From Promethearchaeota archaeon (GTDB taxonomy: Archaea > Asgardarchaeota > Lokiarchaeia > Sigyniarchaeales > SOKP01): 64,000 bases of DNA. A model generated the notes under the pieces. That model was given only the letters and a program-made list of their open reading frames with translations. It ran no database searches and was not told where the DNA came from. The DNA lies in NCBI GenBank assembly GCA_048938005.1, contig JBHLMQ010000010.1, positions 1-64,000 on the forward strand. Direction: 5' to 3'. Both the position numbers and the translations under genes were made by a program. Positions 1 to 64,000 of this stretch are shown here, in pieces; position 1 is the first letter of the stretch, and each line of letters starts with the position of its first letter.

Positions 1-306
1 CCAAAAGAATTTTTAGGAATCCTTAAAATGGATAAAAATGTGTTTACTGAATTTATATTACCCCCAGGAGCAATTACGTCCAGAAATACGGGAGTATTTT
101 TTCCAAGTAGAATCCCAATAAGTCGAGATTATCAGGGAACTATTCATTCACATCCATCTGGAACTTTATACCCTTCCCTACAAGATTTAAATAGTATATT
201 TAAGAGAAATAGATTTCATTTTATTGTAGGATTTCCCTATAGTTTAAATCATATTAAATGTTTTGATAAAAATGGCACAGAGCTTCAATTTAAATTGATT
301 AACTAA
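1..306 (+). CDS. JAMM/MPN+ (Mov34) metalloprotease, 5'-truncated by window edge
   Basis: Frame is open from base 1 (PKEFLGILKM...). It has the upstream Glu and the HSHPSGxxxPSxxD JAMM motif. Confidence 0.85.
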   Translation, partial: PKEFLGILKMDKNVFTEFILPPGAITSRNTGVFFPSRIPISRDYQGTIHSHPSGTLYPSLQDLNSIFKRNRFHFIVGFPYSLNHIKCFDKNGTELQFKLIN

Positions 307-396
307 TATATTATTACTTTTTCGAAATTAGAATAAAGTTAATAAATTTAAACTGAAAAGTTAGGATTTATAATAGTCCGAATAATAATTATAACT

Positions 397-1629
397 CTAC
401 ATCCTTTCTACAACTATTGAAATTATATTGTTTCCAAATCCACCAAAATTGCATGTAATCCCTGTTTTAGCACCTTCAACTTGTCTTTTACCAGCTTCCC
501 CTCTTAATTGCCATATTAATTCTACAACTTGAGCCACCCCTGTGGCACCAAGAGGATGTCCTCTGGCTTTCAATCCACCTGAAGGATTTATTGGAATTTT
601 TCCACCAATTTTAGTTAAACCTTCATGAGCTGCTTTAGCACCTTCTCCTTTTTTAAAGAAACCAATATCTTCTGACTGAACAGCCTCAAGAATTTCAAAG
701 GCATCATGTAATTCGGCTACATCAATATCCTCGGGGTCTTTTTTAGCCATTTTATATGCCTGGTCCGAACAGATTTTTAAAGCTTTAAGTGTTGTAATAT
801 TTTCACGTTCGAATATTATATGAGTATCAGTGGCTTGTCCAATACCAGAAATTAGAATAGGTGTGTCGCAATACTCCTTTGCTTTATCAGCATTACATAG
901 AACTAAAGCAGCGGCGCCATCAGAAATAGGACAAATATGAAAAAGTCTTAAAGGGTCTGCTATTATTGGATTCGCTTTATCATCCTTAAGGAAATCATAA
1001 ACATTATCCCAATTCCCATTACCTTTTTGGATGGCACTTTTCATAAAATCCTCAATTGTTTTTTGAAAATGTGCTTTTGGGTTTAAAGCTCCGTTTCGAT
1101 GGTTTTTAATCGCAATATCTGAAATCCATTCAAGATCAGCATCATATTTTTCAAGATACGCTCGAGTTAACAACCCTGCAAACGATGGAAGAGATACACC
1201 ATGGCGCCTTTCAGCTTGATGGTGTGTTAAAGTAGCCACATTTGAAGTAACATACCCAGGAGCTGTGATATGAGTCATTTTTTCCCCACCAACTACTAAA
1301 ACTAAATCACTTAAACCAGAAGCAATAGCTTGAAAACCAGCTTTAACAGCTGATCCACCACTCGCCGGTCCATTTTTAATGTGATCAGCAGCAGCAGGTA
1401 ATAAGCTTAACTTATCCACTAAAGCACTTGCAACACCAGAAAGTTGATTAAAAGCTCCAGGGCTCATTGCTCCAACATAGACAGAATCAAAATCCTTATC
1501 ACTTGTGTTTGATTCTTCAATAGCTTCTAAAGAGGCTTCACATAATAAATCCATTAATCCTTTATCTAGTAATCTTCCGAACTTTGTATGTCCAACTCCA
1601 ATAATAGCTACTTCATTCATAATAGTCAC
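397..1629 (-). CDS. Thiolase-superfamily protein (SCP2-type/archaeal), atypical active site
   Basis: AIIGVGHTKFG, ELHDAF and NPSGGLKARGHPLGATG motifs. The real start is probably ATG at 1620. Confidence 0.88.
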   Translation of the reverse strand: MTIMNEVAIIGVGHTKFGRLLDKGLMDLLCEASLEAIEESNTSDKDFDSVYVGAMSPGAFNQLSGVASALVDKLSLLPAAADHIKNGPASGGSAVKAGFQAIASGLSDLVLVVGGEKMTHITAPGYVTSNVATLTHHQAERRHGVSLPSFAGLLTRAYLEKYDADLEWISDIAIKNHRNGALNPKAHFQKTIEDFMKSAIQKGNGNWDNVYDFLKDDKANPIIADPLRLFHICPISDGAAALVLCNADKAKEYCDTPILISGIGQATDTHIIFERENITTLKALKICSDQAYKMAKKDPEDIDVAELHDAFEILEAVQSEDIGFFKKGEGAKAAHEGLTKIGGKIPINPSGGLKARGHPLGATGVAQVVELIWQLRGEAGKRQVEGAKTGITCNFGGFGNNIISIVVERM

Positions 1630-2042
1630 GTCTTTTTTATCAAGATTGTAAGAGAAATAATTCCAAATTTATGGGGAGAGAGAAAATTACAAAATTTTTA
1701 TTAGTTATTAATATTTTTCCTTATTTTAATTTTAAGAAGACAAATTTTTCATGAATCTATTCGAAAATAGTTTTCTTTGTTTTCTTCTTTAGTAGAATAA
1801 TACAATCTTTTTGATATATACAGATTTATTATTTCAAAGATTTCTTAAGTTAAAATTCAATTTTGTTAAAAGAAATTATCTTTAAATAGAAGAATTGTAA
1901 AACTAAAATTATAAAAAATTAAAATTAAGATACAGATATTTATCTATTAATAAATAATCCAATTATTATACAAATTTAATATTTAATGTATTTAATAAAT
2001 GTAAGAATATTATCCTAAAAAATAAAAATAGAGGCTTTATTA

Positions 2043-3092
2043 ATGGAAGTGGAAGATGAAAGATTTACGGAAGACAGAGGTTTATGGGAAGACTATAAAA
2101 TTCCATTAACTTATGATCAGGAGAGTATGCAAAAGTGGTTTAATGAAGAAAGAGGAGGAGTAAGAGGAGGAGCAGATGTTTTTTATCTTATGTTTGGTAT
2201 AACATACAATTGTCAACTTAAATGTCCACATTGTTGCGTAGGGAATTATGAAAATGAACCGCCTCGAGAACTTACAACTGATGAGATTAAGGATGTATTA
2301 GATCAATCCTCTAAAGCTTTTGTTGTTAACTTCTTTGGTGGCGAGCCAACCTTAAGAAAAGATTTAATGGAACTGATAAAGTACGCTTCAGATAGATCGG
2401 TATATGTGTTCTGTGATACAAATGGAATAAAAATTACGAAAGATTATGCAACACAATTAAGGAATAGCGGCTTAGAATTGCTTTATGTTAGCATCGATAG
2501 CCCAATTCCAGAAAAACACGATGAATTACGTGGAATGAAAGGATTATTTAATAAAGCTGTTCAAGGTATAAAAAATGCAATAGATACCCGACTTAAATGT
2601 GCATTATCTACATATATAACGAAAGAGAATTTAGCTAATGGTGAGTTTGAAAATGTGATCAAATTAGCAAAAGATCTAGGTGCAAATGGAGTAAGGTATT
2701 TATTGCCTACAGCAACCGGAAGATGGTTGCATAATCCTGAGGTAAAATTGACGTCTGAAGAAGAGAGGAAAGTTAGAAAAATTGTGGATTTTCCATATGT
2801 TTGTAGAGATTTCTATTTTCAAACTCAAACTTCAAGTCAATGCAGAGGATTGGCAGATAAGGTGTACTTTTATATTTCGCCTTATGGAGATGTCATGCCT
2901 TGTTGTTTTATGCCACTTACTTTTGGAAACGTCAGAGAAGAACCTCTGAAAACAATTTTAGATAGAATGTGGAACCATTCAATGTTTTCTGAAAGTTGGC
3001 TAAGAAAAGAATGCCCTATGTTAAATGAAGAATTTAGAAAAAAGTATATAGATATAATTCCTTCTGATACAAAATTACCATTTAAAATGTAA
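2043..3092 (+). CDS. Radical SAM protein with SPASM/twitch-type C-terminus
   Basis: CQLKCPHC motif, GGEP, C-terminal C...GDVMPC...GNV. Confidence 0.88.
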   Translation: MEVEDERFTEDRGLWEDYKIPLTYDQESMQKWFNEERGGVRGGADVFYLMFGITYNCQLKCPHCCVGNYENEPPRELTTDEIKDVLDQSSKAFVVNFFGGEPTLRKDLMELIKYASDRSVYVFCDTNGIKITKDYATQLRNSGLELLYVSIDSPIPEKHDELRGMKGLFNKAVQGIKNAIDTRLKCALSTYITKENLANGEFENVIKLAKDLGANGVRYLLPTATGRWLHNPEVKLTSEEERKVRKIVDFPYVCRDFYFQTQTSSQCRGLADKVYFYISPYGDVMPCCFMPLTFGNVREEPLKTILDRMWNHSMFSESWLRKECPMLNEEFRKKYIDIIPSDTKLPFKM

Positions 3093-3325
3093 TATTCATT
3101 TTTTTTGGCTTATATTGAATCGGTATGTTTTATTCGTTTTACATTTTTATCAAAGAGATTTTCATTTTTTTAGCATATGCTCTGGTATTTTCCCTAATTT
3201 ATGGATACCTATATAAATATCTCCAGCATAAATAATTAATAAATCTTAAAATTGTGATAGTTCCTATAATTATTAGAATATTAAATAAAACTAGATTTTT
3301 AAATAATTAATCGAATGATTTTTTT

Positions 3326-4447
3326 ATGTCTGTAATGGAAAAAATTGAACAAGCTGTTCCGCTTTTAAATAATTGGATAATAAATTGGAAAAATGAGGGG
3401 AAAAAAGTATTGGGATATTTTTGTTCTTATATTCCTGAAGAAATCATCTATGCTGCTGATATTCTGCCAATAAGAATGAGAGCAAGAGGATGTGCTGATA
3501 CACCAATGGGCGATGCTTATATGACCCCTACTACTTGTAGTTATACAAGATGTTGCCTTGAATTAGCAAATAGAAAAGAATATAACTTTCTTGATGGAAT
3601 TATTTCATGTAATTGCTGTGATCAAGTTCGTCGTCTTTATGATAATATAAGGTACAAGACTCCTTTTCCCTACCATTATATTATGGGAATTCCCGGATAT
3701 GTAAGTGATATAACCATTGATTGGTTCAAACATGAATTAGCTAGATTTAAGAAGAATTTAGAACATGAATTTGGCATTAATATAAGTCAAGAGAAACTCA
3801 AAGAGATAATCAAAACGTATAATAAATCTCGCAATCTCCTTAAAGAGTTATATATGCTCAGGAAACGAGATATCCCTCCTATTTCTGGAACTGAGATAAT
3901 GAATGTTTTATCAGCAGGGATATCTATTCCAAAAGAACAATTCAATGAGCTCTTAGAAATGCAACTTAAGCAGATTGATGAGAAAAAGGGCATCTCTGAT
4001 TATAAAGCGAGAATAATGTTAGTTGGGAGTATGTTAGATGAACCAGAGTATATAGAGATTATAGAAAATCTTGGTGGAGCAATTGTAATAGATTCTTTAT
4101 GTTTGGGAACTAGATATTTTTGGGATTTAGTTGATGAAACAGTAGATCCTATGGAAGCGCTCGCAAAACGTTATTTGTCAAAAATCTCATGTCCACGTAT
4201 GACTGATGGATATTTAAAAAGAGCGCAATTTATGATGGATCTGATTAAAGAATATAATGTTGATGGAGTTATTTTTCAAAGAATGAAGTTTTGTGCTTTA
4301 TGGTGGGCTGAAATTTTTATGCTTCGAAATAAATTAAAGGAAGAGGGTATTCCCTTTCTCGATCTAGAGAGAGAATATGTATTAAGCGGTGCTGGAGCTA
4401 TGAAAACTCGTGTTCAAACCTTTATGGAAATATTAGAGGCAAGGTGA
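3326..4447 (+). CDS. 2-hydroxyacyl-CoA dehydratase subunit (HgdB/FldC/BcrC family)
   Basis: GYFCSYIPEEII, CDQVRR, DGVIFQRMKFC and KTRVQTFME motifs. Operon with a partner subunit and an activator. Confidence 0.85.
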   Translation: MSVMEKIEQAVPLLNNWIINWKNEGKKVLGYFCSYIPEEIIYAADILPIRMRARGCADTPMGDAYMTPTTCSYTRCCLELANRKEYNFLDGIISCNCCDQVRRLYDNIRYKTPFPYHYIMGIPGYVSDITIDWFKHELARFKKNLEHEFGINISQEKLKEIIKTYNKSRNLLKELYMLRKRDIPPISGTEIMNVLSAGISIPKEQFNELLEMQLKQIDEKKGISDYKARIMLVGSMLDEPEYIEIIENLGGAIVIDSLCLGTRYFWDLVDETVDPMEALAKRYLSKISCPRMTDGYLKRAQFMMDLIKEYNVDGVIFQRMKFCALWWAEIFMLRNKLKEEGIPFLDLEREYVLSGAGAMKTRVQTFMEILEAR

Positions 4448-5769
4448 AAAAATTGGATGGAGAATTATATCTAAAATATAGAAAACTAGGTAGAGGAGAT
4501 TGGGGTCAAGATCTCACTATATGGAAAGCTATGTACATGAGATTTTTAAAGCAAATGAAAGATGAAGAATTTACGGCAATTTCAGAATTATTATTAAATA
4601 TTTTCCTTGATCTTGTTAAGGCAAGAAAGGAAGGAAGAGCTATTATTATGCATCCATTTAATTATGGTCCCGAAATATTTCATGCAATGAATTTGTCACC
4701 TCTAATGCAAGAGTTATTCAGTGTTGGTTTAGCTCCTTTCCACTTTAATGAGCCTTATATTGATTTCACTAATAAATTGGGATTTGGAGACAATCCAACG
4801 CTTTGCAATGCACAAAGGCCTTTAATTGGTTCTTATATTCAAGGAGTGGCGCCTGTTCCAGATTATTTATTCTTTCTATCAACGCCATGTAATTCCCTCG
4901 CAATGACTTATCAAGTGTTTGAGCAATTAGCTAAAATTCCTGCTTTTAATTTGGATGTCCCATATTGGGCTTATGATAAAGCCAACGAGTTTTATGATGA
5001 TAAAACCATTGAGTATATGATAAACCAAATAAAAGATTTAATATTATCGTTAGAAAAAGAAACAAAGCAGAAATTAAATATTGAAAACCTTCAACAAACA
5101 ATGAAAAAAGTGAATGAATCAAGAGATTATATATTAGAGTTTAATGAGCTTCTAAAAAATGTTCCTTGTCCTGTTCCTAGTCAAGCAGGTTTTGGAAATT
5201 TTATAGCTATGGTAACTCGTGGAGGAACTGATGATGCTATTAAAGTAACCAAATGGTTACGTGATACAGCAGCAGAAAATGTTAAAAATGGTGTAGCAGG
5301 TGTGCTTGACGAAAAGATTAGAATTGCTTGGCCTTATACTCATGTTTTTTTTGACCAAGATTTATTAACATGGTTAGAAGAGACATTCAAAGCAGTAGCT
5401 ATAATGGATATACTAGGTTTTTATCAAGTTTTACCTCATGATATCTCTACAATTGAGAAATGTTTTCAAAGTTTAGCTATAGGTACCTTAGATTTTTCTA
5501 TGGTAGGAACTTGTCGTGGTCCTATTGAATATTATATAGAATTTCTGTTAAATTATGTTAAAGATTATAAAATAGATTGTGTGATCATGCCAATGCAATT
5601 TGCATGTAAACATGCTTACGCAATGGCTAGAGTTACTTCAGAAGTGGTACGTGAGGAAACAGGGATTCCAACGCTAATTTTTGGATGTGATCCATATGAT
5701 TCGCGAGAAGTAACGTCAGAAACAATAAGAATGAGGATTTCAGATTTTCTTACTCAAGTAGTTTTATAG
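4444..5769 (+). CDS. 2-hydroxyacyl-CoA dehydratase subunit (HgdA/FldB family)
   Basis: Conserved Cys in LCN, TPCN and FACK. GTGA start/stop overlap with the upstream gene. Confidence 0.8.
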   Translation: MKKLDGELYLKYRKLGRGDWGQDLTIWKAMYMRFLKQMKDEEFTAISELLLNIFLDLVKARKEGRAIIMHPFNYGPEIFHAMNLSPLMQELFSVGLAPFHFNEPYIDFTNKLGFGDNPTLCNAQRPLIGSYIQGVAPVPDYLFFLSTPCNSLAMTYQVFEQLAKIPAFNLDVPYWAYDKANEFYDDKTIEYMINQIKDLILSLEKETKQKLNIENLQQTMKKVNESRDYILEFNELLKNVPCPVPSQAGFGNFIAMVTRGGTDDAIKVTKWLRDTAAENVKNGVAGVLDEKIRIAWPYTHVFFDQDLLTWLEETFKAVAIMDILGFYQVLPHDISTIEKCFQSLAIGTLDFSMVGTCRGPIEYYIEFLLNYVKDYKIDCVIMPMQFACKHAYAMARVTSEVVREETGIPTLIFGCDPYDSREVTSETIRMRISDFLTQVVL

Positions 5770-5785
5770 AGGAGGTTTATAAAAA

Positions 5786-6568
5786 ATGATAGTAGCAGGA
5801 TGTGATGTTGGTTCTCTAACTGGTAAAGCTGTTATTTTAAAGGATGGTGAAATTTTATCCTATAGTATTGTACCAACAACTCCTAAACCAGAAAGAACTG
5901 CTCGAAATGCTATGAACGAGGTACTTAAAAAAGAGAATTTAACTTTAGATAATATCGAATATATTGTAGGAACTGGATATGGGAGAGTAAAAATCCCATT
6001 TGCGAATTCCGAAATATCTGAATTAACTTGTCATGGAAAAGGAGCTTATTCCTTTATACCATCAATTAGAACGATAATTGATGTTGGTGGGCAAGATTGT
6101 AAGGTAATAAAAGTAGATAAGAACGGAAAAATCCTTGATTTTGCGATGAATGATAAATGTGCGGCAGGAACAGGCAGATTTCTTGAAGTAATGGCTAGAA
6201 CTCTTGAATTAAAGCTTGAAGATCTCGGTCCAATATCTTTACAATCGAAAAGCCAGGCTAAAATCACAGCCCAATGTAGCGTTTTTGCGGAAACAGAAGT
6301 TGTAAGTCTTATGGCAGATGGAGTAGAGGTTGCTGATATAGTTGCTGGATTACATGATGCTATCGCCTCTAGAATAATGTCTCTAGTATATAGAGTTGGT
6401 CTTGAAGAAGATTTAACTATTACAGGTGGAGTCGCTAAAAACATAGGAGTTGTCACTTATTTAGAGAAAAGAATGGGTGTACATACAAAAAAACTACCTG
6501 TAGATCCACAAATTATAGGAGCATTAGGAGCTGCTATAATTGCAAGAGAGAAAGTAGAAAATCAATGA
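5786..6568 (+). CDS. Acyl-CoA dehydratase activase (HgdC/BadF-BadG-BcrA-BcrD ATPase)
   Basis: GCDVGSLTGK, TGYGR, DVGGQD and MNDKCAAGTGRFLE motifs. GGAGG SD upstream. Confidence 0.93.
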   Translation: MIVAGCDVGSLTGKAVILKDGEILSYSIVPTTPKPERTARNAMNEVLKKENLTLDNIEYIVGTGYGRVKIPFANSEISELTCHGKGAYSFIPSIRTIIDVGGQDCKVIKVDKNGKILDFAMNDKCAAGTGRFLEVMARTLELKLEDLGPISLQSKSQAKITAQCSVFAETEVVSLMADGVEVADIVAGLHDAIASRIMSLVYRVGLEEDLTITGGVAKNIGVVTYLEKRMGVHTKKLPVDPQIIGALGAAIIAREKVENQ

Positions 6569-6618
6569 AAGAATACCTTTTATTTTTACTTAATTTTTTT
6601 AAAATATAAAAAAAAAGT

Positions 6619-7872
6619 CTAAATTGTTTTCTTTATTAACTCAGAAAGATCTAAAGCTTGAATTTCTTTATTTTCAATATTATTTTTGAATTGATTTAAA
6701 CAAAAGGGACAGCATGATATAATTGCTTCGGCTTTTGTTTCTTTTGCTTCTTTTATACGTTCTTTTGCTGCAAAAGTAGATAATTCTTTAAATGCTGATC
6801 TAACACCCCCTCCAGAACCACAACACCACGCGTTGTGTCTATTTCGTGTCATCTCTATTAATTCAATACCAGGTATTTTTTCTAATACTTCTCTAGGTGC
6901 TTTATAAATTCCCATATGGCGTCCAATATGACATGGATCGTGATATGTTATTTTCATATTCAACTCTTTGTTAAAATGCAATTCACCATTTTTTAATTTA
7001 CTTCGCAAAAATTCAGGTAAATGCTTAACTTCTATTCCATGAACTAATCCGAATTTATTGGGATAAGTATCTTTCCAAGTTCGATAACATCCCGCACAAG
7101 ATGTTATAATATTTTCGATTCCATTATCCTTAAAATAGTTAATATTTTTTTCGGCTAAAATTTTAGCTTTTTCTACTTGACCTGTCATATAAACTGGTGA
7201 TCCACAACAACCTTCATCTGTAAGAATTTTGAAATCAACATTTAAGGCATTTAATATTTCTGCTGTAGCAATAGCAACATTTTTTTCTCTGTAACTTGAC
7301 GTGCAACCAACAAAGTATGCTAAGTTTGCATCAGGAGATTCTTTAATATGGGTCGGTAGCCATTTCAATCGATCTTCATGTTTTTCCATATATGGATTTT
7401 TTTCTATCATAGTATGTTCAGTATATCGAATTTGCTCAGGCATAGGGCCATAACCCATATTGACAGCTTCTTCTCTCATAGCCATTAACCATTCACCAGC
7501 AAAACTATGGATCTCTGGAATCTGACATTGTTGAATGCACGCCATGCAAACCGAACATTGATAAAAAACTTCAGCGACTTCTTTGGACCAATTTAATTTT
7601 CCAGAGGTTAATGCCCATGCTAAAAGATTTTTTCCACCAAGATAATATGATTCAAACTTGCCAAATTCTCCAGAAGGACAAACACGAGACCAATAAGCAT
7701 CTTTATATACAGTTCTGCAAGTACCACACTTTCCACACTGATAGAATACATCTTTATAATGTTCTAAATTCTGGTATCTTTTAAGATCATGAATTTCATA
7801 TGCCAATCTTGCTTGAGATATTCCCTGTCCGCTAATATATTTCATTCTTTTCTCTCTTTTCTTCTTAGCCAT
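6619..7872 (-). CDS. Fe-S oxidoreductase, HdrD/GlpC-like (CCG domains)
   Basis: CGKCGTC and CSVCMACIQQC ferredoxin motifs, two CCG domains (CCGSP; YHDPCH...CCGSGGG). Confidence 0.88.
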   Translation of the reverse strand: MAKKKREKRMKYISGQGISQARLAYEIHDLKRYQNLEHYKDVFYQCGKCGTCRTVYKDAYWSRVCPSGEFGKFESYYLGGKNLLAWALTSGKLNWSKEVAEVFYQCSVCMACIQQCQIPEIHSFAGEWLMAMREEAVNMGYGPMPEQIRYTEHTMIEKNPYMEKHEDRLKWLPTHIKESPDANLAYFVGCTSSYREKNVAIATAEILNALNVDFKILTDEGCCGSPVYMTGQVEKAKILAEKNINYFKDNGIENIITSCAGCYRTWKDTYPNKFGLVHGIEVKHLPEFLRSKLKNGELHFNKELNMKITYHDPCHIGRHMGIYKAPREVLEKIPGIELIEMTRNRHNAWCCGSGGGVRSAFKELSTFAAKERIKEAKETKAEAIISCCPFCLNQFKNNIENKEIQALDLSELIKKTI

Positions 7873-7873
7873 A

Positions 7874-9301
7874 TTAATCTTCTCCGATCCCTTGTCCTGG
7901 ATTCATAATATTATTCGGATCAAGAATTTTTTTAATCTTATTAATAAGTTCGGTAGTTGAAGGTAAGGTTTTATCTTTATAGTATTTTACAGCCCAAAGT
8001 GGGGGTTTATACATTACAACACCATCCAACTTTTGAACTTCAGCGTGAATTTCTGTTAAAATTTTTCTGGCAGTTGTTATATCTTCAGGATCATTTTTGT
8101 TGAAATTTACATTACTCCTTGCAACCACATAATGACCACCAAACAATATTCGGCTGTAAAACTGAGGTGGCTTTCCATATTTAAGACATATTTTTCTAGA
8201 GATATTATAATATTTTACTACATCTCGAGTAGAACAATAAGTACCAATCCATTGCCCGCCACCTCCTCTTGTAAAATTCCAAAAATTCCAGTATTGTACT
8301 GGAGGAGGTGTTACTGCTTCTACACCTTCTGAAGCAGATAATAATCTTATTTTCCCTTCTTTGCAGATATTTTTAATAGCTTCACACTGTGCTTCATGTT
8401 GTTTTTCAGTATAAGCTTGGGTTGTTATAAGTGATATAAAATCAGGCATGTTTTCTTTAACTGCGTCCATAACTGCATCTTTTTCATATAATTCTTGAAT
8501 TGATTGACCCCAACCAAAATTTACACATAAGATATCACAAATTCCTAATCCTGCTTTCGAAAGTTTGAGTAGAGTGGGATATGAGTCATCAACAGTTAAA
8601 CCAATTCCAGTATAATCTTCCCTGAAAGGCAATTTTGGCCATAATTTTATGGATGCCTTGGTTACTATGCCAGTAGTGCCTTCCCATCCGATAAAAAGTC
8701 CTGCTAAATCTGGTAAAGGTTGTCTTCCATACCAATAATTAGAAAGGCTACAAGAACCAACTTTCACTAAATCGCCTGACCCGAGCACAACTTCCAAACC
8801 GTTTATAAACTCAGCACCAGAACCACCAATCATACCAAGATCAAACATACCATAGCATAAGCATGAAGGGATGACACCTGTTCCTGGAGGTGACCATGTT
8901 ATTCCCGCTCTGAGATCTGGATGATTCTTTTCCAGATATCCCTGCAAATCTGCCCATGTTATTCCACCTTCAACAACCGCATACATATCATCTTCATTCA
9001 CTTCAAGTACCCTATTTAACCTTCTCAAATCGACTACAATTCCTCCTCTTCTTGGGGTTGCTATAGAGCCAAAATTTATCCCAGAAACCCATGGTACAAG
9101 TGGAATTTTATATCTATTTGCAATCTTGACAATTTCTTGCAATTCTTCAGCAGAACCAGGAATGATTACAATATCACATTTCCCTTCTGGTTCAGCTGTA
9201 ATAAAATCATAATGATATAGATATTTTATTTCAGGTCGATCTGAAACATATCTCTCTCCAATTGCACTTTTCAATTCTGAGATAAGCTTACTATTGTTCA
9301 A
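7874..9301 (-). CDS. FAD-binding oxidoreductase (GlcD/D-2-hydroxyacid dehydrogenase, VAO/PCMH family)
   Basis: PGSAEELQEIVK, GLEVVLGSG, GWEGTTGIVT and C-terminal KKILDPNNIMNPG. Confidence 0.85.
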   Translation of the reverse strand: MNNSKLISELKSAIGERYVSDRPEIKYLYHYDFITAEPEGKCDIVIIPGSAEELQEIVKIANRYKIPLVPWVSGINFGSIATPRRGGIVVDLRRLNRVLEVNEDDMYAVVEGGITWADLQGYLEKNHPDLRAGITWSPPGTGVIPSCLCYGMFDLGMIGGSGAEFINGLEVVLGSGDLVKVGSCSLSNYWYGRQPLPDLAGLFIGWEGTTGIVTKASIKLWPKLPFREDYTGIGLTVDDSYPTLLKLSKAGLGICDILCVNFGWGQSIQELYEKDAVMDAVKENMPDFISLITTQAYTEKQHEAQCEAIKNICKEGKIRLLSASEGVEAVTPPPVQYWNFWNFTRGGGGQWIGTYCSTRDVVKYYNISRKICLKYGKPPQFYSRILFGGHYVVARSNVNFNKNDPEDITTARKILTEIHAEVQKLDGVVMYKPPLWAVKYYKDKTLPSTTELINKIKKILDPNNIMNPGQGIGED

Positions 9302-9385
9302 CTTTTAATCAACCTTTGTCTAGAAAGAGTTTAGTAGAGATTAATTATATAGATTGAAATAAAAAGGATTCGTAAATTAAAGTTC

Positions 9386-10732
9386 CTATTTAGGATGTTC
9401 ATTTCTTATAATTGTTGCTGCACCCATCCCTAAACCTACACACATACTGCTAATTGCGTATTCTTTTCCCGACTGCTCTAATTGATGCAAATTAGAACCT
9501 ATTAATCTACATCCTGTCATGCCAGTAGGATGTCCTAATGCTATTGCTCCACCCCATGCATTAAACCGAGGATCTTTCCAATCTAAACCTAATTCATAAC
9601 AAGATGCATAAACAACTGGGCTAAACGCTTCATTAATTTCGATAAAAGCCATATCATCTAAAGTCATATTAGCTCTACTTAAAGCCTCGGGAATTGATTC
9701 AATTGGTCCTGTAAGCATCAAGATGGGATCAGTACCGACCACAGCAAAATTTATAATTGTTGCTCTTGGTTTAAGTCCTAAATCTTCAGCTAAAGCTCGC
9801 GTCATCCATAATTGCGCAGCAGCGCCATCACTAACTGGACAACTATTTCCAGCTGTCAAAAATGCTTGACTTTTTCTCCCAATAATTGTTCTTAAAGTTG
9901 CTAATTTATCCATCGACGTTTGAGGACGGGGTGTTTCATCTCTTTCTGTCAACTCTGATAAACTTGGATCTTCAGCCACTTGATTATGTTCATCTAATTG
10001 AGGTTTTCCATTCTCATCAAGCTTTGGACACCAAATTGGCTCGATTTCTTTGCCTCTCTCATCCCATGTGGAACACGCTTTTTGATGGGAATGCAAAGAT
10101 AAACTGTCCATTTCAATTCTAAAATCTTCCAAGCTTTTTCCTGCTTTTTTCATCCAATGTTGTCCCATAACATGAGCAGAATTGATTTGTCCAGCAAAGG
10201 ATGTTTTGTGAGCTTTTAATTGCTCAGCAACAAAAGGGTGTGTCATAATTTTTCCATTAGGTGCAATCATAACTGGCTTATTCAGTTCTTTATCAAAAAT
10301 ATAACAATCAGCCATAATTTCATATCGATTCTGAACCTCCACACCCCCGCAAATGACACAATCATGTATTCCTGAAGCAATAGCTTGCCAAGCGGATAAT
10401 GCTGCCTGAGCACCACTCGCACATTGGCGATTTATAGACATTCCTGGTACACTTACAGGTAAATGGGCTGCTAAAGCTACAGTTCGTCCAATATCAAGAG
10501 CACAATCACCAATTTGACTATTACAAGATACAATTGAATCTCCAATTATTTTTGGATCAAATTCATTTCTTTTTAAGATGGTTCGATAGCAATGTACTAC
10601 TAAATCATCTCCACGATGGCGTCCTACAGTTCCTCTTCTCTTACCTATGGGAGTTCTTACATGATCCACTAATACAGGTTCTCGTTTTGGATCCTTAAAA
10701 TATTTTTCATACATACTTACTGGTTCTACCAT
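9386..10732 (-). CDS. Acetyl-CoA C-acyltransferase (thiolase)
   Basis: INRQCASG, NEAF, GGAIALGHP and MCVGLGMG: all catalytic motifs are intact. Confidence 0.92.
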   Translation of the reverse strand: MVEPVSMYEKYFKDPKREPVLVDHVRTPIGKRRGTVGRHRGDDLVVHCYRTILKRNEFDPKIIGDSIVSCNSQIGDCALDIGRTVALAAHLPVSVPGMSINRQCASGAQAALSAWQAIASGIHDCVICGGVEVQNRYEIMADCYIFDKELNKPVMIAPNGKIMTHPFVAEQLKAHKTSFAGQINSAHVMGQHWMKKAGKSLEDFRIEMDSLSLHSHQKACSTWDERGKEIEPIWCPKLDENGKPQLDEHNQVAEDPSLSELTERDETPRPQTSMDKLATLRTIIGRKSQAFLTAGNSCPVSDGAAAQLWMTRALAEDLGLKPRATIINFAVVGTDPILMLTGPIESIPEALSRANMTLDDMAFIEINEAFSPVVYASCYELGLDWKDPRFNAWGGAIALGHPTGMTGCRLIGSNLHQLEQSGKEYAISSMCVGLGMGAATIIRNEHPK

Positions 10733-10795
10733 AAATTTTCACTTTTACTGTTAGTTTATAAAACCAAATGTAATTTTGCTAATTAACTTTATTTA

Positions 10796-10823
10796 TAATT
10801 CTACAAGTATATATGTAGAATTA
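10796..10823. promoter_or_regulatory. Perfect 10-bp inverted repeat in a divergent promoter (candidate operator)
   Basis: TAATTCTACA-N8-TGTAGAATTA between the thiolase operon and the radical SAM gene. Confidence 0.5.
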
Positions 10824-10866
10824 CTATTAAATTAAAAAAGAAATTACATTAAAGAAGGAAATTATT

Positions 10867-11769
10867 TTGCTAAAAGGAATTCATTTTCTATTAACTTATG
10901 CTTGTAATTATGAATGTGATCACTGTTTTTTGTATTGTAGCCACAATTCAAAAGGTACATTTACATTGGCTCAAATTAAGCAAGTTCTTAATGAGGCATT
11001 AAAGATTAATACTATTGAATGGGTTTATTTTGAAGGTGGAGAACCATTTCTTTTTTATCCAATAATGCTTGAAAGTCTTAAACTAGCAAATGAAATGGGA
11101 TTTAAAACAGGAATAGTAACCAATTCATACTGGGCAACAAGCGTTGAGGATGCCGAAATCTGGCTAAAACCCATTTCTGAATTGGGAATTTCAGATTTTA
11201 GCATAAGCGATGATACATTTCATTACGGGAATGAAGAGTTAAACTTGGCTAAAATGGCTGATAAGGCAGCAAAAAATTTGAACTTGCCTTCTTCATCAAT
11301 AACTATCGATGAGCCTACTATAGATAAAGGAATTGATAAAAATCATGAAAAGGGTGAACCTGTGATCAAGGGAGGAGCAATGTTTAGAGGTAGAGCTGTC
11401 GAAACTTTAACTAAAAACTTACCTCGAAGATCATGGCTAGAAATGAAAAAGTGTCCCTATGAAGACCTAGAAGGACTTGGTAGAGTTCATTTAGATCCAT
11501 TTGGTAATGTACATATCTGCCAAGGATTAAGCATTGGAAATTTTTGGGAGACTCCTTTCTCAAAATTGATTCAGGCTTATGATGGGAATTCACATCCTAT
11601 TTGTAGACCTCTAATTCAAGGTGGACCCGCTCAGTTAGTACGAGAATATAATATTGAACATGAAGATAAATATGTTGATGAATGCCATCTATGTTATCTT
11701 GCTAGATTAAACATAATAGATAAATTTCCACAATATCTTACTCCCAAACAAGTGTATGGCTTAGAATAA
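10867..11769 (+). CDS. Radical SAM protein
   Basis: CNYECDHC, GGEP, C-terminal CP...GNVHIC...ECHLC. Confidence 0.87.
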   Translation: MLKGIHFLLTYACNYECDHCFLYCSHNSKGTFTLAQIKQVLNEALKINTIEWVYFEGGEPFLFYPIMLESLKLANEMGFKTGIVTNSYWATSVEDAEIWLKPISELGISDFSISDDTFHYGNEELNLAKMADKAAKNLNLPSSSITIDEPTIDKGIDKNHEKGEPVIKGGAMFRGRAVETLTKNLPRRSWLEMKKCPYEDLEGLGRVHLDPFGNVHICQGLSIGNFWETPFSKLIQAYDGNSHPICRPLIQGGPAQLVREYNIEHEDKYVDECHLCYLARLNIIDKFPQYLTPKQVYGLE

Positions 11770-11880
11770 TCATTATGAATTACAATATTAATAGATTTAA
11801 AATTTCATATATCTGTTTCTAAAATTAAAAATTAATTATGTAATTAATTGCCAGAAATTTTAAATAATTTTTAAAAGAAA

Positions 11881-14833
<2,953 letters not shown>

Positions 14834-14836
14834 TAA

Positions 14837-15006
14837 ACCTCCTTTAATCTTTTTCGATTAAAATCACACTTATAGCGAACAAATCCGTGGGAAAATAACC
14901 AGAAAAAGATCATAAGGATTTGTTTCGCTCAAGATAATAATAAAACTGCGAGTAAATCAACTAAGGGTAATTCTTCCCTTATATTTATCTTTAAAGCAGT
15001 TTTATT
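14837..15006 (-). promoter_or_regulatory. Structured leuS leader with alternative helices (candidate attenuator)
   Basis: Inverted repeats 14939-14949/14996-15006, 14874-14886/14916-14929, 14840-14855/14902-14918 and 14843-14849/14856-14862. Confidence 0.65.
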
Positions 15007-15015
15007 TGAAACCAT
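14929..15015 (-). CDS. Leu-rich leader peptide upstream of leuS
   Basis: MVSNKTALKINIREELPLVDLLAVLLLS*: 8 Leu, 7 of them in the last 13 residues, including TTA-TTA-TTA before the stop. Confidence 0.65.
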   Translation of the reverse strand: MVSNKTALKINIREELPLVDLLAVLLLS

Positions 15016-15178
15016 TATTATAATGAGTATATATGTTTTTATATTAAAATATTTTTAGGTTGTTTAAAATACTAATTAGGAGAATAAGGAATAAATAGTC
15101 TTTTTTATTAAAGCATAGGAGATTTCTAAAATTTCTTACTATCTAATCATTTTTAACAAATTTCAAATTTAAGTATTT

Positions 15179-15799
15179 ATGTCAATAACTAAAAAAAATG
15201 CTGAAATCCAAGCAAAAAATATAGTAAAACAAGTTCTAGAAGAAAATGAGTTCCTATCTGAAGTATTAGAAGGGATTAAAGCTAGAGAGGATTCAATTAG
15301 ATATCCAAACGCTATTGCATTAGAGATTTTAAGTGAGAAAAATCCTGAAATTATTTATCCTAAATGGGATTTTTTTGTTGAATTACTAAAAAGCAAAAAT
15401 GCTTATCATAAATCAATCGCAATCTCCACAATTTCAAATTTAACTATAATAGATAGACAAAATAAATTTGAAGAGATTTTTGAACAATTTTTTAAGCTTA
15501 TTGATGATAAAAGTGTTATAGTTTCGAGAAAGCTAGCGATTTATGCCGGTAGAATTGTAAAATCTAAGCCAGAATTAAAAACCAAAATTACTAACGTTTT
15601 GCTTAGTATTAATGAAACTCAACATAATACAAGCCGGAAAGATTTAATTAAAGGAGATATAATTGTAAGCCTAAGTGAATATTTTGAGGAGATTAAGGAT
15701 AAAAAGAAAATTTTAGAATTTGCTAAGGCTCAATTAAGTAGTAGTAGTCCAAGTACAGTAAAAAAAGCTAGAGAATTTCTTTCAAAATGGGAAAAATAA
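15179..15799 (+). CDS. HEAT/ARM-repeat-like helical protein
   Basis: Repeated helix pairs such as IRYPNAIALEIL and LIDDKSVIVSRK. Confidence 0.6.
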   Translation: MSITKKNAEIQAKNIVKQVLEENEFLSEVLEGIKAREDSIRYPNAIALEILSEKNPEIIYPKWDFFVELLKSKNAYHKSIAISTISNLTIIDRQNKFEEIFEQFFKLIDDKSVIVSRKLAIYAGRIVKSKPELKTKITNVLLSINETQHNTSRKDLIKGDIIVSLSEYFEEIKDKKKILEFAKAQLSSSSPSTVKKAREFLSKWEK

Positions 15800-15811
15800 A
15801 CAGAACAATTT

Positions 15812-16810
15812 CTAGAATTTTTCTTCCAAGACTATCTTTAAATTTTGAATAGAATTTGGCTTAAAAGAAAATTCATTCTTACTATATGGTATGATTTTTA
15901 TTAATGGAAAAAAATTAGCTAAGTAGAGTGAAATTCCTCTGATTTCCTTATTATTAAGTAAAAACTTAATATTATCAAATTTAAAAAATCCTAACTGCCC
16001 ACTCTTTTCATGTAAAGTTCCAATCTTGGTGGATCCTAAATATATTAAGGGATTATTTTTGAAATTAAATTCTTTTTGGAAAATGATTGTACCAATTTTA
16101 TAATGAGGAATTCCACCGTCTAATATGCAATCTAAATGATTTATTCTTACTTTAATTCCATAGATTGGAAAAAACTTATGATAAAAATGTTTTGGGACAT
16201 GAGCAAGAATCATTTCTGGGTAAATGGAATTTATTTCGACTGGAATTTTTGTTAAATTAAATTTTTCAGAAGAATCGACTATATTTTCCTTCTTTTCAAT
16301 CGCTAATGAAAAATTTTTCCCTCCTCTGGCGCGAATTGCATCGTTAACAGGTCTAATTTCCAGATGTAAGTGTGGACTGGACCAATAAGCAAAATAGCCA
16401 TTGCGAATTGTCTTTCCTAATGGATCTCCAATTGCAATCTGATCACCAACTTCAATATTAGGTTTAACATGCATAATTTTCCATAAAATGTCAGAATTCG
16501 AGGAATTACTAACCAAAATCAGATAGTCAATATCAACTCCGTTCAAAAATTTCGATTTCGGCGCTTTCAATGTTTTTATCTTCAATATTTTTCCTGAAAT
16601 TGGGCTTAGTACTTCATAATTTTCTAAAGTTAGATTATGGTAAATGTCAATTGCGAGGCCATGTTGATGTGCATAATAGGGAGATGTTCCTATACTAAAA
16701 TGACTGGTCTGTGGTATTGACACTCGTAGGTCATCTATCTTAACGATGTCGTAAAATTCAGGATTTTTCATGAAAAATTTGTGAAATACTTCAGTATTAA
16801 TCAAAATCAA
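15812..16810 (-). CDS. M23-peptidase-like protein
   Basis: HxxxxD (HGLAID), VLSPISGKI, MHVKPNIEVGD and PHLHLEIR. Confidence 0.6.
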   Translation of the reverse strand: MILINTEVFHKFFMKNPEFYDIVKIDDLRVSIPQTSHFSIGTSPYYAHQHGLAIDIYHNLTLENYEVLSPISGKILKIKTLKAPKSKFLNGVDIDYLILVSNSSNSDILWKIMHVKPNIEVGDQIAIGDPLGKTIRNGYFAYWSSPHLHLEIRPVNDAIRARGGKNFSLAIEKKENIVDSSEKFNLTKIPVEINSIYPEMILAHVPKHFYHKFFPIYGIKVRINHLDCILDGGIPHYKIGTIIFQKEFNFKNNPLIYLGSTKIGTLHEKSGQLGFFKFDNIKFLLNNKEIRGISLYLANFFPLIKIIPYSKNEFSFKPNSIQNLKIVLEEKF

Positions 16811-16941
16811 TGACCAAAAACTAAAAAAATTTCTTGGAAAAATTCTCCAGAAATCCCAAAAAAGTCAAAATTTATTATCTTTGAATTCTATTTATATTTG
16901 ATTCTTTAATAATTAAAGAATTTTAATAGAAAATTGAAAAA

Positions 16942-17214
16942 TTGGTTTTAAAATTGGTAAAAGGAACAGTAAAATGGTTTAATAGCCGTAAAGGCTACGG
17001 ATTTATAAGTTCTGACGAAGGAAGCGATGTATTTGTTCATTACTCTGCATTAGCTGGTAGAGATGACGAATACAAGACTTTAAATGAAAATGATAAAGTA
17101 GAATTTGAAGTTGTTGAAGGTCAAAAAGGACCACAAGCTAGTAATGTTGTAGTGACCGAAAAGGCCCCTCCTAATCCATATAATAGAGGTAGAAGAGGAA
17201 ATCTCCGCTTTTAA
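16942..17214 (+). CDS. Cold-shock domain protein
   Basis: GTVKWFN, KGYGFI (RNP1), DVFVHYS (RNP2) and KGPQASNV. Confidence 0.95.
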
Positions 17215-17312
17215 TTGACGAGTCTTTATAAATCTACAAAAAGGAATAATATAATATAAGAAATAAATAATAATTAGTAAAAATCTCTTTTTGCGATTGT
17301 TATCGAATCTTA

Positions 17313-17328
17313 TTTTTTTTTTTTTTTT
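17313..17328 (+). terminator. T16 tract, archaeal-type terminator downstream of the cold-shock gene
   Basis: Uninterrupted poly-T about 100 bp after the stop codon. Confidence 0.45.
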
Positions 17329-17474
17329 ATTTAATTTATGCTTAATCTAAATTAAATTCAATAAGATAAATAAAACTGGATTGGTCAAAGTAAAGAAACA
17401 AGAAAAAAATTTTGATAAGATTAAAATTAAGATGAATATAATCTTCATTAATAAATTAATTGACATAAATTCAA

Positions 17475-18353
17475 ATGCTTGATGAAGAATTTTATGAAAA
17501 ATTTATGGAAATCGCATTCAAGGAAGCAAAATTATCTTTAAAAGAGGGTAATAAAGGTTTTGGTGCGGTAATTATAAAAAATCATAAAGTTATAGCCCAA
17601 TCACATGATACTGAAATTACAGAAAATGACCCAACTGCTCATGCTGAAATTAATGTAATAAAAAAAGCCTCAAAAAATTTTGGTAGAGAATTACAGAATT
17701 GTATCTTGTTATCTACACATGAACCCTGTCCAATGTGCATGACGGCGATAATATGGTCGAAAATTTCTGAATTGGCTTATAGTGTTGGTATTGAAGATTC
17801 TCTTAAGCAAGGAAGAAATATGATAAATATACGATGTAAAGAAATCAAACTTCGTTCAAAAGCAAATATTTCAATAAAAGAAGGAACTTTAAAACAAAAG
17901 TGTTTGATACTTTATGATACAAAGATAAGAGAATATATTAAACAATTTAGAACTGGTACATCACAGGATTGGAAAAATTATGAGACAGAACTTATGAAAA
18001 AAAGAAAAAAATGGTTTCTTGAGAATCAATCTCAAATAGATAAACTAAGAGGAAGCGACGTCGAAAAGGCATACAAAATTCTCATTATGAAATTAGAAAT
18101 AAATGAAGAAGAGGCTCCAATTATCGAAAAATCCAATATAAAATTAGTTTTTCATTCAAAAAATTCTTGTCCCTCTCTTGAAGCTTGTAAACTTTTAGAT
18201 TTGGATACAAGAATAATTTGCAAGGAATTTTTTGAAAGACCAACGGAAGAATTTATTAAATTATTAAATCCAAAATTGCGGTTTTCAAGAAATTATAAGT
18301 TCATTAGGCCTTATGCAGACTATTGCGAAGAAATTATATCGATCGATAATTAA
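17475..18353 (+). CDS. Nucleoside/nucleobase deaminase (CDA fold) with extra C-terminal Cys-containing domain
   Basis: AHAE and EPCPMC zinc motifs. The C-terminal region has CPSLEAC...IC...YCEE. Confidence 0.82.
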   Translation: MLDEEFYEKFMEIAFKEAKLSLKEGNKGFGAVIIKNHKVIAQSHDTEITENDPTAHAEINVIKKASKNFGRELQNCILLSTHEPCPMCMTAIIWSKISELAYSVGIEDSLKQGRNMINIRCKEIKLRSKANISIKEGTLKQKCLILYDTKIREYIKQFRTGTSQDWKNYETELMKKRKKWFLENQSQIDKLRGSDVEKAYKILIMKLEINEEEAPIIEKSNIKLVFHSKNSCPSLEACKLLDLDTRIICKEFFERPTEEFIKLLNPKLRFSRNYKFIRPYADYCEEIISIDN

Positions 18354-18393
18354 AATATTTTTTTTATATAGAACTCAAGAAAAACGGGGTTTT

Positions 18394-19590
18394 CTATTCC
18401 ATACGATTCATATTTATTGGATATTTGCCGAATTTATTCAAAATCTTTCTCATTGCGAGAAAATTTTCCAATTTTACAGCGGGATTAATACTATGTCCTG
18501 ATGAAAAAATATAACCTCCACCCGGAGCGAGTTTTTGAATTAAACTTTTGGCATAAGCTTCTACTTCAGAATTTTCTCCTGTTGCTAGCATTTGTGGACT
18601 TAAATTTCCGCAAAAAGTAATTTTTTCCCTGAATTTTTCATGCAATTTGAAAATATCATATTCTGGATTCGCTGTTGTGGGTTCAATAGGGTTAATCACA
18701 TCTATTCCAGCTTTTACTAGATCTTCAAATATTGGAAAAATGTCACCACAGCTATGTAAGATTACTTTTAAATCCGCCTTATGTGCTGTTTTACAAATCC
18801 TTTGAATCCAAGGTATAACATAAGTTCTGTAATTATTAGGGCTCATGAATAATCCAGATTTATAACCATAATCATCTGTCATGTAAATTGCTCCAGTTTC
18901 TCCCCAATCAATAATCCTTTTTGTTAATTCCAATGCGAGAGTTCCGCGATCATCAAAAATGCTTTTAATTTGTTTTCTTTTAGCAATCAATTTACTAAAA
19001 TTTTCAATTCCAAAGCCCTCCCAAGTAGACTCCATTATTCCATTAATATAGGGTACCACAAAAATTTTTCCTTTTAAATTTACCTCTATCTTTTTTGAGG
19101 TTTTAAACATTCTTTCCCTTAATATACTATCAGGATCTAATGGTGGAAATTGCTGATAATCATCAAAATTCTGAAATGTACCTCCTGTATAATAAAGTAA
19201 TGACATAGAGTCTTTTGGATTCTTTTTGAATGTTATATTCCGCCCAAATTCATCAATCCAACCATCTTTTTTAAATATTAGAGGATGATGACATAGAGCT
19301 GAAGTAACCATATCATAACCTATTTTAGTATATAATTTTATCCAAGGTTCAATTGCTTTTTTGATAGCAAAATCCTTTTTGGTCATAAAATTCATGAATT
19401 TCGATAATAATTTCTCACTTCTAAAACATAAATTGTAGCAAAATTTCTGCATTTTAACAACTTCATCAATAAAGTATTTTTCTCCAAAATACTTACATAT
19501 TGGAATGTTATCAACAGATGTTTCAAATGAAGGAACACGGTCAGGTTCCTCATGTTCAATTGCCTTTATTATTCTTTCACGTGCCTGCAA
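18394..19590 (-). CDS. Uroporphyrinogen decarboxylase / MtaA-CmuA family protein
   Basis: HEEPDRVP, DDYG, LHSCG and GGGYIFSSGHSI. Confidence 0.85.
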   Translation of the reverse strand: MQARERIIKAIEHEEPDRVPSFETSVDNIPICKYFGEKYFIDEVVKMQKFCYNLCFRSEKLLSKFMNFMTKKDFAIKKAIEPWIKLYTKIGYDMVTSALCHHPLIFKKDGWIDEFGRNITFKKNPKDSMSLLYYTGGTFQNFDDYQQFPPLDPDSILRERMFKTSKKIEVNLKGKIFVVPYINGIMESTWEGFGIENFSKLIAKRKQIKSIFDDRGTLALELTKRIIDWGETGAIYMTDDYGYKSGLFMSPNNYRTYVIPWIQRICKTAHKADLKVILHSCGDIFPIFEDLVKAGIDVINPIEPTTANPEYDIFKLHEKFREKITFCGNLSPQMLATGENSEVEAYAKSLIQKLAPGGGYIFSSGHSINPAVKLENFLAMRKILNKFGKYPINMNRME

Positions 19591-19610
19591 ATTATTATCA
19601 ATATCTTAGT

Positions 19611-21059
19611 TTATTTCCAAACATTTATTCCTTTTGTTTCTAAATTCTCTAAGATTTTTATAATTGCTTTTTCTTTATCAATAGCTATTGGTGTGTTTAC
19701 AATATATAAATCTGTGAGAGATTGAAGATCTACTAATGATACGGGGATTGTGTCTATTGGATTATTATTTAACCATAATATTTTTAATGAATTAAAATTA
19801 TCAATGTTTTCAGGTAAAAATTTAATTTTATTATTACTCAAATCTAAAATTTGGAGATTTGGTATTTCAGAGATTAATTTTGGAAATTCTTCCAATTGAT
19901 TGAAACTTAATCCTAAAACTCTTAATGAAATCATATCACTTATATCTGTAGGTAAAGTTCTTAGTTGATTACCCCATATAGATAGAATTTCTAATTTATG
20001 TAATTTGGTAATTGAATCAGGTAAAATTTGAATAACGTTATGATTTAAATAGAATTCTCTAAGGTTTGAAAGATTTCCAATCTCATTTGGAAGGTTCATT
20101 AAATGATTATCACTTAAATCTAATTTTATTAGATCTTTTAAATTTCCTATTGATTCTGGGAGATAAGTTAATCTATTTTCGGTCATATAAAGATTTTTTA
20201 AGTTTTCAAAGTCTCCTATTGATGAAGGTAATATTTTTAATCCACATCGATTAAAACCAAGAATAGTAATTCTTTTATTTTCATATGAAAAACCCATATG
20301 AGTTTCTTTGTTAATATTATCAACAGGTTTTAAACGATTAAGTAAAAATGTCTTAGAATGAATAATATTCACTTTAATAATATCTAATATTGCATTGATT
20401 TCAGTATCATTAAGATTAGAACCTTGTTTTTTTTTTAATCTCTTTTTTATTTGCTCATAGAGTTTTTCCATTAATAGCTCAATTTCTTCACTATTAAAAT
20501 ACTCAAGATAATTTTCTTGAATTAAATACTGTGCAACATTCGTATAGAGATTAGTGAGTCTATCAATTATTTCATCTTTAAAAACTCGTTTTGCTATAGG
20601 ATCTCCCACATCAGTTAATTTCTTGAGAAGTGGAAAAGCTAAATTACTGTGTAGCAAACTTGTATCATATAAATTTTCAGACCATGCTTGAAGGTTAGAA
20701 GCGTGACCCCAGAATTCAACTTCAGGGTTTATTTTATTATATTTCACATCATATTCTAAAGAATGATCGAGCTTTTCACTGACATCATCAATTGACATCA
20801 AATCCTCGAAATCTTCGACATTTTCTTTGGGAATCTCGATTAATAAGTATTTACATTGGAGAAATTTCTTATTCTTAATGTAAATTACAGTTTTACCATT
20901 TTCAAGTTTCAATGTAATAAAATCGTTAATCTTGTATTTAGAAATATCTCCTTTTGTTGGTTTAATATCTTCGACTGAATATTTGATTTTAGTTCCACAT
21001 TTACGGCAATAATTGTATGTAGTTTTGTTCCTTGCGCCGCACTTAGGACAAAATAACAT
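19611..21059 (-). CDS. Zinc-ribbon plus leucine-rich repeat protein
   Basis: N-terminal CPKC...CRKC, central EFWGHASNLQAW domain, about 8-9 LxxLxLxxNxLxxLP repeats. Confidence 0.9.
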   Translation of the reverse strand: MLFCPKCGARNKTTYNYCRKCGTKIKYSVEDIKPTKGDISKYKINDFITLKLENGKTVIYIKNKKFLQCKYLLIEIPKENVEDFEDLMSIDDVSEKLDHSLEYDVKYNKINPEVEFWGHASNLQAWSENLYDTSLLHSNLAFPLLKKLTDVGDPIAKRVFKDEIIDRLTNLYTNVAQYLIQENYLEYFNSEEIELLMEKLYEQIKKRLKKKQGSNLNDTEINAILDIIKVNIIHSKTFLLNRLKPVDNINKETHMGFSYENKRITILGFNRCGLKILPSSIGDFENLKNLYMTENRLTYLPESIGNLKDLIKLDLSDNHLMNLPNEIGNLSNLREFYLNHNVIQILPDSITKLHKLEILSIWGNQLRTLPTDISDMISLRVLGLSFNQLEEFPKLISEIPNLQILDLSNNKIKFLPENIDNFNSLKILWLNNNPIDTIPVSLVDLQSLTDLYIVNTPIAIDKEKAIIKILENLETKGINVWK

Positions 21060-21120
21060 ATTTTTTTAGAATATCCTATAATTATTCTACAATTTATACA
21101 TAAAATCTTTATAATGTATT

Positions 21121-21540
21121 TTATTTGCAATTATCACATTCATAATATAAATCAATACGTTGTCCCAAAGGTTTAATTCCAATATCAGAAATGATGATAT
21201 TCCATAATTGTTTAACCTTTTCGGCTTTATAATCGTATATTTTTCCACATTTTGTACATACCATATTGATGTGTAGTCCCATATCAGGATCGTATCTAAC
21301 ACGATCTTCAGTAAATCCCAATTTTTGTACTAAGCCTAATTCTTCTAATAAATCAAGAGTTTTATAAATGGTTCCTAAACTTATAGTAGGATAATCATTC
21401 TTTAATGCTTGGTAAATCTGATCTGCAGATGGATGATCTTTTCTTGAAATTATAAAGGTATAGATTGCTAATCGCTGAGTGGTAACTTTATATCCATTTT
21501 TTCGAAAAAGAGCAAATAATTCTTGATCATCCATGAACAA
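21121..21540 (-). CDS. Fur/PerR family transcriptional regulator
   Basis: TTQRLAI, HPSADQIY, SLGTIYKTL and two CxxC motifs. Adjacent to katG. Confidence 0.92.
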   Translation of the reverse strand: MFMDDQELFALFRKNGYKVTTQRLAIYTFIISRKDHPSADQIYQALKNDYPTISLGTIYKTLDLLEELGLVQKLGFTEDRVRYDPDMGLHINMVCTKCGKIYDYKAEKVKQLWNIIISDIGIKPLGQRIDLYYECDNCK

Positions 21541-21575
21541 TCTATGTTATTGTTATTATTTTTATAAAATGATAT

Positions 21576-21591
21576 AAAAAAAAAAAAAAAA
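21576..21591 (-). terminator. T16 tract (minus strand) immediately after the katG stop
   Basis: A16 on the + strand, starting 7 bp beyond the katG stop codon. Confidence 0.5.
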
Positions 21592-21597
21592 TTTGTT

Positions 21598-23853
<2,256 letters not shown>

Positions 23854-23864
23854 TCAAATTTATA

Positions 23865-23979
23865 AGGAATCTAAATTTAATTATCAGATAGATTCCTAAA
23901 TAATAACTATTATTAGTTAGTTATAGTTTTTAAAAAATATTATGATTTTAACTTATAAAGTCAGCTTTTATAAAGCTGA
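23865..23979. promoter_or_regulatory. Cluster of palindromes upstream of katG (candidate PerR/Fur and other operators)
   Basis: AGGAATCTA-N15-TAGATTCCT (23865-23897), TAATAA-CTA-TTATTA (23901-23915) and TCAGCTTT-TAT-AAAGCTGA (23961-23979). Confidence 0.45.
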
Positions 23980-24133
23980 AGCTAATTATGGCAAGAGAAT
24001 CACAAGTGGGTTAGGATTTGAAACCCTTAGTCGCAGTTTAATGAATTTAAATTAAAATTAATTTTTTGAGAATGTTTTGATCAGCAACTACATTATTATG
24101 TATAATTTTTACGATTTCTCTCTAATTTATTTT

Positions 24134-24979
24134 TCAACTTTTTATAATTATTTGATATGAAGCGACCATCATTCCATAATAGGAAGGGGATTCTCGAATT
24201 AATACATTTGGTTTAAAGTTGTCATTTCCTATCATTCCTTGGAGAATAGCAAATCCGATTAATCCACAGCACATTGCTTTATCTAAAATTGGGATGATTT
24301 TTTCAGTTAGAATTTGGCTATTCAAACTGGCTGCCCAATCTTGAATCATCTTATCAAATATTTCCGCTTCTTCTGAAAACCCATATGGCCCTTCCTTTTC
24401 ATGTGTATGACTAAGATCAGCACTTATTATTAAAGCTACTCTTTTATCAATTGATTCAAAAAACTTTTTCAAATGAGTTCCCAAAGATATTGATTCTGTT
24501 ATCATACTTTTTGCATGTTCCAACCTTCTCAGTGGTTGAGAGAGAATGATATATTCCAAATTTAATGGTAGGTCTTTTAAAAACCAGAGAGGTACCACTT
24601 CACCCCAATGCAAAGGAACACTTACACTTGATGAATATGCTGAAATTCCTTGAACTGCCATATCTTTAGTTTGCAGTAAATTTAAAAGTCTAGTAGATAA
24701 CTCTTGAGATAATCTTATATCTATACTAAATTCTCCATACTCACCATTCCACTCTGCTGTCCCACTCGCAAGCTTATTTAAGTATATCCCATAATCGTAA
24801 GACAATGCAATACTATGAGGAGTTGTTAGAAAAATTACATCAGGAGATAATTGATTAATAATTTTCCCGATTTTTTTCATTGCATCGTGTAATCTAATTA
24901 CCTGTTTTGAAATCCCATTCTTCTTAGGATCTAAAATCATGGATCCATGAGGGAGAATAAATGCTCCTACAATTCCCAT
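24134..24979 (-). CDS. Class III extradiol dioxygenase subunit B / Memo-like protein
   Basis: LPHG, TTPH, SADLSHTH...GPYGF, CG and SYYGM motifs. Confidence 0.75.
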   Translation of the reverse strand: MGIVGAFILPHGSMILDPKKNGISKQVIRLHDAMKKIGKIINQLSPDVIFLTTPHSIALSYDYGIYLNKLASGTAEWNGEYGEFSIDIRLSQELSTRLLNLLQTKDMAVQGISAYSSSVSVPLHWGEVVPLWFLKDLPLNLEYIILSQPLRRLEHAKSMITESISLGTHLKKFFESIDKRVALIISADLSHTHEKEGPYGFSEEAEIFDKMIQDWAASLNSQILTEKIIPILDKAMCCGLIGFAILQGMIGNDNFKPNVLIRESPSYYGMMVASYQIIIKS

Positions 24980-25074
24980 ATTTATTCAATTAGATCTTAT
25001 TATTAAATTTAAAAATTTTGGTTAGAATTTTTAACTAAATCTATTATGTTAAAAATAATTTAGACGCTAGACGC

Positions 25075-25809
25075 TTATTTATATTCAGTTTCATTTATTA
25101 TCAAATTGGGAGCAGTAAATCCTTTTTGAATTTTTCGTAATGTATATTTCCGAAATTCCTTACTTGTGAAATTTTGAGTTCCAAATTGTGTACGTTCCTC
25201 TACTTCCTTTCCTTTTTTATTATTCGTCTCTTCAATATCCCGCATAGCCTTTTCCACCATAGTTGCTCCTAACAATAGGCTAAACATAAAGAATGAGAGT
25301 AAAGCAGCATTTTTTTCTTTGATCTCTCCTTGATGAATTGCTTTTTGAATTACGCGAGTAGTTCCATCTAGAAAGCTAAATTGTTTATATTCTTTTTCAA
25401 ATGGGCCAATTTTTTCTGATGGAGGGGAGTATATAATGTGCATCATCCGAAAAGCCGCATAATCTTTTTCTGCAAACTCAAAAAAGTGTTCAAAAATTTT
25501 TAATAATAGATCTATGGTTGTACCATTAAACTCCTTGATGATCTTCCGGTTTTCATTGCGATATTTTTCATAAAACTTCTTTCTTATTGCAATCCATAAT
25601 TCTCGTTTACTTTCTACATAATTATAAAGATTATTTTGATTCATATCTAACTTTTTTGCTAATTTATGTAGTGTAAAACCATCTCGTCCGTGTTCTTGAA
25701 ATAATTGCTTTCCTACTTCCAAAATTTTTTCAAATTGTTGGGCTTTTTTTTCGGGCGAACGAGCTCTTGTCTTTTTACCCTTAAATTTAATTGTCTTTTG
25801 ATCCACCAT
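25075..25809 (-). CDS. TetR/AcrR family transcriptional regulator
   Basis: HTH FTLHKLAKKLDMNQNNLYNYVESKREL. Likely start is ATG 25809, not 25899. Confidence 0.88.
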   Translation of the reverse strand: MVDQKTIKFKGKKTRARSPEKKAQQFEKILEVGKQLFQEHGRDGFTLHKLAKKLDMNQNNLYNYVESKRELWIAIRKKFYEKYRNENRKIIKEFNGTTIDLLLKIFEHFFEFAEKDYAAFRMMHIIYSPPSEKIGPFEKEYKQFSFLDGTTRVIQKAIHQGEIKEKNAALLSFFMFSLLLGATMVEKAMRDIEETNNKKGKEVEERTQFGTQNFTSKEFRKYTLRKIQKGFTAPNLIINETEYK

Positions 25810-26157
25810 TCTTTTCACAAAATCAAAAAAGTAATTAAAGAGATAAGTATTATTACATTTTAAATTACATTTATTTATTAAATATTGAAATATATTCATA
25901 TTATTTAAAAATTGTTAATAAAAGGTATGAGATTTTAAAAAAAAGGAAAGATCTATAAATTTGAAATTGCTAAACTCCATACTTTTTAAATACAGCTTCT
26001 TTAATTCCCTTTTTACTGTATTAGATTGATGTATTTTAAATAGACATTACTCATTAAAAATCTTTTTAAAAAAAGTTAAAATATTAATTAATAAGAAACG
26101 AAAATAATTGGTTTTTTATTCCAAAATATTTTTTAGAAGCAACCAAAGTGGTCTATA

Positions 26158-27102
26158 ATAGAGTCAATATCTAAAGGATTAATCTTTAAAATTGAGAGAA
26201 TGGCTACTGATGATGGTCCTGGTATTCGTACAACAATTTTTTTTAATTATTGCCTTTTAAATTGTGTTTGGTGTCACAATCCAGAATCAATTCCAAAAAA
26301 ACCTCAACTTCAATGGATAGATCGTAAATGCATTGGCTGCAATAGTTGTATAGATGCTTGCCAAGAGTATGCTTTATTTTTTGAAGAAGATGGGTTACAT
26401 ATTAACAGAGAGAAATGTAATAGTTGTGGATTTTGTGTAGAAGCATGCCCTAGTACGGCATTAACGATGTTTGGGGAATGGTGGGATTTATATGCTCTTT
26501 TTCACGAAATAGAAAAAGAAAAAATATTTTTTAATAAAACAAAAGGAGGTATAACTGTTTCTGGTGGTGAACCTACATTACAACCAGATTTTCTTTTAAA
26601 TTTTTTGAAATTATGCAAGAAAAGTGACATATCTACAGCTCTAGATACATGTGGATATTCAAGTAAAAAAGTTTATGAGAAGATACTACCCTATGTTGAT
26701 ATTGTTCTTTTAGATATAAAGCTTATGGATCCTAATAAACATAAAAAATATACAGGAGTTACAAATGAAAGAATTTTAGAAAATGCTAAATGGATTTCGA
26801 ATTATATCAAAGAAAATGGAAAGAAATTATGGATTAGGACACCATTAATACCAAAATATACTGCTACAGATGAAAATGTTAAAGGAATTGGAGAATTCAT
26901 TGTAAATAAATTAAATAATATTCCTGAAAGATGGGAATTATTAAGTTTTAACAAACTATGTGATATTAAATATTCAAGGCTAGGTATGTCGTGGATTCTT
27001 AAAGATGAGCCCTTAATGACAAAAGAAGAAATGGAACATTTTCAGAAAGTTGCTAAAGAAGTTGGAGTGAAAAACGTAAAATGGTCTGGTTTAACTAGAT
27101 AA
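26158..27102 (+). CDS. Glycyl-radical enzyme activating protein with 2x[4Fe-4S] insert
   Basis: GLIFKIER...DGPGIRT, CLLNCVWCHNPES, two ferredoxin motifs and GGITVSGGEP. The conserved N-terminus lies upstream of ATG 26200, so the start is tentatively placed at ATA 26158. Confidence 0.9.
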   Translation: MESISKGLIFKIERMATDDGPGIRTTIFFNYCLLNCVWCHNPESIPKKPQLQWIDRKCIGCNSCIDACQEYALFFEEDGLHINREKCNSCGFCVEACPSTALTMFGEWWDLYALFHEIEKEKIFFNKTKGGITVSGGEPTLQPDFLLNFLKLCKKSDISTALDTCGYSSKKVYEKILPYVDIVLLDIKLMDPNKHKKYTGVTNERILENAKWISNYIKENGKKLWIRTPLIPKYTATDENVKGIGEFIVNKLNNIPERWELLSFNKLCDIKYSRLGMSWILKDEPLMTKEEMEHFQKVAKEVGVKNVKWSGLTR

Positions 27103-27125
27103 TTATAAAATAAAGGGGTGGTTTT

Positions 27126-28421
27126 TTGGAAAATAAAACTGAGCAAATGTCTGATCAAATAAGTGAACAACTAAGAGCTCTTATGAATTTGTTGAAAGGA
27201 AGAGCACCTGCAGGATTATTAACTGCTTTTCGATCCCCACAGATTATATTTGGACTGACAGCATTAAACAGGATAAAGAATTTCTTAGATGGTAATCTTA
27301 AAGAAGGAGAAAGAAGAGTTTTAATAATAACAGATGATTTTACTGAAAAGTTTGCTAGTCCTATAAGTAATGTATTAAGTAAAATAAATATAGATTCAAG
27401 GGTATGGTCTGGAGTAAAACAAGAGGCGCCTATCGATACTATTGATGAAGTAGTTAAAATATGTGAGGATTTCAAACCTAAAGTATTTGTAGCAATTGGT
27501 GGAGGGAGCGTACTTGACACTACGAAAGGGTTAATGATTAAATACGAGAAACCTGAAACAAATCTATTTATGGTTTCAGCTTTAGAACCTCTTGGTTTAC
27601 GCAAAAAATTTAAATATTTTATAGCTATTCCAACAACATCAGGAACTGGATCTGAAGTTACTCTTGCGTCGATGTTAACTGATATATATCGTGATCCTCC
27701 GAAAAAATTTATCGTCTCTCATCCGGAATTGATTCCTGATTTTGCAGTTTTAATTACTGATTTTGTACAAGATATGCCACCTTTTTTAACCATGGCTACA
27801 GGACTTGATGCATTAGCTCACGCAGCAGGATCTTATGTATCAAATGTAGGAACTCCATTTGCCGATGCCATGAATATATATGCTATTAAAGAAATAATAA
27901 AGTATTTACCTCGTGCATATAAATATGGAGCTAAAGATATAGAAGCAAGATCACATATGCAAATAGCAGCATCGATGGCAGGACTTGGATTTATTCATTC
28001 TCGTGTTGGAATTGATCATGCCTTAGGCCATAGTTTAGGTACAGTACTCCATGTTCATCATGGACTTTGTGTAGGGATGTTTCTACCGTATACAATTGGT
28101 TTCCAAATGAAAATTTCAGAAAGGTGGAAAGATTTGTGTCCACTTTTTGGAATTGATACTAAAAATAAAGACAATAATGAGTTATCTATTGAATTTCTTC
28201 AAAGTATTAAAGATTTCATACATTCATTAGATGGTCCTGTATGTGTAAAAGAAATAAAGAATCCTGTTATTACTGAGGAGGACTACTATAAAAATCTAGA
28301 TCTTTTAGTAAATTATGCTGAAACAGATTCCGTAGCTTTCATGGTTGCTCGTTATATCGATAGCGAAGTTATAAAAAGAATATTTGAATATGCTTGGGAT
28401 GGTAAAACCATTGATTTTTAA
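27126..28421 (+). CDS. Iron-containing alcohol dehydrogenase
   Basis: GGGSVLD, PTTSGTGSE, DALAH and HALGH...HHG. Confidence 0.92.
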   Translation: MENKTEQMSDQISEQLRALMNLLKGRAPAGLLTAFRSPQIIFGLTALNRIKNFLDGNLKEGERRVLIITDDFTEKFASPISNVLSKINIDSRVWSGVKQEAPIDTIDEVVKICEDFKPKVFVAIGGGSVLDTTKGLMIKYEKPETNLFMVSALEPLGLRKKFKYFIAIPTTSGTGSEVTLASMLTDIYRDPPKKFIVSHPELIPDFAVLITDFVQDMPPFLTMATGLDALAHAAGSYVSNVGTPFADAMNIYAIKEIIKYLPRAYKYGAKDIEARSHMQIAASMAGLGFIHSRVGIDHALGHSLGTVLHVHHGLCVGMFLPYTIGFQMKISERWKDLCPLFGIDTKNKDNNELSIEFLQSIKDFIHSLDGPVCVKEIKNPVITEEDYYKNLDLLVNYAETDSVAFMVARYIDSEVIKRIFEYAWDGKTIDF

Positions 28422-28444
28422 ATTGTTTGGAGTGGTTTAAAAAA

Positions 28445-30328
28445 ATGAATGATAAATTATATGGATATAACGGAAAAATTCTTTTTGTGGATTTAAGCAG
28501 AGAAAGTTTTGAAATAAAGGATTTAAATCCTGAAATTGCTCAAAAATATTTAGGGGGAACAGGATTAAGTGCGAAAATAACATATGATCTACTCTCAGAA
28601 GAAGATTACAATAAATTGAAAGAAAATCCTTACTTAGAAATTAATCCTTTAATTTTTGCTACTGGTCCTATTACAGGCACTATTCGCCCAGCTTCAGGTC
28701 GCTATACTGTGAGTGGTATTTCACCTTTAACCGGTATTTGGGGTGAGGGATCTTCGGGAGGTTTGTTCTGTATCGCTTTGAGAAATAGTGGATTTGATGC
28801 TGTTGTTTTCTTGGGAAAAATAAATAGATTAAGCTATGTATATATTCATGATGGAAAAATAGAGTTTAAAGATGCTTCAAAATTTCATGGTAAAGATTGC
28901 TACGAAACTCAAAAACTAATTAAAGATGAATTAAATGTTCCAAACATTTGGATAGCTTGTATTGGCCCAGGGGGAGAAAACCTTGTTAAATATAGCGCTA
29001 TAATGAATGATGAAGGGAGAGTAGTAGGTAGATGTGGATTAGGAGCTCTTATGGGTTCAAAGAATTTGAAAGCATTAGTAGTACATGGAAAAGAAAAGAT
29101 TAATCTAGCAGACAATGAACTAGGGAAAAAATTAAGAAAACAAGCACAACTTGAAAGGGAAGCAAACCCGATGGGAGAAGTAGGAACTTTACTTTTTAAT
29201 TTATATGGTACTAATATGTACCTCGATCTAGGGATGGTTATTGGTGATACACCAGGATATTATTTTACAGAAACAGAATTTTTTGCCGAGAATTTAACAG
29301 GGAAAACTCTAAGAGAAGAATATCCGATGTTCAGTTATGGGTGTGCAGGTTGTACAATAAAGTGTGGTAAATCGACAATTATTAAAACGGATGAGATTGA
29401 AATTGAAAGCGATGGACCAGAATATGAATCTGTTGCAGCATTAGGTACTTTATGTGGTGTTTTTAATTCAAAATCAGTAGTTCTTGCAAATCATCTATGT
29501 AATAAATTTGGTATCGATACTATTTCTTGTGGAGTCTCAATTGCTTTTCTAATTTATTTAGTTGAAAACAATCTAGGGATTAAGAAAATAAAGCAATTTT
29601 TGAATGATATTCCAATGGAAGATATTATGTGGGGAAATGGAGAAGTTGTTTGCAAACTTATTGAAAAAATAGTTAAAAGGGAAGGTATCGGGGATATTCT
29701 TGCAGAAGGTGTGAAAATTATGGCTAGGAAGTTGGAAGTGGATCCTGAATTAGCAGCACATGTAAAAGGTTTAGAAATCCCTATGCATGACCCACGGGCA
29801 TTTGTTGGACAGGCATTAAGTTATATGACAGGATGTGTTGGTGCAAATCATAATAAATGTGATTGGTATAAAGTGGAATCGGGAACAATTAACTTTAAAA
29901 TTCTCCATATTAAAAAAAGCAAAAACAGATATGATATAACAGGAAGAGAAAAAGGAGTTGTAAATTTTCAAGATCTTAGAGCTATTGATGATTCAGCAGT
30001 GAATTGCAATTTTGCAACCCCTAAACTTGAACATATTATTGGTTATATAAACGCTGCTACAGGATTTAATTATGATAGAAAATCGCTAATAAAGGTTGGA
30101 GAGCGAATAAACAATTTGAAACGTTTAATTAATTGTAATTTAGGAATTACAAGGAAAGACGATAGATTATCCAATCATAATATGAAAGTGTTATCATCAG
30201 GAAGTATAAAAAATGTAAAACTCGATTTAGAAGACAATTTAAAGAAGTATTATAATATTCGGGGATGGGATTGGGAAACAGGAAGACCAACTAAAGAAAA
30301 ATTAAAAGAATTAGAAATAATATCATAA
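28445..30328 (+). CDS. Aldehyde:ferredoxin oxidoreductase (W/Mo AOR family)
   Basis: GRCGLGALMGSKNLKA, CAGCTIKC, GPEYE, DTISCG and HDPR. ATG 28445 follows GGAGTGG. Confidence 0.92.
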   Translation: MNDKLYGYNGKILFVDLSRESFEIKDLNPEIAQKYLGGTGLSAKITYDLLSEEDYNKLKENPYLEINPLIFATGPITGTIRPASGRYTVSGISPLTGIWGEGSSGGLFCIALRNSGFDAVVFLGKINRLSYVYIHDGKIEFKDASKFHGKDCYETQKLIKDELNVPNIWIACIGPGGENLVKYSAIMNDEGRVVGRCGLGALMGSKNLKALVVHGKEKINLADNELGKKLRKQAQLEREANPMGEVGTLLFNLYGTNMYLDLGMVIGDTPGYYFTETEFFAENLTGKTLREEYPMFSYGCAGCTIKCGKSTIIKTDEIEIESDGPEYESVAALGTLCGVFNSKSVVLANHLCNKFGIDTISCGVSIAFLIYLVENNLGIKKIKQFLNDIPMEDIMWGNGEVVCKLIEKIVKREGIGDILAEGVKIMARKLEVDPELAAHVKGLEIPMHDPRAFVGQALSYMTGCVGANHNKCDWYKVESGTINFKILHIKKSKNRYDITGREKGVVNFQDLRAIDDSAVNCNFATPKLEHIIGYINAATGFNYDRKSLIKVGERINNLKRLINCNLGITRKDDRLSNHNMKVLSSGSIKNVKLDLEDNLKKYYNIRGWDWETGRPTKEKLKELEIIS

Positions 30329-30449
30329 ATCCTAATAAGATGAAATTATAACGAATTATTTTAAGGATAATAGGAATCTAGCAATATTAAAAAAATATAA
30401 ATGAAAAATAATTTTTTAGATATTTTAGAAGTTAAGTTTAAAGTACAGT

Positions 30450-32897
30450 TTATAATTCATTGAATACGGTTCTTGCGATAATGTCATCCTGAAGCTCTTT
30501 AGTGATCTCTATAAAACGAGCGGAATAACCTGTAACCTTAACTGATAAGTCAGGATATTTTTCTGGATGAGCTTGCGCATCCCTCAATATTTCTGAACTT
30601 ATTGGATTTATCTGAAGCTCTCGTCCTCCTAACTCTAAATAAGCCTCTACTATAGAAGCCATATTTTCGAGTCCCTCATCTGTTTGTATTAAGCTTGGGT
30701 TGATTCTTATATTCATTGCTGCTCCATTAGTTAGATGAGGTTCAGCCGTTGCATAAGCTACTGATCGGAGTGCCATGGTAAGACCATTCTTTTCTGTACC
30801 ATTTGCAGGAGAAATACCGTTTGCTACAGGTTCACCTAATAATCTTCCATCTGCAGTTGCCCCTATTTTTTTACCCTCATTAACCTGAGATCCAGCAGCA
30901 GATACAAGGCAATTATGATATATACCATCACCACCTCTAGCCTTATATTTTCTTGTAAGATCACATAGGGTATTTGCTACCCATTTTGCGAGTTCATCTG
31001 TCCTCTCATCACCATTACCATATTTGGGAGCCTTATTTCGTAATGTTTCTCGAAGTTCTTTTGCCCCCTTGAAATTTTTACGCATGTGGTTAAGCAATTC
31101 TTCCAGTGTCACTAATTTTTCTTCAAATACTGCCCAGCGAATTGCTGCTAAGGAATTAGTTACGGTAGCTAATCCTTGTGAACCCATAGGATTATTATTG
31201 TAACGTGCTCCATTTCGAGTTGCATCCATTCCGCTTTCGAGACATCCTTCTATTGTAGATGAAAGCAACGGAGAAGGTAAATAATCAGCAAATGCTTTAT
31301 CCTTTAACTCAGCCTTTTTCACAGTGAGATCTATTGCAAAAGTAAGTTGGTCTACAAAAGCCTTTTTGACATCTTCAAAAGTTTTAAAAGTACTGGCCGG
31401 GGGTGTTTTCGCTCCAATAGTTTTATTTCCTGAAAAAAGAGTACGTCCCTCATTTAATGCCATATTAAGAACGACTGAAATCTCAACAATATTACCTGCA
31501 GTATAAGAGAAATCATTCCCAGTGCCCGTTGGTTCTACACACCCTACGAGTGAATAATCTCGGGCATCTTCTAATGAATATCCTGTATTATAAAGCTGCG
31601 GTACTAAAACTTCATCATTATGAATTCCCATTCCGGCGGTATATTTAAAAGCTTCAATAGTTCTTTTTATAAAATCACGGGGTGATTTAGAAGAAATTCG
31701 TATCGATAAAGTATTTAATAGACTTTTTACATTTGCAATAGCTTCAAGAAACATATAAGACACATCATTGGTGGCATCATTTCCATCTTTATCTAATCCA
31801 CCAATAGTTACATTGTTCTGTCCAGCTATAACGACAGAAGCAAGTTTAACTAAATATTCCTCAATTGCTTCTAAAGCTTCCTCATCAGTAATTCGCCCTT
31901 CTGCTAAATCAGCTACGTAATATGGGTAAAGATATTGGTCTACTCGCCCTTGAGAAAATATATTTCCTTCGCCATAACTCATTTCCAAAACTACATTTGT
32001 CATCCATATTGATTGAAGTGCTTCCATAAAAGTTCTAGGTGGGAGGGCTGGTACTCGTCTTACTCGTTCAGCAATTTCTAGAAGTTCGGCTTTTCTTGTT
32101 TCTGGTGCATTTTCCGTCATTTCCATTGCGAGATCAGCATAGCGATTGGAATAATCGCAGACCGCTCTTGCTGCCACCACAACTGATTCATAAAAATCCT
32201 TGTGTTGGTCATAATTTTCATCTGTCTCCTTGAGTTTCGAAAGTCCTTCTTCCGCCATCTTTTCAATTCCTCTAAATCCCATTTTAAGAACTCGTCTATA
32301 TCCCGGAATGACATGTCCTTGACCACTAGCAATTGCAAACAAATTAGTACCGCCCATAGAACCAGCAAAAGGAAAAGTCGTAAAGCCCTTTGGCTCCTCA
32401 TATAAACCTGCCTCTTTCCAATATTCTAACTTTCGATCTGCTACTGTTCTTCCTTTCCAGAAGGGGATAATTTCGTTTTTCAACTCATCAATTTCTTGTT
32501 CTGTTAAGGGAACATAACGATTTATTAAAGAAAAATTTGCAATGAAATTATCTCTTATTTTTTTATCTATTGAATCATCATAGATAAACCCAAAAAGTCT
32601 ATTACGCATTCCACGTTCTATTTCGATTGGATCGGCTCTTACTTTACTAGATTTTACACCTACAAGTAGCTCGTCTTCCTCAATCCTTATTGGTAGGCAT
32701 CGTAAAAATTCCTCTAATGCTTTAACATTCTTCATACATGGAGGAGCATCTTCCATTTGTTTATATATTCTTGTATAACAACGAGCACGCTCAAGATCAA
32801 GTTCTCTAGGCATAGAGAGCATTCTATCTCTAATCTTTCGAACCCTTTCTGAAGGTATCCCTTGAAGAGGTATCATTTTAATATCTTGAATTACCAT
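30450..32897 (-). CDS. Glycyl radical enzyme (PFL2/eliminase-like), substrate unknown
   Basis: GRVDQYLYPYY, Cys loop GCVEP and glycyl-radical loop VKVTGYSARF. Confidence 0.93.
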   Translation of the reverse strand: MVIQDIKMIPLQGIPSERVRKIRDRMLSMPRELDLERARCYTRIYKQMEDAPPCMKNVKALEEFLRCLPIRIEEDELLVGVKSSKVRADPIEIERGMRNRLFGFIYDDSIDKKIRDNFIANFSLINRYVPLTEQEIDELKNEIIPFWKGRTVADRKLEYWKEAGLYEEPKGFTTFPFAGSMGGTNLFAIASGQGHVIPGYRRVLKMGFRGIEKMAEEGLSKLKETDENYDQHKDFYESVVVAARAVCDYSNRYADLAMEMTENAPETRKAELLEIAERVRRVPALPPRTFMEALQSIWMTNVVLEMSYGEGNIFSQGRVDQYLYPYYVADLAEGRITDEEALEAIEEYLVKLASVVIAGQNNVTIGGLDKDGNDATNDVSYMFLEAIANVKSLLNTLSIRISSKSPRDFIKRTIEAFKYTAGMGIHNDEVLVPQLYNTGYSLEDARDYSLVGCVEPTGTGNDFSYTAGNIVEISVVLNMALNEGRTLFSGNKTIGAKTPPASTFKTFEDVKKAFVDQLTFAIDLTVKKAELKDKAFADYLPSPLLSSTIEGCLESGMDATRNGARYNNNPMGSQGLATVTNSLAAIRWAVFEEKLVTLEELLNHMRKNFKGAKELRETLRNKAPKYGNGDERTDELAKWVANTLCDLTRKYKARGGDGIYHNCLVSAAGSQVNEGKKIGATADGRLLGEPVANGISPANGTEKNGLTMALRSVAYATAEPHLTNGAAMNIRINPSLIQTDEGLENMASIVEAYLELGGRELQINPISSEILRDAQAHPEKYPDLSVKVTGYSARFIEITKELQDDIIARTVFNEL

Positions 32898-32924
32898 AAT
32901 TCATATATAGTATTTTTTATTAAT

Positions 32925-32945
32925 TAAATTTACGACGTAAATTTA
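32925..32945. promoter_or_regulatory. Perfect 10-1-10 palindrome upstream of the GRE gene (candidate operator)
   Basis: TAAATTTACG-A-CGTAAATTTA, 28-48 bp upstream of the start codon. Confidence 0.6.
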
Positions 32946-33147
32946 TTTAAAATTAAGTATAATAAAATATTTAATAATTTCTATAATTCATTAATTTTAG
33001 TTAGAATTCTATTTATCTATGCAATCAAAATGAAGAAAGAGATGAATATCCAAAAGGAATAGATATAAATCTTTTTGGTTAACTTAAGATTGTTTAATAC
33101 AAAAAATTGTAAGAGAATTTAATAAAAAATAAGCATCAATTCGTATG

Positions 33148-33909
33148 TTAGCGCCCTTTAAATATTGGCTTCCTCTTTTCCTTAAGCGCTGCCTTACCTT
33201 CCTTGAAGTCTTCACTAATTAATTGAGGTTGAATAAAAGCCTCAAATTCCTCCCGTGCTAAACGCATCGCTCTTCTTCCTTCATTCTCCATGATCTTATA
33301 GTGTCCATATTTAATCGCCCTTAATGATAATGGTGCATTGTCACGCAGTATTTCAGCCATTTTAATAGCTTCCTTCATGAGCTCTTCTTTATTTTTTGTT
33401 ACACCGTTTATTAACCCTAATTCATAAGCTCGTTGAGCCCCCAATGGCTTCCCTGACATGTAAAATTCCATAGATGCCTTAAAAGGCATATAAGGTCTAT
33501 AATCTACAATTGTACCAACAATTCCAACATAGACCTCGCCAAAGATAAACTTGGTATCTTCTGTAGCATAGGTTATATCTGTGCCTATAACTCCAAGTCC
33601 ATATCCACTACCAATTACATTTCCATGGACCGCTCCAACGATGGGTTTCAGGATTTTAGTACCATTGGGTGGAAATGCTTTAAGAAGATCATTTAACAAT
33701 CCTTCGACATAAATATCTGCCCCTCGACTAAAGTCTGGACCTTTTGCACTGAGAATTGCTACTCTGCTTTCTTTATCGTTGGCAAAGCGCGCCCATGCTG
33801 CTCCTAAAGCTCTACATAAAGGGGGATCCAATCGATTATTTTCTGGATTGTCTATTGTAAGGTATGCAATCTGATCTTTAACTTCATAAATTAAAACTTC
33901 ACTTGCCAT
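33148..33909 (-). CDS. Enoyl-CoA hydratase/isomerase family protein
   Basis: FSRGAD, KPIVGAVHGNVIGSG and EDFKEG...EKRKPIFKGR. Confidence 0.9.
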   Translation of the reverse strand: MASEVLIYEVKDQIAYLTIDNPENNRLDPPLCRALGAAWARFANDKESRVAILSAKGPDFSRGADIYVEGLLNDLLKAFPPNGTKILKPIVGAVHGNVIGSGYGLGVIGTDITYATEDTKFIFGEVYVGIVGTIVDYRPYMPFKASMEFYMSGKPLGAQRAYELGLINGVTKNKEELMKEAIKMAEILRDNAPLSLRAIKYGHYKIMENEGRRAMRLAREEFEAFIQPQLISEDFKEGKAALKEKRKPIFKGR

Positions 33910-33980
33910 TTTTTCACCTTTTCTAACTTTAAATAGATTATTTAATAGATATTACTCTAATATTTTATCTAAACTTTTAT

Positions 33981-35711
33981 TTATTCAAGAGATAACCTCT
34001 CTTCAGACTCTTGAATATGTGTCTGCATTGAGGTAGGGGGATTATTACACCATATAAAGTGGCCTTCTTCGATTTTAATCTTATGAGGAATATTTAATTC
34101 ACAATCTTTTGTACGAGCATCAGAAGAACAACGTGGATTATAAGTACAACCAGGTGGTGGCGCTATAGGGCTTGGGACTTCACCTTTGATAGTAAAGTTG
34201 ATCTCTTGATTATAAGGATCGATTTCAGAACGCGAGGCGAGGAGATCTTGAGTATAGGGATGAGTTGGATTTGAAAAAATTTGTTCCTTACTTCCAACCT
34301 CTACAAATTTACCAAGATACATAACAGCTATGCGATCAGCAATATGGGAAACAACAGCTAAATTGTGGGTAATAAACAAAAATCCGTAGCCATATTTTAC
34401 TTGCAAATCTTTAAGAAGGTTAAGAATTTGTGCTTGAACTGATACATCAAGAGCAGAAGTAGGTTCATCTAAAATTATCAACTCTGGATTGCTAGCTAAT
34501 GCTCTTGCTATAATAATTCTTTGCTTTTGTCCACCTGAAAACTCGTGAGGATAACGATCCATGTGTTCCCGTTTTAACGAAACCTGATTTAACAACTTCA
34601 ATACATGTCTTCTAATTTGCATTTTATTAGTGATACCAAGCAAATTCTTTAAGGGCTCTGCTATAACATCAACCACTTTCATCCGTGGATTTAACGACGC
34701 ATCAGGATCTTGAAAAACAATCTGAATTTTTTGCCTTAACCAACTTGTATATTCGGGAGGAATTGGAGTATTATGAAACAATATTTCTCCACTTGTTTTG
34801 TCTACTAAACCCAGAATCGCATTTGCGATAGTTGTTTTTCCACATCCACTTTCTCCAACTAATCCTAGTGTTTCACCTGTTTTAACTCCAAAAGAGACAC
34901 CCGTGACCGCTTTAACAGAACCAACTTGTCTTTTAAGCGTTCCTTTTAAAAGAGGGTAATACACATGGAGATCTTTAACCTTTAATAATTCCTTACCTTT
35001 TTCAAGAACAAATAGTTCTTTTAGTGTTTGATACGGAATTGCACTATAAGCAATTTGTTTTACTATAATTGTGATTATAATTGAAATTGTAAGAGAGATT
35101 ATGAAATTTAGAAATGCATAAACAATAAATACTATTTGCTGTGAGACAAAAGTGAACATTAAATACGAAATTCCCGACGTAATACCGATTATTGCGACTA
35201 AATTTCTATGTTTTATTAATTGAATTTTATCTCCCCAATACGCAACCAATACCGAAATACCAAGAAGGCCGAAGAAAGAAAGAATAAACGTGAATTTAGA
35301 TTCATTAAATACATTATTAATTACCTCGATTGGGATATATTTCATAAAAACGTTTACTACCTTTAAAGTCAAATTTATTATAAGGATTATAATAAATAGA
35401 ATGATTTGGATAATAATTACAAAAAACATAGAATGTGTAAGTTTTTTCCTATAAATTATCATAACAATAGGAATTCCTATAATAGTATTTACACATGTTA
35501 TGAGAATAGCAATTAAAAAATTCACATATACAAGATCATAGAATAAAAACTCAATTAGGAAAATTGGCAAGTACCATACAGCGGATACAAATAAAGCTGG
35601 CATAAATGTTCCATCCCATTTTTTGACTGTGGCATACCATTGCGTAATAAAAGTTCCAAAAAAGGATATCAAGATTGCATCTATGATTTGAAGGGTTATT
35701 ATTATGCTCAT
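33981..35711 (-). CDS. Oligopeptide ABC transporter ATPase (OppF/DppF) with N-terminal polytopic membrane domain
   Basis: GESGCGKT, YPHEFSGGQKQR, DEPTSALD and C-terminal Cys motif. The first ~225 aa are hydrophobic. Confidence 0.9.
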   Translation of the reverse strand: MSIIITLQIIDAILISFFGTFITQWYATVKKWDGTFMPALFVSAVWYLPIFLIEFLFYDLVYVNFLIAILITCVNTIIGIPIVMIIYRKKLTHSMFFVIIIQIILFIIILIINLTLKVVNVFMKYIPIEVINNVFNESKFTFILSFFGLLGISVLVAYWGDKIQLIKHRNLVAIIGITSGISYLMFTFVSQQIVFIVYAFLNFIISLTISIIITIIVKQIAYSAIPYQTLKELFVLEKGKELLKVKDLHVYYPLLKGTLKRQVGSVKAVTGVSFGVKTGETLGLVGESGCGKTTIANAILGLVDKTSGEILFHNTPIPPEYTSWLRQKIQIVFQDPDASLNPRMKVVDVIAEPLKNLLGITNKMQIRRHVLKLLNQVSLKREHMDRYPHEFSGGQKQRIIIARALASNPELIILDEPTSALDVSVQAQILNLLKDLQVKYGYGFLFITHNLAVVSHIADRIAVMYLGKFVEVGSKEQIFSNPTHPYTQDLLASRSEIDPYNQEINFTIKGEVPSPIAPPPGCTYNPRCSSDARTKDCELNIPHKIKIEEGHFIWCNNPPTSMQTHIQESEERLSLE

Positions 35712-35761
35712 AATAATCTCCTATTCTTCCTTTATCTTATTTTATTATTTGTAATAATTAT

Positions 35762-37669
35762 TTAATTTACTATTTTATTATTAGCATCTTCCACTTTCTT
35801 TATAGAAATCTCTGCAAGACTTTTATACTCAGGATCATAAAGATGACATGCTACAAAATATTCTGGAGCAACCTCCTTTTGCTTTGGAACTTTTGAATAA
35901 CAAGGCTCGAAACAATATTGACATCTAGGATGAAATCTGCAGCCTGAAGGGGGATAAATTAAATTTGGTACCCTTCCAGGTATAATTTCAAGCCTATCTT
36001 GGTTTTTCCCTATGACAGGAACAGAAGTTATAAGCCCTCTTGTGTATGGATGATAGGGGTGAATAAATAATTTCTTTATATCTCCATATTCAACAATAGA
36101 ACCACTGTACATCACAGCAACACGTTCACACATTTTGGAGATAATACCTAGATCATGAGTAATATATAATATTGTTGTATTGTATTTCTTACGAAGTTCT
36201 TTCATAAGTTTAAGAATTTGGTTTTGTATCGTCACATCTAACGCAGTAGTAGGTTCGTCAGCAATTAATAATTTAGGTCTACATGCGAGAGCCATAGCAA
36301 TCTGAACTCTTTGTCGCATACCACCACTTAATTCATGAGGGTATCGATCTATAATAATTTCAGGAAAGGGTATATTTAAATCTCTTAAAAGGGCTATACT
36401 CCATTCTCGAGCAACACTATATAAACTTTTATCGGGAAATTTGGAAGCTTCAACAAGTAATTCATTTTCCATATGCAATAGATATACTTCAGAGATTTGA
36501 GCCCCTATTTTAAAAACTGGGTTTAGAGAATTGAGTGGATCTTGAAAAATCATAGTAAGGTCTTTCCCACGATATTTTAACATTTCTGATTCAGTTTTTA
36601 ATAACAGATTTTCTCCTCCAAAAATAACTTTCCCTTTCTCTATCTTTCCTGGAGGTCGAATTACCTGAAGAATAGACAATGCGGTTACAGTTTTCCCACA
36701 GCCAGTTTCGCCTACAAGACCAAGAACTTCTCCTTCATATATTTTAAAAGAGACACCTTCTACAGCACGAACAATACCCTCTTCTGTATGAAAATACGTA
36801 GTGAGATCTTCCACATTAAGAACAACATGATTGTGGTCTAATGTAAAGTCTTTTACAGGTTGCTCTTCAAATAATTCTAATGCGGTTTGGAATTTTAATT
36901 TACTTTTTTCCATTTGCTTCGGCATAAATTTCTTTTTCAAGGATATGTAAAATACGAAACCATAAATGCCACTAACAACACCAATTAATATACGAATGTC
37001 TTGATTAAATGTTATTACTCCAAATAGTCTATTCAAATACAATTCAAAGATTATTAATTGTATTGACCAAATTCCAAATGAGATAAGACCACCAGAAAAC
37101 ATAGAATATTTAAAAGGTTTTTTTGGAATGCGCTTCTCAATTGGGAGGAGTTTATTAATTAAAATAGTGATGCTCATATCAATCCCAACAGTTAAACCCG
37201 CCCATAAAAATCCGAGGTAAAAGGTTTCAATTTTAAATGATCCTAATTCTTGAATATCTTCAATTCCTAGGAGAGGAATTGAAATAAAAATTATCGAAAT
37301 TATCCAATTTACTCCAATAAATATTTTGAATATTCTAATAAATGGACTACTAATAAGTTCCTCTCTTAAAGCGCCAAATCTTTCATATTTATACACAAAT
37401 TCTTTATACAAAAAATAAAAGATTGTCGTCATTATTGCAAATGATAAAGCATCAGTATTGAAAATTAAAAACGCATTATTAAAAGCCCATAGAGTTTCAA
37501 AAAGAGATCTAATAAGAAAGATAATACCTAATACTATGATGCTAATTACGGCTGAGCACTTTTTATGTATTTTTTTTGAGAGTTGTTTATCTTCAGGAAT
37601 TTGATTATTGATTAGATTTGAAATTAAGTATAAAATGAATGCTGCAATAATAGATTCCATTAAAGCCAT
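35762..37669 (-). CDS. Oligopeptide ABC transporter ATPase (OppD/DppD) with N-terminal polytopic membrane domain
   Basis: [28 protein letters not shown] and GCRFHPRC. The first ~245 aa are hydrophobic. Confidence 0.9.
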
Positions 37670-37730
37670 TCCATAATTTAATCCATACTTAGTTTGATAT
37701 AATGAATTTAAAACTTTTTATCCCTCTTTT

Positions 37731-38729
37731 TTATAATTTTAGTCGTGGATCTAATGCGTCTCGCAATCCATCTCCAACTAGTATATATCCTATGGCTGCA
37801 ATTCCAATAAATAATCCAGGCCAAAAAGCCGCATTGATATTGGTTATTGAACCTTGTGCCCAAAAAATGTCAATTCCCCAACTAGCAACAGTTGGGTCTG
37901 AAAATCCTATAAAAGCTAGACCTGCTAGGCCTATTATTGCAATCGCAGCACCACCAAAAAAAGCTACTAACATAGGAGATATTGCGTTCGGTACAATATG
38001 TTTAAACATTACCTTAAATTTTAACGCACCACCCACTTTTGCGGCTTTAACATACTCTAGTTGCTTTACTTGTAAAACAAGTGATCGCATGAACCTGATA
38101 TTATATGGTATAAAAAGGATTCCATAAATTACAAGAGTGGTTAATAAATCTTGACTTATCATGGGAGCGAGTATAACGACAAGTATCAATGTGGGAAAGG
38201 CGTACATTAAATCTACAAAACGCATCATTATATAATCAATAGCTCCACCAAAATATGCAGATATCGTTCCTAAAATAAGACCTCCTCCAATAGAAATTGT
38301 TACAGGGATTAATGATGTTAATATTGTAGTTCTAGCTCCCCAAAGAATTCTTGCTAAAACATCATATCCATTTTCTGTTGTCCCCAAGGGATGTTCTGCC
38401 GATGGAGGAGCAAACTCAATTGGGTTAGGAGGAACATATGGTATTCTTAACTCTTGTAGTGGATAATTAGTTAACCAAGGAGTATATACCGCTAACACAA
38501 ATATAAATAAAATCATTAAAATACCAAATATTGTAAGAGGTTTAAGAAGGTGTCGAAATAATCTTCTTTTAGACTTTATTTTTTCTATATGATATTCTTG
38601 AGCAGAGAATTCAGGATCTCGCCAACCAGGAATTAAATAAAACTTTAAGAATCGAAAAAATTTCTTTTTTCTTAGTGATTCAGATTGCTCGTGATCTGTT
38701 GGACGTTCTTCTATTGCTTGTTCTGTCAT
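37731..38729 (-). CDS. Oligopeptide ABC transporter permease (OppC/DppC)
   Basis: HPLGT..GYDVLARILWGAR, EAA-like YVKAAKVGGA and GDGLRDALDP. Confidence 0.93.
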   Translation of the reverse strand: MTEQAIEERPTDHEQSESLRKKKFFRFLKFYLIPGWRDPEFSAQEYHIEKIKSKRRLFRHLLKPLTIFGILMILFIFVLAVYTPWLTNYPLQELRIPYVPPNPIEFAPPSAEHPLGTTENGYDVLARILWGARTTILTSLIPVTISIGGGLILGTISAYFGGAIDYIMMRFVDLMYAFPTLILVVILAPMISQDLLTTLVIYGILFIPYNIRFMRSLVLQVKQLEYVKAAKVGGALKFKVMFKHIVPNAISPMLVAFFGGAAIAIIGLAGLAFIGFSDPTVASWGIDIFWAQGSITNINAAFWPGLFIGIAAIGYILVGDGLRDALDPRLKL

Positions 38730-38757
38730 CTTAAATAACCTCTCAATTTTTTATATG

Positions 38758-39813
38758 TCATGTGTATGTTATTCTCGGATCAATAATTGTATACATAACA
38801 TCTGTAACTAAATTTCCTATAAGAATTATTATAGTTGCAAATACTAAGAGACCATTTATAACCAAGTAATCTCCTACTAAGATAGAATACACCATATAAT
38901 ATCCATAACCTTTATAGTTAAAAGTTACTTCGATAAAAAAAGATCCTAATAGTGCTGTTGCGGTCCCCCCGATAATAAGATTGCTAACAGGTATCAATGC
39001 GTTACGAATGGCATGTTTATTTATAACCTCTTTTTCTAAAACACCTTTAGCTCGGGCAGTTCTAATATAATCTTGATCTAAAACATCTAACATACTTGAT
39101 CGGGTTTGTCTGGTAATACTAGCCAATGAAACAAAAGTTAAACATATGGCTGGGAGAATTAAATGTAATAATGTATCGAATAAGTATATTTGATCATTAT
39201 AAAGTATGCTGTCAATAATACGAAATCCTGTTATGCGTCCAGGACTAGGCAGACCAGGTGTATTTGCGAACACGGCGGGTAAATCTAAACCACCCCTAGT
39301 AAATATACCTAAATAAAAACCAAAAAAGAGTTGGAGCATGATAGCAATCCAAAACACTGGAAATCCAGCTCCTATAATTGCTAGAGTTCTAATGGCTACA
39401 TCTTTTTTTTTATCCTTATGGGTTGCAGATGCTATTCCAAGTTTAACTGCTAAAATAGGGCTTAATACTATTGGGATTATCATCAATTCTATTGTCTTTG
39501 GAAATATTTCCCAAATAAAATCTATTACTGGTCTATCCTTTGCAACTATATAAGAAGTACCCCAATCTCCTGTAAAAAAATTTTTGTAATAAATAGCAAG
39601 TTGAACATACCAGGGGTCATAATATCCAATTCTCCTTAATTCTGCTTCAATGACTTCAGGATCGAGTATATCACCCAACTTATTGGTAACTGGGTTAACA
39701 GCCATCAAGCGCGATAAGAACCAGGCAAGAGTTAGAACCAAAAACAACATAGGAATCATCATTAATATCCGTTTGATGATATATTTTATCATATTTTTTG
39801 GTTGTTTAGCCAT
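38758..39813 (-). CDS. Oligopeptide ABC transporter permease (OppB/DppB)
   Basis: GDWGTS, QDYIRTARAKG, HAIRNAL and IDPRI. Confidence 0.93.
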   Translation of the reverse strand: MAKQPKNMIKYIIKRILMMIPMLFLVLTLAWFLSRLMAVNPVTNKLGDILDPEVIEAELRRIGYYDPWYVQLAIYYKNFFTGDWGTSYIVAKDRPVIDFIWEIFPKTIELMIIPIVLSPILAVKLGIASATHKDKKKDVAIRTLAIIGAGFPVFWIAIMLQLFFGFYLGIFTRGGLDLPAVFANTPGLPSPGRITGFRIIDSILYNDQIYLFDTLLHLILPAICLTFVSLASITRQTRSSMLDVLDQDYIRTARAKGVLEKEVINKHAIRNALIPVSNLIIGGTATALLGSFFIEVTFNYKGYGYYMVYSILVGDYLVINGLLVFATIIILIGNLVTDVMYTIIDPRITYT

Positions 39814-39863
39814 TCTTTTCTCCTCTTCTCTACAAATAATAATTGAATTATTCTTTTAGTTTT

Positions 39864-40400
39864 TTAAATTTTTTTTTTTGATTTATTGAATTGTTTAACT
39901 TTCATACCGCTTATAGCACCAGAAAGCGTGCATGCGAATAATATAATAATATTCAAATAACCCCTCCAATCCCCAAATTGCCAGATAATAGGCTCTATTC
40001 TAAAACCAAACATGATCCAATAAAAAATAAAAGCTTCAACAATTATACAAGGAACAAGCCAGATTGATGCTTTTATTCCATAATGTGGAATGTCCTCCTT
40101 ATAAGTTAGTAAAAAGCAAACAAAAAACACCAAAAGTAAAGGTAAAAAAAATGTTTCCCCATATATTTCAAATGTCCAAAATAACACCGTTCTGTTCATT
40201 TCAGTAAAAGGTATCCACGTTTGTACATTAAGAGATATCCACTCATCAACCATAACGATGTTAGCAACAATACCATAATATCCTATTAATACAATTATAT
40301 ACGCTAAGATAACTCCTCCTTGTCGTCCCCAATCGATTTTTATTTTCCCTTTTTTTACATTATTGTTAATTATCAATTGGTTATTCTTATCTTCCGACAT
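39864..40400 (-). CDS. Hypothetical membrane protein (about 4 TM) heading the opp operon
   Basis: 178-aa ORF with four hydrophobic segments, co-oriented with oppB. Confidence 0.7.
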   Translation of the reverse strand: MSEDKNNQLIINNNVKKGKIKIDWGRQGGVILAYIIVLIGYYGIVANIVMVDEWISLNVQTWIPFTEMNRTVLFWTFEIYGETFFLPLLLVFFVCFLLTYKEDIPHYGIKASIWLVPCIIVEAFIFYWIMFGFRIEPIIWQFGDWRGYLNIIILFACTLSGAISGMKVKQFNKSKKKI

Positions 40401-40625
40401 TATCTTGAATCTTTAATTTTAATGCTAAAAACATTTAGAAAAATCAAAATTCCTTATATCTTTCTTATAATCAGCACAATCTCTTTACGAGAAGTAATAA
40501 TTTTTAGATATATTTAAATATATTATTATCATAACCTTTAATTAAATTTATTATATAAATTTAAATTTTGACAAAAAAATAAGTAAGAAATTCAATCAAA
40601 AAAATATGTAAAGTGAATTATAAAA

Positions 40626-42914
40626 ATGAGAAATTGTTCAAAAAGATTAATATTTTCTCTATTATTTATTTCTATATTATTCCCAATTCTACCTGGAGTA
40701 GTAAAAGCTCAAGAAACGATACCTGTTTTTACTGTGGGAGCTTGTGGACCACGTTCCATATATCACTGGGATCCAACTGCTTATGTGGCGAGTACTGGTG
40801 ACTATTACTTGTATAATGCTCTTGAAAACTTATATGTTTGGCCATACAGTGCGGAAAATGGAAGCCTTGATAATTTAGTAGGAATACTTGCAACCAACTG
40901 GTCAATACATGAGAGACTAGATGAAATGAATGATGCGGGTTTTATGAATTATGACGGAATTGATTATATGGATATTACCCTTCGTGAAAATGTTACATTC
41001 CACGATGGATCAGATTGGAACGCAACAGTATGTAAATGGAATATTGATAGACTCATGGTTATCCTAGGAAATATCAATTTCTGCCTTGGTTCTACATATG
41101 ATTCAAATGTGCGTAATACGAGGCCGATTTATTGGATGAGTATAGCTGATTGGGCTCCTTATGCAACATCATCTTGGAATGTAACAAAATTACGTGGGCC
41201 TCTAGCTCCTGATATTCCCTATGTTGGTAATTTTTCCAAATACGGATATCTTAGTACTTACCCCGGATTCGGAGATTCATACTTCCCTGATATCCCATTG
41301 GGCTATAATCGCTTTCCTCGATTTACAAATGTAACTATTCTTGATGATAAGCAATCAGGAGGAACACTTAGAGTATATTTTAATGATTGGGGTACTGGTC
41401 CACAATATCTCGCTAATATCGAGTTTATCTCCATGGCATCTTATGAAAATTATTTTTATGTTCCAATCTTAGGGTATGGAGATAATCCACTCTTTCCACA
41501 GGACGATCCGGCAACTTTCCCTGGACATTTAATCGGTACGGGTCCTTATATCTTTGAAAGCCATGTAGGTGATGCCGGAACAATGAGAAGATTCGATAAT
41601 TGGTGGAATTCTTCAGCTCAACAAGCTGAAGGTTGGCATACCGTTCCGAATATTGCTTTAACTACTTTTGCTCATTCCGCTACAGGATATACAACAAGGA
41701 CTCTTGCCATGGTGACTGGAGATATTGACTGGGCTTTCGATCGTTCCTGGGAACCTCTTGGTTATAGTGACATAGTTGCAACTCCTGGCTTAAGGTACGT
41801 GGATATGGGTACGGAGGATTACGGAGAAATTATCGTTTTAAATTGTCTCGAAGAAACATATTTACGATACTGGTCTGATACTGAATTTAACTTAACTGAT
41901 GTTGGAATTCTAACTGTTTCTGCTTTTAAGAATCCAGATGGAACTATAACAGCACATGGAGTAAACCGTACCCTTAGGAAAGCGATTTCTTATGCTTTTG
42001 ATTACAATAAATACTTAAGTTTATTTGGAGGGCGTGTAGAGCGTTCTGGAGGATTTCTTGCACCAACCCATGAATATTATGATGGGTCCATACCCCTCGC
42101 CTATACAAATCTCACCATAGCGCGACAAGCCCTTCTAGATGATCCATTCTATGAAGCAAAGTGTACTGCTCGAGGCCTAGATATTTACAATACGACGGAT
42201 GAATGGATCGATGTAGCAAATAGTGATCCGATCTACACCTTTGAATATCACTATGATGATGCCCATTTAGAATCTTATTCTGTGCTAACAACATCACTAG
42301 CAGATATTGGATGTGCTATAGATGCTACCCAAGATTGGCCCGATACATATTCAGTAATAACTGATTATGACTTTCCTTTATTCACGAATGATGGATTTGC
42401 AATTAAACCTTATCATGCCCGTTTTAACGATCTCGGATACATTGAAGCTTATTATGAAAGTACTGGCGTTATTGAGCAAGATCCCGGTGGTTATCGCGTG
42501 ATATCAGATTACAATTCATATCCTTATATGTATCCCTATAAAGGATATAGCAACATGGGCTTTAATTACAATGCAACGTGCGATAGTTGGATAACAAAAT
42601 TGTGGTTCCAAAATTCTACTGGAGACCAGATGTATTACAGTGCACTGAGTGATTGGACTCAAAACTTTCAATATCCGATCATCTATTTAGGAAATGATAG
42701 GATCGGGCACGCTGTTAGTGATGATTGGGATTATGCCTGGTGGTGGAATTTCATGTTGCATTTTAATTTAGTGAAATATACACCTTATGTAGCTATTCCA
42801 GTATTAGATCCTTTTATCCTTGGACTTATTAGTGGACTTATAATCGGAGTAGGTGGTTCTGCAATAGTAATAGTAGCCAATTCGCTAATTAGAAAAAGGG
42901 GGAAAAAAACATAA
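40626..42914 (+). CDS. ABC transporter substrate-binding protein, family 5, with signal peptide and C-terminal membrane anchor
   Basis: LRENVTFHDGSDWNA, IGTGPY and LRKAISYAFDY, an N-terminal signal sequence, and a C-terminal TM followed by a basic tail. Confidence 0.88.
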   Translation: MRNCSKRLIFSLLFISILFPILPGVVKAQETIPVFTVGACGPRSIYHWDPTAYVASTGDYYLYNALENLYVWPYSAENGSLDNLVGILATNWSIHERLDEMNDAGFMNYDGIDYMDITLRENVTFHDGSDWNATVCKWNIDRLMVILGNINFCLGSTYDSNVRNTRPIYWMSIADWAPYATSSWNVTKLRGPLAPDIPYVGNFSKYGYLSTYPGFGDSYFPDIPLGYNRFPRFTNVTILDDKQSGGTLRVYFNDWGTGPQYLANIEFISMASYENYFYVPILGYGDNPLFPQDDPATFPGHLIGTGPYIFESHVGDAGTMRRFDNWWNSSAQQAEGWHTVPNIALTTFAHSATGYTTRTLAMVTGDIDWAFDRSWEPLGYSDIVATPGLRYVDMGTEDYGEIIVLNCLEETYLRYWSDTEFNLTDVGILTVSAFKNPDGTITAHGVNRTLRKAISYAFDYNKYLSLFGGRVERSGGFLAPTHEYYDGSIPLAYTNLTIARQALLDDPFYEAKCTARGLDIYNTTDEWIDVANSDPIYTFEYHYDDAHLESYSVLTTSLADIGCAIDATQDWPDTYSVITDYDFPLFTNDGFAIKPYHARFNDLGYIEAYYESTGVIEQDPGGYRVISDYNSYPYMYPYKGYSNMGFNYNATCDSWITKLWFQNSTGDQMYYSALSDWTQNFQYPIIYLGNDRIGHAVSDDWDYAWWWNFMLHFNLVKYTPYVAIPVLDPFILGLISGLIIGVGGSAIVIVANSLIRKRGKKT

Positions 42915-43094
42915 AAGAAAAAAACATTTAAAATTAATTTTAAAAATAATTTTTTCTTTTTTTTTTAGTATTTTTTTTAATATGTTATTATAAGTTTAAT
43001 GCCAGTTAACCAGAATAATATTAAAGTACTTCTTAAGTAAAAATGCAAGAATACTAGCGGAGTTATATATTAATAATGCATTCTAATATGCTTT

Positions 43095-43154
43095 ATGAAA
43101 GCGATTTTATGCACTAAATATGGACCACTAGAAGTTCTCCAGCTTAAAGAATAG
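43095..43154 (+). pseudogene. Remnant of an MDR-family NAD(P)-dependent oxidoreductase N-terminus
   Basis: MKAILCTKYGPLEVLQLKE* matches the typical MKAxxxxxYGxPEVLxLxEVEKP start, and nothing follows. Confidence 0.6.
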
Positions 43155-43228
43155 AAAAAGAAAAATAAATTAGGAGATTCCCTATGACTAATTGATTTCT
43201 TATTAAAAACAGAAAAAGTAAGAAATAA

Positions 43229-45226
43229 TTATTGAAGCTTATCCTTCATTTCCATATAGAAGTCAAGGGATTCCGGATTTCTTAGAGCACCCCGATTTGC
43301 TACTCCCATTCCATGGATAATTTTAGTTACAGCGATTTCAACTTTTTTGTTGCTAAATGTATATGGAATGCCATCTTTAGGAGCTTGGAATATGAGCTTA
43401 GGAACATGCCTTGGTGAGGTCTTTTCACGTAAAGTCTGTCGGATTTTTGCTTGTAACTCGTCGGTTAATTCATATCCTTCATTAATTAATACGAACATAA
43501 TAATTCGGATATCTCCAGCGAACTTTTGCCCAATGACTAAGGAATCTGCAATTTCAGGAAGTTGTTCTACTACGTTATAGATTTCAGCAGTGCCAATCCT
43601 AACACCCGAAGGTTTTAAAACTGCATCAGATCGACCCCAGAAAGTAATTCCACCAGTATCGCTATGAATAACGATATAATCACCGTGTCTCCAAACATTT
43701 TTACCGGTATCTTTAAAATGATCAAAATAGGCAGCTTTATATTTTGTCATATTATCATCATCACCCCAGAAATATACTGGCATGGAAGGTGCAGGTGCTT
43801 CACAAACGAGCTCAGCTTGTTCATCTTCTACTGGTTCTGCGTTATCATTATAAGATTCAACTTTCATTGCGAGCGCTCTCCCTTGTAATTCACCAGAAAA
43901 TACAGGTAAGATTGGAATGGCACTTGCAAAACAACCATTAATATCAGTACCACCACTTATTGAGTTAAAGTATAAATCCTTTTTGATTTCCTGGTATACA
44001 TATTCAAATCCTTCTGGAGATAAAGTAGATGCCGTTTGTGAGATTTCTCTTAGGGTATTTAAATTGTATTTTTCGGCAGGCTTAAGTTCAAGACCCATAA
44101 GATAATGAATATAAGCTGCACTTGTACCAAAAATCGAAATTTTATGTTTTTCTATTAATTCAAAAAATCTTAAAGGATCAGGATAAAGAGGATTACCATC
44201 ATAAATAAAGATGGTTGCACCAACTGCTAAGGCACTAATCAACCAATTCCACATCATCCAACTTGGAGCGGTGATGTAATTAATTACATCACTCCTTTTA
44301 CAATCAGTAGAAAGTATTAGCTCCTTTAAATGATTAATAAGAACGCCACCACCACTTTGTACCATACACTTTGGTTTTCCTGTCGTTCCAGAAGAGAACA
44401 TAACGTATACAGGATGGTCAAAAGGTAATTGCTCAAATTCAAATCCAGGATCTTCTTCCTTGGAAATGAAATCTTCCCAATTTACTGCCTTAGGAATACC
44501 ATTGACATCTGCTTTACCGTCAGAAATATATGAAACAACGATAACTTTTTCAATTGAAGGAATGGCATTAACTACAGATTTAACATTCTCCCTGATGTCG
44601 AATTCTTTACCTCTGTAATAATACCCATCGACAGTAAAGAGTATTTTAGGTTCAATTTGACTAAATCTATCAATGACTGCACTAGATTGAAGTTCGGCCC
44701 CGCAAGATGCCCAAATTGCTCCAATAGCGGTTGCTGCGAGCATTGCGGTTGGGGTTTCAATCAGATTTGGAATATAAGATACAACTCTATCACCAACCTT
44801 TATTCCAATTTCTTTTAGAGATTTTGCTAAGCGAGCTACAGTTTTATTTAACTCGGCATATGTAATTTGTTTTGATATCTTAGTTTCGCCCTGAAATATA
44901 AAAGCTAATTGGTCGTCTTTATACTTCAGAAGGTTTTCTGCAAAATTGAGAAGACTTCCTTCAAACCATATTGCGCCTGGAAAATGATTGAGATCATCAA
45001 TTACTCTGTCATATTTCTTGGAATAGATTATACCCGTAAATTCCCACATTGCTTCCCAGAAATTTGGGATCTCTTCAACCGACCAATTATATAACTCTTT
45101 CCCGCCTTGGATATTTTTCCCATATTTTTCATTAACAAATTTAATAAACCGTGTACTTTCCGCATTCTTTATCCACTCTTCTGAGGGTTCCCAGAGTTTT
45201 TTTCTTACATCACTCATTATTTTCAC
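43229..45226 (-). CDS. Acetoacetate--CoA ligase
   Basis: LWEPS, LNFAENLL, FSSGTTGKPKC, SISGGTD, WRHGD and GRSDAVLKPSGVRIGTAEIY. The start may be ATG 45217. Confidence 0.9.
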   Translation of the reverse strand: MKIMSDVRKKLWEPSEEWIKNAESTRFIKFVNEKYGKNIQGGKELYNWSVEEIPNFWEAMWEFTGIIYSKKYDRVIDDLNHFPGAIWFEGSLLNFAENLLKYKDDQLAFIFQGETKISKQITYAELNKTVARLAKSLKEIGIKVGDRVVSYIPNLIETPTAMLAATAIGAIWASCGAELQSSAVIDRFSQIEPKILFTVDGYYYRGKEFDIRENVKSVVNAIPSIEKVIVVSYISDGKADVNGIPKAVNWEDFISKEEDPGFEFEQLPFDHPVYVMFSSGTTGKPKCMVQSGGGVLINHLKELILSTDCKRSDVINYITAPSWMMWNWLISALAVGATIFIYDGNPLYPDPLRFFELIEKHKISIFGTSAAYIHYLMGLELKPAEKYNLNTLREISQTASTLSPEGFEYVYQEIKKDLYFNSISGGTDINGCFASAIPILPVFSGELQGRALAMKVESYNDNAEPVEDEQAELVCEAPAPSMPVYFWGDDDNMTKYKAAYFDHFKDTGKNVWRHGDYIVIHSDTGGITFWGRSDAVLKPSGVRIGTAEIYNVVEQLPEIADSLVIGQKFAGDIRIIMFVLINEGYELTDELQAKIRQTLREKTSPRHVPKLIFQAPKDGIPYTFSNKKVEIAVTKIIHGMGVANRGALRNPESLDFYMEMKDKLQ

Positions 45227-45379
45227 AAATTATACTTATTAAATCATTCTCGAAAACTGAATTAAAAAATATTTGAATATAGTATATATTAATAGTATCA
45301 CATAATAGTCGATATAATAAGAATTAAACGTTTAGAATAAAAATAATATTTTGACCTTTTCCAATCTATAACCTTTAAT

Positions 45380-46861
45380 TCAAGAAACCTTTTTTCTATA
45401 TTCTACATATTCACATATTTTTGCTAGAGCATTTACAGGTCTATCCCATAATTTGAACAGCAAAGCTCTATTTTTTCTTAGTCGTTTTGACCAAGGACTG
45501 TTAAAATTCATGGGATTTACATATAATATTGGTATTGAAAATTTTTGAGAGTTGTTCATTGTTGGTTGGAGTAATTTCTGAGCTAATCTATCTATAATTT
45601 CATCAGGCTGATGTTGGAATTCAGCATGTTTTGCTATTTGATCGTATTTAAGATATTCATCCAAAACTTCTTGGAAGCCCACTACTCCATATTGAATAAT
45701 TGCGTCAATTTCTCCTGATTTCATCAATATTTCAGGCAATGTAATATAAAAGTAAGGTAAATTCATATCAAATGTACAATCTATAGGATTTTCGAAAGTC
45801 GCAGTTGGAGGCAAAACGCTTTTTAATTCTTTTTGGAGAGATCCTGAGAATTCTGGAACAATTAGACCATGATTTTCAGCATTATTGGCCACCATTGCTC
45901 CTGGACCCCCCGAATTTGTTATAATTCCAAGTCGATTTCCTTTAGGTATTATCCCTTTTGAAAAAATAAGAGCAATATCTAAAAATTCTTGAACGTAATC
46001 CGTTTTAATAATACCAGTCTCTTTAAAAAGACCTTCATATATCTTAGAATGTCCTGCTATAGATCCTGTATGACTTTGTAATGCACGATTACCTGCCTTT
46101 GAACCGCCTACATAAATTGCGATTATTGGTTTTTTCGGAGTAATACTTTTCACTAATTCTAAGAATTTTTTCCCCCTTTTTATTTCCTCAATATATAATC
46201 CGATTATTTCAGTATATTCATCGTTCTTATAATACTCTAAACAATCTACAATATCAACATTTGCCTCATTTCCAACAGATAAAGATCTACTCAGCCCTAA
46301 ATCTAAATTCTCAGGATCATACCATATATGACATGAAAGCGTACCAGATTGAGATGCTATTGAGAATTTACTCCTTTTAAGATTTTCCCAGATATAGATA
46401 TTAAAGGATTTATTTTCTTCTTCTGGTCCAAACCAATTATTATAAATTCCCAAACAATTAGGACCAATAAATCTAATCCCATATTCTTCAGCAATATTAT
46501 TGATTTCTTCAGTTAGGGTATTTTTACGGTCTCCAATTAATTCACGAAAGCCTCCAGAAATTAAAACTATCCTTTTAACTCCTTTTTTTCCACACTCCTT
46601 AAAAATTTGGGGTACAATATTAGCAGGGAGGACAATAACTACAAGATCGGGAACCTCGGGTACATCTGCGATATATTTATAAGCCTGGAATCCCATTACT
46701 GCTTCTAATTTTAAATGTATTGGATATACATTCCCATCATATCCAGATTTAATTAAATTCATAATCTGAAGACCTGCTAATGAATTACCCTTGTTATTAG
46801 CTCCATAAATAGCGACGCTTTTCGGATGTAAAAATCCATGTAAGAAGTGAGATTCATTCAT
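45380..46861 (-). CDS. Acyl-CoA synthetase (NDP-forming) alpha subunit
   Basis: PKSVAIYGA, IGPNCLG, SQSG, phospho-His motif SHTGSIAG and TNSGG. Confidence 0.88.
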   Translation of the reverse strand: MNESHFLHGFLHPKSVAIYGANNKGNSLAGLQIMNLIKSGYDGNVYPIHLKLEAVMGFQAYKYIADVPEVPDLVVIVLPANIVPQIFKECGKKGVKRIVLISGGFRELIGDRKNTLTEEINNIAEEYGIRFIGPNCLGIYNNWFGPEEENKSFNIYIWENLKRSKFSIASQSGTLSCHIWYDPENLDLGLSRSLSVGNEANVDIVDCLEYYKNDEYTEIIGLYIEEIKRGKKFLELVKSITPKKPIIAIYVGGSKAGNRALQSHTGSIAGHSKIYEGLFKETGIIKTDYVQEFLDIALIFSKGIIPKGNRLGIITNSGGPGAMVANNAENHGLIVPEFSGSLQKELKSVLPPTATFENPIDCTFDMNLPYFYITLPEILMKSGEIDAIIQYGVVGFQEVLDEYLKYDQIAKHAEFQHQPDEIIDRLAQKLLQPTMNNSQKFSIPILYVNPMNFNSPWSKRLRKNRALLFKLWDRPVNALAKICEYVEYRKKVS

Positions 46862-46982
46862 AAATATTCCCTTATATCAAAAAATATTGCATGATTTTAA
46901 AACCTAAATTTTTAAATAAATAAAAAGAAATATAAAAATCTAAGATTTTCAAAAAAAGTCATATTAATGAATCCTAAATGAA

Positions 46983-48332
46983 CTACTTAACTTTTCCCTT
47001 AAAACATAAGATCAATAACTCCTTCATCTTTCTTTTTATAAGAGAAAATAAATGAATTATATTACGCAAAAATATACCTGTTTCTCCCAAAGCTAATAAA
47101 GAATAAAAAAACGCTCCTGAAAATAAATATTTTACAGTATCTAAAAATGATTTTTGCTTTTTATAATTCTTCTTTGTATAAACCTTCTCAAATTGAGCTA
47201 CTATATTATCAATATGTGTATAATCTTTTATTTCACTTGAGATATTCTTAAAATCATTCTTTTTTAATAATAATTCAATTTGTGAAGCATATCCTTTTGG
47301 ATTACTACTATTGACAATTATTCCATTTAATCCATGCTTAACAAAATCAGTAGCGCCTGATTTCTTGTCAATTATTACAGGAGTATCGTGGCTTAATGCT
47401 TCTGCAACACAATTATTAAAAGTATCATATATTGCAGGACTAACGAATATATCAGCTTTATGATAATACTTAGTTAGTTTCTCTTTACTAACTATTCCTG
47501 TAAATTTAATTTTATTAGAAACTCCTTCTTTTATTGCTAGTTCTTGAAGAAGACTTCTGTTGGATCCATCACTTGTGATAATGCATTTAAAATCAGTTTT
47601 AACACATTTTAAAGCTTTGATTAAAACATCAACTCTTTTTTCAGGGCTTAATCTGCCAACATGTAATATTAAAGGAATTTCATTCTTCTTCTTAGTCTTT
47701 TTATATATACCTAAGTCTATAGGATTAGGAACTACAAAAATTTTTTCTCGATGAATACCATTATTAATTAAAATCTTTTTGGAAAAATTACTAGGAGTAG
47801 TTATCCAAGTACCAATATTATGATATGAAAGCCACCACCAGACTAACTTTTTACTAATTTTGCTTAATAAATCTAGAAATTTGGATTTATGAGCTAATCT
47901 CAAAGCTCTTGATTTTTCATAATATGTTGACTTCAACTGATCTGTATGTATTTCTAAATATTGAGGGAGTAATGTATGAAATGTAGAGATTAATGGAATT
48001 TTCTTTAATCTGCTTAATATTAATGCACTTAATCCCATTGATAAATGTGAATTTGAGTGTATTACATCAAAATCTACTTTCTTAGCAATCTTAAATACTC
48101 TTCTAATAGGTACTGTATATCTCATCATATAATCTTCATAAAACCTAAAAATTCGCCCTTGGAATTTATGAATTATAACACCCTCAATTATTTCATCAGA
48201 GTTTTTATCTGATAATGCAAAAATATGAACAGTATTGCCTGCTTTTTTAAGTCCCTTTGATATTCTCCATACAGCATCTACAATACCATTTGTACAGGGC
48301 ATAAATGTGTCTGTGAATATTGCAACTTTCAT
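46983..48332 (-). CDS. Glycosyltransferase family 4
   Basis: MKVAIFTDTFMP..NG, STFHT, VGRLSPEK and DTFNNCVAEA. Confidence 0.88.
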   Translation of the reverse strand: MKVAIFTDTFMPCTNGIVDAVWRISKGLKKAGNTVHIFALSDKNSDEIIEGVIIHKFQGRIFRFYEDYMMRYTVPIRRVFKIAKKVDFDVIHSNSHLSMGLSALILSRLKKIPLISTFHTLLPQYLEIHTDQLKSTYYEKSRALRLAHKSKFLDLLSKISKKLVWWWLSYHNIGTWITTPSNFSKKILINNGIHREKIFVVPNPIDLGIYKKTKKKNEIPLILHVGRLSPEKRVDVLIKALKCVKTDFKCIITSDGSNRSLLQELAIKEGVSNKIKFTGIVSKEKLTKYYHKADIFVSPAIYDTFNNCVAEALSHDTPVIIDKKSGATDFVKHGLNGIIVNSSNPKGYASQIELLLKKNDFKNISSEIKDYTHIDNIVAQFEKVYTKKNYKKQKSFLDTVKYLFSGAFFYSLLALGETGIFLRNIIHLFSLIKRKMKELLILCFKGKVK

Positions 48333-48415
48333 TATAATCTTATATTATAAGTTTTTTATAAAGATATCTTTTGTGTAGAATGTATATATTTATATAATCT
48401 AATTTTTAATTTAGT

Positions 48416-49603
48416 ATGGTAAAAATATTTGAAGGATTAAGAATCCTTGATTGTTCACAATTTATCTCTGGCCCTTGGACTAGTACCTTTTTCGCAGATC
48501 AAGGCGCAGAAGTAATAAAAGTTGAACCTCCGCCTTTTGGTGAGGCATTCCGTTTATTTAATCTTTATGATAAAACAATATTTCCCTTATTTTGCATTTT
48601 AAATCGAGGAAAAAAATCTATATCACTCGATTTAAGAAGGGAGGAAGCAAAAGAGATTTTCAAGAAATTAATAGAAAAATCAGATGTTCTTGTAGAAAAC
48701 TTTGTAAAAGGTACAATGGAAAAATGGGGATTAGGGTATGAAATATTAAAGGAAATTAACCCGAAGTTAATATACGCAAAGATCTCTGGTTTCGGTAATG
48801 AGGGATTAGACAAATATACTAAAAAAACGGCTTTCGATATAATTATCCAAGCGCAAGCAGGAATTCTTGATGCATTAAACATAAAGGAGGGACCCCCTAG
48901 ATTACCTATAGCAGATTACACAGCAGGTCATATATGTGCCATTGGAATAAGTCAGGCATTATACCATAGAGAAAGAACGGGTAACGGTCAATTTATTGAT
49001 ATATCTATGCATGATGTCATGTTTTCTATAAACATTAGGGCTCAAGTCAAGGAGTTTATGCCACTTGCTAAAATGGAAATAGGTTCTAAATTTTTGCCTG
49101 TATATAACCAGTACCATTGTAAAGATGGATTAATTGCCATGACCACTCTTACAGAAAATCAATGGAAGAGATTATGTGAAAATGTTTTAAGAAAACCAGA
49201 ACTAATAAAGGATCCTCGTTTTGATAACCCAATTAAACGCTTTGATTATGTAGAATTACTTGATAAAATAATAGAAGAATGGAGTAATCCATTAAGTCGA
49301 GCAGAAGCTATAGAGCAATTAGAAGCGGTAAGAATACCTTGTGGGGAAACTTATACTATGGAGGAAGTACATTCACATCCAAATCTTAAAGAAAGAAGTA
49401 TGCTGTGTGATCAATTTGATTTCTCTAAATGGGGAGTTAAAAAAGCTACGATCCCTAATCGCTTGATAAATTTTTCAGATACGATAGGTTCCGTTGAGGC
49501 TTCAGGGCCTGAATTTGGAGCTCATAATGAAGAAATTTATTGTGATCTACTTGGGTATCATAAAGAAGAACTTAAACGTTGGAGACAAAAAAAGTTAATA
49601 TAA
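48416..49603 (+). CDS. CoA-transferase family III (CaiB/BaiF)
   Basis: GAEVIKVEPP, NRGKKSISLDL, DVLVENF, catalytic Asp in IADY and GPEFGAHNEEI. Confidence 0.92.
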   Translation: MVKIFEGLRILDCSQFISGPWTSTFFADQGAEVIKVEPPPFGEAFRLFNLYDKTIFPLFCILNRGKKSISLDLRREEAKEIFKKLIEKSDVLVENFVKGTMEKWGLGYEILKEINPKLIYAKISGFGNEGLDKYTKKTAFDIIIQAQAGILDALNIKEGPPRLPIADYTAGHICAIGISQALYHRERTGNGQFIDISMHDVMFSINIRAQVKEFMPLAKMEIGSKFLPVYNQYHCKDGLIAMTTLTENQWKRLCENVLRKPELIKDPRFDNPIKRFDYVELLDKIIEEWSNPLSRAEAIEQLEAVRIPCGETYTMEEVHSHPNLKERSMLCDQFDFSKWGVKKATIPNRLINFSDTIGSVEASGPEFGAHNEEIYCDLLGYHKEELKRWRQKKLI

Positions 49604-49666
49604 TATAGTATATGGATTTTAATATTTAAAAGAATTATTTTACTAAAAAAAAAAAGGTAAATAAAA

Positions 49667-49963
49667 ATGAGTGATGAAGGAGAAGAAAAAGAAAATTTCA
49701 TAGAAAAACTGAATAAATCTTTTACTGACTTCTTTGGAAATATTTTCGGTGAAAGTGGAAAAGATTTTTTTGAAGAAACTTCCGAAAAAATCAAAGATTT
49801 CTCTTCTGAGGCTATAAAGAAAATAATGGAATTTAGCGATGATGCTCTTGAAAAACTTAATTTAAATGAAAATGAACAAGTAATAAAAGCTCGTGACAGC
49901 ATAGAAGATATGTTAAAACAAGCAGGTCTCTTGAAAGAAGACGAAGAAGAAGAGGAATTTTAA
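49667..49963 (+). CDS. Small acidic helical hypothetical protein
   Basis: 98-aa ORF with AGGT SD-like sequence, amphipathic pattern and an EDEEEEEF tail. Confidence 0.7.
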   Translation: MSDEGEEKENFIEKLNKSFTDFFGNIFGESGKDFFEETSEKIKDFSSEAIKKIMEFSDDALEKLNLNENEQVIKARDSIEDMLKQAGLLKEDEEEEEF

Positions 49964-50046
49964 TTAGAAATTTAACATTTAGAATTCAAATTTTATTCTA
50001 TACTCTATTTATTTTAATTTTAAGAATTTATTCTTAGAAAAGGAAG

Positions 50047-50289
50047 TTATAGGACATCCGCATTTTTTAAAAAAGATTTAATTTCTTCTTGAGTTGCATT
50101 GAAAAGTTCTGATAAAACCATTAAAGATGTTTGTTCATCCATTCCGGCGCCCGTATAATCTTGATATAATTGAATCCACGTTTCTTTCTGGATATATTTA
50201 TCTAGATGTTCTTTTTGAATATGTTGCCAATAAGGATGTTGCAACTCAACACCGCAGTATGGGCAAAAACGAGATTCTTCTTCACTCAT
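50047..50289 (-). CDS. Small C2H2-type zinc finger protein
   Basis: CPYC-x10-HIQKEH followed by a helical domain. Confidence 0.72.
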   Translation of the reverse strand: MSEEESRFCPYCGVELQHPYWQHIQKEHLDKYIQKETWIQLYQDYTGAGMDEQTSLMVLSELFNATQEEIKSFLKNADVL

Positions 50290-50421
50290 ATAATTATTCC
50301 CTTACCTTTTTTATCACTTAATTTTTTTTCTGAATAATTTTAATAAACCAATATTAGTATAAAAAATTTTTAATTTCAAAAAGTTAAAAAATGAGTATTT
50401 AGAGATTTTTTTTAGAATATT

Positions 50422-50949
50422 TTATGCCCATTTTTTTTTCAATTCGGAAGCTGTCAGTTTTCTTATTTGATCTATAGCAAAAATTACATATTTATAGCAT
50501 TGTCTTTCCCAAACCTTATTACTAAGATACTCATTCACTGAATTTAAATCATTAAAATCTGTACCGCATAATTCTTGACATGATACAGACCCGAATTCTT
50601 TTTCAAAATAATGAGTAAAAATTGCTGCTTTTTGATAGGTTTTCAAATGGTCCTTAGGTTTAAGTCTTTTATGACCACCTAATATCACCCCTATTGCTGC
50701 ACACCCTCCACATACAGCACCACACGGCCCTTTCCAATTTTTTATTGATTTAAATCCTCCAAATCCTCCAGCAAGAGGAATTGCAAGATTGTTGAAGTAA
50801 AAACTATTTAAATCCGAAATTCCAAGTATATCTATAATATTTGTAAGCGTAAGAGCAGCACAATTTCTTCCTCCTTCTAACTTTGGTAATGTTTCTTCAA
50901 GTTTTTTAATTTTCTCTTCAAACTTGGAATCCAAATCTTTTTTTGCCAT
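50422..50949 (-). CDS. C-GCAxxG-C-C family putative redox protein
   Basis: NCA, GGFGG...CGAVCG, FGSVSCQEL and a final C. Likely start is ATG 50949 (MAKKDL). Confidence 0.85.
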   Translation of the reverse strand: MAKKDLDSKFEEKIKKLEETLPKLEGGRNCAALTLTNIIDILGISDLNSFYFNNLAIPLAGGFGGFKSIKNWKGPCGAVCGGCAAIGVILGGHKRLKPKDHLKTYQKAAIFTHYFEKEFGSVSCQELCGTDFNDLNSVNEYLSNKVWERQCYKYVIFAIDQIRKLTASELKKKWA

Positions 50950-51102
50950 TTTTATATTCAACTTTTTACTAATCTTGATTGAATAAAAAATGATATTAAA
51001 TAAAAATTTAGAGATCAACTATTTTTTTGAGCAAGAGATCTTTACCAATTCAATTTTTTTTGCAATAAGGGGATTTTAATCCTACTTCTCTTACTTATTT
51101 TT

Positions 51103-51117
51103 AGTGTAAATTACACT
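51103..51117. promoter_or_regulatory. Perfect 7-1-7 palindrome in a divergent intergenic region
   Basis: AGTGTAA-A-TTACACT. Confidence 0.4.
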
Positions 51118-51206
51118 TTGTTTAAAATTAAATATGAAAACCTTTTTTATTTTCTTAATAGAATTTTCTTACATAATAAAAATTTAAATTCAATTCTGAC
51201 CTTAAA

Positions 51207-51653
51207 TTGAAAGAACTTTACGAGATTGGTTTTGTATTTCGTGGATTTGTCCTTGTGAACCATATCTTCAAACAATTACCAGTTCAAAAAGAACAAGGAA
51301 TAAATAAGGATCTTAGAGGTGCATTTATTTCTGCTATTAACACATTTGCCGATACGGCCTTCAATAAAAGTTCTTTAGAATATTTAGAGTCAGGAAATAT
51401 TCTATTTATCTTTAAAATATCTGAAATTCAATCAGAAGATAATCGTGATAAAGAACCAATAATTCTATATGGATTAGTTGATAAATCAAAAAAAAAATCC
51501 GATAAACTTGTTAGAAAATTTTTTGAAAAGGTTACCCCCATATTAGAATTGTTTGTTCAAAGATTCGATCAGGCAAATTTTACAGAATTAAATCAATTTG
51601 AACCTTTTAAGGATGTAATGCGGGAGTTTTTTATAAAAAAAATTCAAGAATAA
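51207..51653 (+). CDS. Longin-like domain protein
   Basis: Two N-terminal strands, helix DLRGAFISAINTFA, three strands and two C-terminal helices. This is the longin topology, judged by eye. Confidence 0.55.
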   Translation: MKELYEIGFVFRGFVLVNHIFKQLPVQKEQGINKDLRGAFISAINTFADTAFNKSSLEYLESGNILFIFKISEIQSEDNRDKEPIILYGLVDKSKKKSDKLVRKFFEKVTPILELFVQRFDQANFTELNQFEPFKDVMREFFIKKIQE

Positions 51654-53324
51654 TTATTCAACTAAACTCCAACCCTTTGGTTTTGCACGAGAATATTGGA
51701 TTTTACCTTGTTCCTTTAATGAATTGATTTCTTTTTCAATCTCACTATTAGAAAAACCTTTTTCTTTGATATGATTAATAAATTGATCTTTAGTTGGGAC
51801 TATTTTCTGTTCCTTTAAATATTCAATTATTACATCAGTTAATGAGCCACCAGCGCTAACTTTTTCTTTTGAAACAATCTTTTTAGGCTTCTTCTCAAGA
51901 GCGGCTACCAATTTCTCTTTTACAGGTTCGACTGGTTTTTCAATAACTAATGGTTGTACTTTAGGTTTTGGTTGTTCCTCTACAATAACTTCGGCTTTAA
52001 CTTCTTTAGGCATTTCTTTCTGTATTTCTTCTTCTGGTAAGCTCCAAACGGGGTAACTAATCTTTTCATAAATAACTGATTTTTGCGTCTTTAAAAGTGT
52101 GAATTCTTCTAAGATTTCATCTTCAGAATACCCTAAGTCACTCAAATCTTTCATTAAATCTTTTAGATGCCCCTTTTCTTGTAAAATATTGAAAATGTGT
52201 TCTCTAATGTTTGTTGGAACATCTTTCACTTTCGCTAATTCTTTAATTAAATCCTCTTTTTTGGTAATCTTTGTTTCAGGGATTTTCATTTTTTGAGGAA
52301 TGTCAAGGGTTTGTTTTTGACCCCATTCAAAGTCAGTGATGTTATGGATTTTACGGTCATAGCCACCAAATACAATGTGTTTTATATTTTGCTCTTTCCC
52401 GAATATATAACACACATTTTTAATTGAAGTAGATACTTTAGTCTTCCATTTTAATTCAAATTCTTTAGAATCAAGGGATGGATTGTGAAAGACTTTTAAA
52501 GAACCATCAGCACAGCCAGCAACAATTTCATTAGCATTATCTCCATCTATATCTTCAATTAGCAACGAAAGTGGTCGTCCTTCTTCAGTATTAATCTCTT
52601 TTATAAGATCCCCTTCACTATTAAGGATCTTAATCGTTGAATCATCAGTACTCAGTAGAATTTCATGAAATCCATTATTAATTACATCTCCAATTTTTAT
52701 ATCATTAATCTGAAATTTAAAATCTCTCTGCCAAATAATATCTGGCATTTTATCCTCAAATTGAACTAATTGAACTACACCATTTTTAGTACCAACTAAT
52801 AACCCATAAATTGGTTCATCATTATCTGGTAATTGTAAGAAACCTAATGTGCAGGCTGTGACCCAAGAATCGTAATAAAGAACATAACTTGGCTTATTAG
52901 CCTTAATATCATCGAAAATTTTTAGAGTTTTATCATCACTCCCAAAAATAAGTTCAATATTTCCATCTCGAGTAAAATCTCCAGCAATACAACAATTTAT
53001 TCTTTTAGAGGATTTATATCGCATTAATCCTACAAGTTTTTTCTTTTCAACATTTAATTTTAAAACCATGAAATTACCATCACCAGCTCCAACTAGTACT
53101 TCATCGCAGCCATCTCCATCAATATCAATTGGATAACTACAACGACACCATCCATCAAAAGATCTATCATCAATAATGTCCTTCTTTTCATCCATTAGAT
53201 AAAGAGTCTTATCGTGTCCACCAAAAACTAGAAAAATCTTATCTTTACATTTCAATATGGAACACGTTAGCACCGCATCTGGACATTCAAACATCCAATT
53301 TAGTTGATAACGTTTTCTTATCAT
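51654..53324 (-). CDS. FG-GAP/BBS2-ITFG2-like beta-propeller protein with C-terminal winged-helix-like domain
   Basis: Repeated DxDGDGxxEhhhG blades (DIDGDGCDEVLVG, DFTRDGNIELIFGSDD, DIDGDNANEIVAG). Confidence 0.75.
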   Translation of the reverse strand: MIRKRYQLNWMFECPDAVLTCSILKCKDKIFLVFGGHDKTLYLMDEKKDIIDDRSFDGWCRCSYPIDIDGDGCDEVLVGAGDGNFMVLKLNVEKKKLVGLMRYKSSKRINCCIAGDFTRDGNIELIFGSDDKTLKIFDDIKANKPSYVLYYDSWVTACTLGFLQLPDNDEPIYGLLVGTKNGVVQLVQFEDKMPDIIWQRDFKFQINDIKIGDVINNGFHEILLSTDDSTIKILNSEGDLIKEINTEEGRPLSLLIEDIDGDNANEIVAGCADGSLKVFHNPSLDSKEFELKWKTKVSTSIKNVCYIFGKEQNIKHIVFGGYDRKIHNITDFEWGQKQTLDIPQKMKIPETKITKKEDLIKELAKVKDVPTNIREHIFNILQEKGHLKDLMKDLSDLGYSEDEILEEFTLLKTQKSVIYEKISYPVWSLPEEEIQKEMPKEVKAEVIVEEQPKPKVQPLVIEKPVEPVKEKLVAALEKKPKKIVSKEKVSAGGSLTDVIIEYLKEQKIVPTKDQFINHIKEKGFSNSEIEKEINSLKEQGKIQYSRAKPKGWSLVE

Positions 53325-53478
53325 GGTTTTCGTAAAAATGTTATTTAAAGTATAAAAATTAATGAAAATAATTAAGTAAAATTTCTTTGTTTATTCTATT
53401 AATACTTATCACTGCATTTATTAAACTGTTACTGTAAATATAAAAAATAAAAAAAAAATAAAAAATACTTTTTAGATT

Positions 53479-55647
53479 TTAAAGCGCTAATTGGGCATCA
53501 GATGGACTGTATTTTCCTGTACCCTTTATTTCATATGTAATTTCTAATTTATCCCCAATTTCTAGAACATCTACATCCCATTTTAGTGTGTCTTGACCTA
53601 CTTCATCGGTTATTTCTGGAGTCATAGAATAATCACCATATTCGAATTTATCAGGTACCTTATCGAGAAGAACTAAATTGTGTAATTTAGATTCGCCAAT
53701 GTTTTCAAGCGTTAATATAATTCTGTAATTTCCGAGATCTCCAATAGGTACAACTTCCTTTCCAATTCTGAATTTTCTTCTGATATGCATTGCCTCAATT
53801 ACGGGAACTTCTGGTTTGAACTCTAACTCTTGACTTACGGGATATGTGTTTGCGAGATAGATAATTTCAGATTCGAAGGTGGATTCACGTGCTGGATTTG
53901 TACAATGAATAGGATATTCAAACTCTAAAGTTGAATCTGGTTTAAACATACCAGTACTACTGTCTTTTAAATCTGTAAGATCGATTTTAAATGCATTTTC
54001 CTTGAAACTTACAGCAGCAGCTGATACTTCAACTTCTTCTCCATCCCACACTAGTTTTATTTCCTCTGCCTTTGGGGGTTGATATTCATCCGAGAAGTAT
54101 TGTTGTACAACAGTCACCTCATTAAGTGGTGCTGAACCATTATTAACCATTTTAAGTGAAGCAATAACATCTTTAGTTCGATAAGTTGGAACTTCTGTTA
54201 AGTTATATGACATTACTCCAGTAATACTACCAATCTCTAATATGACGTCTGAAAGAGAAGCTGACCCTTTTACGATTGTTTGAAAATCAGGCATCACTCT
54301 AAATTCTAATTTCTTCCTAAAAGTAGGATATTCTTCGCTTTCATACTCCCATTTCGTCGAGTGCCATTGAGCACCACTTGGTAATAATGGTACATCATTT
54401 GGATCAATATCTACAAATTTTTTTGATTTATCTTCTGGAGAATAAACATCTGCATTGAAAAGTTGAATGATAAACTCTGAAGAATTATCAAATACTAATT
54501 TACAATCAAAGATCCCAGGTTCTTCATCCCGTTCAACAGTATCAACATAGAACTTATTTCTTGTATAAGCATCAAATTTGTCTATATCTAAACCTTCGGC
54601 AAATGAAGATGCTCCTTGATATGTGACTTCTACAGTCCCTGTTCTTCTTTTAGTAATATCTGTGACCATAATATTACATGTAAATTTCATCATAACTGTA
54701 TATTCAGGGGCCAATTTATCAATTGTCCAAATGATTTGGTTTCCTGAAATCTCAGCTCTTCCTTCGGTTGTGTCTCGGATTACAGGATTAGTAAAATCAT
54801 CAGGGATATTTTTTACAACTTTTATATTAGAAACTGGTTTATCAAACATGCTTCTAAGAGCTATTGCGAAATAAACAACGTTGTCCCTATCAATTGAGAT
54901 TCCAAACGATTCTAAGCCGGTTTCAACAAGATCTCCACCATCTCCCCAAGTTTCTCCTTCGTCTTCTTCTTCCTCTTCTTCTTCCTCCTCTTCCTCCTCT
55001 TCTACTTCTGGTTCTTTTGGAGGGGCTTTTGGTTTGGCAGAGACCTCACTTTTTGTATCCTTTAATTTTAATAACTCTTTTTCAATATCATTTATATTTA
55101 AAACATCATCAGCATTTGGTAGAGTGCAAATGAATTCTTTCACAAGTAATAAATTTTTTATATCTTTCGTTATTTTAAAGTCTCTTGAGTCAACGTTATC
55201 AGGTTCTTCAGTCCCTAATTCTTGTATCGAAATATCTTTTGATTTTAAATTTGTACTTCCTATGTTTTTAAGTGAAACATCAATATCCCATAATCTATCA
55301 ACGGAACTTGGATTTTCAATATTTAATTTTCCAGTATGAGTAAATGAATCAACAACAGCATCATGATCTTGTACTACATCCACTTCTTCAATTATTTTTA
55401 CTAAAGCTAGTAATCCCTCTCTATTCCTATCTTTCAGAACGATGCTACCCTCTAGTTTTCCCGTATCCTCATCATAAGTCTCAATAACCGGTGTTGCGGT
55501 ATCTCTATCGAGCAATTCAACTCTCCCTGTATCCATATCCTTTCTTTTTAATGCATCAGCTATAATTTCTTCTTCAGCTTCTGCTTTATCCCAGCCCATT
55601 CGCGCTGTTGGTCTTGTTTCTCTCTTTTTCTTATCTTTTCGAGCCAT
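53479..55647 (-). CDS. Acidic all-beta protein with mu-homology (adaptor mu/delta-COP)-like and Ig-like domains
   Basis: VKIIEEVDV...TGKLNI, NIKVVKNIP...PVI...EG...QIIWTIDKL...MKF and EGLDI resemble the MHD pattern. Contains a poly-Glu insert. Confidence 0.55.
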   Translation of the reverse strand: MARKDKKKRETRPTARMGWDKAEAEEEIIADALKRKDMDTGRVELLDRDTATPVIETYDEDTGKLEGSIVLKDRNREGLLALVKIIEEVDVVQDHDAVVDSFTHTGKLNIENPSSVDRLWDIDVSLKNIGSTNLKSKDISIQELGTEEPDNVDSRDFKITKDIKNLLLVKEFICTLPNADDVLNINDIEKELLKLKDTKSEVSAKPKAPPKEPEVEEEEEEEEEEEEEDEGETWGDGGDLVETGLESFGISIDRDNVVYFAIALRSMFDKPVSNIKVVKNIPDDFTNPVIRDTTEGRAEISGNQIIWTIDKLAPEYTVMMKFTCNIMVTDITKRRTGTVEVTYQGASSFAEGLDIDKFDAYTRNKFYVDTVERDEEPGIFDCKLVFDNSSEFIIQLFNADVYSPEDKSKKFVDIDPNDVPLLPSGAQWHSTKWEYESEEYPTFRKKLEFRVMPDFQTIVKGSASLSDVILEIGSITGVMSYNLTEVPTYRTKDVIASLKMVNNGSAPLNEVTVVQQYFSDEYQPPKAEEIKLVWDGEEVEVSAAAVSFKENAFKIDLTDLKDSSTGMFKPDSTLEFEYPIHCTNPARESTFESEIIYLANTYPVSQELEFKPEVPVIEAMHIRRKFRIGKEVVPIGDLGNYRIILTLENIGESKLHNLVLLDKVPDKFEYGDYSMTPEITDEVGQDTLKWDVDVLEIGDKLEITYEIKGTGKYSPSDAQLAL
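54955..55009 (-). repeat. Low-complexity GAA/GAG tract encoding poly-Glu
   Basis: EVEEEEEEEEEEEEEDEGE inside the 53479-55647 protein. Confidence 0.85.
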
Positions 55648-55802
55648 TATTTTTTACCAAGAATATATTTTTTATTAAATTGAAAATTATTTACCAATTA
55701 ATAAAAATTAATCGATAATCTAAATTCATCGACAAACTTTAAAAAATTTATCAATATAAAGTAAGAGAGTTGTGTGTAAAGGAAATAAAGTTGTATTCAA
55801 TT

Positions 55803-55964
55803 TTATAAGCATTTATTATCAAACTCTCTTGGAATAAAGGAAAAAAATTTAGGATCCTTAAATTCATGACCACACATTGGACAAACTATCTTAGCTTTTT
55901 CTGGTTTAATGTCAGAATATCTGAAACTAAAACCGCAAGCAGGACAAATTATTATTTCACTCAT
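55803..55964 (-). CDS. Small zinc-ribbon protein (53 aa), absent from the ORF track
   Basis: MSEIIICPACGFSFRYSDIKPEKAKIVCPMCGHEFKDP...: CPxCG-x16-CPxCG. Confidence 0.78.
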   Translation of the reverse strand: MSEIIICPACGFSFRYSDIKPEKAKIVCPMCGHEFKDPKFFSFIPREFDNKCL

Positions 55965-56000
55965 CTTCTATATTTCTATTTTAAAGTTTATTAATTTAAA

Positions 56001-57422
56001 TTAACTTGAAACCAGAATCAAGATTAAATCATTAACATTGCATCCTGTAGGACCAGTAATAATCTCGGTTCTAATTTTTCTAAAAAAACTATTAGAGTCA
56101 TTGTTATCCAAAAATCGTTTAATATCAATATCTTCTTCCTTAATATTGTCTACGACTGCATTATCAACTAGAGCTCCACATGCTGTGCTATTCCCCTCAA
56201 TTCCATCTAAGTTCGCTCCAATTATTAAAAAATTATATTCAAATTCTTTATCCTTTATAAAATCTAAAAAGCTTAACAACATCTCTTGGTTCCTTCCTCC
56301 TATACCATCACCTCTAATTGTTACAGTTAATTCACCAGTTCCAATTAAAGCTATTTTTTCACCGTTATTTTGACTTCGACTATCTTCTACTTGTTGTGAA
56401 ATTGTTCTAAAGAGTGATTTTCCAAACTCCTTAGCTTCACCAATTACGTTATTAGAAAAATATTTAACTTTAAATCCTTTATTCTTTAAGAAAGATTTAA
56501 TTTCATGGACAGCAGAAGTCACACTTCCAATTAGATAATTATAAACATTAGTAAAACACGGATCATTGGATTTTGGGTTTTCTAATTTTTGATTTGAGGA
56601 TCCTTTTTCTAGGTGATCTTTTACGGAGCTAGGAATAATGTCTAAAAGATGATATTTCTTTACAATTTCAAGAGCATCCTTAAATGTAGTTTTATCAGGA
56701 ACAGTTGGTCCAGAAGCGATTGAATCTAAATTATCTCCAACAACATCTGAAATAATTAAAGAAATTAATGTGGCACCGCTCTTATTGTATAATTTCTTTG
56801 CTAGATTACCTCCTTTAAATTCTGATAAATGTTTACGAATAGTATTAATTTCATGAATTGATGCCCCGGATGATAAAAGTAAGGAGTTGACACTCTTTAA
56901 ATCTTGAAGGGTTATACCCTGTTTTGGGAATGGAAGTAAAGAGGAACCTCCTCCAGAAATCAAACAGAGAAATAGATCATTTTTATTTGATTTTTCGATG
57001 ATTCTCATCATGGATTTAGTTCCTTTAAGGCCATCTTCATTAGGAATGGGATGAGAAGCAAAATTGATAGAAATTTTACTTTTTTCAAAGAACTTCTGGG
57101 TTTTTTCATCTTTTGGTATGTTAATATTCCCTTCGTATTCAATATCTTTCAATTCTATTAAAAATCTTTCAAGCGAGAATGCCATTTCAGCAGTTGCCTT
57201 ACCACCACCAATTATATAAATCTTTTTGAACTTATTCAAATCATACTCATCGTTTTCAATAAATAATTTCTTTTTATGGATTTTTACTGCTTTTTCCATT
57301 AAATTTTCAGGTTTTACAGCAGATATTGAAATTTCAAGAGCATTTATTCCAATTTCTCTTAAAACGAGTTGATTGTTATCTAAGTCTTTCAAGAGTAATT
57401 GTGAAGTATTTTTAATGTACAA
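56001..57422 (-). CDS. Glycerate 2-kinase (MOFRL/GK-II family)
   Basis: GGGKA, ASHPIP, LISGGGSSL, SDVVGD..IASGPT, GGRNQE and TGPTGCNVND. Likely start is TTG 57422 after GGGGT. Confidence 0.9.
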   Translation of the reverse strand: MYIKNTSQLLLKDLDNNQLVLREIGINALEISISAVKPENLMEKAVKIHKKKLFIENDEYDLNKFKKIYIIGGGKATAEMAFSLERFLIELKDIEYEGNINIPKDEKTQKFFEKSKISINFASHPIPNEDGLKGTKSMMRIIEKSNKNDLFLCLISGGGSSLLPFPKQGITLQDLKSVNSLLLSSGASIHEINTIRKHLSEFKGGNLAKKLYNKSGATLISLIISDVVGDNLDSIASGPTVPDKTTFKDALEIVKKYHLLDIIPSSVKDHLEKGSSNQKLENPKSNDPCFTNVYNYLIGSVTSAVHEIKSFLKNKGFKVKYFSNNVIGEAKEFGKSLFRTISQQVEDSRSQNNGEKIALIGTGELTVTIRGDGIGGRNQEMLLSFLDFIKDKEFEYNFLIIGANLDGIEGNSTACGALVDNAVVDNIKEEDIDIKRFLDNNDSNSFFRKIRTEIITGPTGCNVNDLILILVSS

Positions 57423-57587
57423 ATATACCCCTTCAATAAGAAAATAATTATAAGTGTTAAATTTCTGATATATAATCCTTTTCAATTTAATAAATTATTT
57501 GTATAAAATTTATTACTTATTGATCTATTAACAATTTTAACACCAAATTATATTTAAATTCAATAAAATCACTTTTTTGAAGTTCTT

Positions 57588-59069
57588 ATGTCAGATATTC
57601 TTTATGATATTGCAATTATAGGTGCTGGACCTGGGGGATACCATGCTGCAATAAGAGCGGCTCAATATGGCGCCAAAATCGCATTGATTGAGAAAAATAA
57701 ATTAGGAGGGACTTGCTTAAATCTTGGATGCATACCTACTAAAGCTTTATACGCTTCAGCGCAATTAATTGAAAAAATCCAGAATTTTGATGAATTTGGA
57801 TTAGAGATTAAAGATTATAAACTTAATTTTAAAAAAGCAGTAGAACGGAAAAACAGAGTTGTTCAAGCGTTGGTTGAAGGAATTGGTGCGTTAGAGAAGG
57901 CTTGGAAAAATGATTTATTTTATGGACATGGAAAAATTTTGGGAGGTAATATTTCTTCTGGGTTTGAAATCTCGATAGAAGGCGAAGATGATAAAATAAT
58001 TAAAGCAAAAAGAGTAATAATAGCTACAGGATCTTCACCTGCTTTAATTCCTGCGTTTAATATTGACCATGAAAAAATATTGACGAGTGATGATATTCTT
58101 GATCCTAAATTTACAACTGTTCCAAAGAGATTACTAATAATTGGCGCGGGTATAGTCGGATGTGAGTTTGCAAATATATTTGCAGCTTTTGGAAGCAAAG
58201 TAACAATGCTAGAGTACCTATCTTCGCCTATAGCGACAGAAGAACCTATGATTGTAAAAGAGCTATTAAAAAAATTTGAAAACTTAGGAATTGAAGTAAA
58301 AACGTCCCAGAACGTATTGTCTGTTGAAAATATAGGAACTGGTGTGAAAGTTATGACTTGTTCTGCCTCTATTCCAAGAGATCAAATTGAGGCTACTGAA
58401 AAATTTATATTTGAAGCCGATTTATGTTTAGTCTCAATTGGTAGAGTAAAAGAATCACAAAATTTAGGATTAGAGGATTTAGATATTAAAACTCATAGGG
58501 GCACAATTAAGTGTGACACTGAAACTTTAGAAACGTCTGTTAAAGGGATTTATGCAATTGGAGATGTTACTGGAGGATTGATGTTAGCTCATGTTGCATA
58601 TTATGAAGCAGATGTAGCTGTAGCGAATGCTTTAGCTAGTATAGGAGGCTTCCCAGTCAATAAAATGAAAACAGATTATAAGGTTGTTCCTGCAACAATA
58701 TTTACAACTCCTAATATTAGTTCTGTAGGATTTAGAAGAAAAGCAGCTAAAGATCGTGGAATTAATGTTATTATGGGTCAATTTCCATATCAATCGCTTG
58801 GAAAAGCAAAATGTATGGGAGAAGAGAAGGGTTTTATTATGACATTAGCTGATAAAGAAGATCTACGAATAATAGGGGCTTCATGTATCGGCATCGAGTC
58901 TTCTGAACTTATCGCAGAACTTGCTTTAGCAATAAAACATAACCTTAAAGTGCGTGATATCGCAGAAACTATTCATTGCCATCCTACAATATCTGAAATG
59001 GTACTTGAAGGAACCGAAGCTATTATTGGAAAGGCAATACATAAAAAAGGACGACCTTTATACCAATAG
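57588..59069 (+). CDS. lpdA: Dihydrolipoyl dehydrogenase
   Basis: GAGPGGY, GGTCLNLGCIPTK, LAHVA and HPTISE. Confidence 0.92.
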   Translation: MSDILYDIAIIGAGPGGYHAAIRAAQYGAKIALIEKNKLGGTCLNLGCIPTKALYASAQLIEKIQNFDEFGLEIKDYKLNFKKAVERKNRVVQALVEGIGALEKAWKNDLFYGHGKILGGNISSGFEISIEGEDDKIIKAKRVIIATGSSPALIPAFNIDHEKILTSDDILDPKFTTVPKRLLIIGAGIVGCEFANIFAAFGSKVTMLEYLSSPIATEEPMIVKELLKKFENLGIEVKTSQNVLSVENIGTGVKVMTCSASIPRDQIEATEKFIFEADLCLVSIGRVKESQNLGLEDLDIKTHRGTIKCDTETLETSVKGIYAIGDVTGGLMLAHVAYYEADVAVANALASIGGFPVNKMKTDYKVVPATIFTTPNISSVGFRRKAAKDRGINVIMGQFPYQSLGKAKCMGEEKGFIMTLADKEDLRIIGASCIGIESSELIAELALAIKHNLKVRDIAETIHCHPTISEMVLEGTEAIIGKAIHKKGRPLYQ

Positions 59070-59079
59070 ATAAATTTAT

Positions 59080-61131
59080 TTATCTATTAATATCCTTAAT
59101 CTTAAAAGAAATTAACTTTCCATCTTTAATGATTATTTCTCTATATGATCCAGCAGTTTTAGGGTTCTTATAGCTACCTAATCCTAGAGCCGGAGTTTGA
59201 ACGACAAAAGGTCCATTATCTCGTATTACTTTTGCATTAGTATATATCTCAGAATAATTATCATAAAATATTGCTGCTGGATTTTCAATTTTTTTCAATC
59301 TGAATGGAGGGGCATCATAAACACTTGATTTTTTCTCAGTATCTTCCAATCTAAATTCTTGATTACTATGTGTGTGACCACATAAAGTGAGTTTTGCATA
59401 ATTTTTGCAAAATTCAATAAGTCTTTCCCAATTTGATGATATACATCCGAATTTTACGTTAAATACACCATCAATACGTGCTGAAGATATAGGTTTTCCT
59501 AATTTTTTGATAAATGATTCTTTGAACTCACTTATCTTCTTTCTAATAATACGATGCCCTTTTTTTTCAAATATATTAATAGTTAACTTTTTTGATTCTG
59601 AGTTTAATGGAGGTCCATGCAAAAAAAGAAATGTATTTGTACTTTTATTTATTTGACTATTGATTAGATTTTCTAAATATTGTATTTGTTTATGTGAAAT
59701 TCCTGTAACAGATGGATGTCCGGTAATTAAATCTCTGATATTTCTATATGAGTCTGACCCAGTGTTCAAAATAATAAATAGATTATTCCCAAGTATTAAA
59801 GAAAAATCAATTGATGAGCTTATTTCTGATAAATACCCTTTTAAAGCTAACGAGGTCTTAGTTAAAGCTGTTATAGGTGAAGCGGAAAACATTTCATTCA
59901 ATGCAATTGCTTCAGAAGCATTTAGTCCAATTTTTTTATACATCTCTGCCCATGTTAAATCATAATGGAAAGGGCGATAATCATGATTCCCTATAGTGGT
60001 GAATATTGGACAATTTAATTCTTCACCCCTTATTACTCCTTTATGTTTTTCTTTTAGTGGAAGATTCAGGATTATATTTTTAAAAATCTGCCAATTGCTA
60101 TCTTTATACTTAAACTCATTTAATTTACGCAATTTTTTTGAAAATCTACTCAAAATTGTATAATCAACAAGATCTCCTGTCAATACAATGAAGTCAAGCT
60201 CATTTCTTAATACTTTCTTATTCATCAATTTTATAAATTTCCTAAATTGATTATTTGGATTAATCAAACGCTTCCTCAATGGGATTTTAATGTCAGATAA
60301 TAATCGTTCTGATGTCTTTTTCTTCTTTTTGATTTTCAATTTTTTTTTTACTGTCCTAAAAAAATCTTCAACACTCTCTCTGATGGAAGATTCAGTCCAT
60401 TTTTTTATGATTTCATACAACCTATCGTTACGTTCTGCTAAGTGCAAATCCGTTGCATGAACAAATGTGAAATCTTTCCATTTCTGTTTGGAAACTACAA
60501 GTGAATGATAATTTATACGGCTATTTGGGGAATGGATATCGAACATAACAAAATTTCGTTCCTTCAAAAATTTAAGGACTTCCTTACTTAAAGTAAATTC
60601 AACATATACTTTATAAAATCTATTTAATTCACCAAACACTTTATTCTTTATTAATAATTCTTGAGGACTAAAATCTTTTATATAAGAGATATCATGAATA
60701 GGTGTTATAGAAGAATTTTCAACATTTATTACTTTAGTAAAAATAGGTTCCCCTCTATGGAGTCGAGATTTTAATTTTTTTAGCTGTTCTAAATTTAGAT
60801 CTGTTTCTGATATAATTTTTGCTTTGTCTTTTATTAATTTCTTTTTTTTTTTTTTAGCTCTTCTCTCTCTCCATTTTGAAAACAAACCTTTAGGTTTTTT
60901 AGTAAAAATTAATTTATATGACAATTTATAATCGAATAAAGGAATTAAAGATATTTCTTTTTGAAGAGATCTACTAAAACTCTCTACATCTGAATCATTA
61001 CTAATAAAAAATAAATGAGTTCGAAAATTTTTATTTTTCAATTTACGATCTATTTTTAAAATTAACGGACGCCCCAAATTTGGACTAACAAGGACTGATT
61101 TTTCTGTTTTTCCTATTTCTGTCATATTCAA
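59080..61131 (-). CDS. Calcineurin-like metallophosphoesterase with long basic N-terminal extension
   Basis: TDLH, TGDLVD, GNHD, LHGP and CGHTH motifs. Confidence 0.85.
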   Translation of the reverse strand: MNMTEIGKTEKSVLVSPNLGRPLILKIDRKLKNKNFRTHLFFISNDSDVESFSRSLQKEISLIPLFDYKLSYKLIFTKKPKGLFSKWRERRAKKKKKKLIKDKAKIISETDLNLEQLKKLKSRLHRGEPIFTKVINVENSSITPIHDISYIKDFSPQELLIKNKVFGELNRFYKVYVEFTLSKEVLKFLKERNFVMFDIHSPNSRINYHSLVVSKQKWKDFTFVHATDLHLAERNDRLYEIIKKWTESSIRESVEDFFRTVKKKLKIKKKKKTSERLLSDIKIPLRKRLINPNNQFRKFIKLMNKKVLRNELDFIVLTGDLVDYTILSRFSKKLRKLNEFKYKDSNWQIFKNIILNLPLKEKHKGVIRGEELNCPIFTTIGNHDYRPFHYDLTWAEMYKKIGLNASEAIALNEMFSASPITALTKTSLALKGYLSEISSSIDFSLILGNNLFIILNTGSDSYRNIRDLITGHPSVTGISHKQIQYLENLINSQINKSTNTFLFLHGPPLNSESKKLTINIFEKKGHRIIRKKISEFKESFIKKLGKPISSARIDGVFNVKFGCISSNWERLIEFCKNYAKLTLCGHTHSNQEFRLEDTEKKSSVYDAPPFRLKKIENPAAIFYDNYSEIYTNAKVIRDNGPFVVQTPALGLGSYKNPKTAGSYREIIIKDGKLISFKIKDINR

Positions 61132-61304
61132 TTATTAAGGGGGTATTCTATTAATGAAGCTAATTATTAGATATATTTCAAAATTTTATACTTTTTCTTA
61201 TAAAATAATTGCGATTTAAAAATATAATTAAGTCTCTATTTTATAACTTCAATTATAAGCATATTATTTTAACTAAATATCGTAAAATATACTTATATTC
61301 TACT

Positions 61305-61586
61305 TTAAACACCTTCTAAATGAGCTAAATTGACAAATATTACGTTATCACCACGAACAACAATAGAACCTAAATTCTCATGCTCCTCCCGAATATTACC
61401 CTCATCATCTTGGTATTCAAAAATCTGACTGGTCTCTTCAAGATATAAATTTAAATGCTCATCAAATCCACCAAGTCGCCCTCTAAACAAACGATTGCGT
61501 TTAACTTTAATAAGGATTATTTTATTAACAGATGATTTTAAATAATCTATAGGGCGATTTGACCTCGTATAACTTTCACGTGACAT
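61305..61586 (-). CDS. Sm/Lsm-like protein (SmAP)
   Basis: Sm1 motif GRLGGFDEHLNLYL and Sm2 motif GSIVVRGDNVIFV. Confidence 0.93.
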   Translation of the reverse strand: MSRESYTRSNRPIDYLKSSVNKIILIKVKRNRLFRGRLGGFDEHLNLYLEETSQIFEYQDDEGNIREEHENLGSIVVRGDNVIFVNLAHLEGV

Positions 61587-61713
61587 TATTAATAAGACTC
61601 AAAAAAAACAATTATTCATAAAAAAATATTTATAATTACAATTAAATACACTATAAATTAAAACCTTTTGATTATTTTTATAGTTAAATACATAAAAACT
61701 CACATAAAAATCA

Positions 61714-61878
61714 ATGATAAAATTGTCTAAAGAAGAACAAGAGGATAAACGAACAGTAACATGTTGCGTTATGAATTGTCAGATAGAAGTGCCTATTGAT
61801 AAGGCAATAGTTATCGAGGGTAAATACTTTTGTCCTATTTGTGGTGTGGCTTATTATCGAAGTTTTCTCAATTTATAA
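61714..61878 (+). CDS. Small Cys4 zinc-finger protein (54 aa), absent from the ORF track
   Basis: MIKLSKEEQEDKRTVTCCVMNCQIEVPIDKAIVIEGKYFCPICGVAYYRSFLNL*. Confidence 0.7.
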   Translation: MIKLSKEEQEDKRTVTCCVMNCQIEVPIDKAIVIEGKYFCPICGVAYYRSFLNL

Positions 61879-61960
61879 TTTAATAATATGTTTGGTTATA
61901 ATCGTTTAAATTTTTATTATAAAATGTTTTTATATGATTATAAAAGAGCTGATTAATATT

Positions 61961-62053
61961 AGGCCCGTGGCGAAGCATGGATATCGCGGCAGCCTCCTAA
62001 CTTAAAGGAAAGGAGTAAGCTGACGATCGGGGGTTCAAATCCCCCCGGGCCTG
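61961..62053 (+). tRNA. tRNA-Arg(CCU) with 18-nt intron at position 37/38 (62000-62017)
   Basis: Acceptor AGGCCCG/CGGGCCT, D arm GCGA/TCGC, anticodon CCT at 61996-61998, T arm GGGGG-TTCAAAT-CCCCC, and intron GGAG pairing with CTCC (BHB-like). CCA is not encoded. Confidence 0.93.
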
Positions 62054-62104
62054 CTATTTTTCATCTTTGAAACTTTTTATATTATAGTTTTTTTTTCAAG
62101 TATA

Positions 62105-64000
62105 ATGAAAAAAAAATATGTTACTACATTATCCTATTTAAAAGTAGTAGTTAGACCCAGATTTCCAAAATTCGTTAGAATTTTTAATTCATATATAATG
62201 AAACATGGGGCTGTGCCTATTGTTAAGATTTTAGCTAAATTTTTGGGTCTTAATTTTCCTAAAAATGGAGTTAAAAAATATCCTGAATATATGGTAAATT
62301 TAGAGGATGGTACTAAATTAGCGACCGATGTATATGTTCCTAAAAAGATTTTCGAGAATCATGGTAAATGTGCTACTATATTAGTAAGATTACCATATTG
62401 GAAAGACAATTTAAGTATTATAGGTTATACATACGCCGCCTATGGATTTGTAGCAGTAATTCAAGATATTAGAGGAACAGGTCATTCAAGTGGCTTCAAT
62501 TATTATCTATTTACAGAGAGAGAAGATGGGTTAGAAACTTTAGAATGGATATCTAAACAATATTGGTATAACGGAAAAATAGGAATGGCAGGAGCAAGCT
62601 ATTTTGGCATCACTCAACTCACACTTTCATGGGATAATGAATATTTGACTTGTATTTCCCCGGCTATCACATCAACATTGAATTTATGGAAAAATAATGG
62701 AGGACTTGAGATTCATGCCTTAACTACTTCTATTTATAGGATAATGCTGAATATCGCCTCACATCAAGAGGCACCCAATGTTGATACATTAACAGAATTA
62801 ATGCAAGAACGATATTTGAATCCAAATTATGCTATATTTAATGATCCTATTAAAAAGAAAAGTGGAATTAGGTTATCTCAGTTAAAAGGTAAATCTATTA
62901 AAGAAGTTCAAGATCTTTTGGTAGCTTTTTATAATATTAAAAATTTTGATCCCTCTAAGCGTAGTCTCAAAATTTATTTTGAATTTTTAAATGATTTCTT
63001 AATTACAAGAGGTTTGGATAAGGACTCATACAAAATGTCTGGATTCTTGGAAATGGATGCGGAAAAAATTTCTCAACCTGTTTTTATGCTAGCTGGTTGG
63101 CAGGATATGTTTTTAGAGAAACAATTAGCAGATTTTATTGAAATCAAGGAGAAGGCAGTCGGAGATCCAAGAAAATATTCGAAATTGTTAATAGGTTCAT
63201 GGGCACATGGAGCGAGTGGACACCCTGAAAGCAAGATTCGAAATGCTGGAATGCTACGATTTTTCAAAGAATTCCTAAGTCTCGATTGGAACCGTTATTG
63301 GTTAATGGATGAAAAAAATGCATTTCCCGATATAAACAAACCTTCGATTAAATATTGGGTTATGGGAAGAAATATTTGGAGATATGCAGAGGATTGGCCA
63401 CCAAGAAATATTGACTATAAAAAATTGTACATTCATTCTGGTGGAAATGCAAATAGTATTAAAGGAGATGGCATACTAAATACTGAACAACCGACCAATG
63501 AAGCAGAAGATAAGTATATTTTTGATCCTATGAATCCAATTATAACTAAAGGTGGTAGAAATTTAGGTATTTTAAAGGGGGCTCAAGATCAAAAAGATGC
63601 TGAAAAAAGAACAGATGTGCTGATATACACTACTAAATCATTAGAGAAAGGAATAGAGATAACTGGTCCAGTGAAGATGATCCTATATGCCTCATCATCA
63701 GCAATAGATACAGATTTTATGGTCAAATTAGTTGATGTATTTCCTAGGGGGAAAGCGATTAATATTCTTGATGCTGGAATTCGTGCCCGGTTCAGAAATG
63801 ATGATGCTAATCCCTCGCTTATCGAGCCGGGAAAAGTGTATAAATATGAGATAGAATTAGGAAATACTTCAAATTACTTTAGGAAAGGACATCAAATACG
63901 AATTGAAATAACATCAAGTAATTTTCCAAGATTCGATATCAACTCAAACTTAGGAGGAGAAGGGAAACCAGGAAACTATTTTATTGCAGAACAAAAAGTT
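62105..64000 (+). CDS. CocE/NonD family serine hydrolase, 3'-truncated, absent from the ORF track
   Basis: DGTKLATDVYVP, QDIRGTGHS, nucleophile GASYFG, GWQD, GSWAH and TSSNFPRFD. Confidence 0.9.
   Translation, partial: MKKKYVTTLSYLKVVVRPRFPKFVRIFNSYIMKHGAVPIVKILAKFLGLNFPKNGVKKYPEYMVNLEDGTKLATDVYVPKKIFENHGKCATILVRLPYWKDNLSIIGYTYAAYGFVAVIQDIRGTGHSSGFNYYLFTEREDGLETLEWISKQYWYNGKIGMAGASYFGITQLTLSWDNEYLTCISPAITSTLNLWKNNGGLEIHALTTSIYRIMLNIASHQEAPNVDTLTELMQERYLNPNYAIFNDPIKKKSGIRLSQLKGKSIKEVQDLLVAFYNIKNFDPSKRSLKIYFEFLNDFLITRGLDKDSYKMSGFLEMDAEKISQPVFMLAGWQDMFLEKQLADFIEIKEKAVGDPRKYSKLLIGSWAHGASGHPESKIRNAGMLRFFKEFLSLDWNRYWLMDEKNAFPDINKPSIKYWVMGRNIWRYAEDWPPRNIDYKKLYIHSGGNANSIKGDGILNTEQPTNEAEDKYIFDPMNPIITKGGRNLGILKGAQDQKDAEKRTDVLIYTTKSLEKGIEITGPVKMILYASSSAIDTDFMVKLVDVFPRGKAINILDAGIRARFRNDDANPSLIEPGKVYKYEIELGNTSNYFRKGHQIRIEITSSNFPRFDINSNLGGEGKPGNYFIAEQKV

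What the first reader, a model, noticed from the sequence alone, without database searches (positions are those of the whole stretch)
14837..15015. Candidate leucine-sensing leader-peptide attenuator upstream of an archaeal leuS
Seen: a 28-codon ORF on the leuS strand (15015-14929, MVSNKTALKINIREELPLVDLLAVLLLS*) with 7 Leu in its last 13 codons. An AT-rich TATA-like stretch lies about 25-32 bp upstream, which would fit a leaderless start. The UGA stop overlaps the 5' arm of a 13-bp hairpin (AGCGAAACAAAUCC/GGAUUUGUUCGCU, 14929-14916/14886-14874). A segment overlapping that arm and its loop (UCCUUAUGAUCUUUUUC, 14918-14902) is complementary over about 16 bp to GAAAAAGAUUAAAGGA (14855-14840), which includes part of the GGAGG SD. 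The two helices compete. Established: cognate-codon leader peptides control amino-acid and aminoacyl-tRNA synthetase genes in bacteria (E. coli leuL and pheM, the actinobacterial LEU element). To my knowledge this is not an established mechanism in archaea. Inference: a ribosome reaching the stop melts the hairpin, so the anti-SD helix forms (OFF). Stalling at Leu codons lets the hairpin form and frees the SD (ON).
Basis: partly seen in the sequence, partly recalled or inferred. Interest (0 to 1): 0.92.

Follow-up and report, generated by a model that had tools for sequence, protein, structure and literature searches.

The report
Leucine-rich leader ORF before archaeal leuS
A tiny leucine-rich gene and a folded RNA switch sit in front of the leucine-charging enzyme gene of an Asgard archaeon, and they look like a ribosome-read sensor of a kind so far established only in bacteria.

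Summary
The same ORF-plus-fold was found in 98 of 135 genomes of one Promethearchaeia (Lokiarchaeia, Asgard) family, and in 0 of 19 genomes of three sister families. Covariation supports four helices: on 100 sequences 86.9% of cells pair, against 36-48% when partners are slid.

A TATA box about 30 nt upstream fits a leaderless ORF. A ribosome at the stop codon blocks the first hairpin; a ribosome held three or more codons earlier does not.

The motif is a family of leaders. Of 119 loci, 66 precede archaeal-type leuS and 4 precede bacterial-type leuS. Their ORF tails are about 60% Leu. The 49 leaders before other genes have Ile-, Val- or non-hydrophobic tails.

GGAGG is not the leuS Shine-Dalgarno. 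leuS starts at 14769, 64 nt downstream, and GGAGG is an unconserved part of the long-range helix. How the fold changes leuS expression is unresolved.

Verdict: a new archaeal translated-leader RNA switch, probably leucine-sensing (about 0.5).

The parts
15036..15058 (-). Promoter block (BRE/TATA-like: CTAAAAATATTTTAATATAAAAA) of the leader transcript
   Evidence: Conserved in 19 of 19 same-genus loci. A TATA-like word starts 28-36 nt before the ORF's ATG in 103 of 115 loci, and at -34 in 57 of them. This distance fits a transcript that starts at or within a few bases of the ATG (inference from the usual archaeal TATA-to-start distance, own knowledge).
14929..15015 (-). Leader ORF, 28 codons, MVSNKTALKINIREELPLVDLLAVLLLS*; Leu-rich tail
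   Evidence: An ORF of 20-32 codons is present at this place in all 119 loci examined: 118 start with ATG and 1 with GTG. In the first 78, frame +1 is open in 0 and frame +2 in 7. In-ORF length differences among the 19 genus copies are all 3 nt.
14996..15006 (-). P0 5' strand (AAUAAAACUGC, codons 4-7)
   Evidence: Predicted by RNAalifold. 95-97% of cells pair in the genus. On 100 sequences 91-93% pair, and all 11 pairs show changes on both sides.
14939..14949 (-). P0 3' strand (GCAGUUUUAUU, codons Ala-Val-Leu-Leu)
   Evidence: Same calls as the 5' strand. Two of the Leu codons lie in this strand, so they are also under a pairing constraint.
14962..14981 (-). P0b hairpin inside the ORF (UAAGGG...CCCUUA)
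   Evidence: Covaries: GC, UA and AU pairs occur at two positions. The bacterial-type terminator scan also flags it, which is not meaningful here.
14916..14932 (-). P1 5' arm; it contains the stop codon UGA (14931-14929)
   Evidence: About 93% of cells pair in the genus. On 100 sequences about 92% pair, with 12 of 13 pairs changed on both sides.
14872..14886 (-). P1 3' arm (GGAUUUGUUCGCU..)
   Evidence: As for the 5' arm. P1 is the MFE fold in 19 of 19 genus leaders when the transcript ends here.
14902..14918 (-). P2 5' strand: pyrimidine-rich loop of P1 plus the top of the P1 5' arm
   Evidence: P2 was not part of the covariance model, yet its core pairs in 89.5% of cells on 100 sequences. 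There are 4-5 covarying pairs in the genus. L021 keeps the pairing with a different sequence.
14840..14855 (-). P2 3' strand (GAAAAAGAUUAAAGGA), running into the unconserved GGAGG (14842-14838)
14825..14829 (-). P4 3' strand (CUCAA), which pairs with UUGAG (14932-14928) including the stop codon; closes the long alternative hairpin
   Evidence: Present in the window's MFE fold. 88% of cells pair in 19 sequences, with 2 pairs changed on both sides; support is weak.
14774..14833 (-). 19-codon ORF behind GGAGG ([19 protein letters not shown]); not conserved
   Evidence: An SD-preceded ATG ORF at this place is found in the window, in L022 and in a few others only. No second ORF is conserved across 41 loci.
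11881..14769 (-). Archaeal-type leucyl-tRNA synthetase gene (962 aa), the gene served by the leader
   Evidence: NCBIfam TIGR00395 leuS_arch scores 957.6 bits against a cut-off of 648.5. Pfam finds tRNA-synt_1 and Anticodon_1.

Best explanation
The 28-codon ORF is the translated, leaderless first cistron of a roughly 250-nt structured leader of the archaeal-type leuS. The leader can fold in two ways.
- P1 is a hairpin whose 5' arm starts at the ORF's stop codon. It can form as soon as its 3' arm is transcribed.
- P2/P4 is a longer, more stable helix. It pairs the same 5' arm and the P1 loop with a purine-rich segment about 75 nt further on.

Where the first ribosome stands when the P1 3' arm emerges decides the fold. 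At the stop codon it covers the 5' arm, so P1 cannot form. Held a few codons earlier it leaves the arm free, so P1 forms. In leuS leaders the last dozen codons are about 60% Leu, so the ribosome's progress there reports the supply of Leu-tRNA(Leu). The element would then work like a bacterial leader-peptide attenuator.

Shown: the conserved ORF, promoter distance, helices, competition, ribosome geometry and the Leu-LeuRS association. Inferred: translation of the ORF, stalling at Leu codons, and any effect on leuS. Not resolved: the step that changes leuS expression. It is not sequestration of a leuS SD. Candidates are transcript elongation or termination (for example FttA-type termination of untranslated RNA), RNA stability, or ribosome loading at the exposed purine-rich segment.
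For: (1) ORF and fold are conserved.
- The ORF is present in 19 of 19 genus loci, and in the diverged L021.
- All 119 loci examined across the family carry an ORF of 20-32 codons at this place.
- Other frames are closed: 0 of 78 open in frame +1 and 7 of 78 in frame +2.

(2) The promoter sits at a fixed leaderless distance.
- A TATA-like word starts 28-36 nt upstream in 103 of 115 loci.

(3) The helices covary.
- On 100 sequences 86.9% of cells pair, against 36.2-48.2% when partners are slid.
- 39 of 44 pairs change on both sides.
- 365 compensated cells are seen against 130 in shuffles, and 0 of 500 shuffles reach that number.
- The genus alignments agree.

(4) There are two states.
- Median energy is -15.9 kcal/mol for P1 and -23.8 for P2/P4. 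P2/P4 is the more stable in 19 of 19.
- Both folds covary, as expected of a switch.

(5) The geometry fits.
- With the transcript ending after the P1 3' arm, P1 is in the MFE in 19 of 19 leaders.
- With a footprint at the stop codon it is in 0 of 19.
- With the A site 3 codons earlier it is in 14 of 19, and 7 codons earlier in 17 of 19.

(6) The tail is linked to leucine.
- Leu fraction of the last 12 codons is 0.58 in the 66 archaeal-type leuS leaders and 0.62 in the 4 bacterial-type leuS leaders.
- In the other gene classes it is 0.04-0.50; Ile is 0.01 in leuS leaders against 0.41 in the FrhB class.
- Leu is kept through synonymous codons: TTA 211, TTG 33, CTT 30, CTC 14, CTA 12 in 43 tails.
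- Genome-wide Ile (10.4%) is as common as Leu (9.7%).

(7) The bacterial-type leuS leaders resemble their neighbours, not the archaeal-type leuS leaders.
- These leaders come from genus g21. In 5 g21 genomes no archaeal-type leuS was found at E <= 1e-30.
- They group with Val-tailed leaders of the same genus (clade support 100/99). One clade of all leuS leaders is rejected, p-AU 0.021.

(8) The element travels with the gene.
- It is single-copy in this genome.
- The 5 genus genomes without archaeal-type leuS also lack the motif.

(9) A weak transcript hint exists.
- One RNA-library contig of a relative runs from the leuS coding region into the leader.
- Another ends 1 nt inside the ORF's ATG and then snaps back.
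Against: (1) No expression platform was found.
- There is no conserved SD or structure at the leuS start.
- There is no conserved second ORF.
- Loop-to-start complementarity is at chance.
- No hairpin-plus-U terminator follows the switch (and by eye).
- The T-run in the P1 loop shrinks to T3-T4 in several members.

(2) Sister leaders with hydrophobic Ile/Val/Leu tails precede genes with no evident tie to those amino acids.
- These are a FrhB-TrmB fusion, small acidic proteins and an acyl-CoA dehydrogenase.
- Class D tails are 50% Leu without a LeuRS gene.
- A hydrophobic tail may therefore be a family trait.

(3) Part of the tail is the 3' strand of P0.
- Some Leu codons are fixed by pairing. 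In g21 a (UUA)n run pairs with an (AAU)n run.

(4) UUA is the commonest Leu codon of a 30% G+C genome.

(5) The phylogenetic evidence is limited.
- The classes are few lineages, so counts of loci overstate independence.
- The tree has only 105 columns and its bootstrap had not settled.
- The tested group was named after I had seen pairwise identities.

(6) Translation, stalling and regulation are untested. The RNA evidence is contigs only, which cannot show starts, strand or level.
Confidence: 0.5

Rival explanations
1. Generic translated leader. The ORF is translated and the ribosome sets the fold, but the signal is not leucine. The hydrophobic tail acts as a nascent-chain arrest or termination-pausing peptide, or is merely what the P0 strand and the linkers encode. 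The switch would then report general translation or coupling status, or another ligand.
For: - All gene classes share the ORF, the stop codon at the foot of P1, and the P1/P2 pair. Their tails differ among Leu, Ile and Val.
- The non-LeuRS genes have no visible link to branched-chain amino acids.
- The tail overlaps the P0 3' strand, which covaries with the N-terminal codons.
Against: - In 70 LeuRS-linked leaders the tail is specifically Leu: Ile is 0.01-0.06, although Ile codons are as common as Leu codons in the genome.
- Leu is kept by synonymous changes, also in linker codons outside the helices.
- Closely related leaders in the same g21 genomes differ in tail according to the gene behind them.
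Confidence: 0.27
2. Independent small gene. The ORF encodes a hydrophobic micro-protein, or the RNA is a small RNA with its own end, and leuS is transcribed from a promoter of its own in the A-rich spacer. The position next to leuS would then be synteny, not regulation.
For: - The ORF has its own strong promoter.
- Tails in the FrhB class reach about 15 hydrophobic residues.
- The A/T-rich spacer could hide a TATA-like site, and no expression platform was found.
Against: - The element always lies upstream of and co-oriented with a gene, 125-161 nt from archaeal-type leuS.
- In the g22-type leaders the spacer after P2 is about 45 nt and shows no TATA-like word by eye.
- The element is absent where the gene is absent.
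- The tail matches the LeuRS genes.
- The tail of the leuS class carries a conserved Asp and is too short to span a membrane (own knowledge).
- An RNA-library contig bridges the leader and leuS; this is weak.
Confidence: 0.1
3. Protein- or tRNA-binding riboregulator. The fold binds LeuRS (autoregulation by tRNA mimicry, as in E. coli thrS) or tRNA(Leu) (T-box-like), and the ORF is incidental.
For: - The structure is strongly conserved, with covariation and a possible pseudoknot.
- aaRS genes are often autoregulated (own knowledge).
Against: - The ORF is kept open in 119 of 119 loci despite sequence turnover.
- The same fold precedes unrelated genes.
- There is no Rfam T-box or other family match.
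- The UGG-containing stretches are not conserved.
Confidence: 0.08

Closest known systems
Bacterial leader-peptide transcription attenuators (E. coli leu operon leader leuL, pheM-pheST, trpL; actinobacterial LEU element) - recalled; PMC1262725 seen in a search listing only
   Same: A short ORF at the 5' end is rich in codons for the amino acid tied to the downstream gene. Mutually exclusive helices begin at the end of the ORF. Ribosome position selects the fold.
   Different: The host is archaeal. The ORF is leaderless. No hairpin-plus-U terminator follows (and by eye), so the read-out step is unknown. The alternative fold is a loop-to-downstream helix (pseudoknot topology), not the 1:2/2:3/3:4 scheme.
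Mycobacterial polycysteine leaderless short-ORF attenuators ('ribulon'), bioRxiv 10.1101/834739 (abstract read)
   Same: A leaderless short ORF carries a run of one amino acid's codons. Several loci share the design. A stalled ribosome is proposed to remodel mRNA structure.
   Different: [quoted passage not shown] Here no pairing to the leuS start region is seen, and the SD-like segment lies 40-70 nt upstream of the start. The hosts are bacteria, not archaea.
T-box leaders of Firmicute leuS (recalled)
   Same: A structured leader of an aaRS gene that reports tRNA charging.
   Different: No Rfam T-box match. There is no conserved specifier or T-box sequence. A conserved ORF is present instead.
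Short-ORF-plus-stem ribosomal shunt of plant pararetroviruses (recalled; a resemblance only)
   Same: A short ORF ends at the foot of a long stable stem whose 3' foot lies upstream of the main start (P2/P4 state).
   Different: The stop codon lies inside the stem, not before it. No scanning machinery is known in archaea. Nothing here tests shunting.

Membership tests
Leader-peptide (ribosome-mediated) transcription attenuator | Short ORF in the 5' leader, conserved as an ORF | tested here: met
   119 of 119 loci carry it; the other frames are closed. Translation itself was not tested.
Leader-peptide (ribosome-mediated) transcription attenuator | Enrichment of codons cognate to the regulated gene | tested here: met
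   Leu fraction 0.58-0.62 of the last 12 codons in 70 LeuRS-linked leaders, against 0.04-0.50 in the other classes. In its own genome the window's ORF is the only intergenic ORF with at least 7 Leu in its last 13 codons that has a gene downstream.
Leader-peptide (ribosome-mediated) transcription attenuator | Mutually exclusive helices whose choice depends on ribosome position | tested here: met
   P1 and P2/P4 both covary. All of this is computed, not probed.
Leader-peptide (ribosome-mediated) transcription attenuator | Intrinsic terminator between leader and gene | tested here: not met
   The consensus scan finds only the P0b hairpin inside the ORF. No U-run follows P1 or P2. The T-run in the P1 loop is not conserved. 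Archaeal termination signals differ, so the function is not excluded.
Leader-peptide (ribosome-mediated) transcription attenuator | Expression responds to the amino acid | not testable with these tools
   No culture or raw-read RNA data were available; only one metatranscriptome held as contigs.
Translational attenuator that occludes the ribosome-binding site (polycysteine leaderless ORFs, ermC type) | RNA duplex covering the SD or start of the downstream gene | tested here: not met
   Loop versus the 31 nt at the leuS start: median z 0.08 in 25 loci. There is no conserved SD. GGAGG lies 64 nt upstream and is not conserved.
T-box riboswitch | Match to the Rfam T-box model; specifier loop and T-box sequence | tested here: not met
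   No match at gathering score or at E up to 10.
Rfam amino-acid leader families (for example Phe_leader RF01859) | Score at or above the gathering threshold | tested here: not met
   Phe_leader scores 18.3 bits against 55 needed, E = 1.4.
Type I toxin-like small hydrophobic protein gene | Membrane-spanning hydrophobic peptide with an antisense RNA partner | tested here: inconclusive
   The leuS-class tail has about 11 residues with an Asp. The FrhB-class tail has about 15 hydrophobic residues. An antisense partner was not searched for.

The most novel reading that the evidence does not exclude
This is the first ribosome-read amino-acid sensor family in Archaea. It would be a modular, leaderless 'sensor ORF plus two-state RNA' used at several loci of Lokiarchaeia-type Asgard archaea. 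The tail codons (Leu, Ile or Val) would tune each copy to one branched-chain aminoacyl-tRNA. The copies would control LeuRS genes of two different origins, and also a FrhB-TrmB regulator, an acyl-CoA dehydrogenase/ETF operon and small acidic proteins. That is a 'ribulon' linking branched-chain amino-acid supply to translation capacity and amino-acid fermentation. Its read-out would not be a bacterial terminator or SD occlusion, but possibly FttA-type termination of uncoupled RNA or a reinitiation/shunt across the long stem.
Probability: 0.35. Interest if true: 0.92.

Novelty: new variant of a known kind. Interest (0 to 1): 0.8.

Why it matters
Sensing of amino-acid supply through a leader peptide is a textbook bacterial mechanism that depends on coupled transcription and translation. 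I found no archaeal case in six full-text searches, and Rfam holds no matching family.

A conserved, covarying, leaderless ORF-plus-switch before LeuRS genes would show three things. It would show that Asgard archaea use the translating ribosome as a sensor. It would give a concrete locus for testing archaeal transcription-translation coupling and FttA-type quality control, which PMC11616081 presents as a hypothesis (Discussion passages read). It would also add a new structured RNA family of more than 100 members with a well-defined architecture.

The finding further shows that these archaea carry two LeuRS types and that one of them is placed under special control.

Tried and rejected
The true start is 14769; GGAGG is unconserved; the loop is not complementary to the start region.

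A second coupling ORF between the switch and leuS is not conserved across 41 loci.

A frameshifted Lys-rich N-terminal extension of LeuRS starting at ATG 14833 is rejected. The homologues at 67% identity or more start matching at MYNPQ, and open upstream frames are sporadic.

A T-run in the P1 loop acting as an archaeal terminator is weakened. The run falls to T3-T4 in L021, L110 and L113-L116, while pairing to the downstream strand is kept.

T-box or other Rfam families gave no match.

Other cognate-codon ORFs in this genome: 10 genes downstream of Phe-, Ile-, Ser-, Arg-, Lys- or Leu-rich intergenic ORFs were scanned with Pfam, and none is an aaRS or a matching pathway gene. This was a crude scan. 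Genes were taken as ORFs of at least 100 aa, and aaRS genes were not located one by one.

A link of the Val-rich leader L223 to valine catabolism could not be shown. The gene is a generic acyl-CoA dehydrogenase and is below every NCBIfam equivalog cut-off.

tRNA(Leu) genes: ARAGORN found 9 tRNAs in the genome without the intron option and 16 with it, and none is tRNA-Leu, so nothing can be said on isoacceptors.

Sequencing runs: 19 of the 20 holders are DNA runs. The one RNA run holds 0.04 of the sampled words and is kept as contigs. Stretches it does not cover are no evidence.

The hairpin-finding step failed for class C (the loop was mis-assigned), so those rows are not used.

One fetched locus (L226) gave no nhmmer match and was dropped before the counts.

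In one search the 'other' class of 17 loci includes 7 that by eye are FrhB-type.

Supplementary files of papers were not consulted.
Full report
OBSERVATION. On the minus strand, ATG 15015 opens MVSNKTALKINIREELPLVDLLAVLLLS and stops at TGA 14931-14929. One element is mis-read. The ATG behind GGAGG (14833) opens a 19-codon ORF that ends at 14774. leuS starts at ATG 14769 ([12 protein letters not shown]), where the close homologues (67% identity or more) begin to match. NCBIfam calls the gene an archaeal-type LeuRS: TIGR00395 scores 957.6 bits against a cut-off of 648.5.

ORGANISM AND THE TWO LeuRS GENES. The closest public leuS loci are titled Promethearchaeota/Promethearchaeia MAGs, that is Lokiarchaeia-type Asgard archaea. 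The genome has 29.8% G+C. It holds a second LeuRS on contig C97. This one is bacterial-type (TIGR00396, 961 bits) with an archaeal-like C-terminal part. A TATA-like word lies about 25 nt before its ATG and it has no leader ORF. All 41 genomes match the query. Rows attributable to the bacterial-type gene (matching only residues 2-83 and about 634-960 of the query) are listed for most of them. The archaeal-type gene is in 19 of 24 genus relatives, and 5 lack it.

CONSERVATION. All 19 genus loci carry a 27-29-codon ORF ending ...LVDLLAVLLL(S/F/L)*. They also share a conserved promoter block, the hairpin and the downstream purine-rich strand. The diverged L021, whose LeuRS is 34% identical, has them too. 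A covariance model of 177 positions built from 20 sequences finds the motif in 98 of 135 genomes and 10 of 13 genera of the window's family. In a sample of the order it finds 94 of 131 in that family and 0 of 19 in three other families. Neither Rfam nor nhmmer finds another copy or a known family in the window or genome.

THE ORF. Of 120 loci fetched, 119 could be examined. All 119 have an ORF of 20-32 codons that starts at model position 1 and stops at the foot of P1. 118 start with ATG and 1 with GTG. The search required such an ORF near the expected place, so the control matters: in the first 78 loci, frame +1 is open in 0 and frame +2 in 7. A TATA-like word starts 28-36 nt before the ATG in 103 of 115 loci, and at -34 in 57. 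This fits a transcript that begins at or just before the ATG (inference).

STRUCTURE. Four helices are supported.
- P0 pairs codons 4-7 with codons 23-26.
- P0b is a small hairpin inside the ORF.
- P1 begins at the stop codon.
- P2 pairs the P1 loop, plus the top of the 5' arm, with GAAAGAGAUCAUAGG about 75 nt after the stop.

In the genus, 92.7% of cells pair against 37.9-50.0% when partners are slid. There are 22 compensated cells against 7.0 in shuffles, and 0 of 500 shuffles reach that number. With L021 added there are 9 pairs and 27 cells. On 100 sequences of all classes, 86.9% pair against 36.2-48.2%. 39 of 44 pairs change on both sides. 365 compensated cells are seen against 130, and 0 of 500 shuffles reach that. 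That alignment is fitted to P0, P0b and P1. P2 was not in the model, and its core still pairs in 89.5% of cells.

A fifth helix, P4, pairs UUGAG (including the stop codon) with CUCAA. It closes the long alternative hairpin, but its support is weak: 88% paired, with 2 pairs changed on both sides.

TWO STATES AND THE RIBOSOME. P1 has a median energy of -15.9 kcal/mol. The P2/P4 state has -23.8 and is the more stable in 19 of 19. The window's full leader folds into P0 + P0b + P2/P4 at -53.9 kcal/mol, z = -2.98. When the transcript ends just after the P1 3' arm, P1 is the MFE fold in 19 of 19. With a footprint whose A site is on the stop codon it forms in 0 of 19. With the A site 3 codons earlier it forms in 14 of 19, and 7 codons earlier in 17 of 19. 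The footprint of -15 to +12 nt is an assumption from my own knowledge.

A FAMILY OF LEADERS. The 119 loci fall into classes by downstream gene:
- archaeal-type leuS: 66;
- bacterial-type leuS in genus g21: 4 (TIGR00396, 657 bits for the first 464 aa);
- a roughly 480-aa FrhB/FdhB-TrmB fusion: 11 by pattern, plus 7 more by eye;
- small acidic proteins of 45-68 aa beside a convergent aminotransferase gene: classes C (8), D (4) and E (9);
- an acyl-CoA dehydrogenase followed by an ETF-like gene: 1;
- others.

The Leu fraction of the last 12 codons is 0.58 for archaeal-type leuS and 0.62 for bacterial-type leuS. It is 0.22 for FrhB (Ile 0.41), 0.04 for class C, 0.50 for class D and 0.33 for class E (Val 0.45). 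In leuS leaders Ile is 0.01, although Ile codons (10.4%) are as frequent as Leu codons (9.7%) in the genome. Leu positions change mostly among TTA, TTG, CTT, CTC and CTA.

In 5 g21 genomes no archaeal-type LeuRS was found at E <= 1e-30, so there the leader serves what is probably the only LeuRS. The structured part of those 4 leaders is 66-71% identical to Val-tailed class E leaders of the same genus, against 59-64% to the best archaeal-type leuS leader. They form a clade with four class E rows (support 100/99). Holding all leuS leaders together costs 52.9 log-likelihood units, p-AU 0.021. Three caveats apply. The tree has only 105 columns. Its bootstrap had not settled. The tested group was named.

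WHAT ARGUES AGAINST A SIMPLE LEUCINE STORY. Hydrophobic tails are a family trait. The non-LeuRS genes show no tie to branched-chain amino acids. Part of the tail is the P0 3' strand, and in g21 (UUA)n pairs with (AAU)n. The classes are few lineages.

OUTPUT NOT FOUND.
- There is no conserved SD or structure at the leuS start, which lies 125-161 nt after the stop codon.
- There is no conserved second ORF.
- The loop is not complementary to the start region: median z 0.08 in 25 loci, against -2.81 for the P2 region.
- There is no bacterial-type terminator in the leader's 3' part.

TRANSCRIPTS. 20 runs hold part of the stretch, and one of them is an RNA library. Its contigs come from relatives. 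One lies on 14487-14769, continues through 123 diverged letters and then lies on 14901-14932. Another lies on 14903-15014, and its last 30 letters are the reverse complement of 14903-14932. That is what a cDNA snap-back at an RNA 5' end would give. Contigs cannot prove starts or single transcripts, and DNA may be present in the library. This is a hint only.

KNOWN RELATIVES AND LITERATURE. In function it resembles bacterial leader-peptide attenuators. The closest single case is the mycobacterial leaderless polycysteine ORFs (abstract read). It fails two membership tests: there is no intrinsic terminator and no occlusion of a ribosome-binding site. Six full-text searches gave no archaeal leader-peptide attenuator and no description of this motif. 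PMC11616081 (Discussion passages read) states that archaeal transcription and translation can be coupled. It proposes, as a hypothesis, FttA-based quality control of that coupling. That is one plausible read-out here.

VERDICT. The best reading is a new archaeal translated-leader RNA switch, probably leucine-sensing at leuS (0.5). Its regulatory output and its role at the other loci remain open.

Noticed in passing
G000 contig C97:169304-172069 (locus L043:299-3079, minus strand): A second LeuRS. It is bacterial-type (TIGR00396, 961 bits over residues 4-781), but its C-terminal 320 residues match archaeal LeuRS models. All 41 order genomes match the query, and rows of this type are listed for most of them. 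It looks like a chimeric or laterally acquired housekeeping LeuRS.
   Followed up: partly
L021, L242, L245, L246 (G013, G093, G101, G094): A fast-diverged LeuRS-like subgroup with N-terminus ...YNYKKSEKKWQKKW...NFPFP; L021 is 34% identical to the window's LeuRS. These four loci keep the Leu-rich leader, so they may be a neofunctionalised paralogue.
   Followed up: no
L075, L079, L083, L085, L086 (class C loci): The roughly 59-aa gene behind these leaders has a strong SD (GGAGGTGA) followed after 6 nt by CTG. Sister loci (L087, class D) have ATG at that place. This is a possible CTG start codon.
   Followed up: no
Class C, D and E loci (for example L107, L118, L128, L216): The small acidic proteins behind these leaders often end in ...IAW. 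They are often followed by a second acidic mini-protein and by a convergent class I/II aminotransferase-like gene. This is a conserved neighbourhood of unknown function with no Pfam or NCBIfam match.
   Followed up: partly
window 61961-62054 (+): tRNA-Arg(CCU) with an 18-nt intron. Rfam finds it, and ARAGORN finds it only with the intron option. ARAGORN finds just 16 tRNAs in the whole MAG and no tRNA-Leu.
   Followed up: partly
window 15179-15799 (+): The divergent neighbour of the leader promoter encodes a 206-aa protein with a weak sub-threshold Adaptin_N hit (22 bits against 37 needed), possibly a HEAT/ARM-like repeat protein.
   Followed up: no
window 14833-14913 (-): A 26-codon ORF (MIFFWLFSHGFVRYKCDFNRKRLKEV) runs through the P1 loop and 3' arm. 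Similar ORFs exist in a few relatives only (L003, L006, L012, L010), so it is probably a by-product.
   Followed up: partly
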